Assembly: GCA_964609085.1 (NCBI GenBank)
Contig: CAZSRZ010000001.1
Coordinates: forward strand, 658-64,657
Length of the DNA stretch: 64,000 nucleotides
Reading direction: 5' to 3'
DNA from: an uncultured bacterium
Lineage (GTDB): Bacteria; Armatimonadota; SYMT01
Shown: positions 1-64,000 of the stretch, piece after piece
Position numbering within the stretch: the first letter of the stretch is position 1
Layout: every line of letters begins with the position of its first letter
Made by a program: the position numbers and the translations under genes
Notes under the pieces: generated by a model
Told to the model about the DNA's origin: nothing
Seen by the model: only the letters and a program-made list of their open reading frames with translations
The model's database searches: none

Positions 1-500
1 GTCGGTTCCACCGCCACGTCCGATCGATTTGGGACATCCATCGACACCGAATGGCGCCGTCCATCGGCGAGTCCATTGACGCGCTGATCGCTGACGGCGC
101 TCTGCAGGTGAGCGCTGGACGAATACAGTCCATCTCCCCCCACCTGTCCGGCTTGCGAGTTTGCATCCGGGAACGCCATGGCGGTGAGCGGCGGACGGTG
201 AGCGCCGTCCGCGTGATCAATTGCACCGGCCCGACACCCCGCTTCCACGAGGTGGACTCAGAACTGGTCCGGTCTCTCTGGGCGCAGGGGCTGGCAAATC
301 CGGGTCCTCTCGAACATGGTCTCGCCGTGGACGGCGATGGGGCCCTGCTTGGGTCGGACGGCACTTCGGACGGCCGAATCTTCACGATCGGCCCCACGCA
401 GGTGGGGACTCTCTTCGAGACGACGGCGATGCCCGAGATCAGAGTGCAGGCCGCTCGACTGGCTGGGGAACTGACGCGGCGACTATCTACTGTCGCCTGA
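1..500 (+). CDS. C-terminal fragment of a putative FAD/NAD(P)-binding oxidoreductase-like protein (5' end lies outside the window)
   Basis: ORF 51..500 stays open to the window edge. Composition is protein-like. Family assignment is weak and no catalytic motif was verified. Confidence 0.35.
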   Translation, partial: RFHRHVRSIWDIHRHRMAPSIGESIDALIADGALQVSAGRIQSISPHLSGLRVCIRERHGGERRTVSAVRVINCTGPTPRFHEVDSELVRSLWAQGLANPGPLEHGLAVDGDGALLGSDGTSDGRIFTIGPTQVGTLFETTAMPEIRVQAARLAGELTRRLSTVA

Positions 501-1421
501 CTGGTTCGTCTGCGCGCCCAGCCGGTCGACCAGGGCCAGCGTCAGGTCCGTCATGCCGGCGAGGTCACAGAGATGGCACTCTTCCGTCACCGTGTGCGGG
601 CGCTTCTGGGGCGCTCCGACAAAGACCCAGTCGATGGGGTAGCTGGAGGATTCAAGGGTGGTGCCATCCGAACCACCCGCCGACTCCACTTCCACCTGAA
701 ACGGCAGGCCACTGGCGAAGGCGGCAGCGAGGACTTCATCCAGGAAGCGGCGACGCGGCACGCTGCGGTCCCGCAGCGAGATGGCCGGACCACGACCGCA
801 CTTGATCGACGCTGTGTGCCAGGTGATGTCGGAGATGATCGCCTTACGGATTCCCTCGGCGTAGAGCATCCTGGCGGCGATCGCCGCGCCTTTTCCGCTG
901 TGTTCCTCTCCGGGAGTAAAGTAGACGGCGACATCCGTGGCTGACTCCAGCACCCGCAGCGCGTTCCACACCCCCGCACGGTTGTCGAGGTAGGGACCGC
1001 GCACGCGGTCTTTGCGCACCTGCAGAGGCGCTGCGTACACCCAACGAGAACCCGGCGCACCCTTGCGGCCGCTCAGACTGTAGGTCGTGTGCTCGTCCTT
1101 GCTGCGAACCTTTAGCCTCGCCCTGCCATCGCCTTGCACCTCCGCGAGTTCCTCGCCTCCCTCCGCGTTCGGTCCCCCGATGCGATAAAGCGCCCGGTCA
1201 TACGCCAGCGTGAAGCCGACTGTGTCGATGTGCGCCAGGACGGCGACTTTCGGCGATCCCTTTTGGGCCACCACCAGGTCGCCCACGCGCGACACGGCCA
1301 CGCCCGGGATCGCTTCGGCACGACGCACGCACTCGTCGGCGATGGCACCCTCATCCCCACTGGGACCAGGGATGCCTTGCAGGTAAATCAACAGCTCAAT
1401 CTCGGACCCACTGACGCTCAC
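483..1421 (-). CDS. M42 family metallopeptidase (FrvX/YsdC-like aminopeptidase)
   Basis: Translation has the M42-like N-terminus (SGSEIELLIYLQGIPGPSGDE), the AHIDTVGF metal-ligand block and a DNRAGV block. The track ORF (483..1835) is over-extended. A GTG start at 1421 gives a 4-nt GTGA overlap with the upstream UDG stop. Confidence 0.75.
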   Translation of the reverse strand: MSVSGSEIELLIYLQGIPGPSGDEGAIADECVRRAEAIPGVAVSRVGDLVVAQKGSPKVAVLAHIDTVGFTLAYDRALYRIGGPNAEGGEELAEVQGDGRARLKVRSKDEHTTYSLSGRKGAPGSRWVYAAPLQVRKDRVRGPYLDNRAGVWNALRVLESATDVAVYFTPGEEHSGKGAAIAARMLYAEGIRKAIISDITWHTASIKCGRGPAISLRDRSVPRRRFLDEVLAAAFASGLPFQVEVESAGGSDGTTLESSSYPIDWVFVGAPQKRPHTVTEECHLCDLAGMTDLTLALVDRLGAQTNQSGDSR

Positions 1422-2239
1422 GATGACTCCAGATCGGCGAAGAGGCTGCCCTGGGAGTTCGTCGCCCCGGTTTCCGCTTCCTTTCGAGCACGGCGAATCT
1501 CGAGCACCTTCTCGCGAGCGACCCGGATGTCGTCTACGAGCGCTTGAAAGGCCCGATCGTAGCCGGCACCCTCCTGTCGCAGGATGTAAGCCGGATGGAG
1601 CACCGCCATCGCCCATGGTGCAAGTCCCGTATCCGTGAACCATCGACCGCGCTCGCGGCTGATTCCAAAGCCACGGTGGATCAGGGTATCCGCGGACGGT
1701 CCCCCGATGCAGACAATGACAATGGGCTGCATCACCGAGAGCTGAGCCTCCCACCAGGGACGGCAGGCCTGCACTTCTTCCGCCGTGGGAGGTCGGTTGA
1801 CCGCCCGGCCCTCCCGATAGTCGAAGGCGCGGCACTTGATGATGTTGGTGATGTAGACGTGGTGTCGGAGGATGCCGTTGCGGCGCAGGGCCTCATCCAG
1901 AAGGCGGCCCGCCCGACCCACAAAGGGGCGCCCGGTCGCGTCTTCGGTTTCACCGGGACCCTCCCCAACAAACACGATCGGCGAAGCAGGGTTTCCTTCT
2001 CCAAACACCACCTGCTTTCGAGACTTCGATAGCCCGCATCGGCGGCAGTCTCCGGCCTCGGCAGACAGCGTAGCCAGCGCGTCGGCGGGAGCGGGTCTCG
2101 GCGCGGGCGAACTGCGGACAAGCGGCGATTTGACCCCCTCGCCCGAACAGGGGGTTCCCGGCGACGCCGTCCCGCAGCTAACGGGAGCCTCCGACCAGGG
2201 GATCGGGTTGAGTTGGTCGTCGAACAACGAAAACTGCAT
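1418..2239 (-). CDS. Uracil-DNA glycosylase, family 4 (Fe-S containing)
   Basis: Family-4 motifs GEGPG(ETE) and HPAYILR, plus N-terminal cysteines (CRRCGL) consistent with a 4Fe-4S cluster. Confidence 0.85.
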   Translation of the reverse strand: MQFSLFDDQLNPIPWSEAPVSCGTASPGTPCSGEGVKSPLVRSSPAPRPAPADALATLSAEAGDCRRCGLSKSRKQVVFGEGNPASPIVFVGEGPGETEDATGRPFVGRAGRLLDEALRRNGILRHHVYITNIIKCRAFDYREGRAVNRPPTAEEVQACRPWWEAQLSVMQPIVIVCIGGPSADTLIHRGFGISRERGRWFTDTGLAPWAMAVLHPAYILRQEGAGYDRAFQALVDDIRVAREKVLEIRRARKEAETGATNSQGSLFADLESS

Positions 2240-2242
2240 CGG

Positions 2243-2746
2243 TCACATGGGCAGGCGCAGAGCGTCGAAGCAAGGCCTAAGTCTGTCGTAGCTATCGAAG
2301 AGGCTCTCGGGAAGCACGCGGGTCTCCGCCAGCACCGGCATGAAGTTGGTGTCCCCGTTCCAGCGCGGCACGAGGTGGGCGTGAAGGTGCTCGGCAATCC
2401 CCGCCCCAGCCACTCGCCCCAGGTTCATCCCCATATTGCACCCGTCCGGGTTGTAGACGTCCGCGAGAATGCGAGCGCTGGCGCAGATCAGGGCCATCAG
2501 TTCGGACTGCTCCTCGGGAAGCAATCCCGTGAGGTCAGCGGTATGCCGACGGGGGACGACGAGCAGGTGTCCGTTGTTGTAGGGGAAGAGGTTCATGAGG
2601 ACGAAGCAGAGGCTTCCCTGGAACAAGATCAGGTTCTCCCGATCTTCTCCGGCACCGGGCTTATCGCAGAAGATGCAGCCGGGGGAGGTCTCCGGTCGTG
2701 GGTGCTCGATGTATTTCATCCGCCACGGCGCCCAGAGGTGTTGCAT
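2243..2746 (-). CDS. HIT (histidine triad) family hydrolase
   Basis: Internal Met start (MQHLWAPWRMKYI...). Histidine triad HLHAHLVPR near the C-terminus. The track ORF extends upstream through low-complexity Arg/Ser/Pro sequence that is probably non-coding. Confidence 0.8.
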   Translation of the reverse strand: MQHLWAPWRMKYIEHPRPETSPGCIFCDKPGAGEDRENLILFQGSLCFVLMNLFPYNNGHLLVVPRRHTADLTGLLPEEQSELMALICASARILADVYNPDGCNMGMNLGRVAGAGIAEHLHAHLVPRWNGDTNFMPVLAETRVLPESLFDSYDRLRPCFDALRLPM

Positions 2747-2877
2747 CGGTGCCTGCCTGGTGGTGAGGGGAGGGGTAGGTTCGGGTGGGATGGGCGGTGA
2801 AGGAATGCGGGCCCGGAGTGTGAAGTTTATCCTCGTCAACGAGCGGGCACCCCCGGGACGGGCAGCAACTGGAGATC

Positions 2878-3324
2878 GTGATGGAACTGGTGAAGACTGA
2901 GGCCGAGCGTGAGCTTGGCGAGTACGTTGAAGGCGGCGATGGGATCTTCGTGATCCGTGGCGGCGAGAACTGCCGCAGTTGGAACGGGATCCGCTATCGG
3001 GCGGGGCTTTCCGCCAAGAACACGCCGGCGACGAAGCTCTCGATGAACGTGGCCACGATTCCACCGGGCGGAGTTGCCTACGCCCACATCCACGTCGACT
3101 TCGATGTGATGCTGTACATCCTCCAGGGTCGGGTTCGGCACGAGTACGGCCCCGGATTGCGGCAATCGATCGAAAACCAGGCGGGGGACTTCATCTACAT
3201 CGAACCGGGCGTCCCTCACGAGGTGTTCAACATCAGCGACACCGAGCCCGTCGTAGCCGTTGTCGCTCGCTCGGACGCCAGTGAGTGGGAACACATCGTC
3301 GCGTATGACCGCAACAGTGAGTAG
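2878..3324 (+). CDS. Cupin domain protein
   Basis: 148 aa. Two-His/Glu cupin-like blocks (YAHIHVDFD ... YIEPGVPHEV). Confidence 0.7.
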   Translation: MMELVKTEAERELGEYVEGGDGIFVIRGGENCRSWNGIRYRAGLSAKNTPATKLSMNVATIPPGGVAYAHIHVDFDVMLYILQGRVRHEYGPGLRQSIENQAGDFIYIEPGVPHEVFNISDTEPVVAVVARSDASEWEHIVAYDRNSE

Positions 3325-3336
3325 GCGATCCGCGCT

Positions 3337-4587
3337 GTGAGCGAATCGGAGGGGCAAGCCGAAGCGCGAAGCCTGGATGCCGAGGATCCGCTTCGCGGCT
3401 TCCGCCAGCGCTTTGTCCTCGACGATCCAGGGCTAACCTACCTCGACGGCAACTCACTCGGGCGACTGCCCCGCGAAGCTGTGGAGACGGCTCGACGGGT
3501 GGTGGCGGTGGAGTGGGGGAGCCGACTCATTCGTTCGTGGAACGACGGCTGGATCGACCTGCCCGTCCGCCTTGGGGACAAGCTTGCCCGGATCGTGGGG
3601 GCCCGGCCAGGGAGTGTGTTGCTAGCCGACGCAACCACCGTAAACTTATACAAACTTGTGCACTCCGCGTTGGCAATCCGTCCGGACCGAAGCCACATCG
3701 TTACGGACGACTTCAACTTCCCGTCCGACCTGTATGTCCTTCAGGCGGCTGCTCGGCACTCCGTCACTCGGGTCGCCCATACGGGTTCCACGCCGGACGT
3801 GGAGGCGATCGGCGACGCCATCGACTCGCGAACGGCGCTGCTGACCCTATCGCACGTGGCGTTCAAGAGCGCGGCCCTCTACCCAATGGCGACGCTCACC
3901 CACCTGGCCGCGGAGAGGGGGGCTCTCTCACTTTGGGATCTCAGCCACTCCGCCGGTGCGCTCCCGGTGCCCCTGGCCGAAAGTGGGGCGGACCTGGCCG
4001 TCGGCTGCACCTACAAGTACCTGAACGGTGGACCCGGCGCACCCGCGTTCCTCTACGTCCGACCCGAACTGCAGGGGCAACTTGCCAACCCCATCCCCGG
4101 CTGGCTGGGTCGTGAGGACCCGTTCAGTTTTGATCCAGAGTACGCCCCTGCACCGGGACTCCGCAGACTGCTTACCGGTACCCCGCCGATAGTTTCACTG
4201 GCGCTGATCGAGCCCGGTCTGGACCTCGTCCTCGAAGCCGGGCTCCCGGCGATCCGCGCGAAGTCTGTGCTGCTGACCGAATTCCTCATCCGGAGATGGC
4301 GGGACTCGCTTGAGGAACTAGGCTTTGAGCTCCGCACGCCAGCGGAGCCGGAGTCGAGAGGTTCCCACGTTTCCCTCGGTCACCCGCAGGCCTTCCGGAT
4401 ATGCCAGGCGCTGATCGAACTGCACGGGGTGATCCCGGACTTTCGTGCGCCGGACAACATCAGGCTGGGAGTATCGCCACTCTACACCACTTTCGCGGAA
4501 GTCGAGCGGGCAGTGGAGGCCCTCGCGGCGACGGTCACCACCGGTCAGTACGAGCAATTCTGCGTCGGGCGCCCGGGCGTGACATGA
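3337..4587 (+). CDS. kynU: Kynureninase
   Basis: 416 aa. The N-terminal block (DPLRGFRQRFVL ... TYLDGNSLG) and overall length match kynureninase, a PLP enzyme of aminotransferase class V. The 3' end overlaps the next gene's start (ATGA). Confidence 0.8.
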   Translation: MSESEGQAEARSLDAEDPLRGFRQRFVLDDPGLTYLDGNSLGRLPREAVETARRVVAVEWGSRLIRSWNDGWIDLPVRLGDKLARIVGARPGSVLLADATTVNLYKLVHSALAIRPDRSHIVTDDFNFPSDLYVLQAAARHSVTRVAHTGSTPDVEAIGDAIDSRTALLTLSHVAFKSAALYPMATLTHLAAERGALSLWDLSHSAGALPVPLAESGADLAVGCTYKYLNGGPGAPAFLYVRPELQGQLANPIPGWLGREDPFSFDPEYAPAPGLRRLLTGTPPIVSLALIEPGLDLVLEAGLPAIRAKSVLLTEFLIRRWRDSLEELGFELRTPAEPESRGSHVSLGHPQAFRICQALIELHGVIPDFRAPDNIRLGVSPLYTTFAEVERAVEALAATVTTGQYEQFCVGRPGVT

Positions 4588-5804
4588 GCGGCACGACGAC
4601 GGCCACCGACCCTCCAGGCGCCTGGTCCGCGCTGGCACGGCTGTCAACGGCCTGCCTGTTGGGGATGACGAGCTGGTTTTCGGCAGCGGCAATTCTGCCG
4701 CAACTGCGGGTGGAGTGGGGGCTTGGCGTTGGTGAGACTGCCTGGCTGACCATTGCCGTCCAGCTCGGTTTCGTGGTGGGGGCCCTCGCCTCCGCGCTGC
4801 TGAACCTCCCCGACCTGGTACCGCCGCGGCGGCTGATGTTGCTGGGCTGCCTGGCAGCCTCTGTTGCCAATGGGTTGCTCGCCGTGACAGGACCAGGGAT
4901 GGCAGTTGCACTACGGCTGCTGAGCGGCGTGGCGCTTGCCTTCGTCTACCCGCCGGCTCTCAAAGCCACGGCATCCTGGTTTCGGGTAAGGCGCGGCACC
5001 GCCTTCGGTGTGATGGTGGGTGCCCTCACGCTCGGATCCGCCTTTCCCTACCTGCTGCAAGCCTTTGGTGGTGTTCAGTGGCGGGCGGTGGTGGCCACTG
5101 TTTCGGTCCTGACCCTGGCAGGCGGATGCGTCGCCGAGTGCTCCGCGCGAGATGGTCCGTACCCCTTTCCCCGTGCCGTCTTCGATCCATCCCAGATCCG
5201 ACGAGTTGCGGCCAACCGCGGCGTGCTGCTTGCCAGCCTGGGCTACTTCGGTCACATGTGGGAGCTGTACGCGATGTGGGGATGGGTCCACGCTTTTTTG
5301 CTCGACCGCTTCCTCGGCGCACGCGTGCCGGATCCACGCCTCCTCGCCGGCCTGGGTGCCTTCACGGCGATTGGCTTCGGGGCACTGGGGTGTTGGGTCG
5401 CGGGACACATGGCTGACCGGTGGGGAAAGGCGAATACGGCGGCAGCGGCGATGGTGATCAGCGGCATCTGCTGCCTGATGGTAGGGATCCCGGGCACACC
5501 ACTGCCGCTGCTCGTTGGAATCACCCTCATCTGGGGATTCGCTGTGGTGGCCGACTCGGCCCAGTTCTCTGCGCTGGTGAGCGAGCACGCGGAACAGGCC
5601 TACGTCGGCACCGCGCTCACGCTCCAGCTATCCCTGGGGTTTGTGTTGTCCAGCGCCACGCTCTGGCTCGTGCCCGTGATTCGTGATGTCGCGGCCTGGC
5701 AAGGCGCTTTCTCACTGCTCGCCATCGGCCCGATGCTCGGGATCCCCGCGGTTCTCTCAGCTCGCCGCCATCGCACTGCCGGCGTAACGCCGGTCAGCAG
5801 TTGA
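4584..5804 (+). CDS. MFS-type transporter (12 predicted TM segments)
   Basis: Hydrophobic translation with repeated TM helices. Internal start MSGTTTATD at 4584 overlaps the kynU stop by 4 nt. Confidence 0.75.
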   Translation: MSGTTTATDPPGAWSALARLSTACLLGMTSWFSAAAILPQLRVEWGLGVGETAWLTIAVQLGFVVGALASALLNLPDLVPPRRLMLLGCLAASVANGLLAVTGPGMAVALRLLSGVALAFVYPPALKATASWFRVRRGTAFGVMVGALTLGSAFPYLLQAFGGVQWRAVVATVSVLTLAGGCVAECSARDGPYPFPRAVFDPSQIRRVAANRGVLLASLGYFGHMWELYAMWGWVHAFLLDRFLGARVPDPRLLAGLGAFTAIGFGALGCWVAGHMADRWGKANTAAAAMVISGICCLMVGIPGTPLPLLVGITLIWGFAVVADSAQFSALVSEHAEQAYVGTALTLQLSLGFVLSSATLWLVPVIRDVAAWQGAFSLLAIGPMLGIPAVLSARRHRTAGVTPVSS

Positions 5805-5996
5805 CGGGCACCCTTTCAAGGCCTGAAACAGGGCAGACGCCATCGTTTCGGATGCCGCATTGACGGGATCGCGCGCGGGAGACCAGACGACTGGTTTCCG
5901 GCATCCGCAGATCACAGCCGGCACGTCGGATGTACATAATAGTGATTATCGGAAGTTGTGTTTGGGGCGAGCGTGTGGCAGGCAGGACGATTGGCG

Positions 5997-6938
5997 TTAG
6001 GGTAGTCGGAACTCCCAGCACCGATGGATCTGCTTGTTCCGGAAGTCCAGGGGCACGGTTCGCTTGCTGATCTCGAAGGCGCGATCAGTCCGGATCTCGT
6101 CCGGGCGCAGTCGGAACGAGCGTTGGTTGGTGCTGAAGTAGAGCACCCCCTCCGGCGTCAGCAGATCCAGGCACTGGTTGATGAGTTGAGGATGCTGCTC
6201 ATCCACGTCCAGGAACCCGGTCATCCTCGCGGAGTTGCTGAAGGTCGGCGGGTCGCAGAGGATCAGGTCGAAGCGCTGCCCGCTCCGGGCCGCGTCCGGT
6301 AGCCACCGGAGCACGTCGGCCCGCTCCAGCGTATGCTGCAAGCCGACCAATACGTTGAGATCCAGGTTCCGTTGTGCCCAGTCCAGGTACGTCTTGCTGA
6401 TGTCCACCGTATGGGTGGCGACGGCACCGCCGGCTGCCGCGTACACGGTAAAGGACCCTGTGTAGGCGAAGAGATTCAGGAACCTCTTTCCCGCTGACTG
6501 TTCCCTGATGATCCGTCTGGTTTCGCGATGGTCGAGGAACAGGCCGGTGTCCAGGTAATCGTCGAGGTTGACGAGGAATTTCAGTCCGAATTCCTGCACC
6601 TCTCGTTCACATCGGCTGGACCCGAGGCGGCGGTATTGCTCGCCCTCTGTTCGTCGACCGCGTTCCTTCACGTGCATGCGGTCACGAGAGATCTGGAGCG
6701 CCTCGGCGATTTCTGCAAGCGCACCCTCCATCCAACCGGCCCGAGCCTCCGGGGTCGCGTCCTTCTTCCGAGTGTGGACGTACACGACCAGGTCCCCGTC
6801 ATACCAGTCGAGAATCAACGGGTGGTCCGGGACGTCCCGATCGTAGAGACGGTAGCACGTGACGCCTGTCCGCCGCGCCCACTTCCCAAGGTGCCGGCTC
6901 ATCCGGATCAGCCGGTTGCCCAGCATGCCGATCGCCAC
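5997..6938 (-). CDS. Class I SAM-dependent 23S rRNA methyltransferase, RlmK-like (resembles the C-terminal domain of E. coli RlmL/YcbY)
   Basis: Collinear resemblance to the RlmK domain (LGKWARR..CYRLYD.D.P.., FLNLF.YTGS, DPPTFSNS SAM/PP motif, NKQIH.CW). Confidence 0.75.
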   Translation of the reverse strand: MAIGMLGNRLIRMSRHLGKWARRTGVTCYRLYDRDVPDHPLILDWYDGDLVVYVHTRKKDATPEARAGWMEGALAEIAEALQISRDRMHVKERGRRTEGEQYRRLGSSRCEREVQEFGLKFLVNLDDYLDTGLFLDHRETRRIIREQSAGKRFLNLFAYTGSFTVYAAAGGAVATHTVDISKTYLDWAQRNLDLNVLVGLQHTLERADVLRWLPDAARSGQRFDLILCDPPTFSNSARMTGFLDVDEQHPQLINQCLDLLTPEGVLYFSTNQRSFRLRPDEIRTDRAFEISKRTVPLDFRNKQIHRCWEFRLP

Positions 6939-6942
6939 GGTT

Positions 6943-7992
6943 TCAGCCGCCGATCTGGCTCATGTTTCGCTCTGGCCGGGCGAAGGCGGCCTGGTTGATC
7001 AGGTGTCCCGGCCATTTGGCGGCGACGCAGTCAACAAACGCCCAGGCGAGCGCTTCGTCATCCGCTCCCGCTCTGAGAGGGCTCTTCAGATCGGTCTCGT
7101 CGACTGCAAACAGACAGTTGCGCAGCTTCCCGTCAGCGGTGATCCGCAGACGGTTGCATTGGGCGCAGAAGGGCTCGCTAACGGTCGGGACGATTCCGAT
7201 CTCTCCGCGTCCGTCGAGGAAGCGATAGACGGTAGCCGGATCGGAGTGGACGGCGGCCGAGGCCCGCGCGAGCGGGTACTTGCTCCCAATCGCCACCAGG
7301 ATCTCATCCTGGGTCAGCACCCTATCTGCGTTCCAACCCTCATCGCCATCGAGCGGCATGAATTCGATGAACCGAACCTGGAAGCGCCGGTCCCGGGCCA
7401 GTTCCGCAAACGCCAGGAGTTCGGGCTCCGTAAACCCGCGAATGGCCACCGCGTTGATCTTGATTGGGTTGAACCCCGCAACAGCCGCCGCCTCGATGCC
7501 TGCCATCACCTGAGCCAGGTTGTCCCGCCGGGTCATCTCCTGGAATCGGACCGGATCGAGGCTATCAAGGCTGATGTTCAGTCGATTCAAGCCGGCGGAC
7601 CGAAGCTCGGCAGCTAGTTCGGGCAGGCGCACGCCGTTCGTCGTCAGGCTGAGATCGCGCAAGCCCGGAATCGAGTTCAGCGCCGCCACCAGCCGGCACA
7701 CGTCACGCCGCACCAGGGGCTCCCCGCCCGTGAGGCGGATCTTATCGACACCCAGGCGCACGGCGATGCGCGCCAGGCGCACCAACTCCTCGTAGGTGAG
7801 GATCTCCGCCCGAGGGTGGAAGGTCGTCTCCTCCGGCATGCAGTAGACGCACCGGAAGTTGCACCTATCGGTGATCGAGAGCCGCAGGTTCGTGTGCACG
7901 CGGCCGTGAGAGTCGACGAGTCGACTCGGCAGCTCGCCCCGCGAGGCACTCGGCGCAGGAGTGATGGATCTGAGCTGGATCAGGCCGGACAT
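6943..7992 (-). CDS. moaA: GTP 3',8-cyclase MoaA (molybdenum cofactor biosynthesis, radical SAM)
   Basis: CNFRCVYC radical-SAM CxxxCxxC motif, MoaA-like length (349 aa), and C-terminal cysteines (CAQCNRLR). Confidence 0.9.
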   Translation of the reverse strand: MSGLIQLRSITPAPSASRGELPSRLVDSHGRVHTNLRLSITDRCNFRCVYCMPEETTFHPRAEILTYEELVRLARIAVRLGVDKIRLTGGEPLVRRDVCRLVAALNSIPGLRDLSLTTNGVRLPELAAELRSAGLNRLNISLDSLDPVRFQEMTRRDNLAQVMAGIEAAAVAGFNPIKINAVAIRGFTEPELLAFAELARDRRFQVRFIEFMPLDGDEGWNADRVLTQDEILVAIGSKYPLARASAAVHSDPATVYRFLDGRGEIGIVPTVSEPFCAQCNRLRITADGKLRNCLFAVDETDLKSPLRAGADDEALAWAFVDCVAAKWPGHLINQAAFARPERNMSQIGG

Positions 7993-8046
7993 GACGGAGC
8001 TATGATAGCGCCCAGCCGACCTCCGGACGACGGTTATCGCCCACGA

Positions 8047-8655
8047 TCAAACCCTGGACGCCCGGGGGATCACAAACTTCTCGCCCACGTGAGTCGGGGA
8101 AAACCTGGCCACCTTCACATCCACGAGACCCGCTGTCAATCCGGCCTGTCGCGCGATGGTCTCCGGTACAGTCGCTCGCCGGCGGATCAGCCACACGGCC
8201 CCGGTCTGCTTGATCTGCGCCGATGCCGAGCTCAGTGCCTCAAGATCCGCAACTTGATCAACGCGGATGAACATGATGTCCGCCGCGGCGGTCGGCGGGC
8301 CGATCTCCCCGGCCTCCCCCACCCTGTCCGCCAGTTCCTCCATAAAGTCGCTGTCGTGCTGCCCGATGATGGCGATGCGATGTCCCGGCCTTACCCCTAG
8401 CTTTTCCAACCGCGACGGCGGGTACGCGATGCGTCGCGCCCAGCGCCCTGACTGGCTCCCAAGCTGGAACTCAACCCGGTCTCCGTTCCAGAGCACATAC
8501 ACCGCGCCGCCCATGGCCTCCGCACTCTGCACCTCGGAGAGGGGGATGCGCAGTTGGACGTCGCCGCGCACCCGGATCTCGTCCGACTCGAGTTGGACGC
8601 GCCCCACTGACGACCGCCCCTGGTGGATGACGGTGCAGATCGCTTCAGTTCCCAT
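8047..8655 (-). CDS. Hypothetical protein (about 200 aa)
   Basis: Internal Met start (MGTEAICTV...). Composition is protein-like. No family motif was recognised with confidence. The track ORF is N-terminally over-extended. Confidence 0.5.
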   Translation of the reverse strand: MGTEAICTVIHQGRSSVGRVQLESDEIRVRGDVQLRIPLSEVQSAEAMGGAVYVLWNGDRVEFQLGSQSGRWARRIAYPPSRLEKLGVRPGHRIAIIGQHDSDFMEELADRVGEAGEIGPPTAAADIMFIRVDQVADLEALSSASAQIKQTGAVWLIRRRATVPETIARQAGLTAGLVDVKVARFSPTHVGEKFVIPRASRV

Positions 8656-8677
8656 CTTCGGACTCCTCGGGCGGGGA

Positions 8678-9160
8678 TTACGGGCACTCAGTGCCGTATC
8701 CTGGGGGGATGTTCGCCTTATCGTCTCCGTAGGCCAGTTGGAGCATGTTGAGCTGGCCCTGGAAGTATCCATACAGGTAGGGCAGGTTGAACACGAAGAG
8801 GCGCACGGGCACGGCGTCGCTCCACGGGGCCGGCATCGTTGCGTCCATGTCATCCTCCGTCAGTCTCTGGATGATGGCCACTACCTCGGCCGCGACTGCG
8901 TCCACCTGCTGCTTGGCCACTTCCCGTGAAGTCGCCGGCTCCACCACGACGCGCGTGGTCGGGAATGCGCGCTCGGTGAGCAGGTGGCAAACGAACCGAA
9001 GCACCGTCGTCAGCCGATCGGCGAGTTGGAGCGGCGTCCGGGCCAGACCTCCCGGCGACCAGTCCAACCGGTCATCGGGCACGCACTCGAGTCCGTAATT
9101 GAACCGCGAGCGCGCCATGGCGAGGCTCTTCAGGGTCGCGTCGACTTCCGGTTGGCCCAT
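8678..9160 (-). CDS. DinB/YfiT-like (DUF664) metal-dependent hydrolase-fold protein
   Basis: 160 aa with a DinB-family-like N-terminus (...LECVPDDRLDWSP...). The start may be the internal Met at about 9118. Confidence 0.55.
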   Translation of the reverse strand: MGQPEVDATLKSLAMARSRFNYGLECVPDDRLDWSPGGLARTPLQLADRLTTVLRFVCHLLTERAFPTTRVVVEPATSREVAKQQVDAVAAEVVAIIQRLTEDDMDATMPAPWSDAVPVRLFVFNLPYLYGYFQGQLNMLQLAYGDDKANIPPGYGTECP

Positions 9161-9162
9161 AG

Positions 9163-9975
9163 CTAGTTCCCATACTCCTTCACCAGCAGGGTCAGGTTAT
9201 GCCGATGCTTCCAGGCGGCCAGTTTCCACCAGTCGGCCATGTCATCCGGTATGGGTACGTGGCGCTCGACGGTATCCACGTCCTTCCCGGCGCGTGCCAG
9301 GGATGGAACCGTCGCGAGCAGATAGTCCAGGTACTCCAGCCAGCGCACGATGTGTTGGGGGCGCACCAGGGGGCCGTGACCGACGATGTAGGTGTCCGCA
9401 TCGTACTCGAGCACGCGAGCCAGGTGACGACGGAGCAGGTCGATCTTCGACTGATCGTAGCGCGACAGGGGAATCATTCCCCAGCCGAAGAGGTCCGCGA
9501 TGTGAAGCACCCGAGCCCATGGAAAGTAGACGACGCTGTCCCAGATGGTGTGGGTGCCGCCCAGATACTCGATCTCCAGGTGGCGTCCCTCCCCTTCGAG
9601 GCGGTAACGATCGGAGAACGTGATGTTGGGCTGACCGTTCGCATCCGACTGTGCCGGGCCGACCGTCTCGTGCGCGATGACCGTAGCCCCAAGCCGGGCC
9701 CATGCCGGGTTGAACCCGATGTGGTCCGGGTGCCAGTGGGTGTTCACGAGCCAGCGGATCGGCTTCCCCGCCGTGTTCGCTATGTCGATGGGGATCTGCT
9801 GCTCCATCGGAGCGTCGTCGGCGGGATCCAATCCGTCGATGATGACCACGCCGCTGCCGAGGTCCGCCCAGGCGGCGTTGTCCACCATGTTGCGGATCCA
9901 GACGCCCGGACCCACCTCGAAGACCTCGTTTTCGCGGAAATCAATCAGCATCGATCGGGACCCCCTCGAAGTCAT
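9163..9975 (-). CDS. MBL-fold metallo-hydrolase
   Basis: HWHPDH (HxHxDH) metal-binding motif. 270 aa. Confidence 0.8.
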   Translation of the reverse strand: MTSRGSRSMLIDFRENEVFEVGPGVWIRNMVDNAAWADLGSGVVIIDGLDPADDAPMEQQIPIDIANTAGKPIRWLVNTHWHPDHIGFNPAWARLGATVIAHETVGPAQSDANGQPNITFSDRYRLEGEGRHLEIEYLGGTHTIWDSVVYFPWARVLHIADLFGWGMIPLSRYDQSKIDLLRRHLARVLEYDADTYIVGHGPLVRPQHIVRWLEYLDYLLATVPSLARAGKDVDTVERHVPIPDDMADWWKLAAWKHRHNLTLLVKEYGN

Positions 9976-10009
9976 CGGCCAACCGACAGTCGGGGCCGGG
10001 CAGGCAGCG

Positions 10010-10417
10010 TCATTTAATCACTCCGGCCCGGGCTGATTGCCTTCGTCGCTTCAAGGACCCGGCCACGGGTACCACCGTCAGGATGGTCAACACCAGAAGA
10101 AACCCGAAGCCGGCGCCGAGCCGTCCAGCCTGGATAAGCTCTGCCGGCTGCGTCAGCCAGAACAGATCTCGGAGACCGTACCTGGCGATAATCTGCTCGG
10201 AGGTTCCCCAGGCGGCCACCAAACCTAGCACGAGCGCCAGCATCCATAGCACCCGACGTTCGCGCCACCGTCGCCATACTTCGCCTGTAGGGATCCGAGG
10301 ACTCACCCGGGTCGCACCCAGGTAGATGGCGAGAGCACTCAATATCCCCCAGCCTGTGCCGGCGAGGAAGCAGCCGAGTGCGGTCCGAAGCAGCGTTCCA
10401 TCTCTGTCCAGGAACAT
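10010..10417 (-). CDS. Small integral membrane protein (hypothetical)
   Basis: Internal Met (MFLDRDGTLL...) followed by about 4 hydrophobic helices. The start abuts the stop of the upstream YfiH-like gene. Confidence 0.45.
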   Translation of the reverse strand: MFLDRDGTLLRTALGCFLAGTGWGILSALAIYLGATRVSPRIPTGEVWRRWRERRVLWMLALVLGLVAAWGTSEQIIARYGLRDLFWLTQPAELIQAGRLGAGFGFLLVLTILTVVPVAGSLKRRRQSARAGVIK

Positions 10418-11196
10418 CAGCGGTGCTCTAACCAGGCAATGGTTGCCTGCCGGCCAGTGGCGGGCTCCCCGCGCTTTGAGGCCCGCCGATGGCTGAAGAA
10501 CCGATCCTCTGCGCAGGCTGTGCAGCCAGGCTCCGTCCGGATCTGGGCGCCCGGAATCCCCAGCGAGCCCAAAACCAGCTTCGCCTGTCGGCACAAGTCG
10601 AGGCGCACCGAGCCGTCTGCGCGGTGGAGAGCTTGTGGGAAGAACTCCGCCATCTCTTCCCCTACCTCATAGCAGCAAGCTCCGATCCCTGGGCCGATCC
10701 AGGCTTCCCAGGTCGTAGTGTCGGCTTGCCCGTAGGATCGAATCGTCTCTGCGGCAGCCTGGATCACCCCCGCCGCCAGGCCGCGCCAACCCGCGTGGAT
10801 CGCGGCCAGCACCCGGTTGACCGGGTCGAAAACCACGATGGGCAGACAGTCCGCGGTGAGAATCATCATCGGTAACTGCGCGTCTGCGGTCACGAGTGCA
10901 TCCGTCTCCTGCAGTTGCTCGTCCCTCTGCAGCCAGCGGACACCCGCATGCAGCGGGCCGACACGTGCACAGCGAACCCCGTGCACCTGGTCCGCGACCA
11001 CCGGATCGAGCAACTCAGGAGGGAGGCGTCGACGAAGCAGTTCCCGGTTCTGGCGTACGCGCTCGCCGACATCGCCCACGTGATAGCCCAGATTGAACTC
11101 GGCGTAGGGGCCTCGGCTGACGCCACCCATGCGCGTGGTCGATAGCACCCATGCTCCGGGCCAGCCATGGAGAGTATGGAACGCGTCAGGCTGCAT
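10417..11196 (-). CDS. YfiH/PgeF-family laccase-domain protein (purine nucleoside phosphorylase / peptidoglycan editing factor family, DUF152)
   Basis: 259 aa. Conserved blocks LTADCLPIV, HAGWRG and CCYEVG with cysteine/histidine ligands typical of this family. Confidence 0.8.
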   Translation of the reverse strand: MQPDAFHTLHGWPGAWVLSTTRMGGVSRGPYAEFNLGYHVGDVGERVRQNRELLRRRLPPELLDPVVADQVHGVRCARVGPLHAGVRWLQRDEQLQETDALVTADAQLPMMILTADCLPIVVFDPVNRVLAAIHAGWRGLAAGVIQAAAETIRSYGQADTTTWEAWIGPGIGACCYEVGEEMAEFFPQALHRADGSVRLDLCRQAKLVLGSLGIPGAQIRTEPGCTACAEDRFFSHRRASKRGEPATGRQATIAWLEHR

Positions 11197-11232
11197 CAGA
11201 CCCCATGAACGGATGCGCCCATTCGGGTCGCA

Positions 11233-13026
11233 CTAGGCCCAGCGCGCGAACTCCAGCGGAGCGTCCACGGTCGCCTCCGGCTCTGACGCGACCATTTCCG
11301 CCCCCGCGGCGCCGAAGCGCCAGTTGGTGTGGGCTCGAGTTTGGCGATCCAACTCCAGCGCCCGCTGCCACTCTCGCCACAGGTATTCTTTCTTGACGCC
11401 GAGTTGGATGGCGTCCCAGGGGAGAATCTCCTCGAACGACCGCGGCCGGCAAACGTACCAATCCGGGTCGATGCCGGTCTCGCGGAACGCGGCCCGCCAG
11501 TCGCCTCCGTTGTTGTGCGCGGCCAACAACGCCGCCCCGACTCGGCGATCCGCGAGGGAAAGCACCCCCTGCACGTGCGATCCACGGACGCTGTCGACCG
11601 TGTACTCCAACTGTCTCGAGGCGTGCCGGACCGCGCGGCCCACGAGCTTGAGACGCCGCTCGACTTCGGAAGGCTGCATGGTACCCGCCCACTGGTAGGC
11701 CGTGTGGGGCTTGGGAACAAAGGGGTGCATTGTCAGCGCCACCTTGCGGAAAGGGCCCTGCGCGAGCACGGCCGCCGAGAGATCGGCAATCGCCAGCAGG
11801 TCTTCCTCGGTTTCGCCCGGTAGGGCGACGATGTAGTAGAGCTTGATCCGCTCCACGCCGTTTGAGGCGCAGCGACGGGCCGCAACGAGCACATCTTCGT
11901 CGGTGACGTGCTTGCGAGCGACGTAGCGCAACCGTTCGGAACCGGTCTCGGGCGCGATGGTGACCGTCTTCTGACCGGCCTCCCCGATGGCACATGCCAC
12001 GCTCTCGCTCAAGTTATCCGCGCGCAGGCTGGAAAGGGAGACGCTGCCGGCCTGCTCCGTGAGGCTTCGCGTTATCTGCACTAGCTGTTTGTGGTCGGTA
12101 AGGCTGCTGCCCACCAACCCGACTCTCTGCGGTGCGGGTCCGCTGTCCGCTGCCATCCGGAACTCCCGATCGAGTTGCTCCGGCGGCGTGTAGCGAACCG
12201 GGCGGTAGGCGTAGCCCGCGAAGCAGAACCTGCAGCCCTGGCCGCAGCCTCGGGCTGCCTCCGCCAGCAGCATGTTTCCGAATTCGGTGTTCGGCGTGAC
12301 GATCTGCGCGCTGGTGTTGTAGGCCTCTAGATCTCTAGCCACCCAGCGGCGCACCGGAAACGGCACCTCGGGATGCGGCACGATCTCGGCGATGGTCCCA
12401 TCCGATGCGTAGCGATGCTCGTAGAGAGACGGCACGTAGATGCCCTGCACCGAGGCGAGATCCAACAAGAGGGCGTGCTTGTCGTCCCACCCCTGCGTGC
12501 AGCGGTGCCGCTGCATGATGGGGATGATGAGATCGGTCAGCCCTTCCGCTTCTCCGATGACGAAAGCGTCGATGAAGCCCGCCATCGACTCCGGGTTCAC
12601 CCAGGGCGCGGGACCACCGGCGATCACGAGGGGGTAGTTCTCGTCCCGTTCGTGTGAGTGCAGCGGCAGCCCGGCCAGCTCGAGGATCTTGAGGACGTTC
12701 AGGTAGTCAAGTTCAAACGAGATGGAGAACCCGAGAACATCAAAGGTATTCAGGGGTCGCTGGCTCTCGTACGCGAAGAGGGCGGTGTGGCTGCGGCGAT
12801 GCTCGGCCTCGTCGACGGGGTCCGGCAAGAACGCCCGCTCGCAGACGGTATCGTCACGCTCGTTCAACAGCCGATAGACGAGTTGGAACCCGAGGTTCGA
12901 CATCCCCAGCCGGTAGCTGTTGGGAAAGGTCAGGGCGAAGCGCAGGAGATCGCCGTGCGGCTTGGTGATGGTGCCGCGTTCGTCTGCGAGCAGCCTCCGC
13001 ACGTTCTGGATAAGCTTGTACGACAT
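11233..13026 (-). CDS. Radical SAM protein with B12-binding-like N-domain, fused to a DUF2344-like C-terminal domain (TIGR03960/TIGR03936-like architecture)
   Basis: CGQGCRFC radical SAM motif. About 598 aa from the internal Met MSYKLIQN. The N-terminal half resembles a B12-binding/radical SAM core and the C-terminal part an uncharacterised conserved domain. Confidence 0.75.
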   Translation of the reverse strand: MSYKLIQNVRRLLADERGTITKPHGDLLRFALTFPNSYRLGMSNLGFQLVYRLLNERDDTVCERAFLPDPVDEAEHRRSHTALFAYESQRPLNTFDVLGFSISFELDYLNVLKILELAGLPLHSHERDENYPLVIAGGPAPWVNPESMAGFIDAFVIGEAEGLTDLIIPIMQRHRCTQGWDDKHALLLDLASVQGIYVPSLYEHRYASDGTIAEIVPHPEVPFPVRRWVARDLEAYNTSAQIVTPNTEFGNMLLAEAARGCGQGCRFCFAGYAYRPVRYTPPEQLDREFRMAADSGPAPQRVGLVGSSLTDHKQLVQITRSLTEQAGSVSLSSLRADNLSESVACAIGEAGQKTVTIAPETGSERLRYVARKHVTDEDVLVAARRCASNGVERIKLYYIVALPGETEEDLLAIADLSAAVLAQGPFRKVALTMHPFVPKPHTAYQWAGTMQPSEVERRLKLVGRAVRHASRQLEYTVDSVRGSHVQGVLSLADRRVGAALLAAHNNGGDWRAAFRETGIDPDWYVCRPRSFEEILPWDAIQLGVKKEYLWREWQRALELDRQTRAHTNWRFGAAGAEMVASEPEATVDAPLEFARWA

Positions 13027-13138
13027 TCGCCGGTGTTCGTCTCGATCTCCGCTGTCCGGGGCGGACCCCCTAGTTAAACACGGCCGACCCGGCTCGTCCA
13101 CAAAGTCCCGGCACCTAGCGCATTCCTCTCGCACGCCG

Positions 13139-14365
13139 ATGCCCAGCCCGCGCCCTCCCCAGCAGCCGACGTATCCCGGACAGGGGCTTGACGTCCGATC
13201 GCCGACTCTCACCCGCGTGGCGCTCTACGTGTGGCTCGCAGTCGCGTTCGTGCTGCTGTGGCTGCACTTTTCGTCCGTCCGTATCTATCTGGATTGGCGG
13301 ATCTACTCGCTCTACTTCCTGGCCGTGGCCGGCGTCGCCGGGCGCTACCTCACAGGCATCCGACACGGGAACGCAAGATGGCACCGCGTGGTATTCGACA
13401 CGCTTTCCATTCTCTTCATCGCGCTGGGAGTCAATCAGACAGGCGGCATCCACAGCGACCTGTGGCTGCTCTACTTCATCTTCGTGATCGCCGAAACGCT
13501 TGCGGCCAGCGCCCGGGGCTTCCTCATCACTGATGTGGCCGCAGTGTTGAGCTACGTCATCGCCACCTGGCCGGCGCAGCCGGCGGTGCTGAACGAGTAC
13601 TTCGAACGACTGATCACCCGGGTCTTCTTCCTCGTGCTCGTTGCTCTGATCGCGCGAGCGCTGGCCGCCCAGGAACGCCAGAAACAGCAAGACCTGGCTG
13701 CCCTGACGGAAGCCCTCTCAGTCAGCGAAGAGCGGCGGCGGCTGGCCCGGGACCTCCACGATGGGGTGGGACATGTGTTGACGCGAGTGATCCTGAGCCT
13801 CGAGCTCGGAAGGCGTATGCTCCGACAGCCCGTCGCTGAAGCATCTGTCGTCGCGGCTGAAGAGTGTGTGGCTCAGCAGGCGACAGCGCTGCGTGGCGCG
13901 ATGGAGGAGATGCGGCAATTGGTGGCCACCCTCCGTACCGACACGGCCGCGTTCCAGATCGGCGCGGCGGTGCTGCAGATGGCTGAGCAGCTCTCTCAGC
14001 CGGGCCATCTCGAAGTGAAATCAGACATCACCACTCAATCGATCCCCCTTTCACCGCACCGCCAGTATCACCTGTCGCGCGTGATCCAGGAGGCGCTGAC
14101 GAATTGCGTTCGGCACTCCGGTGCGACGCTGGCCACCGTGGAGCTGAAGGTGGAAGAGGATCCGCTGGGGGAACCCGTCGTGGTGGCGACGGTGACGGAC
14201 AACGGGAAGGGCTTTGATCCCGAGGCACCCGTGCAGCGCCCAGGTCATGGTCTGACCGGCATGCGCGAACGCCTCGCGCCCTATCAGGGCCAGATTGAGA
14301 TCCGCTCCGCACCCGGGGCGGGAACGACACTACGTGCGAGGTTGGGCGGCGATCTGCCGGTCTAA
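13139..14365 (+). CDS. Sensor histidine kinase, NarL/DesK type (HisKA_3), multi-TM N-terminal sensor
   Basis: Five to six N-terminal TM helices, an H-box DLHDGVGH, and an HATPase region (DNGKGF, GHGLTGMRER). The start Met was chosen at MPSPRPP; the track ORF begins further upstream inside the divergent radical SAM gene. Confidence 0.8.
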   Translation: MPSPRPPQQPTYPGQGLDVRSPTLTRVALYVWLAVAFVLLWLHFSSVRIYLDWRIYSLYFLAVAGVAGRYLTGIRHGNARWHRVVFDTLSILFIALGVNQTGGIHSDLWLLYFIFVIAETLAASARGFLITDVAAVLSYVIATWPAQPAVLNEYFERLITRVFFLVLVALIARALAAQERQKQQDLAALTEALSVSEERRRLARDLHDGVGHVLTRVILSLELGRRMLRQPVAEASVVAAEECVAQQATALRGAMEEMRQLVATLRTDTAAFQIGAAVLQMAEQLSQPGHLEVKSDITTQSIPLSPHRQYHLSRVIQEALTNCVRHSGATLATVELKVEEDPLGEPVVVATVTDNGKGFDPEAPVQRPGHGLTGMRERLAPYQGQIEIRSAPGAGTTLRARLGGDLPV

Positions 14366-14384
14366 TGGATGAAGGGTTGAGCTG

Positions 14385-15032
<648 letters not shown>

Positions 15033-15039
15033 GTGCTCC

Positions 15040-15408
15040 GTGAACCCGCTCACCGTGTTCCAAATGCTCACTATCGGCCTGGTCGCCGGCACTGCGGGCG
15101 GCATGTTCGGCATCGGCGGGGGGCTGATCATGGTCCCGGCCCTGATGATCGTCGCCGGCCAGGAGCTGAAGCTGGCCACCGGCACGTCCCTGGCTGCCCA
15201 ACTCTTGCCGGTCGCCCTGTTCGCCGTGATGGAGAAGTACCGCCTAAAAGAGGTGGATTTTCGCTTCGCGGGGCTGATGGCCGTCGGACTACTCGCCGGC
15301 ACGCTCCTCGGAGTGAAGTTGAGCACCCCCATCGACAAGGATGTGATGAAGAAGCTCTACGGCGGCTTCCTGCTCCTGGTGGGGATCCGCTACCTCTTCT
15401 TCAAGTGA
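15040..15408 (+). CDS. Half-length TauE/SafE (DUF81)-like membrane protein (4 TM)
   Basis: 122 aa. Gly-rich TM motif (GGMFGIGGGLIMVPAL) typical of sulfite-exporter TauE/SafE repeats, but only one 4-TM repeat is present. Confidence 0.65.
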   Translation: MNPLTVFQMLTIGLVAGTAGGMFGIGGGLIMVPALMIVAGQELKLATGTSLAAQLLPVALFAVMEKYRLKEVDFRFAGLMAVGLLAGTLLGVKLSTPIDKDVMKKLYGGFLLLVGIRYLFFK

Positions 15409-15779
15409 CCCGGTTCGCTCTCCACAGGCACGTCTTCCCGAACCACGCTTCCGCGGAAGGTGCTGTGTCGAGAGATGGCATCCGCCAGCCGTTGGGGCGT
15501 GGTACGCTGGGGGTCGTACGCCACCCAGAGCGATTCGTCTCGCGTATCGGAGCGTGCGTCAACAAATCCATCTATGCGCTGGAGCGCTGCCCGGGCCTGC
15601 GGGTCACAGCTTCCCTGGCAATTCATCCCCTCCGCGCGGAGCAGGGTGACGGCTGTGCCGGGGGCGAGGGATCCGGGCGCGAACGGCGGACCGGCCGGCG
15701 TGCACCCCCCCACCCCGAAGACGGCGGCCAGCCCAGCGAGCCACCTTCGCGGCATCCCCGGCCACCTGCGATCACTCAT
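15390..15779 (-). CDS. Putative lipoprotein with HMA-like heavy-metal-binding motif
   Basis: Internal Met start MSDRRW. Signal peptide ending in the lipobox-like GVGGC. GMNCQGSC resembles the HMA GMxCxxC motif but with CxxxC spacing. Overlaps the upstream kinase gene's stop. Confidence 0.45.
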   Translation of the reverse strand: MSDRRWPGMPRRWLAGLAAVFGVGGCTPAGPPFAPGSLAPGTAVTLLRAEGMNCQGSCDPQARAALQRIDGFVDARSDTRDESLWVAYDPQRTTPQRLADAISRHSTFRGSVVREDVPVESEPGHLKKR

Positions 15780-17226
15780 CGTCGGCACCGTTCCGGTCAT
15801 CCACGGGCAGGGGGAGCCGGATGGTGAACGCACTGCCCTCTCCCGCCGAACTGCTGGCCGCAACGCCGCCCCCGTGCGCTTCCACTGCCCATCGGGTGAT
15901 GCTGAGGCCGAGACCGGACCCGCCTGCAGCCCGCGCTCGCCCGCTGTCCACACGGTAGAAGCGTTCGAAGATGTGCGGGAGGTGTTCCTCGGCGATGCCG
16001 ATGCCGGAATCTCTCACTTCCAGCGTCACCTCCTCGCCCGTCTGTCGAGCCGAGACCGTGACTCTCCCCCCAGGCGGCGTGTACTTGATCCCGTTGCTCA
16101 CGAGATTACCGAGGGCCTGGCTAAGCCACAGCGGGTCGCCCGCCACCACCAGTGGCGCCACCTCGCCGACGACGAGGGCGACCCCGGCCCGATCCGCCAT
16201 CCCAGCGTGGCCGCGCACGCTCTGTTCCACCAGCCACTCAATCTCAACCGGTTCTTCCTTGATCAACGCCTGGCCGGCATCGGCGCGCGCGAGCAACAGC
16301 AGGCTCTCCACGATCCCGGACATCCGCTCGGCGGCATCGAGAATCGCTCCCAGAGACTTGCGGCTCTGCTCCGGTGTAAGCTCGCCGAGCAAGGCTACCT
16401 CTGCTTCCCCGCGGATCGCGGTGAGCGGGGTTCGCAGCTCGTGCGAGGCGTCGGCGCTGAACTGACGAACCTGCCGAAAGCTCTTGTCCAGCCGTGAGAT
16501 CATCTGGTCGAAAGCGTGCGCAAGCCTCCCAATCTCATCCACCGGACCCCCGTGTCGGATGCGCCGTTCCAGATTACTGCTCTGGATCTCGAGAGCGAGG
16601 CGTGTGAGGTCGTCCACGCGCCGAAGCGCTCGGTCGACGACGATCCAGTTGCCGACGAGGGCCAGCAGGAAAACCAGTGGGGTGATGATCAGCAGCAACC
16701 ACCCAGCGCGTTGGAGCGCGGCCTCTACACCTTCCAGGCTGGTCCCCGCCTGGACCATCAGGGGCACGTCGGCTCCCAGTCGCACGGGCACCGTCACGAT
16801 CCGCACCGGGTGCTCCCCCAACCCACGAACGGTCTCGAGCGTGGTTAGGCCGCGCTTGCCGCGCGCGAGGGCATCCGCGCTCACGGGTAGTTTCTGGGAA
16901 GCCAGTCCGTCCGACCACTCCCGGGGGAAGCCCTCCGTGTCCACGATCTGGACGTAGCGCCCCCAGGTCCGGATGTCATTACTGAGGAACTTCTGGCCGC
17001 GAATCATCTCCGGTGCCAGGCGAGGAGCGTCGCTCGCCCGACGGATTCGGAAGAGCGTCGCAGCCATCTGTCGGGCGGTTATGTCGCCGTACTCTTCGAG
17101 CGCAGCATCCGCGCGAGAGTGCAGCACCCTGATGAGCAGGGCATAGGTGAGCCCTGCCAGTGCCAGCAGCGTGATCGCCATCAGCGCTGCGTGCCACAGA
17201 CCCAGGTGGGCCCGCAATCCACGCAC
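15772..17226 (-). CDS. Two-component sensor histidine kinase (CusS/CzcS-like: periplasmic sensor, HAMP, HisKA, HATPase)
   Basis: Two TM segments flanking a roughly 140-aa periplasmic domain. H-box SHELRTPL, N-box NLVSNGIKYT and G-boxes DSGIGI, GGSGLGLSI. Confidence 0.9.
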   Translation of the reverse strand: MRGLRAHLGLWHAALMAITLLALAGLTYALLIRVLHSRADAALEEYGDITARQMAATLFRIRRASDAPRLAPEMIRGQKFLSNDIRTWGRYVQIVDTEGFPREWSDGLASQKLPVSADALARGKRGLTTLETVRGLGEHPVRIVTVPVRLGADVPLMVQAGTSLEGVEAALQRAGWLLLIITPLVFLLALVGNWIVVDRALRRVDDLTRLALEIQSSNLERRIRHGGPVDEIGRLAHAFDQMISRLDKSFRQVRQFSADASHELRTPLTAIRGEAEVALLGELTPEQSRKSLGAILDAAERMSGIVESLLLLARADAGQALIKEEPVEIEWLVEQSVRGHAGMADRAGVALVVGEVAPLVVAGDPLWLSQALGNLVSNGIKYTPPGGRVTVSARQTGEEVTLEVRDSGIGIAEEHLPHIFERFYRVDSGRARAAGGSGLGLSITRWAVEAHGGGVAASSSAGEGSAFTIRLPLPVDDRNGADDE

Positions 17227-17231
17227 GGATG

Positions 17232-17906
17232 CTAACCGTCCTCCCGCAGCACGTAGCCCACGCCCCGGACGGTGTGCAGGAGCCGTGATTCATCGCGGGC
17301 GTCAACTTTCTTCCGGAGGAAGTTCATGTAGACCTCGAGGACGTTAGATGGCGTCTCGAAATCGTAGCCCCACACCCCCTCGAGCAGCTCCTTGCGGGTG
17401 AGAATCTTCTCTGGGTACCGCATCATGTACTCCAGCAGCGCGTATTCTTTGTTCGTGAGTTCTACCCGGCGCTTACCCCGGGTCAACGTGCGACTGTTGG
17501 CGTCCAGAGTCAGGTCTGCGTAAGTAACCACGGGCACGCGCACGGCCGTGGCTCGTCGGAGCAAGGCTCGCAGCCGCGCGAGCAGTTCCTCAAAGGAAAA
17601 CGGTTTGGGCAGGTAGTCGTCGCAACCGGCGTCCAGCCCGGCAATCCGATCCCCGATCTCGCCGCGTGCGGTCAATGCGAGGACCGGTATGTCCAACTTT
17701 CGACGCCGAATCTCGCGGACCACCGCAAGACCGTCCATCCCCGGAAGCATGAAGTCCAGGATTACGCCGTCGAACCGCTCGGCGTCGACGAGGGCCAGCG
17801 CGTCCTCGCCGCTTGTGACGTGGTCCACTCGAAAGCCTTGTGACTCAAGTCCGCGGCAGACGAAGCCCGCGACAGCCTCTTCGTCCTCGACCACTAGAAG
17901 TCGCAC
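17232..17906 (-). CDS. Response regulator, OmpR/PhoB family (REC + winged helix)
   Basis: REC motifs (LLVVEDE, D..ILDFMLPGMDG, KP) and a C-terminal winged helix (TRKELLEGVWGYDF...VRGVGY). Confidence 0.9.
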   Translation of the reverse strand: MRLLVVEDEEAVAGFVCRGLESQGFRVDHVTSGEDALALVDAERFDGVILDFMLPGMDGLAVVREIRRRKLDIPVLALTARGEIGDRIAGLDAGCDDYLPKPFSFEELLARLRALLRRATAVRVPVVTYADLTLDANSRTLTRGKRRVELTNKEYALLEYMMRYPEKILTRKELLEGVWGYDFETPSNVLEVYMNFLRKKVDARDESRLLHTVRGVGYVLREDG

Positions 17907-17933
17907 TCTGCCCCCTCCCTCTTGCGGCCCCGT

Positions 17934-19610
17934 TTAGCTTCCGGTGCCCTCGACCAATGTAATCGTCCCGTCGACGCGCTCGCAAGCGTAGGCCTCCACC
18001 GCCCCGCTCGGCCACCGCACTTCGATACGGTCCACGACGCTTGCTGCACCCAGCCCGAACGTCGGCGAAGTGTCGCTCTGCGAAAGATAGCCGGAACCGC
18101 ACCTGACTGTGCGCGTCTGCACACGGCCGCCTGTCCAAACACGCACCGCTGCGCCGATGGCGGCTCGGTTCTGCGACCGGGACGATAGTCGAACGCGCAC
18201 CCAGTGATGCTGCGGATGGCCGGCCATCCGCAGCAGAGCCGGAGAGCCGCCATTCGTTGTGACCAGGACATCCAGGTCGCCGTCGCCATCGACGTCACCA
18301 ACAGCGACGCCACGAGCCACTCTCGGAGTGCGCAGCGCACCGCTGCTGAGGCTGAGGTCCTGGAATCCGCCGCCCGGCAGAGCCCGGAAGAGCATCCCTG
18401 GTTGGGAGTACGTCGAACTGCCGCGCACGGCGATGTCGTCCTGGATGTGCCCATTGGCGACGAGGATGTCCTGCAGCCCATCGAGATCGGCATCGAAGAA
18501 GCAATTGCCGAACCCGAGGTACTTCTGGCTGGGTGTGCCTACGCCGACCCGGGCAGCGACATCCATAAACAACCCCGAGTCGTCCCGCCGGTAGAGGCTG
18601 AGCTGTTCGCCGGTGAAGTTGGTGATCAAGATGGCCTCCCGTCCGCTGTTGTCATAGTCGGCCGCATCGATCCCCATCCCTGCTTTCGCCATTCCGCCCT
18701 CGGCAACGGCGATCCCGGCCTGCACGGCCACTTCTTTGAAGCGGCCATTGCCCTGGTTGTGAAAGAGGAAGTTGCGCACCGTATCGTTGGCGACGGCGAG
18801 ATCCGGCCAGCCATCCCGATCAAAGTCGAGGAGGACGGCTCCCAGGGCCTTGGCTCCGGGGATGTGCACTCCCGCCTGCCGGCTCACATCCACGAAACCT
18901 GTGCCTTTGTTCATCCAGAGTGTGCAACTGTCGCCCTCATACTGATCTGGGCGAGAGTAGGACTTCCGCACGCCATCCAGTGAGAAGAACAGGTCGCCCG
19001 CGGGGCTCCAACGCACGTAGTGGGTGACAAAGAGGTCTAACCGTCCGTCGCGGTTGTAGTCGAGCCAGACCGGCGCGGCAGCCCAGCCCCGGTCCGACAG
19101 CCCGACGGTCGCTGTCACATCGGTGAACCCCGTCGCGGTCTGGCGATAGAGGCGTACACCGGCCAGGGTAGTCAGGCACAGGTCGAGCCGGCCGTCAGCA
19201 TCGTAGTCGGCCAACGCGATGCCCATCCCGAACTGTCCGACCGGCATGTTCCAGGCAGCGGAGACGTCGGTGAATCGCTGCCCGCCCCGATTGAGAAAGA
19301 GTCGGGCTCGGCCGGGTGGTCCGCTGCCGCCGGGCCACGATGACGAATCCACCAGCACCACGTCGAGCCGGCCGTCACCGTCCACGTCGGCCAGGGCACA
19401 CCCGGAACCCATCGTCTCCGGCATCCAACGAGAGCCGGCGGCCCCGTTGGCGTGCTGGAACTTGATGCCCGCAGCGGCCGTGATCTCCTCGAAGACGATG
19501 GGTACCGGTGGTGAGATGGGCTCTCTGGCCACCGGCGGCCCGGTCGGCCGACACGCAGATAGGCATCCCATCAAGCCTAGCCCGACGATGACACGAGCGG
19601 CCGGCTTCAT
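17934..19610 (-). CDS. CRTAC1/ASPIC-UnbV family lipoprotein (FG-GAP/VCBS-like beta-propeller repeats)
   Basis: Lipoprotein signal (LMGCLSAC). Repeated D.DGDG..D motifs (ADVDGDGRLDVV, ADYDADGRLDL, LDYNRDGRLDLF, LDFDRDGWPDL, GDVDGDGDLDVL). A C-terminal UnbV-like segment. Confidence 0.8.
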   Translation of the reverse strand: MKPAARVIVGLGLMGCLSACRPTGPPVAREPISPPVPIVFEEITAAAGIKFQHANGAAGSRWMPETMGSGCALADVDGDGRLDVVLVDSSSWPGGSGPPGRARLFLNRGGQRFTDVSAAWNMPVGQFGMGIALADYDADGRLDLCLTTLAGVRLYRQTATGFTDVTATVGLSDRGWAAAPVWLDYNRDGRLDLFVTHYVRWSPAGDLFFSLDGVRKSYSRPDQYEGDSCTLWMNKGTGFVDVSRQAGVHIPGAKALGAVLLDFDRDGWPDLAVANDTVRNFLFHNQGNGRFKEVAVQAGIAVAEGGMAKAGMGIDAADYDNSGREAILITNFTGEQLSLYRRDDSGLFMDVAARVGVGTPSQKYLGFGNCFFDADLDGLQDILVANGHIQDDIAVRGSSTYSQPGMLFRALPGGGFQDLSLSSGALRTPRVARGVAVGDVDGDGDLDVLVTTNGGSPALLRMAGHPQHHWVRVRLSSRSQNRAAIGAAVRVWTGGRVQTRTVRCGSGYLSQSDTSPTFGLGAASVVDRIEVRWPSGAVEAYACERVDGTITLVEGTGS

Positions 19611-21829
19611 GGGAGCAATTGCAAGCGCGTGACTGTCACCGGGGCGGTCGGTCGGAGGAGGTCGGGTGCCGGTCCGAGCGGGAGCAGGACGTCATACAGG
19701 ACCTCCTCCCGCCGCGCTTCGGTCAATTCGTTGAGGCGCTGCCGGCTGAGCATCAGTTGGTAGTGAGCCGCCGCATTGAGGGGGTCTACAGCCAGGGCGG
19801 CGCTGAACTGACGTCCGGACTCCGCATTGCGCAGACGGGCGAGTTCGGTAAGCCCCATCTCCATCCGCAGCCGCACATCCCGAGGGTAGCGCCGAAGAAG
19901 CTCCCCAAAGATGGCGGCGGCGCGGTCGGGTTGCCCCGCTCGCCGTTCAACGGCCGCTTCCCACGCCAGCCCCCGGTCCCGAGATCCGGATCGAGCTGCG
20001 GCCCGGAAGGCCGAGAGGGCGGCGGGCAGATCGCCCTGTGCCAGAAAGACCTGCCCGAGCGCCAGGTTCGCCTCGTCCGCGTGGCCCGGCATCGCCCCGC
20101 CCCGTAGTGCCTCGTGCAGGACCCTCACCGCCAGCGGATAGTCCCGGACCGTGGCCAGGGCCTCCCCGTAACTCCTCCACCGGCCCGGCACGTTGATGGG
20201 AGCGGCACCCGGGTAGATCGTTCGCTCCGCCAGCACCTGGTCGGTGGCCTCACCATACCGCGCGTGCCGATGCATCCGGATGCTCATCCTACCGACCCCC
20301 CGGTCCGGTAACTTGAGCTGGAACCGGGCCAGGTCGGCACCGCCGGCCGGAATCCTCCTGGTGGGGCCAAAGCCGGTGGCGCGGTCCAGTTCCCACCTCC
20401 GGACGGGCGCTCGCGAGGGGTCCGTCAGGATGGTGTTCCACACCGTGCGCGGACCTGCGGCCTGCGTCCTGAGGATCCGCCCCTCGGCATCCGCGAGTTC
20501 CACATCCAGCCACGCCCCCCGTGCGGAGGGGATCCCGGTGGGGAATGTGTGCCCGATGGCGGCGTTCGACACAGTTACATCGAGCCAGACCTCCCGGCCG
20601 GCATAGGCATCCAACCCGACTTCGGCCGGCACCGGCATCGAACCTGATCTCGTCGGCAGCCGCATGAAGGAGTCGAGAAGCAGGCCCTGCTGCCGTGAGG
20701 CCGGCCTGTCTCGGTGACAGGCGACACAACTCCGCACCGTCCGAGCAGCGCCCGCGTGGAAGATGCTCTCTCCCGAGTACGGGCTCGCCTGCCAGTCACC
20801 AAACTCATCGCTGAGCATGATGTAGTGGAACCCATTCTGCGCGAGGGACATGCCCTTGCGGTGACAGCCGGCGCAAAGGCGTCCGCCGGCTGACACCGCG
20901 CCGACTGACCACCGCCGCGCGTGCTGCGCCGGGGCGATACGAGCCTCCAACTCGATCTCCGACCGACTTGGGGCCGCCAGCACCCGGAGCGATCCTGCAC
21001 CGTACGCGGGCCCCGTCTCGACTGCGCCATGGCAGTCTGTACACTCGATCCTGACCGCCGCATGTTTTGGCGTGTCCAGACGTGATGGCCGATGGCAGCC
21101 CTCGCACCAGGCGGCGCTTTCCGCACCGTTCCTGGTCGAGAAACTGCGGAGCGCAGCTTCGTAGGGGGCGCGTTCGCCCCGACCGTGGGTGAGCGCACCG
21201 CCGGTGCAGTCCGCAGGCGAGTGACAGCCTGACCCGGCACAACTCGCAACCGTCGAGCCTTTGGCCTGCCGGGCCGATGGAAAATGCGACACCCGCGACT
21301 GATCGGGGACTGTCGCGGTCAGGAATTCATAGACAGAATGGGATTCGTACGGAAGGTCGATGGACTGGGCCCCGGCTTTCCCCCGAAGCGGCGCGAGGAT
21401 GGCAAGCAATCCCGCGCACAGGCCGATCGCCAGGCGCATCGGCCGTCGCCGTTCCTTCACACACCAACTCCCCACCAGCACGAGCAGGCCAAGTTGGATG
21501 TGGAGTTCGAGACTTGCTCCCCTATCCCTACCTCGGAACGCGGTGGCGGCCCCCAGGCACAGGAAGACGACCAGGGCTCCCGCGAGCAGTGCGCTCCGTG
21601 TCGGCGGCGAAGCGCGCGGCCAGGCGGACCGGATACAGAGGACCAGTCCAACGGCGTGCGCAAGCATCAGGCTGCCAATCAGCGTAAACGGTGCACCTCT
21701 GGGTAGCAGCGCCAGCCCGTAGGCAGGGAGCAGCGCGAGGCAGGCGGACACCGCCATTCCGCCTCGAATCTTCGCTCGGCCCCCCTCGGTTCGCCGCTTA
21801 CCGGCGTGCTCGCCCACACCGGACCTCAT
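19607..21829 (-). CDS. Membrane-anchored multiheme c-type cytochrome with C-terminal TPR repeats
   Basis: About 5 N-terminal TM helices. Canonical CxxCH motifs CEGCH, CTDCH, CAGCH and CVACH, plus one variant CAGSGCH (Cx4CH). A C-terminal TPR-like helical region. Overlaps the CRTAC1 start by 4 nt. An alternative start is Met25 (MAVSACL) at 21757. Confidence 0.8.
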   Translation of the reverse strand: MRSGVGEHAGKRRTEGGRAKIRGGMAVSACLALLPAYGLALLPRGAPFTLIGSLMLAHAVGLVLCIRSAWPRASPPTRSALLAGALVVFLCLGAATAFRGRDRGASLELHIQLGLLVLVGSWCVKERRRPMRLAIGLCAGLLAILAPLRGKAGAQSIDLPYESHSVYEFLTATVPDQSRVSHFPSARQAKGSTVASCAGSGCHSPADCTGGALTHGRGERAPYEAALRSFSTRNGAESAAWCEGCHRPSRLDTPKHAAVRIECTDCHGAVETGPAYGAGSLRVLAAPSRSEIELEARIAPAQHARRWSVGAVSAGGRLCAGCHRKGMSLAQNGFHYIMLSDEFGDWQASPYSGESIFHAGAARTVRSCVACHRDRPASRQQGLLLDSFMRLPTRSGSMPVPAEVGLDAYAGREVWLDVTVSNAAIGHTFPTGIPSARGAWLDVELADAEGRILRTQAAGPRTVWNTILTDPSRAPVRRWELDRATGFGPTRRIPAGGADLARFQLKLPDRGVGRMSIRMHRHARYGEATDQVLAERTIYPGAAPINVPGRWRSYGEALATVRDYPLAVRVLHEALRGGAMPGHADEANLALGQVFLAQGDLPAALSAFRAAARSGSRDRGLAWEAAVERRAGQPDRAAAIFGELLRRYPRDVRLRMEMGLTELARLRNAESGRQFSAALAVDPLNAAAHYQLMLSRQRLNELTEARREEVLYDVLLPLGPAPDLLRPTAPVTVTRLQLLP

Positions 21830-21847
21830 CCTACTCGGCCCAGCCGA

Positions 21848-22783
21848 TTACGGATTCGGGAGGATCCGGTGACCCGGCACACCGAGATCGAGGCGGAACA
21901 GGCCGCCGGGCTCCCCACCAGTCGCGTAGAGCGTGGCATTGGCAGGACCGGCAAAGCAGAGGTTGCTCGTGGTGACATTTCCGCCGTCATACGTCGCCAG
22001 CAGCTTTCCCTGCGGACTCAGCACATGGATCGACTTCATCCCGTAGTGTGCCACCCACAGCCGTCCATCCTGGTCCAACGCCATTCCGTCCGGCTGGTTG
22101 AACTCCTTGCCCGGTTTCTTCTGATTCCGGGGCAGATTGGCGAAAACTCGGGGCTCTGTCTCGGGCACGCCGGTCGCCTTGAGCGGGATCATCAGGACGC
22201 GGTTTTCTTGACTCTCCGCCACGTACAGACGCTTCCGGTCGGGCGAAAGCACGATGCCGTTCGGGAAGTTCAAGCCGGTGGCCACCGGCCGCATGGTGCC
22301 GTCGAAGGAGACGTAGTGGACTGCGCCTGTCGACTTCACGCTGTCGGTGAAGTAGAAGCCTCCCGGCAGGTCCAGCGTGAGGTCGTTGGGGGTCCGAATC
22401 TCAAGATCTCCGGATTTCCCCGTGGCGACGGTGCCAAGCACTTTCCCCTCGGCGCTCAGCCGCAGCACGGCCTTCCGGCTTCCATCGCAAAGCAGATGGT
22501 CTCCATTTGGGAGGACCTTGTGCCCGTTCGGCGCGCCTGTTTCCGCCCAATCCGACACACGACCGTCCGGGGCGACTCGGGTGACCGTTTTTCCGTGCGA
22601 GAAGAAGAGAGCGCCCGCGCGATCCACCACCACGCCCTCGGTGTAGTCCCCGGTGATCACGACGGGTACCGGCTTGATGCGGCCGACCGGCGGCAGTGGA
22701 GTTGTCGCCGACGCCATCACGGCGGCGGACAACGCGACCGTTGCCAGGGAGAGTTTCAACATCGCGATCCGGTGAGCGGTCAT
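21848..22783 (-). CDS. SMP-30/gluconolactonase/LRE-like six-bladed beta-propeller protein (secreted)
   Basis: Signal peptide. Conserved NG and DG blocks (NDLTLD, PNGIVLSPD, QPDGMALDQDGRLWVAHYG) typical of the family. Confidence 0.75.
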   Translation of the reverse strand: MTAHRIAMLKLSLATVALSAAVMASATTPLPPVGRIKPVPVVITGDYTEGVVVDRAGALFFSHGKTVTRVAPDGRVSDWAETGAPNGHKVLPNGDHLLCDGSRKAVLRLSAEGKVLGTVATGKSGDLEIRTPNDLTLDLPGGFYFTDSVKSTGAVHYVSFDGTMRPVATGLNFPNGIVLSPDRKRLYVAESQENRVLMIPLKATGVPETEPRVFANLPRNQKKPGKEFNQPDGMALDQDGRLWVAHYGMKSIHVLSPQGKLLATYDGGNVTTSNLCFAGPANATLYATGGEPGGLFRLDLGVPGHRILPNP

Positions 22784-22918
22784 CTTCCTGAATTCTAACC
22801 GAGTGATCGGTGCTCGTCGAAGTGGGGGCGAAGCGGGAAGGATTCAGAGCGAGCCGGGGAGTAACCTCCTCCTGCGAGCCAGCGCCGTGAGCGCAGCGAT
22901 TCCCCCGGAGGTTTTTTC

Positions 22919-24364
22919 ATGTCCCGACTCAGCCGTCGCGAACTCTTCGAAGAGTCGTTGTTCGCCGCCGCAATCGCGGCCACTGCCGGCGCCGCTCCCG
23001 CTGCGGCGGCCGAGACGAGATCGGCCCGAGTGGTGGGCCCCAACGAGCAGCTTCGCATCGCGGTCATCGGCGTCCGCAGCCGCGGCAAGGACCACCTCAG
23101 TGGCTACGCCAAGATGAACGACGTGACAGTGGCCGCCGTGTGCGATGTTGACCTGAGCACGGCGCCGGGGGCGGTGAAGATCCTCACGGACGCCGGCAAG
23201 CCCGCCCCACGCGTGGTCCAGGACCTGCGCCGGATCATGGAAGACAAGGACATCGACGCCGTCTCCATCGCCACCTGCAATCACTGGCATGCGCTCGCGG
23301 CAATCTGGGCGATGCAAGCAGGCAAGGATGTCTACGTCGAGAAGCCTGTGAGCCACAACGTCCGCGAGGGCCGGGCGATGGTCGAGGCAGCCCGGAAGTA
23401 CAGCCGCATCTGCCAGGCCGGCACGCAGATCCGCAGTATGAAGGGCTCCCAGGAGGCGATCGCCTACGTGCACGCGGGGAAGATCGGCAAGGTATCCGTG
23501 GCACGGGGCCTCTGCTACAAGCCCCGCCTCAGCATCGGCAAGCTGGCCGCGGGTTCCATTCCCGCCGGGGTGGACTTCGATCTGTGGCTAGGCCCTGCGC
23601 CGCTGCGGCCCTTCCACCAGAACAAGTTTCACTACAACTGGCACTGGCAGTGGGACACCGGCAACGGAGATCTGGGCAACCAGGGGATCCACCAGATGGA
23701 CGTTGCCAGGTGGGGGCTGGGAAAATCGTCGCTCCCGAAGCGGGTGGTCGGCATGGGAGGACGCCTCGGTTACGAAGACGACGGCGAGACACCCAACACG
23801 CACGTGGCGGTGATGGACTACGGGGACAGCGAGCTCATCTTCGAGACGCGAGGGCTAAAGACGGGCGATTACCGCGGTGCACGTGTCGGCAACGTCTTCC
23901 ATGGCTCGGACGGCTATGTGGTGCTCACGAGCTACACGGGCGGAGCCGCCTTCGACAAGGACGGCAATATGGTCGCGACGTTCTCAGGCGGAGGGGACCA
24001 CTACCGTAACTTCGTTGACGCCGTGCGGAGTCGCAAGCCGGAGCTCCTGACCGGCGACATCGAGGAAGGGCACCTCTCGAGCGCGCTGTGCCACCTCGGC
24101 AACATCTCCTACCTCCAGGGGGAGTGGACGGCCCTCTCCGAACTCCCGCGTGTTGCGACAGCCAGTGAGGCGGTTCGAGAGACGTTCGAGCGCATGCGGC
24201 AGCACCTCACGGAGAACGGTGTGAATCCGGCAACGGATCGATACCGGCTGGGGCCCCAGTTGGAGATCCGGCCCGGCAAGGAAGACTTCGGCAGGTCCCA
24301 CGTTGCAAACGCGATGCTGACTCGCCCCTACCGCCCGGGCTTCGTTGTGCCGGAAAAACCGTAG
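22919..24364 (+). CDS. Gfo/Idh/MocA family oxidoreductase with twin-arginine (Tat) signal
   Basis: Tat motif SRRELF. Rossmann start IAVIGVRSRGKDH. The family's characteristic EKP motif (YVEKPVS). Confidence 0.85.
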   Translation: MSRLSRRELFEESLFAAAIAATAGAAPAAAAETRSARVVGPNEQLRIAVIGVRSRGKDHLSGYAKMNDVTVAAVCDVDLSTAPGAVKILTDAGKPAPRVVQDLRRIMEDKDIDAVSIATCNHWHALAAIWAMQAGKDVYVEKPVSHNVREGRAMVEAARKYSRICQAGTQIRSMKGSQEAIAYVHAGKIGKVSVARGLCYKPRLSIGKLAAGSIPAGVDFDLWLGPAPLRPFHQNKFHYNWHWQWDTGNGDLGNQGIHQMDVARWGLGKSSLPKRVVGMGGRLGYEDDGETPNTHVAVMDYGDSELIFETRGLKTGDYRGARVGNVFHGSDGYVVLTSYTGGAAFDKDGNMVATFSGGGDHYRNFVDAVRSRKPELLTGDIEEGHLSSALCHLGNISYLQGEWTALSELPRVATASEAVRETFERMRQHLTENGVNPATDRYRLGPQLEIRPGKEDFGRSHVANAMLTRPYRPGFVVPEKP

Positions 24365-24567
24365 TCGCCCGTCGACCACGCCCTCGTCGGGCCCGCCGAG
24401 CCGGGTTGCCGGGCGATCCCACGGGTTTGCCTTCTCGGCATCGGTCACGAGAGGGATTCGCCCGCGAGCCAGGCAAATCTGAATCGTCGCCCACCGTCGG
24501 GGTGGTTGGATCGGCCGTGCCTGGTCGCTCGCTCCCCGGCGGTCCTCATCTGCTCGGCCGGTCTTCC

Positions 24568-26595
24568 ATGCCCCGAAACGTGTTCGCTCTTCCTCTCGCC
24601 CTGGTCGTCGTCCTCGGCGCATGCCTCCGAGTCCTTGCCGATGGCCCGGCCGACAACATCCCGGAGAAGGTCCGGCCTGTGCCTCCCCCCGGGATCTCGG
24701 TTCCCGAGGCGGACCGCGCGGCGCTACTGGCCGGCCTGGCGCAACTCGAGGCGGCGATCCAGCCATTGCGCTCGGACCCCAAAGCCGCCCCCAACCTCCC
24801 GGATGTGCAGATCTACCACAACGCTGTCCGCTACGCGCTGCAGTACGGAGAGTTCTTCAACCCGAACGAACTGAATCGCGCACGCACGCTGTTGACCACC
24901 GGGATGGAGCGGGCAGCCGCCCTCGCACGTGGGGAAGCACCCTGGCTGAGTCGCTCGGGCCCCACCGCCCTCGGATATCAGAGCCGGGTGGACGGGTCGA
25001 TTCAGCCGTACGGGCTGTACATCCCTGCGTCCTACTCCAGCACCGGTCAGGGGCGTTTCCGGCTGGATACGTGGTTCCACGGACGGGGCGAAAACCTGAG
25101 TGAGGTCAACTTCATCGCCGGAGTGCAGGCGAGTGGGGGGCAGTTCGTGCGACCGGATGCCTTCGTGCTTCAGCCCTACGGGCGCTACTGCTGCGCCAAC
25201 AAGCTCGCCGGCGAGACGGACCTGCTCGAAGCCCTCGACGACGCCAAACGCCGTTTCCGCATCGACCCGGACCGGATAGTGATGCGCGGCTTCTCCATGG
25301 GCGGTGCCGCATGCTGGCAGGTGGCGGCCCACTACGCATCCGATTGGGCAGCGGCCGCCCCGGGCGCTGGGTTCAGCGAGACGCCCGACTTTCTCAAGGT
25401 CTTCCAGCGAGAAACCCTGAAGCCGACTTGGTACGAGCAAAAGCTATGGATGCTCTACGACTGCCCGAATTACTCTGCGAACTTCTACAACCTGCCCACG
25501 GTGGCCTATAGCGGCGAAATCGACAACCAGAAGCAGGCGGCCGACGTCATGGAAAAAGCGCTCGCCTCGGAGGGGATCAGCCTGGTGCACATCATCGGTC
25601 CGAAGACCGGGCACAGCTATCACCCGCAGTCCATCCCCCTCATCAACGAGCGGATCGACAGCATCGCGTCCCTGGGCAGGAAACGCGTCCCCCGCCGGGT
25701 GCGGCTGGCCACGCCGACGCTGAAATACAACCGACAGGCCTGGGTCACTGTGGATCGCCTGGGCGCCCACTGGGAACCAGCCACCGTCGATGCGGAGATC
25801 GCCGATCTCCGCACCATCCAGGTCAAGACCAGGAACGTGACCGCGTTGACGCTCGCTATGCCGTCCGGCCACTGTCCGCTGGAGGCGGACCGTGAGATCA
25901 CCGTGCAGATCGACGGCCAACGGCTAAAGGGGGAGCAGGTGTTGTCCGATCGGTCATGGGTCACGCACCTGCGCCGCTCCGGGGATCTGTGGACGAAGGT
26001 GGCAGACACTCTCGAACCAGGGCTGCGGAAGGTTCACGACCTGCAAGGTCCGATAGACGACGCCTTCACCGAGAGCTTCATGATTGTGCGGCCCACTGGA
26101 ACGCCATTACATCCGGGGCTGGCGAAGTGGGTCGATGGGGAGCTCGCGCATGCCATCACCGAGTGGCGTCGGCAGTTCCGGGGCGAACCGCGGATCAAGA
26201 ACGATACCGACATCGGTGACGCCGATATCGCCGCCCACAATCTCGCGCTTTGGGGGGATCCCGGCAGCAATCGGATCCTGGCGCGTATCGCCGATCAACT
26301 CCCCATCAAGTGGACGGCCGCAGGCGTGGAAGTCGGCGGAAAGAAGTACCCGGCTGATCATGCCCCGGTTCTCATCTTCCCGAATCCGCTTAACCCACGC
26401 CACTACGTCGTACTCAACAGCGGCTTTACCTACCGCGAGTACGACTACCTGAACAACGCCCGTCAGGTGCCGAAGCTCCCTGACTGGGCCATCGTGGACA
26501 CCACCAGCCCTCCGAACAGTCGCTATCCGGGCAAGATTGCGGACGCCGGGTTCTTCGGGGAACGGTGGGAATGGCGGCCCCAACCCCGCCTCTGA
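24568..26595 (+). CDS. Secreted alpha/beta-hydrolase (esterase/peptidase S9-like) with large C-terminal extension
   Basis: Signal peptide from the internal Met MPRNVFALPLAL. Nucleophile elbow GFSMGG (GxSxG). About 675 aa. Confidence 0.7.
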   Translation: MPRNVFALPLALVVVLGACLRVLADGPADNIPEKVRPVPPPGISVPEADRAALLAGLAQLEAAIQPLRSDPKAAPNLPDVQIYHNAVRYALQYGEFFNPNELNRARTLLTTGMERAAALARGEAPWLSRSGPTALGYQSRVDGSIQPYGLYIPASYSSTGQGRFRLDTWFHGRGENLSEVNFIAGVQASGGQFVRPDAFVLQPYGRYCCANKLAGETDLLEALDDAKRRFRIDPDRIVMRGFSMGGAACWQVAAHYASDWAAAAPGAGFSETPDFLKVFQRETLKPTWYEQKLWMLYDCPNYSANFYNLPTVAYSGEIDNQKQAADVMEKALASEGISLVHIIGPKTGHSYHPQSIPLINERIDSIASLGRKRVPRRVRLATPTLKYNRQAWVTVDRLGAHWEPATVDAEIADLRTIQVKTRNVTALTLAMPSGHCPLEADREITVQIDGQRLKGEQVLSDRSWVTHLRRSGDLWTKVADTLEPGLRKVHDLQGPIDDAFTESFMIVRPTGTPLHPGLAKWVDGELAHAITEWRRQFRGEPRIKNDTDIGDADIAAHNLALWGDPGSNRILARIADQLPIKWTAAGVEVGGKKYPADHAPVLIFPNPLNPRHYVVLNSGFTYREYDYLNNARQVPKLPDWAIVDTTSPPNSRYPGKIADAGFFGERWEWRPQPRL

Positions 26596-26711
26596 CCCGG
26601 CCGTCGGCCCGAAACCCGGCAGCTCAAAAACTCGTTTGCATGTTTGGTGGACGACGGGTCTCTCCCCGGGTATGATAAACGCGAACATCTGTTCCGGGAA
26701 CGGAGGACGCG

Positions 26712-27026
26712 ATGGCCAGGGTGATGACGCAACGGAATGGGAACAAGGGACGCACGCGCAGGGCTCAACAGCAGGCACTTCCGCTCGATGTGCCTTGCTA
26801 CCAGGAATTACTGCAGTCGGTACTCCTCAGCAGCGCTTCGCTGCTCGAGATGCTCGACCACGTGGAGCGAACACACTGGGAAGATCGGTTCCGCGGTTAC
26901 CGGGATGAAGTCGCGGCGCTGCGCACCACGCGAGAAGCCACGGAACCGTTCGTGATGCGAGATCCGGCCGAGGAACTCCAGGGTGAGGCATTGCGCAACG
27001 AGGTGTTGACGCTGTTCGCCGCTTGA
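26712..27026 (+). CDS. Hypothetical small protein (104 aa)
   Basis: GGAGG-type ribosome-binding site 7 nt upstream of the ATG. Non-repetitive composition. No recognised motif. Confidence 0.45.
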   Translation: MARVMTQRNGNKGRTRRAQQQALPLDVPCYQELLQSVLLSSASLLEMLDHVERTHWEDRFRGYRDEVAALRTTREATEPFVMRDPAEELQGEALRNEVLTLFAA

Positions 27027-27159
27027 GGTGGAGGTCCGGCTCCGGGCAGCCTTGCGGCAGTTGGTGAGATGGCTGCCCGGGAGGACGAACAGGGCTGCCC
27101 GGTGGAACCTGTCGTGGGGCGGATCTCCGCCCGACTAGCACGTCAGGAACCGCCGCCTC

Positions 27160-28407
27160 GTGAGGTTCATCTTCCTGGGTACCGGGGGGTCCATCGTCAC
27201 CCCCACCCGCCACACTTCCGGGGTCTATCTCCCCGAGCTAGGGCTCCTGCTGGACGCCGGGAGCAACGTCTTCGCGTTGCGGCGGTTGCACGGCAACCGG
27301 CCGCTGCGAGTGCTGATGTCCCACTTCCATCTAGATCACAGCCTCGGCCTCTTCTTCCTGGCCGCCGGGTTGTTCCATGGAAGGGACGCGGACGTTTCGA
27401 TGGATGTGTGGGGACCCGAGAACGCCGGGGCTTTTGCCTCGATGGCGGGCCCCGACAGCCCGATCTGGCCGGTCCCCCTCCCCATCCGCCTGCACGTCGC
27501 GGGGGCGGACTTCCAGATCGATGGAACCCGTGTGCGGTCTCATGCTGTCCCGCATCACGGACCGTGCCTCGCCTACCGTCTGGATTTCGAGGACGGAACT
27601 TCGCTCGCCTACGTGACGGATACCTCCGCCCCGGGCGATTACCTCGATTTCGTTCGCGGCGCCGATGTCCTCATCCACGAGTGCGCCTTCGCCGATGAAG
27701 AGACGGAAATCGCTCGCGTGACCCAGCACTCGACGGCATCTGCCGTTGCGAGGGTGGCGCGAGAAGCTGCGGTGGGGGCACTCTACCTCTCGCACATGGG
27801 TCCGCTCTACCACGGACTTGAGCTACTCGACGCCGTGAGAGAAATCTTCCCGGGCGCCATACTGCCGGTGGAAGGCGTCAGCTACCCCTGTGAGGTCGCG
27901 CTCGACGCTACCCGAGCCATTTTCCCCGGGAGCTTCGACCCCCTCACAGCCGGCCACCTGGACATCATCCGCTCGTGCGGCGAGATGTTTCGCAGCCTGG
28001 ATGTGGTCGTGGCAAGGAACCCTGCCAAGGACGCCGGCGCCCTGTTCACGGCCGAAGAGAGGGTTGAGTTGATCCGCAGGTGCGTGCCTGCGGAGGTACG
28101 TGTGGCCGCCTGGGAGGGTCTGACCGTCGACTATGCCCGCCGTGTTCAGGCCGGTCGGATCGTCCGTGGTCTGGGCCGGGCAGAAGACTACTTCGGCGAG
28201 ATCCGGCTCTGGAAGACCAATTCCCTCCTGCAGCCTGAGATCCACACCGTCTGGGTGCCGCCGGATCCCGCTCATCTGGACGTCTCCTCCTCGATGATCA
28301 AAGAGGCAGGTCTTCTGGGAGGCTGGGCGGGCGTGAGGCACCTGATACCGGCACCCATCCGAGCGGACGTGGAAGCCAGGCTGGCTAGCCGGCGGGGGTC
28401 AAGTTAG
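27160..28407 (+). CDS. coaD: Bifunctional fusion: N-terminal MBL-fold metallo-hydrolase domain plus C-terminal phosphopantetheine adenylyltransferase (CoaD)
   Basis: N-terminal HFHLDH motif (HxHxDH) in a roughly 250-aa MBL-like domain. From about residue 255 there is a complete CoaD signature: IFPGSFDPLTAGHLDII, FTAEERVELIRR, SSSMIKE. There is no stop and no alternative start codon between the two parts. Confidence 0.8.
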   Translation: MRFIFLGTGGSIVTPTRHTSGVYLPELGLLLDAGSNVFALRRLHGNRPLRVLMSHFHLDHSLGLFFLAAGLFHGRDADVSMDVWGPENAGAFASMAGPDSPIWPVPLPIRLHVAGADFQIDGTRVRSHAVPHHGPCLAYRLDFEDGTSLAYVTDTSAPGDYLDFVRGADVLIHECAFADEETEIARVTQHSTASAVARVAREAAVGALYLSHMGPLYHGLELLDAVREIFPGAILPVEGVSYPCEVALDATRAIFPGSFDPLTAGHLDIIRSCGEMFRSLDVVVARNPAKDAGALFTAEERVELIRRCVPAEVRVAAWEGLTVDYARRVQAGRIVRGLGRAEDYFGEIRLWKTNSLLQPEIHTVWVPPDPAHLDVSSSMIKEAGLLGGWAGVRHLIPAPIRADVEARLASRRGSS

Positions 28408-29629
28408 GCGAGGGATCTTCCGGGATCGGCAGCACCAGGAAGACGCCCAGGAATGGCACCAGGCAGAGCCAGGTGAGTGCCGTGGGTAGGCTGACGGCGT
28501 CGGCCGCCGCACCCAGAGGCCACGCCAGGAGTTGCGCCAGACCCCAGGCCAGGCCGGTGATCAGGCTCGCGGCGATGCCCGCACTGCGCGGCATCAGCTC
28601 CTGGGCGAGCACGACATTTCCCGGATGCGGCAGCATGAGAATGAAGGCTCCCAGCGCCAGCCAGGCCAGCATGGCCGTCCCATCCGCCTGCAGCCCGGCT
28701 AGCAGGGGCAGTGGGGCCAGAATGAAGGAGGCCATCATCAGACGGCGACGCCCAAAACGATCCGCCCACGCCCCACCGATCGGCCCCGCGAAGGCGCTGG
28801 CCAACAGGAACGCGCTCACGGACGCGCTCGTGGCCACCAGCCGTTGGCTCTCCGGAAACCGGGACTGGACCAGGAACGGAAGGAACGTCGTCATCCCGAT
28901 CTGTACGGCCGATCGGACGACCACGGTCGCGGTCAGCGCCGCAAGGGCAACCGATCGACACGCAGGGAGTTCTTCGCGCGCCGTCGCCGCCCGCGGCTGC
29001 GCCTGCGCGCGCTCAGCCCCCCGGAGCCTGCGGAACGCCACCAGCAGGATCACAGAGACGGCTATGGCGGGCACTGAGGCGAGATAGAAGCGCTCGAGGC
29101 CGAACCAGTGGCCGTAGAGGGCACCGAGAACGGGCGCGAGTCCAAACCCCAGACTGCCGCCGACGGTGAATACGCTCATTGCCAGGCTGCTGCCTCGACC
29201 CGCCTTGCGAGCCAGCATCGCTCCCTGTGGATGGAAGGCGCCAATTCCGAGGCCGGCGCAGAACATCAGCGTGCCGAGTTGGACGTAGGAACCCGCCTGC
29301 CCGAGTTGTCCAATGAGCATCCCCGCCACCAGGGGCCCCAGCGCCACCAGGCACCAATCCGGACGCCGATCGGAAATCCAACCGAACAGAGGCTGGGCCA
29401 GAGAGGCCGTAAGCCCCATCAGCACCGGAAGAGTGCCGATCTGAGCAAGGGAGAGGTGCAGCCGAGCGCCGATCTCCGGAAACATGGGCGAGATCAGACT
29501 CTGCCCGTAGCTATCGGTGATCGCATGGGCGATGGCCAAGAGGACGAGCCAGGCCGTCACCGGCGCGACGATCCCCCGGCCGGATCGAGCAGGAGCGGCG
29601 GTATGAACCGCGGTCCGCTCAACCGCCAT
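28385..29629 (-). CDS. MFS transporter
   Basis: 414 aa with about 12 hydrophobic segments. Convergent with the coaD-fusion gene and overlaps it by 23 nt. Confidence 0.8.
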   Translation of the reverse strand: MAVERTAVHTAAPARSGRGIVAPVTAWLVLLAIAHAITDSYGQSLISPMFPEIGARLHLSLAQIGTLPVLMGLTASLAQPLFGWISDRRPDWCLVALGPLVAGMLIGQLGQAGSYVQLGTLMFCAGLGIGAFHPQGAMLARKAGRGSSLAMSVFTVGGSLGFGLAPVLGALYGHWFGLERFYLASVPAIAVSVILLVAFRRLRGAERAQAQPRAATAREELPACRSVALAALTATVVVRSAVQIGMTTFLPFLVQSRFPESQRLVATSASVSAFLLASAFAGPIGGAWADRFGRRRLMMASFILAPLPLLAGLQADGTAMLAWLALGAFILMLPHPGNVVLAQELMPRSAGIAASLITGLAWGLAQLLAWPLGAAADAVSLPTALTWLCLVPFLGVFLVLPIPEDPSPNLTPAG

Positions 29630-29640
29630 CGCGGAGAAAC

Positions 29641-31662
29641 CTACTTGCCACGCCGGGATTCAAGGAAGGCCACGATCTCCTCAGCGGAGGCAACCCCGGG
29701 GACGACGGTAAGCGCGCCCTTGGCATCAGACAGCCTGTAGGCAGCCTCCAGCCACCCGGTGTCCAGCCCGGTGCCGTAGTTGTGCAGGAGGAGCTTCGCC
29801 GGTGCCGCCAGTGTCGCCAGCACCTTCATCCCCCCGTACCGGCGGGCGCTCGGCAGGCAGTTCTCGTCGGTGATCGGAAGCGCGACCGGCCAATCCCAGT
29901 TCGCCGCGTCCACGACCGTGCGGCGTACGCCGATTGCGAACGGTCTCGCGAGGAGAGTCCACGGACCCGCGCTGCCGAGCCCGAGCAGGTCAACGATTGC
30001 CCCACTTCGGCCGGCATACGCAACGACCGTCAGCACGTCCTGAACTCGCTCGGCAAGGATGGTCTTGTTGTAGCCGGCGAAGTAGGCAGCTCCCTGACGC
30101 TTCGCGACTTCGTCCAGCTTGCCCGTGAGTAGTGGCTCGTAGATGATGACCTGACCGCCGGGATCCAATCGCTGCCGGATAACATCCGCGCTTGACTGAT
30201 CCGCCATTGCGGCGGCCGCACCCCGGGGCGAGATCACCACCGTCACGTGGTCGATTGCCTTGCCGGCGGTGGAGGTGGCGACGATGCAGCGCACAACGTC
30301 GCCTACGCCACGCCGGGAGAGGGTCACCCGCCGCACGGCCGACCCCGCGATCGGGGGCTCCAGCGTTTCCGCCAACTGCTCGTTGAGATCCCCAGCGGAC
30401 GGCTGACGGCAGTCCAGCATGGTCGCAGCGGCGGCAGCGAGCATCGTCCGCGTCTCCGCCCAACCCTTGCTGTCCCGAGGAGTCCACGAGGTGATCTGAC
30501 GAGCAACAACGCCTGTCAGATACTCCTGTAGCTGGGCCGGTGTCGCCGCGTTTGCGGGCCGTGGATGGGCAGCGTCCCAGGTACTCAGGACGGCCTCAGT
30601 CTCGGGAGTCGAAGCCGCTTCCTTCACCCCCGCCACCACGCTCTCACCCCACAGTTTGTGGCGAAGGAACGAGTAGACAGATTCACGGCTGGCCTGGTTG
30701 TAGTTGTGGTCGGCCTGATGGACCACGGCGAACAACTCGCTCTCCGCCCCGAAGAGACGGTAGACGGCCCGAATCTCCGGCACTCCCCTGCTAAGGATCT
30801 GGCTGGTCCAGTCGCCGGTCGCACCGACGAGGAGCATGGGTCGCGGCGCAAAGCAGGCAGCGATCTCTACGTTGTCCGTGCCCACGCGCAGGTGGGGAGC
30901 GTTCTCACACTCGGAACCGCCCTGGAAGTGGTGCGACACCATGCAGACGGGCGCTGCCACCTGGATGCGCTCATCCAGGGCGCACAGCAGGAAGGTCTGC
31001 GTCCCGCCGCCGCTTTCGCCGGTCATCGCGATTCGGTCGGTGTCCACCTCCGGGAGCGTCCGGAGCCAGTCAAGAGCGCGGAGGCTGTTCCAGAGTTGTA
31101 GACCGGGGAGATTCAGACCAAGACCAAGGAGCGTGTCGTTCCGGAAGCTGTGGCCGAAGAGGCGCGAATCGGCGTACCCGACCATGTCGTAGAGGAAGGC
31201 CACCGCCCCCATGCGGGCTTGCCCGATGCAGCGAGCCTGGACATCGCCGGCGTTGCGGCCGTTCTGCCAGTGCCCGTGAGGGTTCAGGATGCCGGGAATC
31301 TTTCCGGCATTGCTGGTAGGACGATACAGGTTTCCGGACAGGAAGTACCCGGGAAAAGTCTCCAGCACGACCTTCTCGATGGTGTAGCCGTCGCGCTGCA
31401 ACTTGCCGTAGATGCGGGGGCTCAGCGGCGTCTTTTCCGGCATCGGAAACAGGCCGGTCGCCACCAGGATGCGCTTTCGGACGGCCTCCCGCCGGGCCAA
31501 CCACTCGGCCTTGGTTTGCGGTGGTAGGAAGTTGGCTCCTTCCTGGTTGGTCCGGGTGCGCGTCATCCGGGCGTCCACCTTCTCCTGGGCTTCTGAATCG
31601 TGCATCACAACGCCTGCCAAGATGAAGAGAGTCGCCAGCACGGCTGCAAATCGGTTCCCCAT
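29641..31662 (-). CDS. Secreted alpha/beta-hydrolase (acetylxylan-esterase/dienelactone-hydrolase-like) with C-terminal extension
   Basis: Signal peptide. Nucleophile elbow GESGGG. 673 aa. Confidence 0.7.
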   Translation of the reverse strand: MGNRFAAVLATLFILAGVVMHDSEAQEKVDARMTRTRTNQEGANFLPPQTKAEWLARREAVRKRILVATGLFPMPEKTPLSPRIYGKLQRDGYTIEKVVLETFPGYFLSGNLYRPTSNAGKIPGILNPHGHWQNGRNAGDVQARCIGQARMGAVAFLYDMVGYADSRLFGHSFRNDTLLGLGLNLPGLQLWNSLRALDWLRTLPEVDTDRIAMTGESGGGTQTFLLCALDERIQVAAPVCMVSHHFQGGSECENAPHLRVGTDNVEIAACFAPRPMLLVGATGDWTSQILSRGVPEIRAVYRLFGAESELFAVVHQADHNYNQASRESVYSFLRHKLWGESVVAGVKEAASTPETEAVLSTWDAAHPRPANAATPAQLQEYLTGVVARQITSWTPRDSKGWAETRTMLAAAAATMLDCRQPSAGDLNEQLAETLEPPIAGSAVRRVTLSRRGVGDVVRCIVATSTAGKAIDHVTVVISPRGAAAAMADQSSADVIRQRLDPGGQVIIYEPLLTGKLDEVAKRQGAAYFAGYNKTILAERVQDVLTVVAYAGRSGAIVDLLGLGSAGPWTLLARPFAIGVRRTVVDAANWDWPVALPITDENCLPSARRYGGMKVLATLAAPAKLLLHNYGTGLDTGWLEAAYRLSDAKGALTVVPGVASAEEIVAFLESRRGK

Positions 31663-31776
31663 TCAGTCCGCCTCCCCACGTGCCCCGTTCGCACTTCACC
31701 GCCCGCGCGAGAGGCGGACCGCGGAGTGGGCACACTCCTGGCAGTTGGCCGTCCGGCAGGGCAGAATCCTCTCACC

Positions 31777-32535
31777 ATGCCTCAATCGCCTGACGCTCAC
31801 CCCCCCGGGACAACTCCCCCCGCCTGTCTGGTCACCGGCGGCGCCGTCCGAGTCGGGCGAGCCATCACGCTCGCCGTCGCCCGCGCCGGCCACCCGCTGG
31901 CGTTCACGTACCACCGCAGCACTGATGACGCGGCCAGTACACTCGCAGAAGCTCAGGCCTTCGGCGTGCCGGCGATCTCCCTGAGATGCGACCAATCGGA
32001 CCCTGCCCAGATAAAGCATGCCATGGATGCTGCTGAGGCAAGCGTCGGACCCATAGGCGTGCTGGTGAACAACGCCGCTGTTTTCCCGCGGACCCCGGTG
32101 GAACAGTGCACGGTAACTGACTGGGACGCCATTCAGTCGGTGAACCTGCGCGCCCCCTGGCTGTTCATCCAGGCTGCGCTGCCGGGCATGCGTCAACTCG
32201 GGGCGGGCTGCATCATCAATATTCTGGATATCGCGACGCAGCGGCCCTATCGGGACTACCTTCCCTACTGCGCGTCCAAGGCGGGCCTGGAAGCCCTCAC
32301 CATCGGGTTGGCACGGACCCTCGGACCCGCCATCCGCGTGAACGGCGTAGCGCCCGGAACGGTCGACTGGCCGCCGGACTTCCCGGATGCTGCAAGGGCC
32401 CAGATAATCCGACACACACCCCTTGGGCGGGTTGGCTCTCCGCAGGACATCGCCGAGGCCGTTGTCTACCTTATCGGCGCAAACTTTATCACCGGGGCCG
32501 TCATCCCTGTGGACGGTGGTCGATCAGTCGGCTAG
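31777..32535 (+). CDS. SDR family oxidoreductase (pteridine-reductase-like)
   Basis: Internal Met start (MPQSPDAH). TGGAVRVG cofactor motif, NNAA, and YxxxK (YCASK). Confidence 0.8.
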   Translation: MPQSPDAHPPGTTPPACLVTGGAVRVGRAITLAVARAGHPLAFTYHRSTDDAASTLAEAQAFGVPAISLRCDQSDPAQIKHAMDAAEASVGPIGVLVNNAAVFPRTPVEQCTVTDWDAIQSVNLRAPWLFIQAALPGMRQLGAGCIINILDIATQRPYRDYLPYCASKAGLEALTIGLARTLGPAIRVNGVAPGTVDWPPDFPDAARAQIIRHTPLGRVGSPQDIAEAVVYLIGANFITGAVIPVDGGRSVG

Positions 32536-32565
32536 CTGTGTAGTTTTGGCCCCGAAAGTTGATCA

Positions 32566-33165
32566 GTGATCACCAGTCCCCCGGAGTTTCCCGCAGAAAG
32601 GCTGCCGGACCTGATTCTGGCAGGCTACAGAGAGGCCCTGTTCCCGATGGCCGACGCGGCGACCGGACAGTTGGACTGGTATACGGCCGAGCCCCGCGCC
32701 GTGATGTCGTTGACCGACTACCACGTGCCCCGGCGCGTCCTCCGACTAATGAATCAGCCGTGGGTCCGGTTCACGCACGATGTGGCCTTCGAGGAGGTCA
32801 TCCGGGCCTGCTCCGATCGGTCCCAGACCTGGATCAGCGAAGAGCTCATCCGGGCCTACTGTGAGTTGCACAGGCGGGGGATGGCTCATAGTGTCGAGGT
32901 TTGGCGCGGGGCACAGCTCGTGGGGGGACTCTACGGCGTCCATCTGGGTGCGGCCTTCTTCGGCGAGTCCATGTTCCACCGCGTGGACAATGGGGCAAAG
33001 CTCGCCTTCGCCCACCTGCTGGCACATCTCCGGGACCGCCAGTTCCTGTTGCTGGACATCCAGGAGGTGACCGCCCTAACCGCGCAGTTCCACCCGACCA
33101 TCATCTCCGAGGAAGCGTATGACGAGCGGCTTCGGACCGCCCTCGCAGGGTCCTCTGACTGGTGA
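32566..33165 (+). CDS. aat: Leucyl/phenylalanyl-tRNA--protein transferase
   Basis: 199 aa. Family blocks (ILAGYREALFPM, WISEELIRAYCELHRRGMAHSVEVW, GESMFH). Confidence 0.85.
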   Translation: MITSPPEFPAERLPDLILAGYREALFPMADAATGQLDWYTAEPRAVMSLTDYHVPRRVLRLMNQPWVRFTHDVAFEEVIRACSDRSQTWISEELIRAYCELHRRGMAHSVEVWRGAQLVGGLYGVHLGAAFFGESMFHRVDNGAKLAFAHLLAHLRDRQFLLLDIQEVTALTAQFHPTIISEEAYDERLRTALAGSSDW

Positions 33166-33251
33166 GCGCAGCCCCAGCCGCGCTTGACGGTCCTCAGAGT
33201 CGTTTGTTAGACTGCCTCCGCATCAAGGGTGGGTGCCAGCGCCCACCCCGG

Positions 33252-33323
33252 TCCCCTGTAGCTCAACGGCAGAGCATCTGACTGTTAATCAGAGGGTTGG
33301 TAGTTCGAATCTACCCGGGGGAG
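33252..33323 (+). tRNA. tRNA-Asn (anticodon GTT)
   Basis: Hand-folded cloverleaf. Acceptor TCCCCTG/CGGGGGA with U1:A72, as in E. coli tRNA-Asn. U8 A9. D-stem GCTC/GAGC. Anticodon stem TCTGA/TCAGA with loop CTGTTAA. 5-nt variable loop. T-arm GGTAG-TTCGAAT-CTACC. Discriminator G. The 3' CCA is not encoded. Confidence 0.85.
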
Positions 33324-33335
33324 TCTTACGGCGGC

Positions 33336-33384
33336 GCGCTCGACAGGGTGTGCCGCATTTTCGATGGAGGTGCGGGTCGAGCGC
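33336..33384. terminator. Hairpin between convergent tRNA-Asn and sigma-factor gene (possible bidirectional terminator)
   Basis: 9-bp stem GCGCTCGAC/GTCGAGCGC with a long loop of about 31 nt. Lies between the tRNA 3' end (33323) and the sigma gene stop (33392). No clear U-tract. Confidence 0.3.
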
Positions 33385-33391
33385 CAAGGGC

Positions 33392-34231
33392 TCAGTAAGC
33401 GAGTTCCGCCTCGGCGACGGCCCTGCTGCAGGCGAGTTGCTGGCGCAGGGCCATCAGGGCTCGGCGGCGGAAGGCGCTGACGGCCTGTTTGGTGACCCCC
33501 CACCGGCGCGCAATCTCGTTCAGCGAGAGCGGCTCGGCGCCGTCGAGGCCGAAGCTCTCGTTCAGCACCTGGCGATAACCGGGCCGAAGTGCCTCCAGCG
33601 CCTGGTGCAGCGTCAGCCGCTCGTCGCGGCGGCAGATCTCGAGCCACGGATCGGAATCTTCGCAGGCGACCACTTCCTCGGGGGCTCGGCCGTCACCCTC
33701 ATCGACGCCGCCCATGCTCATGATCGGGTGGGATGCCTCCACGACCGCGCGAAGCACCTCCGGCGGAGCCTGCAACCGCTGGGCGGCCTCCTCCACGGTG
33801 AGATTGCCGTCCACGCTTTCGTCGCACATCTCCCGGTAACGCGCCAGCAGCCGCTCATTGCGTTCGGGCAATCGGATCAACCGGTTCATCCGGTAGACGG
33901 AGCGACCAATGCGGAGCCGCAACCATGGCACGGCGTAGGCGCTGAAGCCGTTGCCGTGACTGGGATCGTACCGCTCGATGGCGTCTACGAGCCCCACGAC
34001 GCCTTCCAGCACCAGGTCCTCCAGGGAGAGTGAGGATGTCTGATACCGCCCTGCCACATACAGGACGAGACGCAGGTTGCACTCGATCAGTCGCTCGCGC
34101 GCCTGGGCATCGCCGCGTTGTGCTCGGGCGATCAGGTCGTGCTCTTGCTTTCGCGTCAGCCGCGTTCCGCGTTGAAGGGCGGCGGCGAGTGGCCCGGCAG
34201 TGATCTGCCGGTGTCTGTCTCGACCATTCAT
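33392..34231 (-). CDS. RNA polymerase sigma factor, sigma-70 family group 3 (SigB/SigF/FliA-like)
   Basis: Region 2 (LIECNLRLVLYVAGRY, FSAYAVPWLRLRI), region 3 and a region 4 HTH (SLNEIARRWGVTKQAVS). Confidence 0.8.
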   Translation of the reverse strand: MNGRDRHRQITAGPLAAALQRGTRLTRKQEHDLIARAQRGDAQARERLIECNLRLVLYVAGRYQTSSLSLEDLVLEGVVGLVDAIERYDPSHGNGFSAYAVPWLRLRIGRSVYRMNRLIRLPERNERLLARYREMCDESVDGNLTVEEAAQRLQAPPEVLRAVVEASHPIMSMGGVDEGDGRAPEEVVACEDSDPWLEICRRDERLTLHQALEALRPGYRQVLNESFGLDGAEPLSLNEIARRWGVTKQAVSAFRRRALMALRQQLACSRAVAEAELAY

Positions 34232-34332
34232 CTGCGCAGTGTCCCTGGCTCATGATACCTGATGATTAGGCATCCTAACCAGTTCTGCCACAATACGACG
34301 AGTGGCGGAGCGACCGCGCCCACCGGGGCCGC

Positions 34333-34938
34333 TCAGGAGAGACTGACAAGCCCGGTTCGGCGCTGAAAGTCCGGGCAGTCGATGCGCATCTCGATGGGCG
34401 TCATACACAGGTTGGATAGCCGGCACACATGGGCATCCCCGTCCGTGTCCCGTTGGAGGTGCGCGCAGGCTGGGCAGACGGCGGCGGTGATCGTGCCCTC
34501 CGTGTCGAGCGCCGCGAGGAGTGTCAACAGGGGCCCATAAAGACCGGCTCGCTCGACGAGGCTCAGCGTGCCGACGGCCGCGTCCAACGCACGGTCCCAC
34601 CCCGCATACTGATGCACGAAGGACCGCCCCGGTTCGGTGATCGACACCAGCACGTGCCGCCGGTCATCCCTGTCGGTGGTGCGGGTGACAAGCCCTCGCC
34701 GTTCGAGGCCGTTCAGGACGTCGCTCACCGTGGCGGGGGTGCAGCCAAAGCTCTCCGCTAGCGCCCCGGGCGTCAACTCTTTCGGAGTGGCCGCTAACAG
34801 CAGGAGTGCCTGCATCTGTGTGCTCGGCAGGCCGGACGACCTCGAGGCCTGGAGGAGCATCCCCCGGGTGGCGTGCGCAAGGCGCAGAATCGCCGTGCAG
34901 AGGCGAAGATTCAGGCTGGTCTCGTCCTGATGAGGCAT
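34333..34938 (-). CDS. MarR-family transcriptional regulator with C-terminal Cys-rich extension
   Basis: Winged HTH (LTPGALAESFGCTPATVSDVLNGLERRGLV...DRDDRRHVLVSITEPG). Extra C-terminal CPAC...C...C...C segment. Confidence 0.7.
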   Translation of the reverse strand: MPHQDETSLNLRLCTAILRLAHATRGMLLQASRSSGLPSTQMQALLLLAATPKELTPGALAESFGCTPATVSDVLNGLERRGLVTRTTDRDDRRHVLVSITEPGRSFVHQYAGWDRALDAAVGTLSLVERAGLYGPLLTLLAALDTEGTITAAVCPACAHLQRDTDGDAHVCRLSNLCMTPIEMRIDCPDFQRRTGLVSLS

Positions 34939-35030
34939 TTGGGATCGCTCGGGGCTTCCGGTTCTCCTCCTATGGTAGGGCGAGCCCAGCCTGAAGTAAA
35001 CCTCTGCCCGGATTCGTGCCTGTACGCCTC

Positions 35031-35096
35031 AGGCATGCGCAAGTTTCGCATGCCATGGGAAGGCCTCAGGGACTCCCATGCGCAAGTTCGATGCAC
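35031..35096. promoter_or_regulatory. Direct/inverted repeat element in the divergent MarR / ftsB-like intergenic region (candidate operator)
   Basis: CATGCGCAAGTT occurs twice, at 35034-35045 and 35077-35088. The first copy sits in the palindrome GCATGCG-caagttt-CGCATGC. Confidence 0.35.
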
Positions 35097-35213
35097 AGAT
35101 CGGAATTCGGGCCAAACCTTATCAAAGTTTCGCTGCGCGTCTGGGATGACGATGACCGAAGATATACTTGGCTGCTCCAAGCTTCGACAGCCTTCCCCTT
35201 CCAAGCCCACCCG

Positions 35214-35816
35214 ATGAGCCAGCTTGTCGAACTCGAACCAATCCTCGTCCGCCGCCTCCGCCGTCCTGCCGTTGGCCAGCCCCCCAAGTCCGTCCCGCCG
35301 CGTCGCGTAGTCCCCGGAAGCGAGGGCGAGGGGGAGCGAACCGAGTCCGCAAGCCCGCGGAGCGCGTTCCACGCGAAGGCCCGGCGACCGCGGCCGCAAG
35401 TCAACTCGAACCTCCTCTGGATCGGCCTTGGCGCCGTCGTCCTCGCGCTGCTTTCGCCGATCCTGCCCGCTTTCGGCCAGGCGTTGGCGACGCCGTTCGC
35501 GGCCACCCTCCGTTCCGGTAGGGAGATCAGGGGGCTGAAGACATCCCTCGCCTCAGCACGCACGACCAATCAGCAGATCCGGGACGATATCGCATATCTC
35601 CGGACCCCTGCAGGCGTCGAGCAGGAAGCCCGCCGGCGCGGGTACGTCCGACCCGGCGAGATCGCGCTCACACTCGTACCCAATGATCCGACGCCACCCG
35701 CTGCGGCACCCCGCACAGCTGTGGCGGCTGGACCGCCGTCCACGGTGTCCGAACGGATTCGCGAGGCCGTGGAAAGCTGCCTCGCCGTGCTGGGTCTCCA
35801 CTCCCGCACGCGCTAA
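35214..35816 (+). CDS. Septum formation initiator (FtsB/DivIC-like) family protein
   Basis: Internal Met MSQLVELEP. Single TM (LLWIGLGAVVLALLSPILPAF), then a coiled-coil and an ...EARRRGYVRPGEIAL block resembling the FtsB signature. Low-complexity C-terminal tail. Confidence 0.5.
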   Translation: MSQLVELEPILVRRLRRPAVGQPPKSVPPRRVVPGSEGEGERTESASPRSAFHAKARRPRPQVNSNLLWIGLGAVVLALLSPILPAFGQALATPFAATLRSGREIRGLKTSLASARTTNQQIRDDIAYLRTPAGVEQEARRRGYVRPGEIALTLVPNDPTPPAAAPRTAVAAGPPSTVSERIREAVESCLAVLGLHSRTR

Positions 35817-35965
35817 CAACGCCCCCATCTGGAGTGCTCAAGCCGGTCGACGCAATCGTCGACCGGCTTTTTACGTCTGAGGTCGATTGGGTCGCTGAGG
35901 TTGATAGAATGCGAAGGCTGCGCTGACTGCCACTTCCGGCCACCCGCCCTCCGCACTGCTCTCAC

Positions 35966-38900
35966 ATGCCTCTCGACATCCTCTTCCCTTACCTCAACCA
36001 GGCGGAAGAGTACCGGCGGGCAGTTGCGGCACTTCGGCTGGACGATGCGCCCGTCTGGATCGAGGGACTGGCCGGCCCCGCAAAGGCCGCCGTGGTGGCC
36101 GCCCTCAGCCGGGAACTGGACAGGGTGGTCCTCTGCCTCACAGCATCTGAGGACCACGCAGAGCGATTGGCGGCGGACATCCGTTCGCTCGGCTTCGCCG
36201 CAGACGAAGTCGCACTCTACCCCGAGGGCGAAGCCGATCTGGCCGAACCGCCTGCGCACGGTCTGACGGCGTCCTCCGTGGAGCCCGAACGCAGGGCTCT
36301 GGCGCGTTCGCGCCTTGCTGTGCTGGAGGGGCTCGCCGATCGACGGGTGCGATGCATCGCAGCACCGATCCAGGCAGCCCTGCGCGAAACGGTGCGACCG
36401 CTGGCCGAGCTGCGGGTCGACCTCCGCGTAGGCGAACACCTCTCCCTGACCAGCTTCATCCAGCGACTGGCCGATCTCGGATACGAGCGAGTGACCCTGG
36501 TCGACTCTCCGGGGTTGATGGCGGTCCGTGGCGGGCTCCTGGACATCTGGCCCGCAACCCGGCCGGGCCCGGTGCGGATGGAGTTGCTCGGTGACCTTGT
36601 GGAGAGTCTACGGGAGTTCGATCCAGCCACCCAGCGCAGCACCGGGGACCTATTGGAGGTCACCGTGATGCCGGCATCCGAGGCCGTTACCGCCGCAGGC
36701 AGCGAGGGTGAAGCGGTCACTATACTTGAACATCTCCCGGCCGGGTCGATCGTAATCCTGGACGAACCTGGACACGTGCACACGTCCTGGCAGGTTTCGC
36801 GGCAAGCCAGACGCGGTGGCGGTGACGGCGGACAGGCAGAGGCGTCGCTTCACTTCGATAGCTTCTTCGCCCGGTGCCGATCGTTTCGGCTCACCTTCCT
36901 GACGTTGATCTCCCACTCCATTCCCTGGCTCCGAAAGTCCCTCGGCGAAGTCACCCCCGTCCGGACCGTTCTCACAAGCGGGGTTGTCGAGACCGCCAAG
37001 GGGGACATTCCCGAGTTGGCGAACCGGGTGCGCTCCTGGCTGGCGGCGGGTAACCGCGTGATGCTGGCCAGCGATCAGCCCCACCGGGTGGCGGAGTTGC
37101 TGGTGGCCCACGACGTTCCGTCCAGCATCGACGACGCAGGCTCCACGGATGCGGAAACGCGCATCGTGCGCGTTGTCCACGGCAGGCTAAGCGCCGGGTT
37201 CCGCTTCCCGGGGATCCGCCTGGTCGTCCTTTCGGATACCGAGGTCTTCGGCAGCACACGCGAACGACGAAAGGGCACCGCCGGACGAGCCCCACGCAAG
37301 TTTCAGGACAGTCGGCCGATCATCTCTCTGCTCGAGCTCAAGGAAGGTGATCTCGTCGTCCACGTCACCCATGGGATCGGTCGGTACCGCGGCCTCGTAC
37401 AGAGGACGGTGGCGGGAATCCCTCGCGAATTCCTGCAGGTCGACTACCAGGACCCTGACCGGCTCTTCGTTCCCAGCGACCAGTTGGATCGGGTGCAGAA
37501 ATACATCGGCACAGAGGGTCACGCCGCCACACTCCACCGCCTTGGAGGGCAGGAGTGGGCCAGAACCAAGAGCAAGGTGCGGGCTCGGGTTCAGGAGATG
37601 GCCCGCGAACTACTCGATCTGTACGCCTCCCGGTCCGCGGCCCGGGGACACGCGTTCGCCGAGGATTCGGTGTGGCAGGAGGAGATGGAGGCCGCATTCC
37701 CGTACCGGGAAACCCGCGACCAATTGCGCGCCATCTGGGACGTGAAGCGCGACATGGAAGCCCCTCGCCCCATGGATCGGCTGGTGTGCGGTGACGTCGG
37801 CTACGGCAAGACGGAGGTTGCCATCCGCGCCGCCTTCAAAGCGGTGACCGATGGAAAACAGGTGGCCGTGCTCGTGCCAACGACGGTGCTGGCCCAGCAG
37901 CATTACAACACCTTCACCGAGCGGCTCGCGGCCTTCCCGCTGACCATACGCGTCCTGAGCCGATTTTGCTCGCGTCAGGAAATCAAGCAGACGCTCCAGG
38001 GGATCAGCGATGGGGTGGTGGATGTGGCCATCGGCACGCACCGTCTACTGTCCAAGGACGTCAAGTTCGTGGACCTGGGCCTGCTCATCGTCGATGAGGA
38101 GCAGCGGTTTGGCGTCGCCCACAAGGAACGCCTCAAGCAGCTACGCCAATCTGTCGACGTGCTGACGCTGACCGCCACTCCCATCCCCCGCACGCTGAAC
38201 CTCTCCCTCTCCGGGCTGCGCGACATGAGCGTGATCGAGGAACCGCCCGAAGGCCGACTGGCGGTGCGCACCTATTGTCTGGAGTGGGATGATGCCGTGG
38301 TGCGCGATGCAATTCTCCATGAGTTGGACCGCGGCGGACAGACCTACTTCGTCCATAACCGGATCGAAACGATTCATCGCCAGGCCGAGCGTCTGCAGAA
38401 ACTGGCGCCGCAGGCTCGCATTCGCGTGGGACACGGCCAGATGAAGGACACGGAACTCGAAGATATCATGCTCTCCTTCTACGATGGCGAGTATGACGTG
38501 CTCGTCTGCACGACGATCATCGAGAGTGGACTCGACATCCCTAACACCAATACCATCCTCATCAACAACGCCGAACATCTGGGGCTGGCTCAGCTCCACC
38601 AACTCCGCGGACGGGTCGGCAGGTCCTCAAACCAGGCCTATTGCTACCTACTCCATACACCCCACCGCCAGTTGACGGAGGTGGCGGAGATGCGACTGGC
38701 CGCCATCCGCGAGTTCACCCATCTGGGGGCGGGCTTCAACCTGGCGCTCAGGGATCTCGAGATCCGTGGCGCGGGCAACCTACTGGGAGGGGAACAGAGC
38801 GGGAACATGGTCTCGGTCGGTTTCGATCTGTTCTGCCAGATGATCGAGGAAGCGGTGAAGGAGCTCAAGGGTGAAAGCGTTGAGGAGAAGTTCCTCCCCA

Positions 38901-39379
38901 GCGCGTCTCTGCCTATCCACGCGCTGCTCCCCAAGGAGTACATTCCAACTGAGGGCCTCCGGATCGGGTTCTACAAGAAGATCGCGGGGTGTCGAACACT
39001 CGCCGACGTGGAGATGGTGCAGACCGAGCTGGAGGACCGATTCGGCGATCCCCCGAACCCGGTCTGGAACCTGCTCGCGCTGATGCGGTTACGGGTCGAT
39101 TGCCTGAGCGCGGGAGTGGCACGAATCGAGACGGACAAGGAATCCGTCGTCTTGTGGTTGGCACGGCGGGTCGATCGTGAGGAAGCACGGGAACTGACCC
39201 GGTCCAACCGCCGCATTCAACTCTCGTCCGACAGGCTGGTGCTCTACTACGATGGGGACAACCCGCTTAGACCCGTTCAGAACATGGTCAAGGCTCTGCA
39301 GCGGGGAGGCGGTCCGGCGGCGGCGGCGGCGGTGCAGGCGAAGCTGGCCGCAGTGGATGCCGCGGGGGCAAAGCGCTGA
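35966..39379 (+). CDS. mfd: Transcription-repair coupling factor Mfd
   Basis: 1137 aa. UvrB-like N-terminal region. RecG-like helicase motifs ([27 protein letters not shown]). C-terminal TRCF domain. Confidence 0.9.
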
Positions 39380-39404
39380 CAGGGTGGGTCTGGGGGCGAG
39401 ACCG

Positions 39405-39599
39405 ATGGCGGAACAAGAAGAACAACGAGCAGACCGCGAACTTCGCTGCGACACCTGCGGCTGTGTGACCGAGACGGTGCGGCGCGTGGTTGTGGACTCC
39501 GGTTACAACCGGGCAAACTCGCGCCCCATATTCAACTGCCCGGACTGCTTCGAGCGCAAGCTTGCGACCCGAGCAGGCAAGCGTGGCGGCGACGGCTGA
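39405..39599 (+). CDS. Small zinc-ribbon-like protein (64 aa, hypothetical)
   Basis: Two cysteine pairs (CDTCGC ... CPDC). The TGA stop is 1 nt before the GTG start of plsC. Internal start chosen at MAEQEEQ. Confidence 0.4.
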   Translation: MAEQEEQRADRELRCDTCGCVTETVRRVVVDSGYNRANSRPIFNCPDCFERKLATRAGKRGGDG

Positions 39600-39600
39600 G

Positions 39601-40311
39601 GTGCGCCCGCCCCGCACCACGCGCTACCGGCTTGATCCGCCTGGACCCGTCATCTGGGGCGCGTCGCGGCTCCTGGGCCGCGGGCTCTTCAGCTTCTTCG
39701 GCGGCCTCCGTTTCTCGGGTACGGAGCACCTCCCCGCCGAGGGAGCCGCGCTGTTGATCGGAAACCACCGGAGTTGGGCCGACCCGCCCGCAGTGCTGCT
39801 CTCCTCCGCCCGCCCTCCCCTCTTCATGGCCAACGAATTCCTCTTCCGCATCCCGTTGCTGGGAGGCATCATCCGCTTTTACGGCTCCTTTCCTGTCCAC
39901 CGGGGCAGGTTGGACCGGGAGGCGATCCGAATGGCCGAAGAACGGCTCCAACGCGGACACTTGCTCACCATCTTCCCCGAGGGCGGGACGACCATCACCG
40001 GCGTGCTCTATCCCTTCGAGGGAGGAGCGGCGATGATCGCCGTGCGGCAGAATGTCCCGGTGATCCCCTTCGGAATCACCGGCTCCGACCGCGTCCTTCC
40101 GATGAAACGACCGTTCTATCCCCGGTACGCCAGGGGTGGAGTGCACGTGAAGTTTGGCCCCGCGATTCACCCCCGGGATCTAGATGGGGCGCTTCCTCAC
40201 CGCGAGCGGATCCGTGTGCTCACCGAGCGGATGGAGGAGTCCGTCGCCGCGTTGCTCCCCGCGGACCACCTCCCGGACCGGCTGCGACACCTGGCCCGCC
40301 CATCTAGGTGA
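39601..40311 (+). CDS. plsC: 1-acyl-sn-glycerol-3-phosphate acyltransferase
   Basis: Acyltransferase HX4D motif (NHRSWAD) and FPEGGT motif. GTG start inferred. The track ORF begins upstream in the same frame. Confidence 0.8.
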   Translation: MRPPRTTRYRLDPPGPVIWGASRLLGRGLFSFFGGLRFSGTEHLPAEGAALLIGNHRSWADPPAVLLSSARPPLFMANEFLFRIPLLGGIIRFYGSFPVHRGRLDREAIRMAEERLQRGHLLTIFPEGGTTITGVLYPFEGGAAMIAVRQNVPVIPFGITGSDRVLPMKRPFYPRYARGGVHVKFGPAIHPRDLDGALPHRERIRVLTERMEESVAALLPADHLPDRLRHLARPSR

Positions 40312-41298
40312 TCACCCGACCTCCCGGGCGATCTCCTCGCCGATCACGCGGACCTCGGTCTCCAGGCGAACCTCAAACCGTTCCAGCACGCACGCCCTTA
40401 CGTGCTCGATCAGGTTCAGGACGTCGCTGGCAGTGGCACCGCCGGCATTGATAATGAACCCCGCGTGCTTGGTGGAGATCTGGGCGCCGCCCACGCAATG
40501 GCCCTTCAGGCCGAGTTGCTCCACCATCGGTCCGACGTACTTGCCGGGGGGTCTCTTGAATACGGAGCCCGCGCTGGGCCAATTGAGCGGTTGCTTCGAC
40601 TCGCGGAGGTACTGGTTGTGCGCCATAGTGGCCAGTGCGCGCTCCGGAATGCACGGACACAGCTCCATGGCTATCGAGACAACGACCCAGGGTCGCCGCT
40701 GTAGGATGCTGGTCCGATACTGAAACTCTAATGCCTGCGCTGGAATAGTCCGCAGCTCCCCCGATTCGTCAATCACAGTCACTGCCCGGACGACGTCCTT
40801 CATCTCGCCGTGGTAGGCCCCGGCATTCATCATGACGCCGCCGCCGATGGTCCCCGGGATCCCGACGGCAAACTCGAGCCCGGACAGGCCCGCGAGCGCC
40901 GCCACTCGCGATACGCGACCAAGGGGTGCGCCGGCCTGCGCCACCAGGGCCACTCCGTCGATCCAGATGCCGCCAAGGTTGTCGGCCACCTTCATCACTA
41001 CACCACGCAGGCCGCCGTCCCTGACGAGGAGGTTGGTGCCGTTCCCGATGATCGTCAGCGGCAGGCCGACCGCCCGAATCGCGCGGACGACCCTCCCAAC
41101 ATCCTCCACCGAGGTCGGGAGCACCAGGAGATCAGCGGGGCCGCCGATCCTGAAGCTGGTGTGTGCGGACATCGGCTCCCCGATGCTTGCCGGGATGTCG
41201 GCGAGCTGCCGGTGAACGGCGGCGACCGCTTCGGAGTGGCCCAGGGGGCTCTCGAGTTGGATTCGAGACTCCTCGACGCGGGCCGGATCGGTGCTCAT
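40312..41298 (-). CDS. murB: UDP-N-acetylenolpyruvoylglucosamine reductase MurB
   Basis: FAD-binding region (FRIGGPADLLV...IIGNGTNLL) and C-terminal MurB region (SAGSVFKRP, GGAQISTKHAGFIIN). Start taken at MSTDP, giving 329 aa. The track ORF is over-extended. Confidence 0.85.
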   Translation of the reverse strand: MSTDPARVEESRIQLESPLGHSEAVAAVHRQLADIPASIGEPMSAHTSFRIGGPADLLVLPTSVEDVGRVVRAIRAVGLPLTIIGNGTNLLVRDGGLRGVVMKVADNLGGIWIDGVALVAQAGAPLGRVSRVAALAGLSGLEFAVGIPGTIGGGVMMNAGAYHGEMKDVVRAVTVIDESGELRTIPAQALEFQYRTSILQRRPWVVVSIAMELCPCIPERALATMAHNQYLRESKQPLNWPSAGSVFKRPPGKYVGPMVEQLGLKGHCVGGAQISTKHAGFIINAGGATASDVLNLIEHVRACVLERFEVRLETEVRVIGEEIAREVG

Positions 41299-41330
41299 GA
41301 TCCCATCTTCGGCCCCAGGATGGGCCGGGT

Positions 41331-42380
41331 TCAATCCTTCACTTCCGGAGCTTCCAGTTGCTTGAGCCTTTTCTCCAGTTGCCGCATGCGAGTCAGGATG
41401 GTGGGCAACTGATCCATCGCCAGGATCACGCGCATCTGCTCCCAGTGAGGTCGCTCCGGGCTTCCGGACAGCATCTCCCCGGCCGGGTGGGACTTCCACA
41501 CCCCCGCTCTCGCCGCGATATAGCACCCGTCCCCAATGGTGACGTGGTCCCGCACGCCCGCCTGCCCACCCATCACCACACCGTTGCCGACGACTGAACT
41601 ACCGGCAATCCCGACCTGCGACACAATGATGCAATTCCTGCCAAGGCGCACATTGTGGGCGATCTGCACTTGGTTGTCGAGCTTGGTGCCGGCCCCGATC
41701 ACTGTCTCACCGGTCGTGGCGCGGTCGATCGTCGTGTTGGCGCCGATCTCGACGTCATCCTCGACCCGAACCCGCCCGATCTGGGGGATCTTCACATGCT
41801 GCTGGCCGTCGAATTCGTAACCATATCCGTCCGCTCCAATCACGGCACCCGCATGCACCCGCACCCGCTCTCCGAAGACGCTGCGGGCGTAGACAACGCA
41901 GTTCCCGAAGAAGACCGTGTCGGCCCCCACCTCGCAGTCATCGCCGATGGTGGTGTGAGGGTAGAGCACCACTCTAGGGCCAAGAACCACGTGCTCGCCG
42001 ACGACGACGTAGGGACCGATGCGCGCGGTCGGATCCACACTGGCCGTTTCGGCAATGATGGCGGTCGGGTGAATCCCACTCGGGTGACGCTCTGGGTCGT
42101 AGAGAGCGAGGATACGGGCGTAGGCCAGCTTTACTTTTTGTACGAGAATACAGGGCTTCTGATCGACGGGGCCGACCTCGCTGTCGACCAGGAGGGCGGA
42201 CGCGCGACCCTCGAGCGCGGCCGAAAGGTACTTCGGCTCCTCGACGCGCACCAGACTGCCGCTGGTCGCATTATCGAGACCCGTGACGGAGGTGACCATA
42301 ACGTTGGGGTCACCGTAGAGCTCCCCCCCCACCAGCGCGTGCAGTTGCCCCAGGGTGTGTGCTTGCAGTTCCACGGTCAC
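41331..42380 (-). CDS. lpxD: UDP-3-O-(3-hydroxyacyl)glucosamine N-acyltransferase LpxD
   Basis: Collinear with E. coli LpxD. Left-handed beta-helix hexapeptide repeats. Conserved block IPQIGRVRVEDDVEIGANTTIDRAT and HNV catalytic His region. Confidence 0.85.
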   Translation of the reverse strand: MTVELQAHTLGQLHALVGGELYGDPNVMVTSVTGLDNATSGSLVRVEEPKYLSAALEGRASALLVDSEVGPVDQKPCILVQKVKLAYARILALYDPERHPSGIHPTAIIAETASVDPTARIGPYVVVGEHVVLGPRVVLYPHTTIGDDCEVGADTVFFGNCVVYARSVFGERVRVHAGAVIGADGYGYEFDGQQHVKIPQIGRVRVEDDVEIGANTTIDRATTGETVIGAGTKLDNQVQIAHNVRLGRNCIIVSQVGIAGSSVVGNGVVMGGQAGVRDHVTIGDGCYIAARAGVWKSHPAGEMLSGSPERPHWEQMRVILAMDQLPTILTRMRQLEKRLKQLEAPEVKD

Positions 42381-43542
42381 GGACAGTTCCTCGGTTCGGT
42401 TCTCGGCGCACGCGGGCGCGAAAGGCCGTTAAGTATTCCACGGTGCGATCCGGACCGTCGCTCGGGTTCCGGCCCAGTGTCTGACGTCGACGCAGAGCTT
42501 CGGACTTCGCCCAGCCGGCCACATCCTCGCGGACGAGGTGAACAACCTGTTCTCGCTCGCGGATCAGCGCCTGTCTTTGGGTGCCCAGTTCCGCCCGACG
42601 GATGGTGGGTGACTCCGGCCACTCCACCGGCCCCTTCGCCACCTTTTTCGGCCCCGCCGGCTCCTCGCCAACATAGTCGGGAGGAGGGCTGGGCAGGTCC
42701 TGGCCAAGCCTGCCCAGGGCAGTTCGCTCTTCCTCTCGCAAATGGGCGGCTTGCTCGCGGCGCTGGGTTTCCAGAATCTGCCGAGCCCGAGTGATGAGCT
42801 CCGGCGGCACCTCCATGCGCGGCCGCGTCGGCGGCTCCAATCGTCGCTCCAGGAATTCAAGCTGTCGGGCGCGAGCTGCCTCGATTTCGGACCGGAGTTG
42901 TTCGCGCCGGCGGCGCCGACGACGCAACTCCTCCGGCCGGAGGAGCAGCCTATCCTGCGGGTGTTCGCCAATGTCCTCAAGCTCGCGGAGCAACCGCGTC
43001 AGCGCCTCCGCCAGCGAGGTCGCTGTGGTCAGCGCTGCGGTATCATCCACGGGACGCGGCTGCCTCTGCGCCTTGAGGTAGACGCCCCGCAGGCGCTCAA
43101 GCTCGGCGTTGAACTCGTCCTGCGGTCGGTCCGGTTCGGCACCCTGCCGCGCGGCGAATTCCTCCCGAACTCCCTGTGCTGCCCGTTCATTGTTGGACCG
43201 AAGGTCAATCCCCGGGATGGGCGGCAGGACCTGGTCTCCAAGTGCCCCGTGTTGCGACGGAACCGGCGGTCGCGGTATGTGGGTTGCGGGGCCAGGAGCG
43301 TCGAGCCGGGAGAGTTGGCGATCCAGACGCGCGATGTTCCCGAACGCCGGATGACTACTGGATAGTCGGCTCAGGTCCACCCAGACCGTCTCCGTAGCCG
43401 GCGGACCAGGCGGGGACGAGGGTGGAGCGGGCGATGGATTCCGACGACAGCCGGTGATCCCGAGGGCCAAAAGCAGGACGCCGCCGAGCACGGAACAAAA
43501 CGATCCGGCTCGGCGACGGGCCTGTCTGGGTACTGAACTCAT
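42310..43542 (-). CDS. Hypothetical lipoprotein, Arg/Glu-rich coiled-coil
   Basis: Signal peptide plus lipobox (LLLALGITGC). Long charged helical region. Occupies the gap between skp and lpxD. Its 3' end overlaps the lpxD start by about 71 nt. Composition is partly low-complexity, so confidence is moderate. Confidence 0.45.
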   Translation of the reverse strand: MSSVPRQARRRAGSFCSVLGGVLLLALGITGCRRNPSPAPPSSPPGPPATETVWVDLSRLSSSHPAFGNIARLDRQLSRLDAPGPATHIPRPPVPSQHGALGDQVLPPIPGIDLRSNNERAAQGVREEFAARQGAEPDRPQDEFNAELERLRGVYLKAQRQPRPVDDTAALTTATSLAEALTRLLRELEDIGEHPQDRLLLRPEELRRRRRRREQLRSEIEAARARQLEFLERRLEPPTRPRMEVPPELITRARQILETQRREQAAHLREEERTALGRLGQDLPSPPPDYVGEEPAGPKKVAKGPVEWPESPTIRRAELGTQRQALIREREQVVHLVREDVAGWAKSEALRRRQTLGRNPSDGPDRTVEYLTAFRARVRREPNRGTVRDRGTASTHPGATARAGGGGALR

Positions 43543-43581
43543 CGGGGCAACCCACGCGGGCCGTCGGAGTTCCGCGAGGCC

Positions 43582-44241
43582 CTACTTCTTGGGGCCAACC
43601 TTCTGCAGAATGTCCTGCGTTAGATCCGTCCCGCCGGCGAGGACCGCTTGCTTATCCAGCACGATCGCCAGGTCCTTGCTCGCGGCCACGTCGCCGCAGG
43701 TCTTGAGCACCTTCACCTGCATCTGGTTCAGGGCCTCCTGCTCCAGCTTGCGGAGTTCCTCCGCACGCTTGTCGGCTTCGCCGCGGACCGCCTGGACGGC
43801 CGCCTCCCGCAGGGCGAGCAATTCCTTGTGCCGCTTACTCTGCTCGTCCGTCAGCTTCTCAGTCTGGGCGAGGGTCTGGTACTCCGCGTCCAGCTTGTCG
43901 CTCTTGCCCTCCAAATCCCGGATCTGGGTCTGTTCTGCCGCCGAGGGCGTCTTCTTGGCCCGCAGGTTGTCAAGCTGGGTCCGCTCTGCCGGCGTGAGGT
44001 AACGAATCTTGGTCAGTTGCTCAAGCTCGACCTGGTATCGCTGCTGATCCGCCTGGAACTTCTCCACCAGGACTTTCCAGGCAGCGGTTTCTTTGATCTG
44101 CTCAGTGACCTGCGCCAGATCCACGTATCCAATGGTGGCTGCGGCACCCTTGGGGGCCGGCGCGGCCGTGAGGCCACGGCCACCAAGGACCACACCGAGA
44201 CCGACCGCCGCTACCATCGCGGCTGTGACAGCGAAACGCAT
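43582..44241 (-). CDS. skp: OmpH/Skp-family periplasmic chaperone
   Basis: Signal peptide, then the IGYVDLAQV start typical of Skp, then Gln/Lys/Glu-rich coiled-coil. Sits between the Omp85 gene and lpxD, as in many diderms. Confidence 0.75.
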   Translation of the reverse strand: MRFAVTAAMVAAVGLGVVLGGRGLTAAPAPKGAAATIGYVDLAQVTEQIKETAAWKVLVEKFQADQQRYQVELEQLTKIRYLTPAERTQLDNLRAKKTPSAAEQTQIRDLEGKSDKLDAEYQTLAQTEKLTDEQSKRHKELLALREAAVQAVRGEADKRAEELRKLEQEALNQMQVKVLKTCGDVAASKDLAIVLDKQAVLAGGTDLTQDILQKVGPKK

Positions 44242-44347
44242 CTTCCGACCTCCAGCCCGCCGGACGTGCAGACGCACGGTGGGGAAAACGATTCTAACTA
44301 CCCTCGGTAATCCCTGTCAGCAACATCTCCGTCCGGGGAGGTTGCGA

Positions 44348-46231
44348 TTAGAAGGCGTGCCCAATGCTGAAGTGGGTTCGGCCGCCCTCTTCGCCGTACC
44401 CAAAATCAAGACGGATGGGGCCGATCGGGGTGGCGACCCGCAGGCCGATCCCGATGGAGGCGAAGGGGCGGATGGAGCCGTGCTGTCGGAAATCCGTGGC
44501 GAACTTCTTGCCCCCAAAGCGGAAATTACTCTGCGAGCCGAAGGCATCGCCGACGTCTGCGAACAGCACCCCGGTGATCTTCGGGAACAGTGGGTGCCGG
44601 TACTCGACGCTCCCCAGATACATCGTGTTGCCCCAGAAGCGGTCTTCCAGATAACCCCGAAGCATGTCCGACCCGCCGACGAAGAACTGCTCGAAGAAGG
44701 GCACGTCGCTGAGGATGTGGCCGGCGAGCAACCTGACCGCGACCACGGGCACCTTTTCGCTCTCCCGCTGACGATCCGGCTCTTTGGTCGACTTCAGGCC
44801 ACGCAACCGGTAGTACCGCCGGTACTCGCCGATGAACTTGGTGAAGATGCTGTTGTCAAACGAATCGACGTTGGACTTATCCACCCGAGCGTAGCCGACC
44901 TCGGTCGTGAACCGGGAGAACACGCCTGTCGTGGGGTTGTTGGCGTAATCCCGGCTGTTCCAGTAGCGCGTGGCACTGACCGCGGCGACCGAGCCGTCCT
45001 GCGTCGGGAAGGTAATCTTCTTGGAGAAGTCACCGACGTGCACGTCGTCGTAGCGCACACCTAGCGTAATCGGCCACTGGAAGGGACGGCCAAAGGCGAC
45101 CTGCCCGCCAAGGCGGCGCTCGAAGTAGCGCCCGTCTCTCAAGTTCCGGGTGTCGATCAGGTCCTGCGAGAAGCGGTAGACGAGCTTGTCGTAGACATTG
45201 ACTGAGAGCGAGGTGTGGGTAGAGGTCAGCCAGGGTTCGTAGTAGGAGAGCTCCACGCTCGGGAGGCCGTCGCCTCCGAAGCTGCCGATCTCGCCGGCGA
45301 TGCTGACGGACTGCCCCTTCCCCTGGAAATTCTGCTCGCTGAGCTCGATCCGGCCGATCAGGTGCTGACGAGGGCTGTAGCCGGCGCCGACGGATACCTG
45401 GCCGGTCTGCTTGTCTTTCACGTTCCAGGTCAATTCGATCGTGTCGAGTTCTTCGCCCTGGCTTTGAGTGGGCTCCACCAACTCAAAGTACGGAAGGTCG
45501 GCGAGACGCCGGTAGTCTTCCCCGATCATCCGGGTGTTGTAGAGGGCGCCCTGTCGCTGGCTGAGCTCTCGCAGCACGACGTACGTGCGTGTCTTCTGCT
45601 GCGGTTCCGTGCGGACAACGTTTCCCTGTCGATCCTTGATCTGCCGATCGGGGAACTTGATGTTCACCTTCGAGATCCGCAGCTCGTGGATGATCATGCG
45701 GATGATGCCCTTGCCCTCGAAATCGGCGTCGGGCGGGGTGACGTCCGCGTTGTCCTCGATCCGGACCAGGTAGCCTTTGTCCGTGTACTGTCGGATGATC
45801 GCCGCGCGGTCCGCAGCCCAGTTGGAGCGGTTGAAAACCTGGTCGTTCTTGAGTTTCAGACCGGATGTCAGTTGCCCCTCGGGGAAGATCGTGCTTCCGG
45901 TGACCTCGATCTTCTTGATGACCGGGTACTCCTCCACCGAGAAGATGACCCGGACGTTGTTGCCGACGCGTTCAGGCAGCACAGCCACATTGCGGAAGAA
46001 GCCGAGGCCCTCAATGGCGGCCCGGTCTCTCTCGAGTCGCTCTGCCGAGGCCTCGTCGCCGACTTTCGAGCCGATGACGGAAAGGATGACCTCCTTGTTG
46101 ATCCGTTGATTCCCGCGGACGTCCACCTCGGTAACCCGGAGAGCCTGCGCATGGACAGGCGCGGCGGCCGCACACAACGCAATCACTCCGCCGGCCAGAC
46201 CCCAGCCGCCCCTTCGCGCCAGCAAGCTCAT
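44348..46231 (-). CDS. bamA: Omp85-family outer-membrane protein assembly factor (BamA-like; POTRA domains plus beta-barrel)
   Basis: Signal peptide. N-terminal POTRA-like region. C-terminal barrel with aromatic-rich beta-strands ending ...RLDFGYGEEGGRTHFSIGHAF, an Omp85 C-terminal signature ending in F. Confidence 0.8.
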   Translation of the reverse strand: MSLLARRGGWGLAGGVIALCAAAAPVHAQALRVTEVDVRGNQRINKEVILSVIGSKVGDEASAERLERDRAAIEGLGFFRNVAVLPERVGNNVRVIFSVEEYPVIKKIEVTGSTIFPEGQLTSGLKLKNDQVFNRSNWAADRAAIIRQYTDKGYLVRIEDNADVTPPDADFEGKGIIRMIIHELRISKVNIKFPDRQIKDRQGNVVRTEPQQKTRTYVVLRELSQRQGALYNTRMIGEDYRRLADLPYFELVEPTQSQGEELDTIELTWNVKDKQTGQVSVGAGYSPRQHLIGRIELSEQNFQGKGQSVSIAGEIGSFGGDGLPSVELSYYEPWLTSTHTSLSVNVYDKLVYRFSQDLIDTRNLRDGRYFERRLGGQVAFGRPFQWPITLGVRYDDVHVGDFSKKITFPTQDGSVAAVSATRYWNSRDYANNPTTGVFSRFTTEVGYARVDKSNVDSFDNSIFTKFIGEYRRYYRLRGLKSTKEPDRQRESEKVPVVAVRLLAGHILSDVPFFEQFFVGGSDMLRGYLEDRFWGNTMYLGSVEYRHPLFPKITGVLFADVGDAFGSQSNFRFGGKKFATDFRQHGSIRPFASIGIGLRVATPIGPIRLDFGYGEEGGRTHFSIGHAF

Positions 46232-46337
46232 TCGATCAGCTCCTTGTCCCCACTCGCCCGATGGGCCGGTGATCCCGACAGCCTGCACCGGCTTCCGAAT
46301 CGAGCCCTTCAGTCATATCGCAACCCCCGGCTCGCCG

Positions 46338-47000
46338 CTAGTTGCGCAGGTAGGCTTCCAGCTTTCGCCGGAGCATCAGACGTCCGCGGTGAATTCGCGT
46401 CTTCACCGCCTCCAGGCTCAAACCCGTGATCTCCGCGATCTCCATGTAAGGCAGGTGCTGGAGGTCACAGAAGATGATCACCTCGCGGTAGTCGTCCGGA
46501 AGTGCGGAGATGGCCTTCAACACGTACCGGTAGGTTTCGTTCCGTATCAACACATCCTGGGGCGACTGCTCCCAGTCCGCGATCTCCATCGGGCGCTGCG
46601 TCTCCTCGGACCCCACACTTGGGGCGTCGAGGGAGGGCCCTTCCACGTGTCGGCGGCGATCCCTCTGCCGGAACCTGTTCTTGCACTGGTTCAAGGCGAT
46701 CTGACAGAGCCAGGTGTGGATCTTGCAATCACCCCGGAAGGTCGGGAAGCTCTTGTATGCGTTCAGGAAGGTCTCCTGGGTGAGGTCCTCAGCCTCTTCA
46801 CGATCGTTGATCTGCCGCAGGATCAGATTGTAGATCTTCTTCCCGTACTTCTCGAGGAGTTGCTCGAAGCTGAGCAGGCGATCCTCGTCTTCGACGAGGG
46901 CGCGAACGGGGGCGGAACCTCCGCCCCCGGCTGGATCCTCCTCGGCCAAGGGAGCGGCCGGGGGAAGTACCCGCACACCTGCTGGGTTTGCCGTGTCCAT
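46338..47000 (-). CDS. ECF-type RNA polymerase sigma factor (sigma-70 regions 2 and 4)
   Basis: Region 2 (EDLTQETFLNAYKSFPTFRG...WLCQIALN) and region 4 (YREVIIFCDLQHLPYMEIAEITGLSLEAVKTRIHRGR). Confidence 0.8.
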   Translation of the reverse strand: MDTANPAGVRVLPPAAPLAEEDPAGGGGSAPVRALVEDEDRLLSFEQLLEKYGKKIYNLILRQINDREEAEDLTQETFLNAYKSFPTFRGDCKIHTWLCQIALNQCKNRFRQRDRRRHVEGPSLDAPSVGSEETQRPMEIADWEQSPQDVLIRNETYRYVLKAISALPDDYREVIIFCDLQHLPYMEIAEITGLSLEAVKTRIHRGRLMLRRKLEAYLRN

Positions 47001-47107
47001 CGGTCTTCGAGGTTTCGCTTGGCGTGCCCGTGCCACCCTGCCGCCTCCCGGACGCTTGCCCGGTTTGCGCGGCTCGGCACTCAGCCAACCAGCCTCGCCA
47101 CCTTCCA

Positions 47108-50100
47108 TTAGAACGGTCTCGTGCCGCTGAAGAAGAATACCCTGCGATTAAAGGGTTGTTCCTGCCGGTAACCGATACGCAGCAGGGGAGTCAACTTGTA
47201 GTAGACCTCCAGGCTCCGCTGCTCCGGAGCCGTCGTCGAGCCGAATTCCTGTGAAAGGACAACGTAGAGTTGATTGACGAGCCGCTTCCCCAGCCGGACA
47301 CGAAGCGGCTGGTAGACGCCAACGTCCAGAGAGAACACGTCCAGTCCGAACGCAGCCTGCACGAAGTCTTCGATGCGACCTGTAATAGCGGTGGCCAGAT
47401 TTGCCGTGAGCGCCTGCTCGAATTGGCTCTGCAGGTTTTCCGCTACGTTAGTTCCGCCTCCGGCGATTCCCTCTGCCCCGAGCTGTTGTCTAATTAAGGA
47501 CTCGATGTCACGGCTCGGCAACGGGGGGTCCGTCCGCACCGTGACGCTCAAGCCCTGCGCAGACCCCAGGGAGAGACCGCTCCCGGCCGCCGAGCCCCGG
47601 ATGGACGTTTCACCTCCGCCGTCCGGTGTGCCTCGGATCTGGAACACGGCGTCGACGTACTCGCTCTCGGATAGAGCGGTGCGTCGGATGGAGAGCGAGG
47701 TGCTTGCCTCGATGTTGACCGAGACGGGCGACGGGGACGGGAAGTCGGGGTCGAGCTTGGAAGCGTCGTAGGCGACCTGAAGCATCCCCGCGGCGTTGCG
47801 CAGGCGGAGGGCGGCGAGCGTGAAGGAGCCGTCGATCACGCGTAGCTCACCGGCGAGGGACGGCAGGCGGAGTGTCCCCCCGGCATTCAGAGCGCCGGAG
47901 AGCCGCAGCCGTGCGATCGGGTTCCGCAGCCACAGCGTCTTTCCGGCAATCAGACTCAGTTGTAACCGGGCGTCGCTCGGAAAGCTCCGCGCCTGGGAGC
48001 CGGTGATGGACTGGAATGCCAGGAGCAGGTTGGCGTTGTCGAAAACGATCCCCCCGGCGATCCTTGGGGAGGGCCAGTCGCCTTCGATCAGCACGGGGGA
48101 GGAGGTGCCGGGACGAGCCGGATCCACTGTCTGGAGGGTGCCCTCGGCCTGAGTCCCCTTGAACTCATCTCCAACCAATCGGCTGATCCTTCGCTCGCTG
48201 AACTTCAGTTGATCGACATCGAGTTCGAGTTGGAGCGATGGCACTATCTGACCGTTGGGCGCGCTCAGCAGTCGGGCGTGTCCTCGCAGCGTCAGTCGCC
48301 CCCCTCTGCTTCCGGTCGCGGTGAACCGGGTGACATCGATCCTGTCTCGATCGAGGTCGATGCGCGCATCGAAGTTCAGCAACTCGGTATCGAGGCCTTG
48401 GTCCCGAATGCGCTCGGCCTGGGCCTCGAAATAACCGCTGTTGCGGGGGTCCTGCTGCGTGCCGCCGAGCACGATCTGTCCGCCAAAGTCGCCCCCGGTA
48501 GGGGCCAGGCGACTGAGCGCTTCGGTGAGGGGCCGCAATCGGCTCGCCTGACCTTGTGTTGCTGCTGCGAGTTCATCCGCCTCGTTGGCCAGGGCGGTCA
48601 AGTTGGCCAAGGACTGCCGGGGGACCGTGATCGTCACAGTTCTTGGTCCAGTCGGCGGCCAGGTGCCGTCTTGCCAGGGCAGCGCGATGACCCCGCTGGC
48701 CGTCAGCAGCGACTGCGGCGACAGTTCCGACGTGGTGCGATCCAGCCTGGCCTGACGGAAGACGAGTTGTCCGGTAGCGGCTGAGTAGCTCAGGCCATTG
48801 AGGACGGCGGCGGCGAAAGGCAGCCCCCCGATCACGGGGCGATCGATCCGAAGATCAGCCAGCAATCCAGGTTTTTCTGCGGTTCCCTGCACGGATGCTG
48901 AACCGGAGAGTTGACCTCCCAGTGGGGCGAACTGGAGCAGTCGCCGACGGAGCCCCCGGATCGGGAGCGATACGAGAGCGTCGATGTCCAGGTTTTTGGC
49001 CTCAATCTTGAATAGAGTCTCGCCGCCCCCGGGTTTGTTGCGGTCCCAAGCCCCGCTCACGGCGAGAGCTGAACTTCGGCTACCCCCTCCTTCAACTGGC
49101 TGCGTGCGTCTCAGCACCGCCCGAGAAACCTCAAGCCGCTTTGCATCGTAGCTGAACTCTGACTCCAGGTCCGACTCCGGAGCGTCGACCGAGCCGAGCA
49201 GCGAGAGATCCGTGATTCTGACGGTGCCGGAGAACGCCCGTGTGACGTTTCCGGCAAGGCAGTCGTCGAGCAGCCTGGTTGCCGCCCCCGGGACACTTCC
49301 ACCAGTCAGCCCCGTGCTGCCCATTGCCGCTGTAAGGGTGCCATCCAGAGGCTGGGTCCACTGGGCCAGAGCTTCGCGGATGCCGACCGCGCCCCCACTC
49401 TCGTACCAGGGGCTGTCTTCCACGAGCTGACGAAGCACACCCGCCGGAACCTCTTCAAACCTCAACTCGCCAAACACCTGCTCAGTCCACTCCGATTGTG
49501 CGGACATCCCGGCGGTTCTGATCGCGAAGGCCTGGGAACGTAGGCGCCCTGAGCCCAACGGAACATCCAATCCGCCCAGCGCCATCCCCTCGGGCCTCCA
49601 TGCGACCTGCAGGTCCCGCACAGGCACCGCGCGACCATTCACCAGGACATCCGCCGTGCTGACGATGCCGTGGACCCGCGGAGCAGCCCCGGAACCGGAG
49701 ACGTGCAGCTCGATCCCCAACCCCTTCACCTCGACCGTCGCATACTCCGCCAGTTCCGTCGCGTAGCGCTGAACGAGGCTGGTGGCCCTAAGTCCTTCCC
49801 CACGGATGCGAAGCTGGGGACGAAGGCTCTCGGCCCACTCGTCCCGCGTTTCCACGGTCCCGGCTGGCCGAGGAGTGGACGCGGGAACCCAGGCGACGGA
49901 TCCATCGACTTTTAGGTCACCGAGGGGAGTCTCCGCCGTCGCGGTGAGGTCACGGAGAATCTGCTTCCCAGCGTCCCAGTGGCCCGCGACACGCACGGGA
50001 CCGAGGTCCTCTCGATAGGCGGCGACGCGCGGTGAGTCTATGTCGAAATCGATCTGCGCATCGGCCAGGGTTCCGGACCAGCGCACCTCTACCTGCGAGA

Positions 50101-52417
50101 GGTCGCCCGACAGCGGAGGCAACTCGCGAGGTGAATCGTCTCGATCTGCGAGCCGGAGGAGTTGGCCGACACTTCCCCCCGTCACCGATGCCGAGCCATG
50201 CACCGCAACGGGGCGATCCTTGCTGTCCAGAGTGGTGATCGTCATGCTCGGAATCACCGCCTGAAGCGGATCCCGAATCAACCTGCCGTTGGTAATCAAC
50301 AGGCTGCGCTTCGCCGCCCAACTGAACTCGCCTCCCGCGTAGTCCAACCACCTGCCGGCGACCGACAGGTGATAGGCGTCGAAGCGACCATCCACGTCCG
50401 GCGCTTCGATGGTACCCCCGACGTGGGCAGAGAGCAGACCGCTGCCGGTCAGCTCCGACCCAGGGGGTCGGATACGTTCCGGCAGGGTGGCGAGATCCAC
50501 CGGACCGGCACTCAGGTGGAGATCGAGGGGTCCATCACGATCCACCTGTACGGATGCCTGAACAGGCACGTCTCCCCAGCGAAGCGCGCCACGAGACACA
50601 CGCAGGCTCTTGCCGTCCCACCCCAACCGTGCCGTTAGGTCGGTGAGCAGCTCGGAGGAGGCGACCACGGCCGGCGACTCCACCTGGCCGTCGAAGGCCC
50701 AGTCGGTCTGCGTCCCTGTGATCCGGAAGTCGCCGCCGAATCGACCGGAAGCAATTAGCCTCTCGGGCAATTGCGGCACCCGCTCCAGGAGCAGATCGCG
50801 GGCACTCCCACTGAGGTCGAGGACGCCGGGTGTCGTAGCGGTATCAACACGGCCCGCCAGGGAGAACTCCCCTCCCAGGCCTCTTGCACGGCCGCGGAGG
50901 TAGACCAGCCTGTCGCGGACGTGGAACTCCCCAGACAGCGACTCGGCAGCCGCCCCCATCCATTTCGCGCTCCGGACGCGGACGTTGCCAGCGATGTCGA
51001 CCCGGTCGGACTTCACCAGGTGGAAGGCCGCTGACCCAGGCCCGAGGAGAGCTTCGTCAAACCGACCACCCGGAAACGCACCCCGACCGTCCACCACCAG
51101 GCGGGAGCCGACGACGTCGATCCGGCAGGAAACGGATTCCGCCAGATCCAGCTTCAGCGCCTCGGGCAGTGTGACTTCCGGCACCAGTGCCTGAAGGGCC
51201 GTCTGCTCGAATCGCCGAGAGCTTAGGCGCAGGCGAAGCCGGGAATCGGCAAGCACCGCACCCCGTATCCACTCGCCTCCGACGGTGGTTCGGACTCCAC
51301 CGGCGGCCGCACGCCCGTCGAAGCTCACCAGCACGGGATCGATGTTGACCACCGCATCCGCGATCTGAATCGGAGACCGAATGCTCTTGGTGTGGATCAC
51401 GCCCGAGGGCGCTCTCACCCCGAGTGAGAAGCCCACGCCCGGGGATGGACCCTGCCCGCCTCCCCAGGCGGAGAGCTCGATCTCGCCCCGTCCCGAGTCG
51501 ACTCCGAAGGCGTCACTGGGCCGCACCCAGTACCGGTACCAGTAGGCGAGGTCGTTGCTTCGGCCGGCGACTCGGGCGTACCATCGCGAAGTCGCCGCCT
51601 GCTGGAACCCCTCCACCGCCAGCGGGCCTCCGTGGGGGCCCTCGACGATCACCTCGCTTCCGAAGCCGATGCGAGGATATGCGGAAAACTGCAGTTCGAG
51701 GTCCCCGCGGGCGACGTTGCGTTGGGCGGTCGCAAAGCCGACAGCTCGCGCATCCGTAAAAGCAACGGTTCCGCCCCGAAGTCGCACTGCTCCACGATAG
51801 GCACTGGGTTTTTTGGAGCGAAGTAGCCGCAGCAGTGGATCAAAACTCCACCCGCCGCCGGCTCGCCGCTCGATCTCGAGAGCGGGCTGGTCGACGATAA
51901 TGTCCCCCACGGCTGAGGCGACTTCGACTCCCTCTCTCGTCAAGGCCCCCAGGTCAATGGTTGTCTCGGCGGCCGATGCCGAAAAGAGCTTACGCCCGGG
52001 GAGTGGTGCCGGGTACCAGGCCGTCACTCCTTCCAGACGCACGCGCGCACGGGCCTGCAGGGCGGGCAAAGGTGGGACCCATCGCTGGATCGAGGCGAGC
52101 GTGGGATCGTACCGGGCGACTAATCGGTCGATCTTGAGCAGCGTGCCGTCGGCGAACGTGCGGCCTCGCGAGACCGTGATGCGCTTGGCAATCAGCAATC
52201 CGGGACGGCGGTAGTCCAGTTCCGCGATCCGAACCTCTCGCTTGAGCATCGCCTCCAGGCGAAAGACCAGGGAGGGGGCGATCTGTTCCATCGCCTGCTC
52301 GGCGCGCAGACGAACAACCCGGAAGATGGTCGCGCCGAGCACAACCATCAGACCCAGGGATAGCCAGGCTGCCTTCGCGCTCCCCCGATTGTTCATCGAG
52401 ACCGGTTCGCCCCCCAA
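47108..52417 (-). CDS. tamB: TamB/AsmA-like giant inner-membrane-anchored translocation and assembly module protein (DUF490 C-terminus)
   Basis: About 1769 aa. N-terminal signal anchor, a long beta-rich repetitive body, and the C-terminal DUF490-like segment (...LEVYYKLTPLLRIGYRQE...). Confidence 0.75.
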   Translation of the reverse strand: MGGEPVSMNNRGSAKAAWLSLGLMVVLGATIFRVVRLRAEQAMEQIAPSLVFRLEAMLKREVRIAELDYRRPGLLIAKRITVSRGRTFADGTLLKIDRLVARYDPTLASIQRWVPPLPALQARARVRLEGVTAWYPAPLPGRKLFSASAAETTIDLGALTREGVEVASAVGDIIVDQPALEIERRAGGGWSFDPLLRLLRSKKPSAYRGAVRLRGGTVAFTDARAVGFATAQRNVARGDLELQFSAYPRIGFGSEVIVEGPHGGPLAVEGFQQAATSRWYARVAGRSNDLAYWYRYWVRPSDAFGVDSGRGEIELSAWGGGQGPSPGVGFSLGVRAPSGVIHTKSIRSPIQIADAVVNIDPVLVSFDGRAAAGGVRTTVGGEWIRGAVLADSRLRLRLSSRRFEQTALQALVPEVTLPEALKLDLAESVSCRIDVVGSRLVVDGRGAFPGGRFDEALLGPGSAAFHLVKSDRVDIAGNVRVRSAKWMGAAAESLSGEFHVRDRLVYLRGRARGLGGEFSLAGRVDTATTPGVLDLSGSARDLLLERVPQLPERLIASGRFGGDFRITGTQTDWAFDGQVESPAVVASSELLTDLTARLGWDGKSLRVSRGALRWGDVPVQASVQVDRDGPLDLHLSAGPVDLATLPERIRPPGSELTGSGLLSAHVGGTIEAPDVDGRFDAYHLSVAGRWLDYAGGEFSWAAKRSLLITNGRLIRDPLQAVIPSMTITTLDSKDRPVAVHGSASVTGGSVGQLLRLADRDDSPRELPPLSGDLSQVEVRWSGTLADAQIDFDIDSPRVAAYREDLGPVRVAGHWDAGKQILRDLTATAETPLGDLKVDGSVAWVPASTPRPAGTVETRDEWAESLRPQLRIRGEGLRATSLVQRYATELAEYATVEVKGLGIELHVSGSGAAPRVHGIVSTADVLVNGRAVPVRDLQVAWRPEGMALGGLDVPLGSGRLRSQAFAIRTAGMSAQSEWTEQVFGELRFEEVPAGVLRQLVEDSPWYESGGAVGIREALAQWTQPLDGTLTAAMGSTGLTGGSVPGAATRLLDDCLAGNVTRAFSGTVRITDLSLLGSVDAPESDLESEFSYDAKRLEVSRAVLRRTQPVEGGGSRSSALAVSGAWDRNKPGGGETLFKIEAKNLDIDALVSLPIRGLRRRLLQFAPLGGQLSGSASVQGTAEKPGLLADLRIDRPVIGGLPFAAAVLNGLSYSAATGQLVFRQARLDRTTSELSPQSLLTASGVIALPWQDGTWPPTGPRTVTITVPRQSLANLTALANEADELAAATQGQASRLRPLTEALSRLAPTGGDFGGQIVLGGTQQDPRNSGYFEAQAERIRDQGLDTELLNFDARIDLDRDRIDVTRFTATGSRGGRLTLRGHARLLSAPNGQIVPSLQLELDVDQLKFSERRISRLVGDEFKGTQAEGTLQTVDPARPGTSSPVLIEGDWPSPRIAGGIVFDNANLLLAFQSITGSQARSFPSDARLQLSLIAGKTLWLRNPIARLRLSGALNAGGTLRLPSLAGELRVIDGSFTLAALRLRNAAGMLQVAYDASKLDPDFPSPSPVSVNIEASTSLSIRRTALSESEYVDAVFQIRGTPDGGGETSIRGSAAGSGLSLGSAQGLSVTVRTDPPLPSRDIESLIRQQLGAEGIAGGGTNVAENLQSQFEQALTANLATAITGRIEDFVQAAFGLDVFSLDVGVYQPLRVRLGKRLVNQLYVVLSQEFGSTTAPEQRSLEVYYKLTPLLRIGYRQEQPFNRRVFFFSGTRPF

Positions 52418-52545
52418 AGACGGGCCGAAGCCCGCCCCGTGTCGTCAAAGACTTCAGTCTATGTTAGCGGTCACATCCGCCTCGGACACAGCCCCAAGCC
52501 CATGGAGTGCGCGGCTGTCCAAGTTTGCGGCGACAACTTATACAC

Positions 52546-53310
52546 TCACAAGCGGGCCAGGAGGCCCCCGTCGACAAAGAACGGGCAGCCGTTGACGAAC
52601 GAGGCTCCTGGTGACGCGAGCCACACCATCGCCGAGGCGAGCTCTTCCGGTTCCCCCACCCGCCCGATCCGGCCTGGATCCGTGCTGAAGCCCAGTGCGT
52701 CCAGGGTGGAATGCTGCCGCTCGGCGTGGGCTCGCAGCATCGCCGTGTCCACGGCCCCGGGAACGACCGGGATCACCCGGATCCGGTCTGGGGCAAACTC
52801 AATTGCCATCTGGCGAGACAGGGCAACCACCCCACCCTTTGACGCCGCGTAGGCCGCCACGCCGACCGTCGTGGCGAAGGCGTGAGGGGACGCCACGTTT
52901 AGAATGACCCCACCGTTGACGCGCAGATGCGGGATGGCCGCCTGACTGATGAGGAACACGCTCTTCAGGTTGATGGCCAGCACGCGATCCCATTCGGTCT
53001 CGCTCAGTGTGGCTACGCTGCCGTCAAACTGGCCCACAGCAGCGACGTTGGCGACCACATCGATTCGCCCTCCCCACCCCGCCGCGGCCGCGACCCAGTC
53101 CCGACACTCCCCGGCTCTTGCGACATCCACCCGGGTGCACTGGACGGCGTCCGCGCCGTGCGCATCCGCTACGAGCCGTTCGGTGGCGGCCAGGCCTTCG
53201 ACGTTGATGTCGGAGATAGCGACGCTATAGCCCGCAGCACCGAAGCCGAGTGCCGTAGCTCGGCCGATCCCAGCCGCCGCGCCGCTGATGAGTGCCACAG
53301 GACGGCTCAT
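52546..53310 (-). CDS. SDR family oxidoreductase
   Basis: Internal Met MSRPVALISGAAAGIGRA (TGxxxGxG-like), NVAAVG, YxxxK (YAASK). Start ATG overlaps the LarA-like stop (ATGA). Confidence 0.8.
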   Translation of the reverse strand: MSRPVALISGAAAGIGRATALGFGAAGYSVAISDINVEGLAATERLVADAHGADAVQCTRVDVARAGECRDWVAAAAGWGGRIDVVANVAAVGQFDGSVATLSETEWDRVLAINLKSVFLISQAAIPHLRVNGGVILNVASPHAFATTVGVAAYAASKGGVVALSRQMAIEFAPDRIRVIPVVPGAVDTAMLRAHAERQHSTLDALGFSTDPGRIGRVGEPEELASAMVWLASPGASFVNGCPFFVDGGLLARL

Positions 53311-54599
53311 CCCTCTCCTCCCTGCCCGACATAGGGGAGAACATATGGCCCCTTGGGGATCACCGCAATCTTCGCAGATGGGCCGTGCCGATCCAGCGCC
53401 TCCGAGATGCCTGCCTCCACCGAAGACACTGGGCGGATGAAGCACTCGGACAGTTGCGCAGCTTCGATGCCCTCGGTGAACATCAGGATCTCTGCATTAC
53501 GGGTAGCTTTCCAGAGTTCGTGAACTTCCCACTGGTCCGGCACGAAGAAGCCGGGCTCGTAGGTGCGCCGGACAAATGCCTCCAGGTCTTGCTCATCCAG
53601 CAGAGTCTCGGCGAACTCGCGGCTCCCGATACCCTCGGCGCAGCGAGCGGCGATGATCAGAGTTCCCCCCGGGCGCAGGATCGGGATCGCGCCGACCATC
53701 CCCTTCACCGCCTGATAGAGCGTCAGGTCCAGCGGGTATCCCGCGCATGTGGTGATGACAATCTCAACCGGCGCCGTGATCGGGGCGCGGGCCGTAGCGG
53801 CAGCCCGACGGGTACCCTCGAGCCAGGCCGCCTCCACGTCTCCCGCGAAAATGCCGGTGATCCGGCGCTGCTCGTCGAGCGTCACATCGCAGATGAAATG
53901 GAGCCCGGCGGATCGAGCTGTGAAGAGACTGTCTTCGTGCACGGGGTTTCCATTCACCGATCCGCTCTCGGACAGGTCGTGCCCGATGAAGCGCGGCCCG
54001 TGCCAGACTTTCACCGTCTCCATCGAGCAGATGCCCGGGCAGATGTTCTTGCGGCCGCCGCTGTAGCCGGCCATGAAATGCGGCTCTATGAGTGCCGAGG
54101 AAACTCGAAGCTCCGCCTCCACAAAGCGCCGATCGACCCACATCGGAACCCCGCGCGGCGTGTCGCCCAGGTAGAGATGCGAAGGGTCGTCACGAGCGTC
54201 GTGGTTCTCAATTCGGTAGCGGCCGAAAACCTGGTCCCCCACCATCTGCCGCAACTCCTCCGGGGTGTTGCCGCGGTGGGTGCCCGTTGCATTCAAGATG
54301 ACGATCGCGGATCTGGGGACACCCGCTGACTCAATCGTGCTCAGGATCGGCGGCAGCAGAACCGAGTTCGGGACAGGGCGCGTAATGTCCGAGATCACCA
54401 CGCAGGCGGATCTCTTCCCCCGCGCCAGCTCCAGTAGCGGGGGCGCACCGATGGGAAAAGCCAGCGCGTGCTGCACCGCCGTCGGAGCTGAGTCGATCGG
54501 CGGCACCGGATGGATACCCAGCACCGCCGCGAGGTTGGCATCCGGGACATCCACCCAAAGCCCATCCCGACCGTAGTCCAGCCGAATTCTCATCCTCAA
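53307..54599 (-). CDS. LarA-like (lactate racemase family, nickel-pincer cofactor-dependent) protein
   Basis: 430 aa. Conserved N-terminal domain blocks (IRLDYG...VDVPDANL, ILNATGTHR) and His-containing catalytic-region blocks typical of the LarA family. Confidence 0.7.
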   Translation of the reverse strand: MRMRIRLDYGRDGLWVDVPDANLAAVLGIHPVPPIDSAPTAVQHALAFPIGAPPLLELARGKRSACVVISDITRPVPNSVLLPPILSTIESAGVPRSAIVILNATGTHRGNTPEELRQMVGDQVFGRYRIENHDARDDPSHLYLGDTPRGVPMWVDRRFVEAELRVSSALIEPHFMAGYSGGRKNICPGICSMETVKVWHGPRFIGHDLSESGSVNGNPVHEDSLFTARSAGLHFICDVTLDEQRRITGIFAGDVEAAWLEGTRRAAATARAPITAPVEIVITTCAGYPLDLTLYQAVKGMVGAIPILRPGGTLIIAARCAEGIGSREFAETLLDEQDLEAFVRRTYEPGFFVPDQWEVHELWKATRNAEILMFTEGIEAAQLSECFIRPVSSVEAGISEALDRHGPSAKIAVIPKGPYVLPYVGQGGEG

Positions 54600-54611
54600 A
54601 CCTTCCTCGGC

Positions 54612-55700
54612 CTAGCGAACCTTGCCTCTGGCCTCCACACGCCACTGGTCCACGATCTCGCCTCCCCGGTGCACCCACATCTCATCGTGCATGTTCACGA
54701 CGACGCAGACGTGATTCGGGATGACGTGCAGCCTGTCGCCGACCCGATGGGTCCTGCTGGCCGACGCGAGGGAGACATACCCATGCTCCTCGTTCATCTT
54801 TTCGAGGACGAGGCCGGGATCTTCCACGAAATGGCCAAACCCCTTCCCCTCTCCCGTCAGGTCGCTCGTAAAGGTCTTCGAACCACCATCCACGATGATC
54901 TGCCCCGGCACCGCTGTGCTCACGACCGTGACCGCCATTTGGAGTGCGCAGTCACTCCAGGTCACCAGGCCGCTCGCCACCATATTGCGGTCGTTGAAGA
55001 CGTAGGTCCCACTGCGATTCTCGGTGATCGAGGGCGCCATGGCGGAGTGGTAGAGCAATGGGGACGATCCGCCGCTGATCACATCCACCGGCAGCCCGAG
55101 CCTGCGAAGTCGTTCATCGAGGGCGGCTATCTTTGCGTCTTCCTCCCGCAGCATGGTTTCACGCTCGGCGCGCGTCCCGCGGATGTGGCCCTGATAGGTC
55201 ATGATGCCCCGTAGTTTCAGTCCGGGAATCCCGTCGACCCTTTGACACAGGGATTCCAGATCGCGTCCGGGGGCCACTCCGCACCGACCCATCCCCGTGT
55301 CGACCTCGACGAGCACGCCGACCTCCAGCCCCGTCCCCGCCATGTAGCTGGAGATCCCCTCCGCCACCTCCAGGGTGTCCAGCACGACGGTGATCCGGCA
55401 CCGTTCGGCAAGTCCGGCAAGTCGCGCCAACTTTGCCCGTCCCCAGATCGGGTAGGCAATCATCAGGTCGGTGAGTCCCGCATTCGCCATCACCTCCGCC
55501 TCCCCAAGCTTGGCGCAGGTGAGCCCGACCGCACCAAGGTCCACCTGCCGACGAGCGATCTGCGGCATCTTGTGGGTCTTGATGTGTGGGCGGAAGGCGA
55601 TGCAGTTCTCGCTCAGGTAGGACTGTGCCCGGGCGAGGTTGTGCTCCAGGCGGTCCAGGTCCAGGACCAGCGCCGGGGTGTCAAGTTCGTGGATGTGCAT
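54612..55700 (-). CDS. DSD1 / D-threonine-aldolase-like PLP enzyme (alanine-racemase N-terminal domain family)
   Basis: Start MHIHELDTPALVLDLDRLEHNL. The PLP-lysine block RPHIKTHK matches the alanine-racemase-fold family. C-terminal domain with HVCVVVNMHDE. Confidence 0.75.
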   Translation of the reverse strand: MHIHELDTPALVLDLDRLEHNLARAQSYLSENCIAFRPHIKTHKMPQIARRQVDLGAVGLTCAKLGEAEVMANAGLTDLMIAYPIWGRAKLARLAGLAERCRITVVLDTLEVAEGISSYMAGTGLEVGVLVEVDTGMGRCGVAPGRDLESLCQRVDGIPGLKLRGIMTYQGHIRGTRAERETMLREEDAKIAALDERLRRLGLPVDVISGGSSPLLYHSAMAPSITENRSGTYVFNDRNMVASGLVTWSDCALQMAVTVVSTAVPGQIIVDGGSKTFTSDLTGEGKGFGHFVEDPGLVLEKMNEEHGYVSLASASRTHRVGDRLHVIPNHVCVVVNMHDEMWVHRGGEIVDQWRVEARGKVR

Positions 55701-55926
55701 GGGGTCTCCGAACGCAGGGACGGTCAATGGGCGTCCATCCGTCGCCCGGAGTCTTGACCTCGGCGGCACCGTGAACCTCCTCGATTCACCGGCTAATAGA
55801 GTTGGGCGCCTGGGGACTACGTCCGCAGGCTCACGCCCTGGCCTTCTTCTCCGCCGCCTGTCGGCGATGAGGCGGATGGGAGCAACGGTTGACGCTGAGC
55901 CGCACCGGGAAACAGACTCGTAGGGG

Positions 55927-56244
55927 GTGCTTCACCAGGAAGGGATGGAGATGGATCTGACGGTCGATGAGGCCCAACGCCGCTGGGAGCAGGGTGCCGT
56001 TCTGCTCGACGTGCGCACGGACGAGGAATACCGGGGCGCGCACATCCCGGGATCCGTCCACATCCCGTTGGATCAGTTGCGATCCCGCTATCAGGAGTTG
56101 GATCCGGAAGCCGAGACGCTGGTGATTTGCGCCCACGGCGTGCGGAGTGCAGCCTGCGCGGACTGGCTCGCGCGGCAGGGGTTCACAGCCGTAGCCAACA
56201 TCCGGCACGGACTCAGCGCCTGGAGCGGCCCGCTCTCTCAGTGA
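55927..56244 (+). CDS. Rhodanese-like sulfurtransferase (single domain)
   Basis: 105 aa. Active-site loop CAHGVRS with the catalytic Cys. Confidence 0.8.
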   Translation: MLHQEGMEMDLTVDEAQRRWEQGAVLLDVRTDEEYRGAHIPGSVHIPLDQLRSRYQELDPEAETLVICAHGVRSAACADWLARQGFTAVANIRHGLSAWSGPLSQ

Positions 56245-56257
56245 GCCGGAACCGACC

Positions 56258-56587
56258 CTACTCCGCTTTGAAGGACTGGCCGCAACCGCAGGTGGAAACC
56301 GCATTCGGATTCTCCACCTTGAAACCCTGGCCCAGAAGCGCGTCGTCCACGTAGTCGACGCTGGCGCCTTGAAGGTATGGATAGCTCATCGAGTCAACCA
56401 GCACCTTCAGACCGTCGAACTCATAGACTTCATCGTCCTCGGACGAACTCTCTTCGAGCTGCATCTGATACTTGAAACCGGAGCAACCGCCCCCCGCGAT
56501 GTAGATCCGCAGCCCGGCCTCGGGCTGACCCTGTCCCTCGCGGATCTCCTTCACCTTGGAGACGGCCGTATCTGTCAGCGTAATCAT
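56258..56587 (-). CDS. A-type Fe-S cluster carrier (IscA/ErpA/HesB family)
   Basis: 109 aa from internal Met MITLTD. Conserved Cys triad (GGGCSGF ... CGCGQSF). Confidence 0.85.
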   Translation of the reverse strand: MITLTDTAVSKVKEIREGQGQPEAGLRIYIAGGGCSGFKYQMQLEESSSEDDEVYEFDGLKVLVDSMSYPYLQGASVDYVDDALLGQGFKVENPNAVSTCGCGQSFKAE

Positions 56588-56728
56588 CGGTTTTCTACTC
56601 CCACCGAACCCGCGGTCACTCTCCCGGGATCGTTCGCCGCCTGAGTATATCCGTGGGTGATCCCACGGTAAATGTCGGTGCCCGCTGCCCAGCCATCCCT
56701 CCTCTCGCTCAGCAAACGGAACGTATCC

Positions 56729-57931
56729 ATGTCGAGGCCCCGTGTCGTTCTCACCCGCTGCCCTGCGGCCACAACCGATGCCGAGATCACCCGGCGGACA
56801 GAGGCCGCGATCCACGATCTTGGTGGTCTCGCGTCACGGCTCGCCGGGAAGCGGAAGCTGGTTCTGAAACCGAACATCGGTATCGACCGCGTGCGGCTCA
56901 CGGACGGAAGGCAAACCGAGCTGACCGAACCGGCGGTCGTGGAGGGCGTCATTCGTGCGGTCCGTGCGGTGAGCGATGCCGAGATCCTCATCGGTGACGC
57001 TCCAACAGACGACAGCGCAGCACTGCTCTATCCCCGCCTGGGCTACCACGAAATGGCTGCGAGGTATCCCCGCGTACGGATGGTCGACTTCGGCGAGCCA
57101 CCGTTCGTCGAGGTCTCGGTGCCGGGGACCCCGATGCAGTTCTCGCGGTACCTGCTGCACAGGGAGCTCGCGAACGTCGACGCCTGTATCACCGTGGCCA
57201 AAATGAAGGCCCATCGCAGCTTGGGTTGCACTCTCTGCATGAAGAACCTGTTCGGCCTCACTCCCTGGCGGGTATATGGTCAACCGCGGGTCTACTTGCA
57301 CGACCGGCTGATCCGCCTGGCTAGAGTCCAGGTGGATCTGGCGGCGCTGTTCAAGCCCATCCTCTGCGTGGTCGACGGCATCATGACAGCCAATCACGGC
57401 GAGTGGCACGGCACGCCGATCGAAACGGGCGTGCTCCTGGCAGGCGACAACGTCGTCAGCACCGACGCAGTGGGGATGACCGTGATGGGGTTCGACCCGC
57501 TCGGGGACTATCCGAATCACCCCCACTGGTACCGGCGCAACAGCATCCGGTTGGCTCACGACGCTGGCCTCGGAACCGCAAACCCTGCGGAGATCACCAT
57601 CGAGGGCGACGACCCCAGCACGCTTCGACAGCCCTTCGCCGTGGAGCCCTACGGTGAAGGTGCGACGGCGCGCGAGGCCGAGCTCGCGGCGGGACGACGA
57701 AGCGTCGAGGCATACCTGGCGCACCGCGATCGGCTCATCGAACGCTACGCAGGCCGATACCTCGCCTACCGGGACGGGGAGCTTCTCTGGGACGCCCCAG
57801 ACATGGCCTCACTCCAGCGCCTTGAGAAGGAGCGGACCACGGACTGGCGGGATGCACCACACTGGACGATCCTCGTTCGGCCGATCGAGGAAGAGGTCGA
57901 GCGGCTGGATGTTTATGCCTCGGGGGGATAG
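56729..57931 (+). CDS. DUF362 domain-containing protein
   Basis: Internal Met MSRPRVVLTR. DUF362-like blocks (LKPNIG, ITVAKMKAH...LCMKNLFGL). No ferredoxin Cys cluster seen at the N-terminus. Confidence 0.6.
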   Translation: MSRPRVVLTRCPAATTDAEITRRTEAAIHDLGGLASRLAGKRKLVLKPNIGIDRVRLTDGRQTELTEPAVVEGVIRAVRAVSDAEILIGDAPTDDSAALLYPRLGYHEMAARYPRVRMVDFGEPPFVEVSVPGTPMQFSRYLLHRELANVDACITVAKMKAHRSLGCTLCMKNLFGLTPWRVYGQPRVYLHDRLIRLARVQVDLAALFKPILCVVDGIMTANHGEWHGTPIETGVLLAGDNVVSTDAVGMTVMGFDPLGDYPNHPHWYRRNSIRLAHDAGLGTANPAEITIEGDDPSTLRQPFAVEPYGEGATAREAELAAGRRSVEAYLAHRDRLIERYAGRYLAYRDGELLWDAPDMASLQRLEKERTTDWRDAPHWTILVRPIEEEVERLDVYASGG

Positions 57932-57988
57932 AACCGAGCGAGGGGGTGAACGAACACCCCGGAGCCCGAACGGGAGCGATGGGTACCG

Positions 57989-58618
57989 ATGAGCACGATC
58001 AAGACTCTGGTTTTCGCCGGGGGCGCAATCCATGACTTCCACAGCGTCGGCGTCGCGGCGTGCGAAACGCTGCAGCACGCCGGCGGATTCGACGTCACCT
58101 ATGTGGAAGAGGACCTGGACATCCTCACGAAGCTCGACCCATACGAATTGCTGGTGTTTCACTACACGATCGGAACCATCACCGATGCACAGCAATCCGG
58201 ACTTTTTCGCTGGGTCGCGGCCGGCAATGGCTATGCGGGGATTCACTCCGCGGCGGACAGCTTTCGAGACTCCCCGGCCTATCGGGCATTCGTAGGCGGT
58301 CACTTCACGACGCACCCGAAGTACCGTGACTATCAGGTGAGCGTCGTGGACCCCACCCACCCGATCACCGAAGGGATCGATGAGTTCTTCGTCCGGGACG
58401 AGCAGTACATCCTCGATTACGACCCCAGGGTGACGGTGCTGGCATCCGCTCTCTGGAAGGGAGCCGCGATGCCGGTCGTCTGGACCACGAGTTGGGGAAA
58501 GGGGCGCGTCTTCTACCTGGCTCTGGGCCACGACGGACCGGCTTGCGCGGCGGATCACTTCCGTCTGCTGCTCGCCCGTGGTGCCCGGTGGGCGGGAACC
58601 CGACCCACCGATGGTTGA
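57989..58618 (+). CDS. ThuA-like (type-1 glutamine-amidotransferase-like fold) protein
   Basis: 209 aa. Blocks (LVFAGG..HDF, YAGIHSAADSF, FVGGHFTTHP, GKGRVFYLALGHD) characteristic of the ThuA domain. Confidence 0.7.
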   Translation: MSTIKTLVFAGGAIHDFHSVGVAACETLQHAGGFDVTYVEEDLDILTKLDPYELLVFHYTIGTITDAQQSGLFRWVAAGNGYAGIHSAADSFRDSPAYRAFVGGHFTTHPKYRDYQVSVVDPTHPITEGIDEFFVRDEQYILDYDPRVTVLASALWKGAAMPVVWTTSWGKGRVFYLALGHDGPACAADHFRLLLARGARWAGTRPTDG

Positions 58619-59213
58619 GTCCCCCCCTGCTGCCGTGGCCACGGCCGGAACTCGATCCACCAGAGGCTGCGGCGTGGTGGCCGCTGTGGTGTTTGCCATC
58701 TATATGTGGGGTCTGTTCATCGGCTTTCACAACCACGTGCTGGAAATCCGGGTCGGTGACCCGGACCTCTCCATGAGCAGCACCGCGGGTGCCGTGGTCC
58801 GCATCTACTACCTGAAGACCCCCTACAAGGTGTCCGTCCCCGGCCAACCCGCGCCGAAACCCGACATCTCCCTCTGGTACTCGAGCACGAGCCAGTTCAT
58901 GGCGACCCGCGAGGACAAGATCCCCGTGCAACCTGTGTTCGTCGGCGGCTGGGGGGTTCGGGTGCACAGGCAGGTCTACGCCACCAGCTCACGGAATGCC
59001 ACGGCACGATTCATCATCAACCGTCGCCCGTTCGAGCTCAGTGGTTACACCCTCCGGAGCGGCGGGACCACCTGGACCCTGAAGCAGGGGGAGACGCTGC
59101 AGGTGAATCTGGCCCAGGTGCCGGCCTTGCTCCCCATCGACAACACACCGCCTGGTACCCCCACCCCCGAGTTGGCGCCGGTCGGACCAGACGCTTCGGG
59201 CAAGACGGAGTAG
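58611..59213 (+). CDS. Hypothetical membrane-anchored protein
   Basis: ATG overlaps the ThuA stop (ATGGTTGA). A single N-terminal hydrophobic anchor followed by a Thr/Pro-rich region. No motif recognised. Confidence 0.45.
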   Translation: MVESPPAAVATAGTRSTRGCGVVAAVVFAIYMWGLFIGFHNHVLEIRVGDPDLSMSSTAGAVVRIYYLKTPYKVSVPGQPAPKPDISLWYSSTSQFMATREDKIPVQPVFVGGWGVRVHRQVYATSSRNATARFIINRRPFELSGYTLRSGGTTWTLKQGETLQVNLAQVPALLPIDNTPPGTPTPELAPVGPDASGKTE

Positions 59214-59225
59214 GGACTGACCGGG

Positions 59226-60341
59226 TTATCGTCGGCCAAGCAACCGACGATACAGGTCCTCATAGCGTTGCGCCATCGCGGAGAAAGTGAAGTCGCGGAG
59301 GCAGCGTGCCCTGGCTGCCGCGGCGAGATGAAATCGCAGGCCGGGATCCCGGCAGAGCCGCTCCAGGCGGCGAACCAACGCCGGCCGATCGTTCACCGGA
59401 AAGAAGAGGGCTTCAGTCTCATCCGCGAGCACTTCCGGTATCCCGCCCACCGGCGTGGTGGCGATGGGACACCCGAGCGCCATTGCCTCCAGGATCGAAA
59501 GCGGCAGCCCCTCATCCTCCGAGCTGAAGGCAAAGATGTCGGACGCCGCCACCAGGTCCGGGATGTCCCGACGATACCCGAGCAGCATCAGGGCATCCGC
59601 GCCGAGACCGAGCTCGGCCGCCCGGGCCTCCAGTGCTCCGCGCTCCGGCCCGTCCCCGGCCAGGACCAAAGTCAGGGGGGTCCCGCGATCCCGCAGTTCC
59701 GCCACTGCGGAGAGCAGGCACGCGTGCCCCTTCCCCGGTGCCAGCCTCCCCACCATGATCGCCACCATTCGATCCTCGGGGAGAGAGAGCGCCATGCGGA
59801 CGGTGGCTCGGTCGCTGGCGACTGCCGGGACGGTGACGCCGTTGTGAATCACGCACACCTTGCCGTCCAACTCGGGGCAGGCGAGGTTTGCCGCGGTGCG
59901 ACCGGAGACTCCCACCGCGGCATCCAGAGCGAGCAATTCGGCCCGGGTGGCCTGGCGTGCCTGGCGATTGGCGTTGTGGTCGGTCATCACCACCTTCGCC
60001 CCCGCGAGCCGCTTCCCGAGCATGGCGTAGTGCAGCGATGTCGGGTTGTGCGCGTTGACGACCTGCGGGTGGAGTCCGCTCATGACGAGGGCCCCGCGGA
60101 GGTAGCGGGAATACCTGCTGCGACCACCGAGGACGACGTGAGGCACTCCCGAAGCCCGAGCCGTCTCTTCCAGCGGGCCCCCAGAGAGGGCCACGACCGT
60201 TGCGCGATGCCCCTCAGCGATCTGGACGGCTGCCAGGCGGATGACGAACTGCTCCATCCCGCCGACGCAGAGGCTGCTGACCGTGTGCACGATGCGAAGG
60301 GATCCGCCGGGCTTCGCAAATGCCGCTTTCGAAGGAGTCAC
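59226..60341 (-). CDS. Glycosyltransferase family 1 (GT4-type, GT-B fold)
   Basis: N-terminal GGME-like block (VGGMEQFV). C-terminal E-x7-E region (SSEDEGLPLSILEAMALGCP). Confidence 0.85.
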   Translation of the reverse strand: MTPSKAAFAKPGGSLRIVHTVSSLCVGGMEQFVIRLAAVQIAEGHRATVVALSGGPLEETARASGVPHVVLGGRSRYSRYLRGALVMSGLHPQVVNAHNPTSLHYAMLGKRLAGAKVVMTDHNANRQARQATRAELLALDAAVGVSGRTAANLACPELDGKVCVIHNGVTVPAVASDRATVRMALSLPEDRMVAIMVGRLAPGKGHACLLSAVAELRDRGTPLTLVLAGDGPERGALEARAAELGLGADALMLLGYRRDIPDLVAASDIFAFSSEDEGLPLSILEAMALGCPIATTPVGGIPEVLADETEALFFPVNDRPALVRRLERLCRDPGLRFHLAAAARARCLRDFTFSAMAQRYEDLYRRLLGRR

Positions 60342-60427
60342 GCGCGCAGTCTAACACGGCCGCCCGTAACGGCACACGGCGGCTCCGCCGGGTCACGCGG
60401 TAGGCGACAGGGCCCGGAAGCGAGAAC

Positions 60428-60454
60428 GGGGCGCCGGCAAGTTGCCGTCGCCCC
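60428..60454. terminator. GC-rich hairpin downstream of minus-strand gene 60481..61158
   Basis: 11-bp stem GGGGCGCCGGC/GCCGTCGCCCC (one mismatch) with a 5-nt loop, 27 nt past the stop of the upstream minus-strand gene. No U-tract. Confidence 0.3.
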
Positions 60455-60480
60455 GTCAGGATTCCCGTACAGGGGTTTGC

Positions 60481-61158
60481 CTACTTCTTCGGCGCAGCCG
60501 GTCGTCCGCCGGAACCAAGGGCACCGGCTCCTCCGACTTTCGCATCCATCACCTGGATCTTCATGCCCTTGGGAACGGTGAAGCTGGAGGCGGCGAGCTT
60601 GATGCCTGTCTCGACCTTCGTCGCCTCGACGCTGATCGACTGCAGTTGGGCGTTGGTGGCCTGAAACTTCAGCGGAATGCCCTGCCAACTCCAGACCTTG
60701 CCGGAATCGGAGACCTGCCGAACGATGCAGGGACGCCCGAGCACTTTTTCGTTGCCGATCGGCCGGCCACCCATCCCCACGGCCTGCGGCGACGGCATGC
60801 CCAGCAACCCGGTCCCGCCTGCGGCCGGGTCCTTGGGAACCTGCATGCGGTGGACGACGTTGCCCATCATTCCAGGCTGATAGATGAACAGGTTCTTGCC
60901 GTCGGAGATAATCCACCCCTTCTGCACGACGGATTTCTCCCCCATGCGAAAGGTCAGCGTCGTCTCCTGTCGGGTTCGCTTGCCTCCGTCCACCCAGCTC
61001 AGGACCTGCGTGCCGTTGAGCATCGGCGACTCGATCTTGTAGGCAATCCGGCCCGTCTGGGACGGATACTTCATCTGGGCCCAGGCATCCCATCCGGTCG
61101 ACGCGGCCAGCATCAGCGCGGCGCTCCCCACCAGAGCCCTCTTCAGGACTAACTTCAT
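60481..61158 (-). CDS. Hypothetical secreted protein (possibly DUF4412-like)
   Basis: Signal peptide (MKLVLKRALVGSAALMLAASTGWDAWAQ). Lys-containing, non-low-complexity composition. It is preferred over the overlapping Arg-rich frame 60338..61093. Confidence 0.55.
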   Translation of the reverse strand: MKLVLKRALVGSAALMLAASTGWDAWAQMKYPSQTGRIAYKIESPMLNGTQVLSWVDGGKRTRQETTLTFRMGEKSVVQKGWIISDGKNLFIYQPGMMGNVVHRMQVPKDPAAGGTGLLGMPSPQAVGMGGRPIGNEKVLGRPCIVRQVSDSGKVWSWQGIPLKFQATNAQLQSISVEATKVETGIKLAASSFTVPKGMKIQVMDAKVGGAGALGSGGRPAAPKK

Positions 61159-61281
61159 CGATTCTCTCCCACGCTCTGCCGCGCTGTGCTCACGCCGCTA
61201 ATAGCCGTATCCCATGCTGTTACGCTCCCACTCAGAACGCAAGTTCCCGCTGCATAGTAACGGCACACGCCGCCGGCCCCG

Positions 61282-62436
61282 ATGATCTACCTCGACCACG
61301 CCGCGACCACGCCGATCGACCCCCGCGTGCTGGAGGCGATGCTACCGTATCTCGGTGAGCGATTCGGCAATCCCGGCGGACTGTATGCGACCGGTCGCGT
61401 GGCCCGGGACGCGATGGAAGATGCGCGCGAGATGGCGGCAGTCTTCCTCGGCTGCCGTCCCCAGGAAATCATCTTCACCAGCGGGGGAAGCGAGGCCGAT
61501 AACCTGGCCCTGCGCGGGGTCATCCAGGCGTCCCCTCGGCATACCGGGCTCCACCTCATCACCTCGAGCATAGAACATCATGCAGTCCTGCGCACGGCCG
61601 AGGCGCTCTCGCTCACCGGGGTGGACGTCACCTTCCTCGTGCCGGATCGGTATGGCGTCGTGCACCCGGAGCAGGTTCGGACCGCTCTGCGGCCGGAGAC
61701 CGTCCTCGTCAGCGTCATGCACGGCAACAACGAGGTGGGGGCGCTCCAGCCAGTGGCGGAGATCGGCGCGCTGTGCCGCGAGCGCGGCGTCCTCTTCCAC
61801 ACCGACGCGGTGCAGACGGCCGGGTGCGTCCCAATCAACGTCCGCCGGATGCCGTGCGATCTTCTCTCCCTCTCCGGTCATAAACTGTACGGCCCAAAGG
61901 GGATAGGTCTGCTCTATCGACGAATGGGGATCCCACTCCAGCCGCAGATCACGGGCGGGGATCAAGAACACGCGCTCCGTGCGGGCACGGAGAACGTCGC
62001 CGGCATTATCGGGCTGGGAAAAGCCCTGGAACTGGCTCAGGCGGTGATGAACGACGAAGCGTCCCGCGTGTCTGAGTTGCGCGACCGAATCATCACGGGC
62101 GTGCTGGCGGGCATCCCAACCGCGGAACTCACCGGACCGATAGCAGATCGGCTGCCAAATCACGCCAGCTTCGTGTTCGAGGGGATTGAGGGTGAGCCAC
62201 TGCTTCTCAACCTGGATCGCCTCGAGATTTGTGCGTCCAGCGGCGCCGCGTGTGCCTCGGGCTCCATCGAGCCGAGCCATGTGTTGCTTGCCATGGGCAT
62301 GTCGCCTTCGAGAGCGCGCGGCGCCCTCCGTCTCACCCTGGGACGGGGCACCACGGCGGCGGAGATCGACCAGGTAGTACGAGACTTGCCCGGATTGGTT
62401 GACAGCCTGCGTTCGCTGGGGATACCGCGCCTGTAA
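61282..62436 (+). CDS. Cysteine desulfurase (NifS/IscS class V aminotransferase)
   Basis: MIYLDHAATTP start. PLP-lysine block SGHKLYGPKGIG. Catalytic Cys loop SSGAACASGS. Confidence 0.9.
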   Translation: MIYLDHAATTPIDPRVLEAMLPYLGERFGNPGGLYATGRVARDAMEDAREMAAVFLGCRPQEIIFTSGGSEADNLALRGVIQASPRHTGLHLITSSIEHHAVLRTAEALSLTGVDVTFLVPDRYGVVHPEQVRTALRPETVLVSVMHGNNEVGALQPVAEIGALCRERGVLFHTDAVQTAGCVPINVRRMPCDLLSLSGHKLYGPKGIGLLYRRMGIPLQPQITGGDQEHALRAGTENVAGIIGLGKALELAQAVMNDEASRVSELRDRIITGVLAGIPTAELTGPIADRLPNHASFVFEGIEGEPLLLNLDRLEICASSGAACASGSIEPSHVLLAMGMSPSRARGALRLTLGRGTTAAEIDQVVRDLPGLVDSLRSLGIPRL

Positions 62437-62487
62437 CACGGGCGCGGTTCCGTTGCGTTTTGGGGCGAGCCAGCCTTTGCCCCTCCC

Positions 62488-63540
62488 TCAGCGTCGACTG
62501 TAGATCCACCTGACCAGGCTGGAGAACTTATCCGGGTCGATCCGACAACCACCGTTGCTGGACGCGGTCTCCCAACTGTTGGTCGCGAAGATGTAGCGTC
62601 GGCTGCGCTCGATGGCATAGATGGGCGCCCCGGCCGTGCCCCCTTCGGTGTCGATGCGGTGGTAGACCTGTCTCCGTGTGCTGCCGTTGATTCGGCCATA
62701 GTCATAGTACTGCCCGAAGCCGTCCTCGATGTCGGTGGGGTAGCCGGACAGGTTGCCGGTGAAGCCGTTCACGTTCCGATAAGCGCTGAAGCCGAGCCAA
62801 CCGCAGTCGCGGCCGATCGGGTAGTCGAGGGTGACCAGGGCCATGTCCCAGTCGAAGCCGCCCGTATCGGTCCACCCGCGGAAGGTGCGCAGGTTGATGC
62901 CGTACGCACCACCGTAAGGGGCATAGTCGCCATCGAGGCCAGGGTAGACCTCCATCTCCGTCGCCCAGCCACCCTCGGCGTAGTCGTATACCACCTGGCC
63001 CCCAGTGAGCATGTAGCTTCGGTCCACCATCGCGCCCGTTGCCACGTAAGTGTTTCCGCTGGGGTAGGTGACAAAGATCTTGCAGACCGTGCTGTAGGGA
63101 TAGATGGTCGTGTCATTGATCCGCCGGCGCAGGTCAGCTCCGAACACCGCCTGCGGCCGGGTCGAGGGATCCTCTTCACGCCCGCCCACTCCCACCCGCC
63201 CCTCGCCTATGCGGTCGCGTGCTCCCCGGCTGACCGGGGCAGGGCTGACCGCGACTCGGCGAGAGCGCAGGTTGCGCTCCACCGTCTGCGCGGCTTGTTG
63301 GGGGGTGAGGCTCACCAGGCGCCGTGTTCCGAGACCTTCGTGCCTCGGCAGCGCCGGCACGGCCCGGTAACCCGGGGGTAGTTGGGCGCGAGCGTCGGTG
63401 CGGGCAAGCGGACCCCCCGGGGACGCCGTATCGCTGCCGGCGAGAGCCGGCAGGGAGAGCGCCGCGGCGAGAGCCGCGGCGGCCAACGTCCGCAACATCC
63501 GTCGCTGAACTGAAGCTACCAGTGTAGATGTGTGTCCCAT
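62488..63540 (-). CDS. Secreted trypsin-like (S1 family, glutamyl-endopeptidase-like) serine peptidase
   Basis: Signal peptide. GWDMALV (catalytic-Asp-region-like) and TEGGTAGAPI (GxSGxP-like serine block, here GTAGAP). Assignment is moderately confident. Confidence 0.55.
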   Translation of the reverse strand: MGHTSTLVASVQRRMLRTLAAAALAAALSLPALAGSDTASPGGPLARTDARAQLPPGYRAVPALPRHEGLGTRRLVSLTPQQAAQTVERNLRSRRVAVSPAPVSRGARDRIGEGRVGVGGREEDPSTRPQAVFGADLRRRINDTTIYPYSTVCKIFVTYPSGNTYVATGAMVDRSYMLTGGQVVYDYAEGGWATEMEVYPGLDGDYAPYGGAYGINLRTFRGWTDTGGFDWDMALVTLDYPIGRDCGWLGFSAYRNVNGFTGNLSGYPTDIEDGFGQYYDYGRINGSTRRQVYHRIDTEGGTAGAPIYAIERSRRYIFATNSWETASSNGGCRIDPDKFSSLVRWIYSRR

Positions 63541-63583
63541 CGTTCTTCCTCCCAGCCGCCTCCGGTCGCACCCAGATCTGCGA

Positions 63584-64000
63584 TCAGACCGCATGCACCC
63601 CGGCATCCACCATCAGATTGGTCGCGGTGATGTAGCTCGCGTCGCCCGAAGCCAGAAAGGCGATTGCCGCCGCGATCTCGGACGGATCCGCCGGTCTACC
63701 AAATAGCCCCGCGCTTGTCGCCCGAAGCTCCCCTTCCGTGCGCCCTTCCGCGGCTGCCCTCCGCAGATGAAACTCCGTGATGGTGAACCCGGGGCAAACG
63801 CTGTTGACGCGGATCCCGTCCGGGGCCAGTTCAACGGCCAACGATCTCGCGAGGCCTAGAATGCCCGCCTTGGTGGCGTCGTAAATGGGCATCCCGGATC
63901 GGCCGACGAGGGCGTGCACCGAACCGACCAGCACCATTGCTCCTCGGGTACCGCAGACGCGTATCGCCGTCGCGCCTGCACGGCAAACCTCGGCTGTGCC
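63584..64000 (-). CDS. SDR family oxidoreductase, C-terminal part (5' end lies beyond the window)
   Basis: YDATKAG (YxxxK catalytic motif) and the PGFTITE block. The frame appears to remain open towards the window end. Confidence 0.7.
   Translation of the reverse strand, partial: GTAEVCRAGATAIRVCGTRGAMVLVGSVHALVGRSGMPIYDATKAGILGLARSLAVELAPDGIRVNSVCPGFTITEFHLRRAAAEGRTEGELRATSAGLFGRPADPSEIAAAIAFLASGDASYITATNLMVDAGVHAV

Follow-up and report, generated by a model that had tools for sequence, protein, structure and literature searches.

Organization of the gene cluster

The window (64,000 nucleotides of DNA from an uncultured member of the Armatimonadota) contains six co-directional open reading frames (ORFs) on the minus strand at positions 15390-22783. 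From the first gene to the last, these are:

21848..22783, minus strand: SGL, a secreted SMP-30/gluconolactonase/LRE-like beta-propeller (PF08450)
19607..21829, minus strand: cytochrome-TPR, a membrane-anchored pentahaem cytochrome c, core gene 1 (haem motifs, AF2)
17934..19610, minus strand: CRTAC1/ASPIC-UnbV lipoprotein, core gene 2 (FG-GAP_3, UnbV_ASPIC)
17232..17906, minus strand: RR, an OmpR-family response regulator (Response_reg and Trans_reg_C)
15772..17226, minus strand: HK, a CusS/CzcS-type sensor histidine kinase (Pfam and TIGR01386)
15390..15779, minus strand: small HMA-fold lipoprotein with a CxxxC motif, accessory last gene (NF041115, MerP)

Every sequence feature named in an initial annotation of this DNA was found where it had been placed, and its description of a tight co-directional cluster was borne out. 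Gaps measured 18 nt (SGL to cytochrome), 27 nt (CRTAC1 to RR) and 5 nt (RR to HK), while the cytochrome stop overlaps the CRTAC1 start by 4 nt and the HK stop overlaps the ATG of the small ORF by 8 nt; the 4-nt overlap, the 5-nt gap and the overlap at the kinase stop were all as originally described. The likely start of the small ORF is the ATG at 15779, with an in-frame ATG at 15800 also possible. In one related locus (L088), the genes from cytochrome through kinase overlap at all three junctions. Promoter and terminator scans returned no more sites than were found in shuffled sequence. We infer that the genes in the window are co-transcribed, with the two-component system (TCS) on the same transcript as the cytochrome and CRTAC1 genes.

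The cytochrome and its CRTAC1 partner

Cytochrome-TPR (740 aa) carries five haem motifs, namely CAGSGCH (Cx4CH) at residue 197 and CxxCH at residues 242, 263, 319 and 368, all of them invariant across 57 relatives. No other ORF in the window has more than one CxxCH motif, and the CRTAC1 protein has none. Hydropathy identified five hydrophobic segments at the N terminus, and the AF2 model (pLDDT 85.3, pTM 0.85) gave the same five helices (residues 15-41, 48-72, 76-99, 104-123 and 130-150). The protein is divided as follows:

21380..21787, minus strand: five-helix membrane domain, residues ~15-150 (hydropathy, AF2)
20690..21352, minus strand: alpha-helical periplasmic pentahaem cap, residues ~160-380 (haem motifs)
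20210..20683, minus strand: Ig-like beta-sandwich stem, residues ~383-540 (AF2 beta strands across 383-538)
19685..20188, minus strand: periplasmic TPR arm, residues ~548-715

The initial count of a Cx4CH motif, four CxxCH motifs and about five transmembrane (TM) helices ahead of a TPR region was therefore accurate. Lysine and arginine residues number 15 on the predicted cytoplasmic side versus 4 in loops facing the periplasm. By the positive-inside rule this places the haem domain outside the cytoplasm, and the predicted periplasmic position of the haems agrees with the extracytoplasmic role first proposed. Two histidines, H58 in TM2 (kept in 49/49 sequences having the membrane domain) and H110 in TM4 (51/51), are the sole invariant columns of the TM alignment (A5). 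Searches of Pfam, cytochrome b families included, and of PDB sequences gave no match for the TM domain; it is the two histidines that make the five-helix domain a candidate for binding a bis-His haem b and interacting with quinol.

In the cap, the invariant residues H215 and H303 are candidate distal haem ligands. A loop in the stem (N422-x-x-x-G-H427-x-F-P-x-G) has an invariant H427, with N422, G426, F429, P430 and G432 at least 90% conserved. Among 57 family members, Pfam matches were to Cytochrome_C554 (34/57), MtrC/MtrF_II-IV (21/57) and, for the TPR arm, PF23914 (TPR_CcmH_CycH; 39/57, noting that TPR Pfam models freely cross-match). We propose that this arm is the docking surface for the CRTAC1 lipoprotein, which it would contact directly. 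A sequence search of the PDB with the cytochrome gave no significant match to any chain; by fold, the best match was the pentahaem cytochrome c552 (5ZE8; E = 4.8e-7 over 419 aligned columns), and on the strength of the model the periplasmic part is predicted to fold like the c552/MccSep (ExtKL) family. The family defined by the periplasmic domain is large, with 2,618 clusters (50% identity) at E ≤ 1e-3 and 263 at E ≤ 1e-30, and uniform in architecture (about five TM helices, Cx4CH or CxxCH followed by four CxxCH, GHxFPTG and TPR). Within it, H215, H303, H427 and the TM pair H58/H110 are invariant in addition to all five haem sites.

The second gene encodes a CRTAC1/ASPIC-UnbV lipoprotein, as had been claimed. 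Its product combines a seven-blade FG-GAP Ca-binding propeller (FG-GAP_3: E = 7e-40, 136 bits) with an UnbV_ASPIC domain (E = 4.8e-18, 65 bits), and has a lipobox (LMGC/LSAC) and seven DxDxDG loops. The structure of human CRTAC1 (9ETN) matches it at 3e-20. Across 62 partner CRTAC1 sequences, the DxDxDG loops are conserved together with H53, K254, H388, R433 and Y508.

Cytochrome and CRTAC1 form a widespread, broadly conserved core of two genes. In 45 non-redundant cytochrome loci with at least 2 kb of downstream sequence, a CRTAC1 gene was adjacent in 34 (within 3 kb; downstream on the same strand in 33/45, on the opposite strand in 1/45). The remaining 11/45 had no adjacent CRTAC1 gene, so the cytochrome can work without a neighboring partner gene. 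Clustering of all ORFs in these loci yielded no broadly shared neighbor other than CRTAC1. The initial reading of all six genes as a single system was thus too broad, the conserved unit being the cytochrome/CRTAC1 pair only: among 40 distant relatives, 29 were paired with CRTAC1 and none had an adjacent OmpR-type regulator, and the HMA-like and SGL genes occurred in 4/8 and 2/8, respectively, of the complete modules with searchable DNA. We found no paper on the cytochrome/CRTAC1 pair; for bacteria, the literature yielded a single genomic context, in which hydrazine-synthase-like genes flank a CRTAC1 gene.

The two-component system and accessory genes

The assignment of a CusRS-type TCS held in part. 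The best NCBIfam matches of both proteins were full-length heavy-metal models, although each scored below the curated cutoff (RR: TIGR01387, 234.6 bits, cutoff 279.2; HK: TIGR01386, 252.2 bits, cutoff 292.55). The kinase consists of TM1 (residues 14-32), a periplasmic domain of ~145 aa, TM2 (residues 179-197), HAMP, HisKA and HATPase. In the sensor domain, neither Met nor Cys is conserved at any position, and a single His is invariant. Many kinase orthologues carry the JGI name “heavy metal sensor kinase”. None of the nearest kinase relatives outside the module lies in a metal-resistance operon, and the same TCS family includes the E. coli system HprRS, which senses oxidants. The original description of the cluster as “metal-responsive” is unproven.

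Linkage of the TCS to the pair, a point on which the first proposal depended, recurs well beyond the window. The order cytochrome, CRTAC1, RR, HK on one strand was found in 10 non-redundant loci (the window, L001, L002, L006, L007, L008, L088, L092 and the P0232 and P0214 contigs) with otherwise unrelated flanks, at identities of 29-39% for the cytochrome and 54-69% for the kinase; RR orthologues (65-72% identical) occupy the same position in all TCS-bearing modules. All four kinases with at least 54% identity were in a module and all three with at most 53% were outside one (0/3), i.e., the boundary of the kinase orthologue clade coincides with module presence. The TCS is absent from the general module and has joined the pair in one Armatimonadota-like lineage, where we infer that it regulates the cytochrome/CRTAC1 operon.

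The small last gene had been called an HMA-like lipoprotein. The lipobox (VGGC26), the GMNC54QGSC58 motif and an alignment to the metal-binding domains of ATP7B, CopA and CopZ (with a one-residue insertion in the metal loop) uphold this, as do profile matches to NF041115 (2.6e-9) and MerP (3e-5), whereas the Pfam HMA score of the window protein (12.5 bits) fell below the threshold of 24.8. The motif is encoded at:

15606..15620, minus strand: codons C54-Q-G-S-C58, putative metal- or redox-active pair (sequence)

An HMA-like gene follows the kinase gene in half of the eight complete modules with searchable DNA. In L006, L007 and L088, the codons aligned to C54 and C58 are both TGA, and these orthologues exceed the Pfam HMA threshold once U is replaced by C. 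The gene thus encodes a UxxxU selenoprotein in those three loci and the CxxxC form in the window, and alternation of Cys and Sec at both positions implies that the two residues are functional. SGL is the secreted SMP-30-like beta-propeller initially described (PF08450: E = 2.8e-37, 129 bits; N-terminal hydrophobic signal at residues 6-24). Besides the window, only L007 has an orthologue in the same position (73% identity), and SGL is an accessory first gene outside the conserved core.

Interpretation and comparison with known systems

The explanation that we favor, with a probability of roughly 0.55, has two layers: a widespread cytochrome/CRTAC1 redox core, and a lineage-specific TCS (with the Cys/Sec lipoprotein) added to it. 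In the first layer, cytochrome and CRTAC1 would form a periplasm-facing redox complex with its anchor in the cytoplasmic membrane. The membrane domain may hold one bis-His haem b (H58/H110) near its outer face and exchange electrons with the quinone pool; electrons could then run through the five c-haems of a c552/MccSep-type cap atop the Ig-like stem, and the Ca-binding CRTAC1 propeller, held by the TPR arm, would provide a substrate-binding or catalytic surface. In the second layer, within an Armatimonadota-centered clade, the pair would be joined to a dedicated OmpR/CusS-type TCS that presumably controls expression of its own operon on sensing a periplasmic cue, perhaps a soft metal or metalloid, or an oxidant. 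The HMA-fold lipoprotein, in about half of the modules, might bind or relay the cue or the substrate, and SGL would be an occasional passenger.

The least improbable alternative, itself unlikely, is a signaling device in place of an enzyme, with cytochrome and CRTAC1 as a redox- or ligand-sensing membrane complex feeding the kinase. A TCS orthologue group dedicated to the module, TPR arms typical of protein-protein adaptors and a sensor domain lacking obvious metal ligands are all consistent with this, but the pair is far commoner than the TCS and is usually found without any adjacent regulator, and five c-haems with a possible b-haem amount to a redox capacity beyond the needs of sensing. We also consider it unlikely that a redox pair and an independent copper/silver homeostasis unit (CusRS-like TCS and HMA chaperone), regulating genes elsewhere, are chance neighbors. 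Such a view would fit the HMA fold of the small protein, the heavy-metal models and JGI names attached to the TCS and the lack of an adjacent TCS at most cytochrome/CRTAC1 pairs (0/40 distant loci). Set against it are the conserved order and strand of four genes across 10 loci with differing flanks, the sharp identity boundary between kinases inside and outside the module, the absence of any efflux pump or P-type ATPase gene from all modules, and gaps (27 nt in the window, overlaps in L088) that are too short for a terminator and a promoter.

Quite improbable is an extracellular electron-transfer conduit or a polymerizing cytochrome “nanowire”, a role proposed for pentahaem relatives in cable bacteria (PHCs) and archaea (AvECN). 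The fold is related to that of c552, which the literature links to nanowire cytochromes and ExtKL. However, later work showed that ExtKL itself is a soluble polysulfide reductase, the cytochrome considered here has five TM helices as its anchor and also a TPR arm, and neither the window cluster nor the shared neighbors include a gene for a porin or an outer-membrane cytochrome. Least credible of all is a CcmI/CycH/NrfG-type factor for cytochrome c maturation or haem handling, in which TM and TPR regions chaperone an apoprotein, perhaps CRTAC1. The PF23914 matches would suit such a factor, but cross-matching among TPR models is free, CRTAC1 lacks CxxCH, and the cytochrome itself has five invariant c-haem sites and a c552-type Ig-like stem.

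Compared with known systems, the two-layer arrangement resembles several in part. The RR and HK share with CusRS, CopRS, CzcRS and HprRS (TIGR01386/TIGR01387) an OmpR-type regulator and a kinase layout in which a periplasmic domain between two TM helices is followed by HAMP, HisKA and HATPase; they differ in their sub-cutoff scores, in a sensor domain without a conserved Met/Cys/His cluster and in lying inside a cytochrome/CRTAC1 operon instead of beside efflux or oxidase genes. Like MerP and CopZ, the small protein has an HMA domain with two ligand residues in the first loop, and as an exported lipoprotein it is similar to periplasmic MerP; with NF041115, a predicted UxxU metal-binding selenoprotein family, it shares Sec/Cys alternation. 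Its spacing is CxxxC/UxxxU and not CxxC/UxxU, all scores are under the curated cutoffs (36-42 bits versus 95), and its context is not a mer or cop operon. The CRTAC1 protein has the FG-GAP Ca-binding propeller and UnbV_ASPIC domain of cartilage acidic protein 1 (ASPIC) and bacterial ASPIC/UnbV proteins, but unlike human CRTAC1 it is a bacterial lipoprotein in which Pfam finds no domains beyond these two, and unlike known CRTAC1/ASPIC proteins its gene adjoins, and is often translationally coupled with, a multihaem cytochrome gene.

The cytochrome shares a five c-haem alpha-helical cap followed by an Ig-like beta-sandwich with Thermochromatium tepidum c552 (5ZE8), Geobacter ExtKL (MccSep) and cable-bacteria PHCs; this architecture has been described for MccSep and c552, and MccSep, which is structurally related to c552, is a homotetramer that catalyzes polysulfide reduction. 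Whereas c552, ExtKL/MccSep and PHCs are described as soluble, the polypeptide here also includes a domain of five membrane helices, bearing two invariant histidines, ahead of the cap and a TPR arm at the C terminus, and the first haem site in the cap is usually Cx4CH. The cytochrome has no conserved Cys or Sec near the haems comparable to C239/U325 of MccSep, so that an MccSep-type active site is absent. Membrane-anchored multihaem quinol dehydrogenases include ImcH, NrfH and Geobacter CbcL, in which a b-type membrane domain is linked to a multihaem c domain. Cytochrome-TPR resembles them in combining, within one protein, an integral membrane part that carries conserved histidines with a multihaem c domain in the periplasm, a layout suited to the exchange of electrons between the quinone pool and a partner in the periplasm. 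It differs from them in its single His pair, in a TM domain with no detected homology to cytochrome b families, and in the TPR arm and CRTAC1 partner, which are unique to the cytochrome-TPR family.

Gene organisation of the cluster

Six co-directional minus-strand ORFs were found between 15390 and 22783, where the initial annotation had proposed a metal-responsive redox operon, and Pfam and NCBIfam searches bore out its domain calls.

Genes of the cluster and its immediate flanks
21848-22783, minus strand, SGL protein (311 aa)
19607-21829, minus strand, cytochrome-TPR protein (740 aa)
17934-19610, minus strand, CRTAC1-family protein (558 aa)
17232-17906, minus strand, response regulator (224 aa)
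15772-17226, minus strand, histidine kinase (484 aa)
15390-15779, minus strand, small ORF, HMA-like lipoprotein (129 aa)
15040-15408, plus strand, half-length TauE gene converging on the cluster (122 aa)
from 22919, Gfo/Idh/MocA oxidoreductase gene, divergent from the cluster

The successive junctions from the SGL gene to the small ORF measure +18, −4, +27, +5 and −8 nt, with the ATG at 15779 taken as the most plausible start of the small ORF. The location on one strand, gaps too short to hold separate promoters and a core order (cytochrome, CRTAC1, regulator, kinase) kept in 10 loci together predict an operon. Promoter and terminator scans of the cluster returned no more sites than were obtained from shuffled sequence, and comparison by eye of the regions upstream of four modules (the cytochrome, CRTAC1, regulator and kinase genes in that order) revealed no common regulator box. 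The G+C content is ∼65% across the whole window, and the many plus-strand ORFs across the cluster are antisense artefacts of this high G+C; their apparent "conservation" elsewhere mirrors that of the minus-strand genes. The SGL protein matched PF08450 at 129.1 bits (threshold, 26.3), covering the profile almost end to end; its gene was found in two of the eight complete modules with searchable DNA.

Genes flanking the cluster are functionally unrelated to it. The convergent TauE/SafE ORF covers only positions 2 to 109 of the 237-position profile (i.e., the first half) and represents either a TauE of half size or a gene that has been truncated; it shares its last 19 nt with the 3′ end of the HMA-like gene. 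Just beyond the cluster lies a second, unrelated two-component system (12920-15032, plus strand), whose kinase is of the HisKA_3 type and whose regulator is of the LuxR/GerE type.

The cytochrome and its CRTAC1 partner

The cytochrome carries five c-haem motifs (CAGSGCH, a Cx4CH motif, at residue 197; CxxCH at residues 242, 263, 319 and 368), all of which are invariant in 57 diverse family members. H303 and H427 are likewise invariant in this alignment, and H215 is kept in 56 of the 57 sequences. Word-index searches with the cytochrome gave merely 7 and 13 proteins, understating the family; this was put right by an exhaustive HMMER search of 1.84 billion representatives with a haem-plus-Ig profile, which yielded 2,618 clusters (at 50% identity) at E ≤ 1e-3 and 263 at E ≤ 1e-30. 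The 150 top-scoring representatives are mostly alike in build, with about five N-terminal transmembrane (TM) helices, four CxxCH motifs and TPR repeats; among them the first haem site is usually Cx4CH and a GHxFPTG loop occurs in many. A distant relative, P0006 (21% identical), is encoded without a CRTAC1 neighbour at L004:8344-12214, where its gene adjoins an NRPS cluster and is preceded by a gene that weakly matches the vanadium-chloroperoxidase-like model VCPO_2nd.

Lys and Arg residues number 15 inside and 4 on the outer loops of the five hydrophobic helices, a distribution that places the haem domain in the periplasm and so agrees with the extracytoplasmic position assumed in the initial annotation. 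Within the helices, H58 (49/49 sequences) and H110 (51/51) are invariant in the family alignment and were also the sole invariant columns of a separate alignment of the TM region (mean column identity of 29%); both sit a few residues inward of the periplasmic ends of TM2 and TM4, respectively. We infer from this conservation a bis-His haem b site. The five-helix domain (cytochrome residues 15 to 150; window 21380-21787) matched nothing in searches of Pfam families and PDB sequences; possibly it represents a type of membrane domain that binds haem b and has yet to be described.

AF2 modelling of the cytochrome from a 57-sequence alignment reached a pLDDT of 85.3 and a pTM of 0.85 (pLDDT of 50.9 from a 5-sequence alignment). 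In the model, the five TM helices precede a helical region (residues 160 to 380), beta strands at 383 to 538 (forming a sandwich, 383 to 540) and TPR helices at 548 to 715. Three conserved non-motif histidines in the haem cap and stem, with a fourth (H689) in the TPR arm, are too few for five haems, so the coordination of one or two of these haems may be open or otherwise unusual. The top Foldseek match in the PDB was 5ZE8, cytochrome c552 of Thermochromatium tepidum (E = 4.8e-7 over 419 columns; target TM-score of 0.53), and the remaining top matches were all TPR proteins. A profile search of PDB sequences with the haem domain returned only chance-level matches to haem motifs (5ZE8 at E = 1.8). 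Cytochrome c552 has been grouped in published work with Geobacter ExtKL and the pentahaem cytochromes of cable bacteria, and a 2025 preprint describes MccSep, a pentahaem selenoprotein of Geobacter sulfurreducens, as a polysulfide-reducing selenoenzyme with a cap-plus-Ig-stem build and a structure comparable to c552. The methods of that preprint name a GSU2936 antibody, from which we infer that MccSep is the ExtKL protein. With c552 and MccSep in one fold family, that family holds both electron carriers and an enzyme.

The CRTAC1-family protein matched FG-GAP_3 in six stretches (135.9 bits) and UnbV_ASPIC (PF07593) at 65.3 bits (cut-off, 23.4), and its residues 241 to 540 matched the solved structure of human CRTAC1 (9ETN) at 3e-20. 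Among 62 partner sequences, seven DxDxDG calcium loops are at least 95% conserved and the polar residues H53, K254, H388, R433 and Y508 are also kept. A lipobox is present in the window CRTAC1 and in the small protein; a crude lipobox expression found one in 26 of the 62 partners, a count that is unreliable because the N termini are poorly delimited.

Two loci in Armatimonadota MAGs were recovered by a genome scan and 80 more by a metagenome scan; grouping at 90% cytochrome identity gave 63 groups, and the 45 in which the sequence extends 2 kb or more past the 3′ end of the cytochrome gene were kept. In 33 of these 45, a same-strand CRTAC1-family gene follows the cytochrome gene at a distance of no more than 3 kb, and in one it is on the opposite strand. 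Where the cytochrome was <33% identical to that of the window, 29 of 40 loci were paired with CRTAC1 and none of the 40 contained a full-length OmpR-type regulator. Clustering of ORFs over the loci left just two broadly shared families, that of the cytochrome (72 loci) and that of CRTAC1 (52 loci), and the broadly conserved unit is thus the two-gene pair. In one subfamily, seen in related metagenome contigs (L036 to L038, L043, L044, L048, L051 and L053), CRTAC1 genes stand on both sides of the cytochrome gene on the same strand, and additional CRTAC1 paralogues occur close by on the opposite strand in L032, L047, L058, L061, L069, L078 and L081. A literature search found no publication on the pairing, and the sole bacterial CRTAC1 context that it retrieved was a gene between hydrazine-synthase-like genes.

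The two-component system and the small lipoprotein

The order of cytochrome, CRTAC1, regulator and kinase genes is identical in the window and in loci L001, L002/L003, L006, L007 and L008, and the core order is retained in 10 loci overall. Identity to the window proteins in these loci is 36 to 39% for the cytochrome, 59 to 62% for CRTAC1, 65 to 69% for the regulator and 63 to 66% for the kinase; with L088 included, the ranges are 58 to 62% for CRTAC1 and 65 to 72% for the regulator, and the cytochrome diverges much faster within the module than the other three proteins. The flanks of the module are not syntenic, apart from the upstream oxidoreductase gene, which recurs in L006, and the SGL gene, which recurs in L007. 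A search for kinase homologues gave ∼45 clusters at 61 to 69% identity and many more at 48 to 58%. Among those whose surroundings were examined, all four kinases at least 54% identical to that of the window lie in modules (P0184 of L088, 65%; P0214, 56%; P0232, 55%; P0226 of L092, 54%) and all three at 53% or less lie outside (P0220, 53%; P0263, 52%; P0250, 51%), showing that the kinase orthologue group and the module travel together; in L092, the cytochrome and CRTAC1 are 29% and 46% identical to those of the window. The physical link between the cytochrome/CRTAC1 genes and the two-component system, on which the initial annotation had relied, is therefore conserved beyond this contig, and the co-occurrence of kinase and module argues for probable functional coupling. 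A tblastn search of plasmids with the kinase returned only unannotated Ralstonia megaplasmid matches. A paralogous kinase (L091:10535-12292, minus strand; 52% identical to the window kinase) lies outside any cytochrome/CRTAC1 module, close to genes for RND-type MFP and OEP proteins and back-to-back with a gene for a 585-aa protein of CbcL-like build, which matches Ni_hydr_CYTB and, faintly, multihaem c models.

The assignment to a heavy-metal-type system stood in part. The kinase has TM helices at residues 14 to 32 and 179 to 197, a periplasmic sensor, and HAMP, HisKA and HATPase domains, and the regulator is of the OmpR type; for both, heavy-metal models were the best NCBIfam matches and aligned over the full length, but both fell below the curated cut-offs (kinase against TIGR01386, 252.2 bits with a cut-off of 292.55, residues 4 to 472 aligned to model positions 4 to 457; regulator against TIGR01387, 234.6 bits with a cut-off of 279.2). 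Across six orthologues, the sensor domain has one invariant His (in EHPVR) and no conserved Met or Cys. The TIGR01386/TIGR01387-type family includes the HprRS pair of E. coli, which responds to oxidants.

A similar division applies to the small protein, described initially as an HMA-like lipoprotein. It has a lipobox and aligned by phmmer to metal-binding domains of ATP7B, CopA and CopZ (3.5e-13 to 6e-4), but its match to HMA (PF00403) reached only 12.5 bits (threshold, 24.8) and its loop, GMNCQGSC, has CxxxC spacing, one residue more than the GMxCxxC loops of ATP7B and CopA. Orthologues located 3′ of the kinase gene in L006, L007 and L088 carry TGA at both Cys positions, encoding UxxxU (L007:16223-16237, L006:16754-16768 and L088:10763-10777, aligned with window 15606-15620), and stop at TAA or TAG; the window protein is thus the Cys form of a UxxxU selenoprotein. 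Read with U as C, these selenocysteine (Sec) forms pass the Pfam HMA threshold that the window protein fails (39.2 bits for the L007 orthologue, 41% identical). The alternation of Sec and Cys at both positions would mark an active pair. The small protein is also weakly related to MerP and to NF041115, a predicted selenoprotein family that a 2026 review lists under UxxU metal-binding proteins; scores against NF041115 were 37.1 bits for the window protein and 36.8 to 42.1 bits for the Sec forms (cut-off, 95), and the UxxU/CxxC spacing of that family is one residue shorter than that of the window protein and its relatives. The paired TGA codons point to an unannotated family of double-selenocysteine lipoproteins, related to NF041115 and below its cut-off.

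A hairpin can form after the first TGA of the Sec forms, its 3′ arm not being preserved in the Cys form; the hairpins score only slightly better than shuffled sequences (z = −1.9 and −1.3), and an Rfam scan of the L007 TGA region matched no SECIS family. The gene was present in four of the eight complete modules with searchable DNA (window, L006, L007 and L088) and was not detected in the DNA of L001, L002, L008 and L092. None was called on the contigs of P0232 and P0214, for which gene calls alone were searched and a Sec form could be overlooked. In L088, the gene caller reduced the Sec-form gene to a 66-aa stub; as Sec forms are missed or shortened in this way, the small lipoprotein is under-counted in databases. 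In L006, the kinase gene is followed by a tandem pair of HMA-like genes (L006:15956-16414 and L006:16415-16948); neither Cys/Sec position is kept in the first (LKVPGLKAESERVE), and the second is of the UxxxU form.

Proposed function and relation to known systems

The gene-level claims are, in our judgement, very probably correct. The mechanism is tentative, at somewhat less than even odds, and we give the two-layer reading that joins genes and mechanism a rough probability of 0.55. The core pair would form a quinol-linked periplasmic redox complex, composed of a haem-b-bearing membrane domain, five c-haems and an Ig stem with an invariant His loop, with the TPR arm holding the CRTAC1 propeller. 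In an Armatimonadota-like lineage, the pair would be governed by a dedicated CusS/HprS-type two-component system, with the Cys/Sec HMA lipoprotein as an optional addition. The weakest step is the identity of the substrate or cue, for which the two-component family, the soft-ligand Sec/Cys protein and the polysulfide-reducing relative of the cytochrome fold favour a soft metal, metalloid or chalcogen. Other readings were set aside. A porin-cytochrome conduit for extracellular electron transfer was rejected for lack of a porin gene, as neither porin nor outer-surface multihaem cytochrome genes occurred in the window cluster or among the neighbour families common to 87 loci, and a Ccm-type chaperone was dismissed on the grounds that the protein is itself a pentahaem cytochrome.

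The proposal in its most complete form, which we consider unlikely, is that the pair represents a class of periplasmic oxidoreductase, linked to quinol and widespread in soil bacteria, that has not been described before. In it, the TPR arm of a haem-b and pentahaem-c cytochrome would hold the calcium-binding CRTAC1 protein as the subunit that binds the substrate or carries out catalysis; the species acted on in the Armatimonadota lineage would be a soft metal, metalloid or chalcogen, sensed by the dedicated kinase and handled by the Cys/Sec HMA lipoprotein. Were the oxidoreductase reading true, bacterial relatives of animal CRTAC1 would be placed in a functional context for the first time. To our knowledge, no function has been assigned to bacterial proteins of the CRTAC1 family, and the same holds for animal CRTAC1, which is used to mark osteoarthritis. 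The conservation of a multihaem partner that is translationally coupled provides a lead, namely that CRTAC1 propellers may operate with a redox chain. Because in this lineage the pair comes with its own two-component system and a Cys/Sec lipoprotein of the metal-binding type, the inducer of the operon should point to the substrate. The strict residue invariants of the large, uncharacterised family of cytochrome periplasmic domains (2,618 clusters) make it directly testable. The searchable literature yielded no description of the fusion of TM domain, pentahaem cap, Ig stem and TPR, of the near-obligate pairing of this cytochrome with CRTAC1, or of the lineage-specific operon with its dedicated two-component system and UxxxU/CxxxC lipoprotein.

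Among known systems, the pentahaem cytochromes share with the window cytochrome five c-haem motifs and, in the predicted model, a helical haem cap that rests on an Ig-like beta-sandwich stem. Members of that family are described as soluble periplasmic proteins, whereas the window cytochrome begins with five TM helices and ends in a TPR arm. The MccSep site consists of a Cys ligand to haem 2 and a Sec/Cys in the stem; in contrast, the window family has no conserved Cys beyond the haem motifs, for which reason an MccSep-like Sec/Cys active site was rejected, and the invariant H427 in a stem loop may occupy a position comparable to that site. Every part of the system belongs to or resembles a known family, and the whole is a kind of membrane-anchored multihaem redox module.
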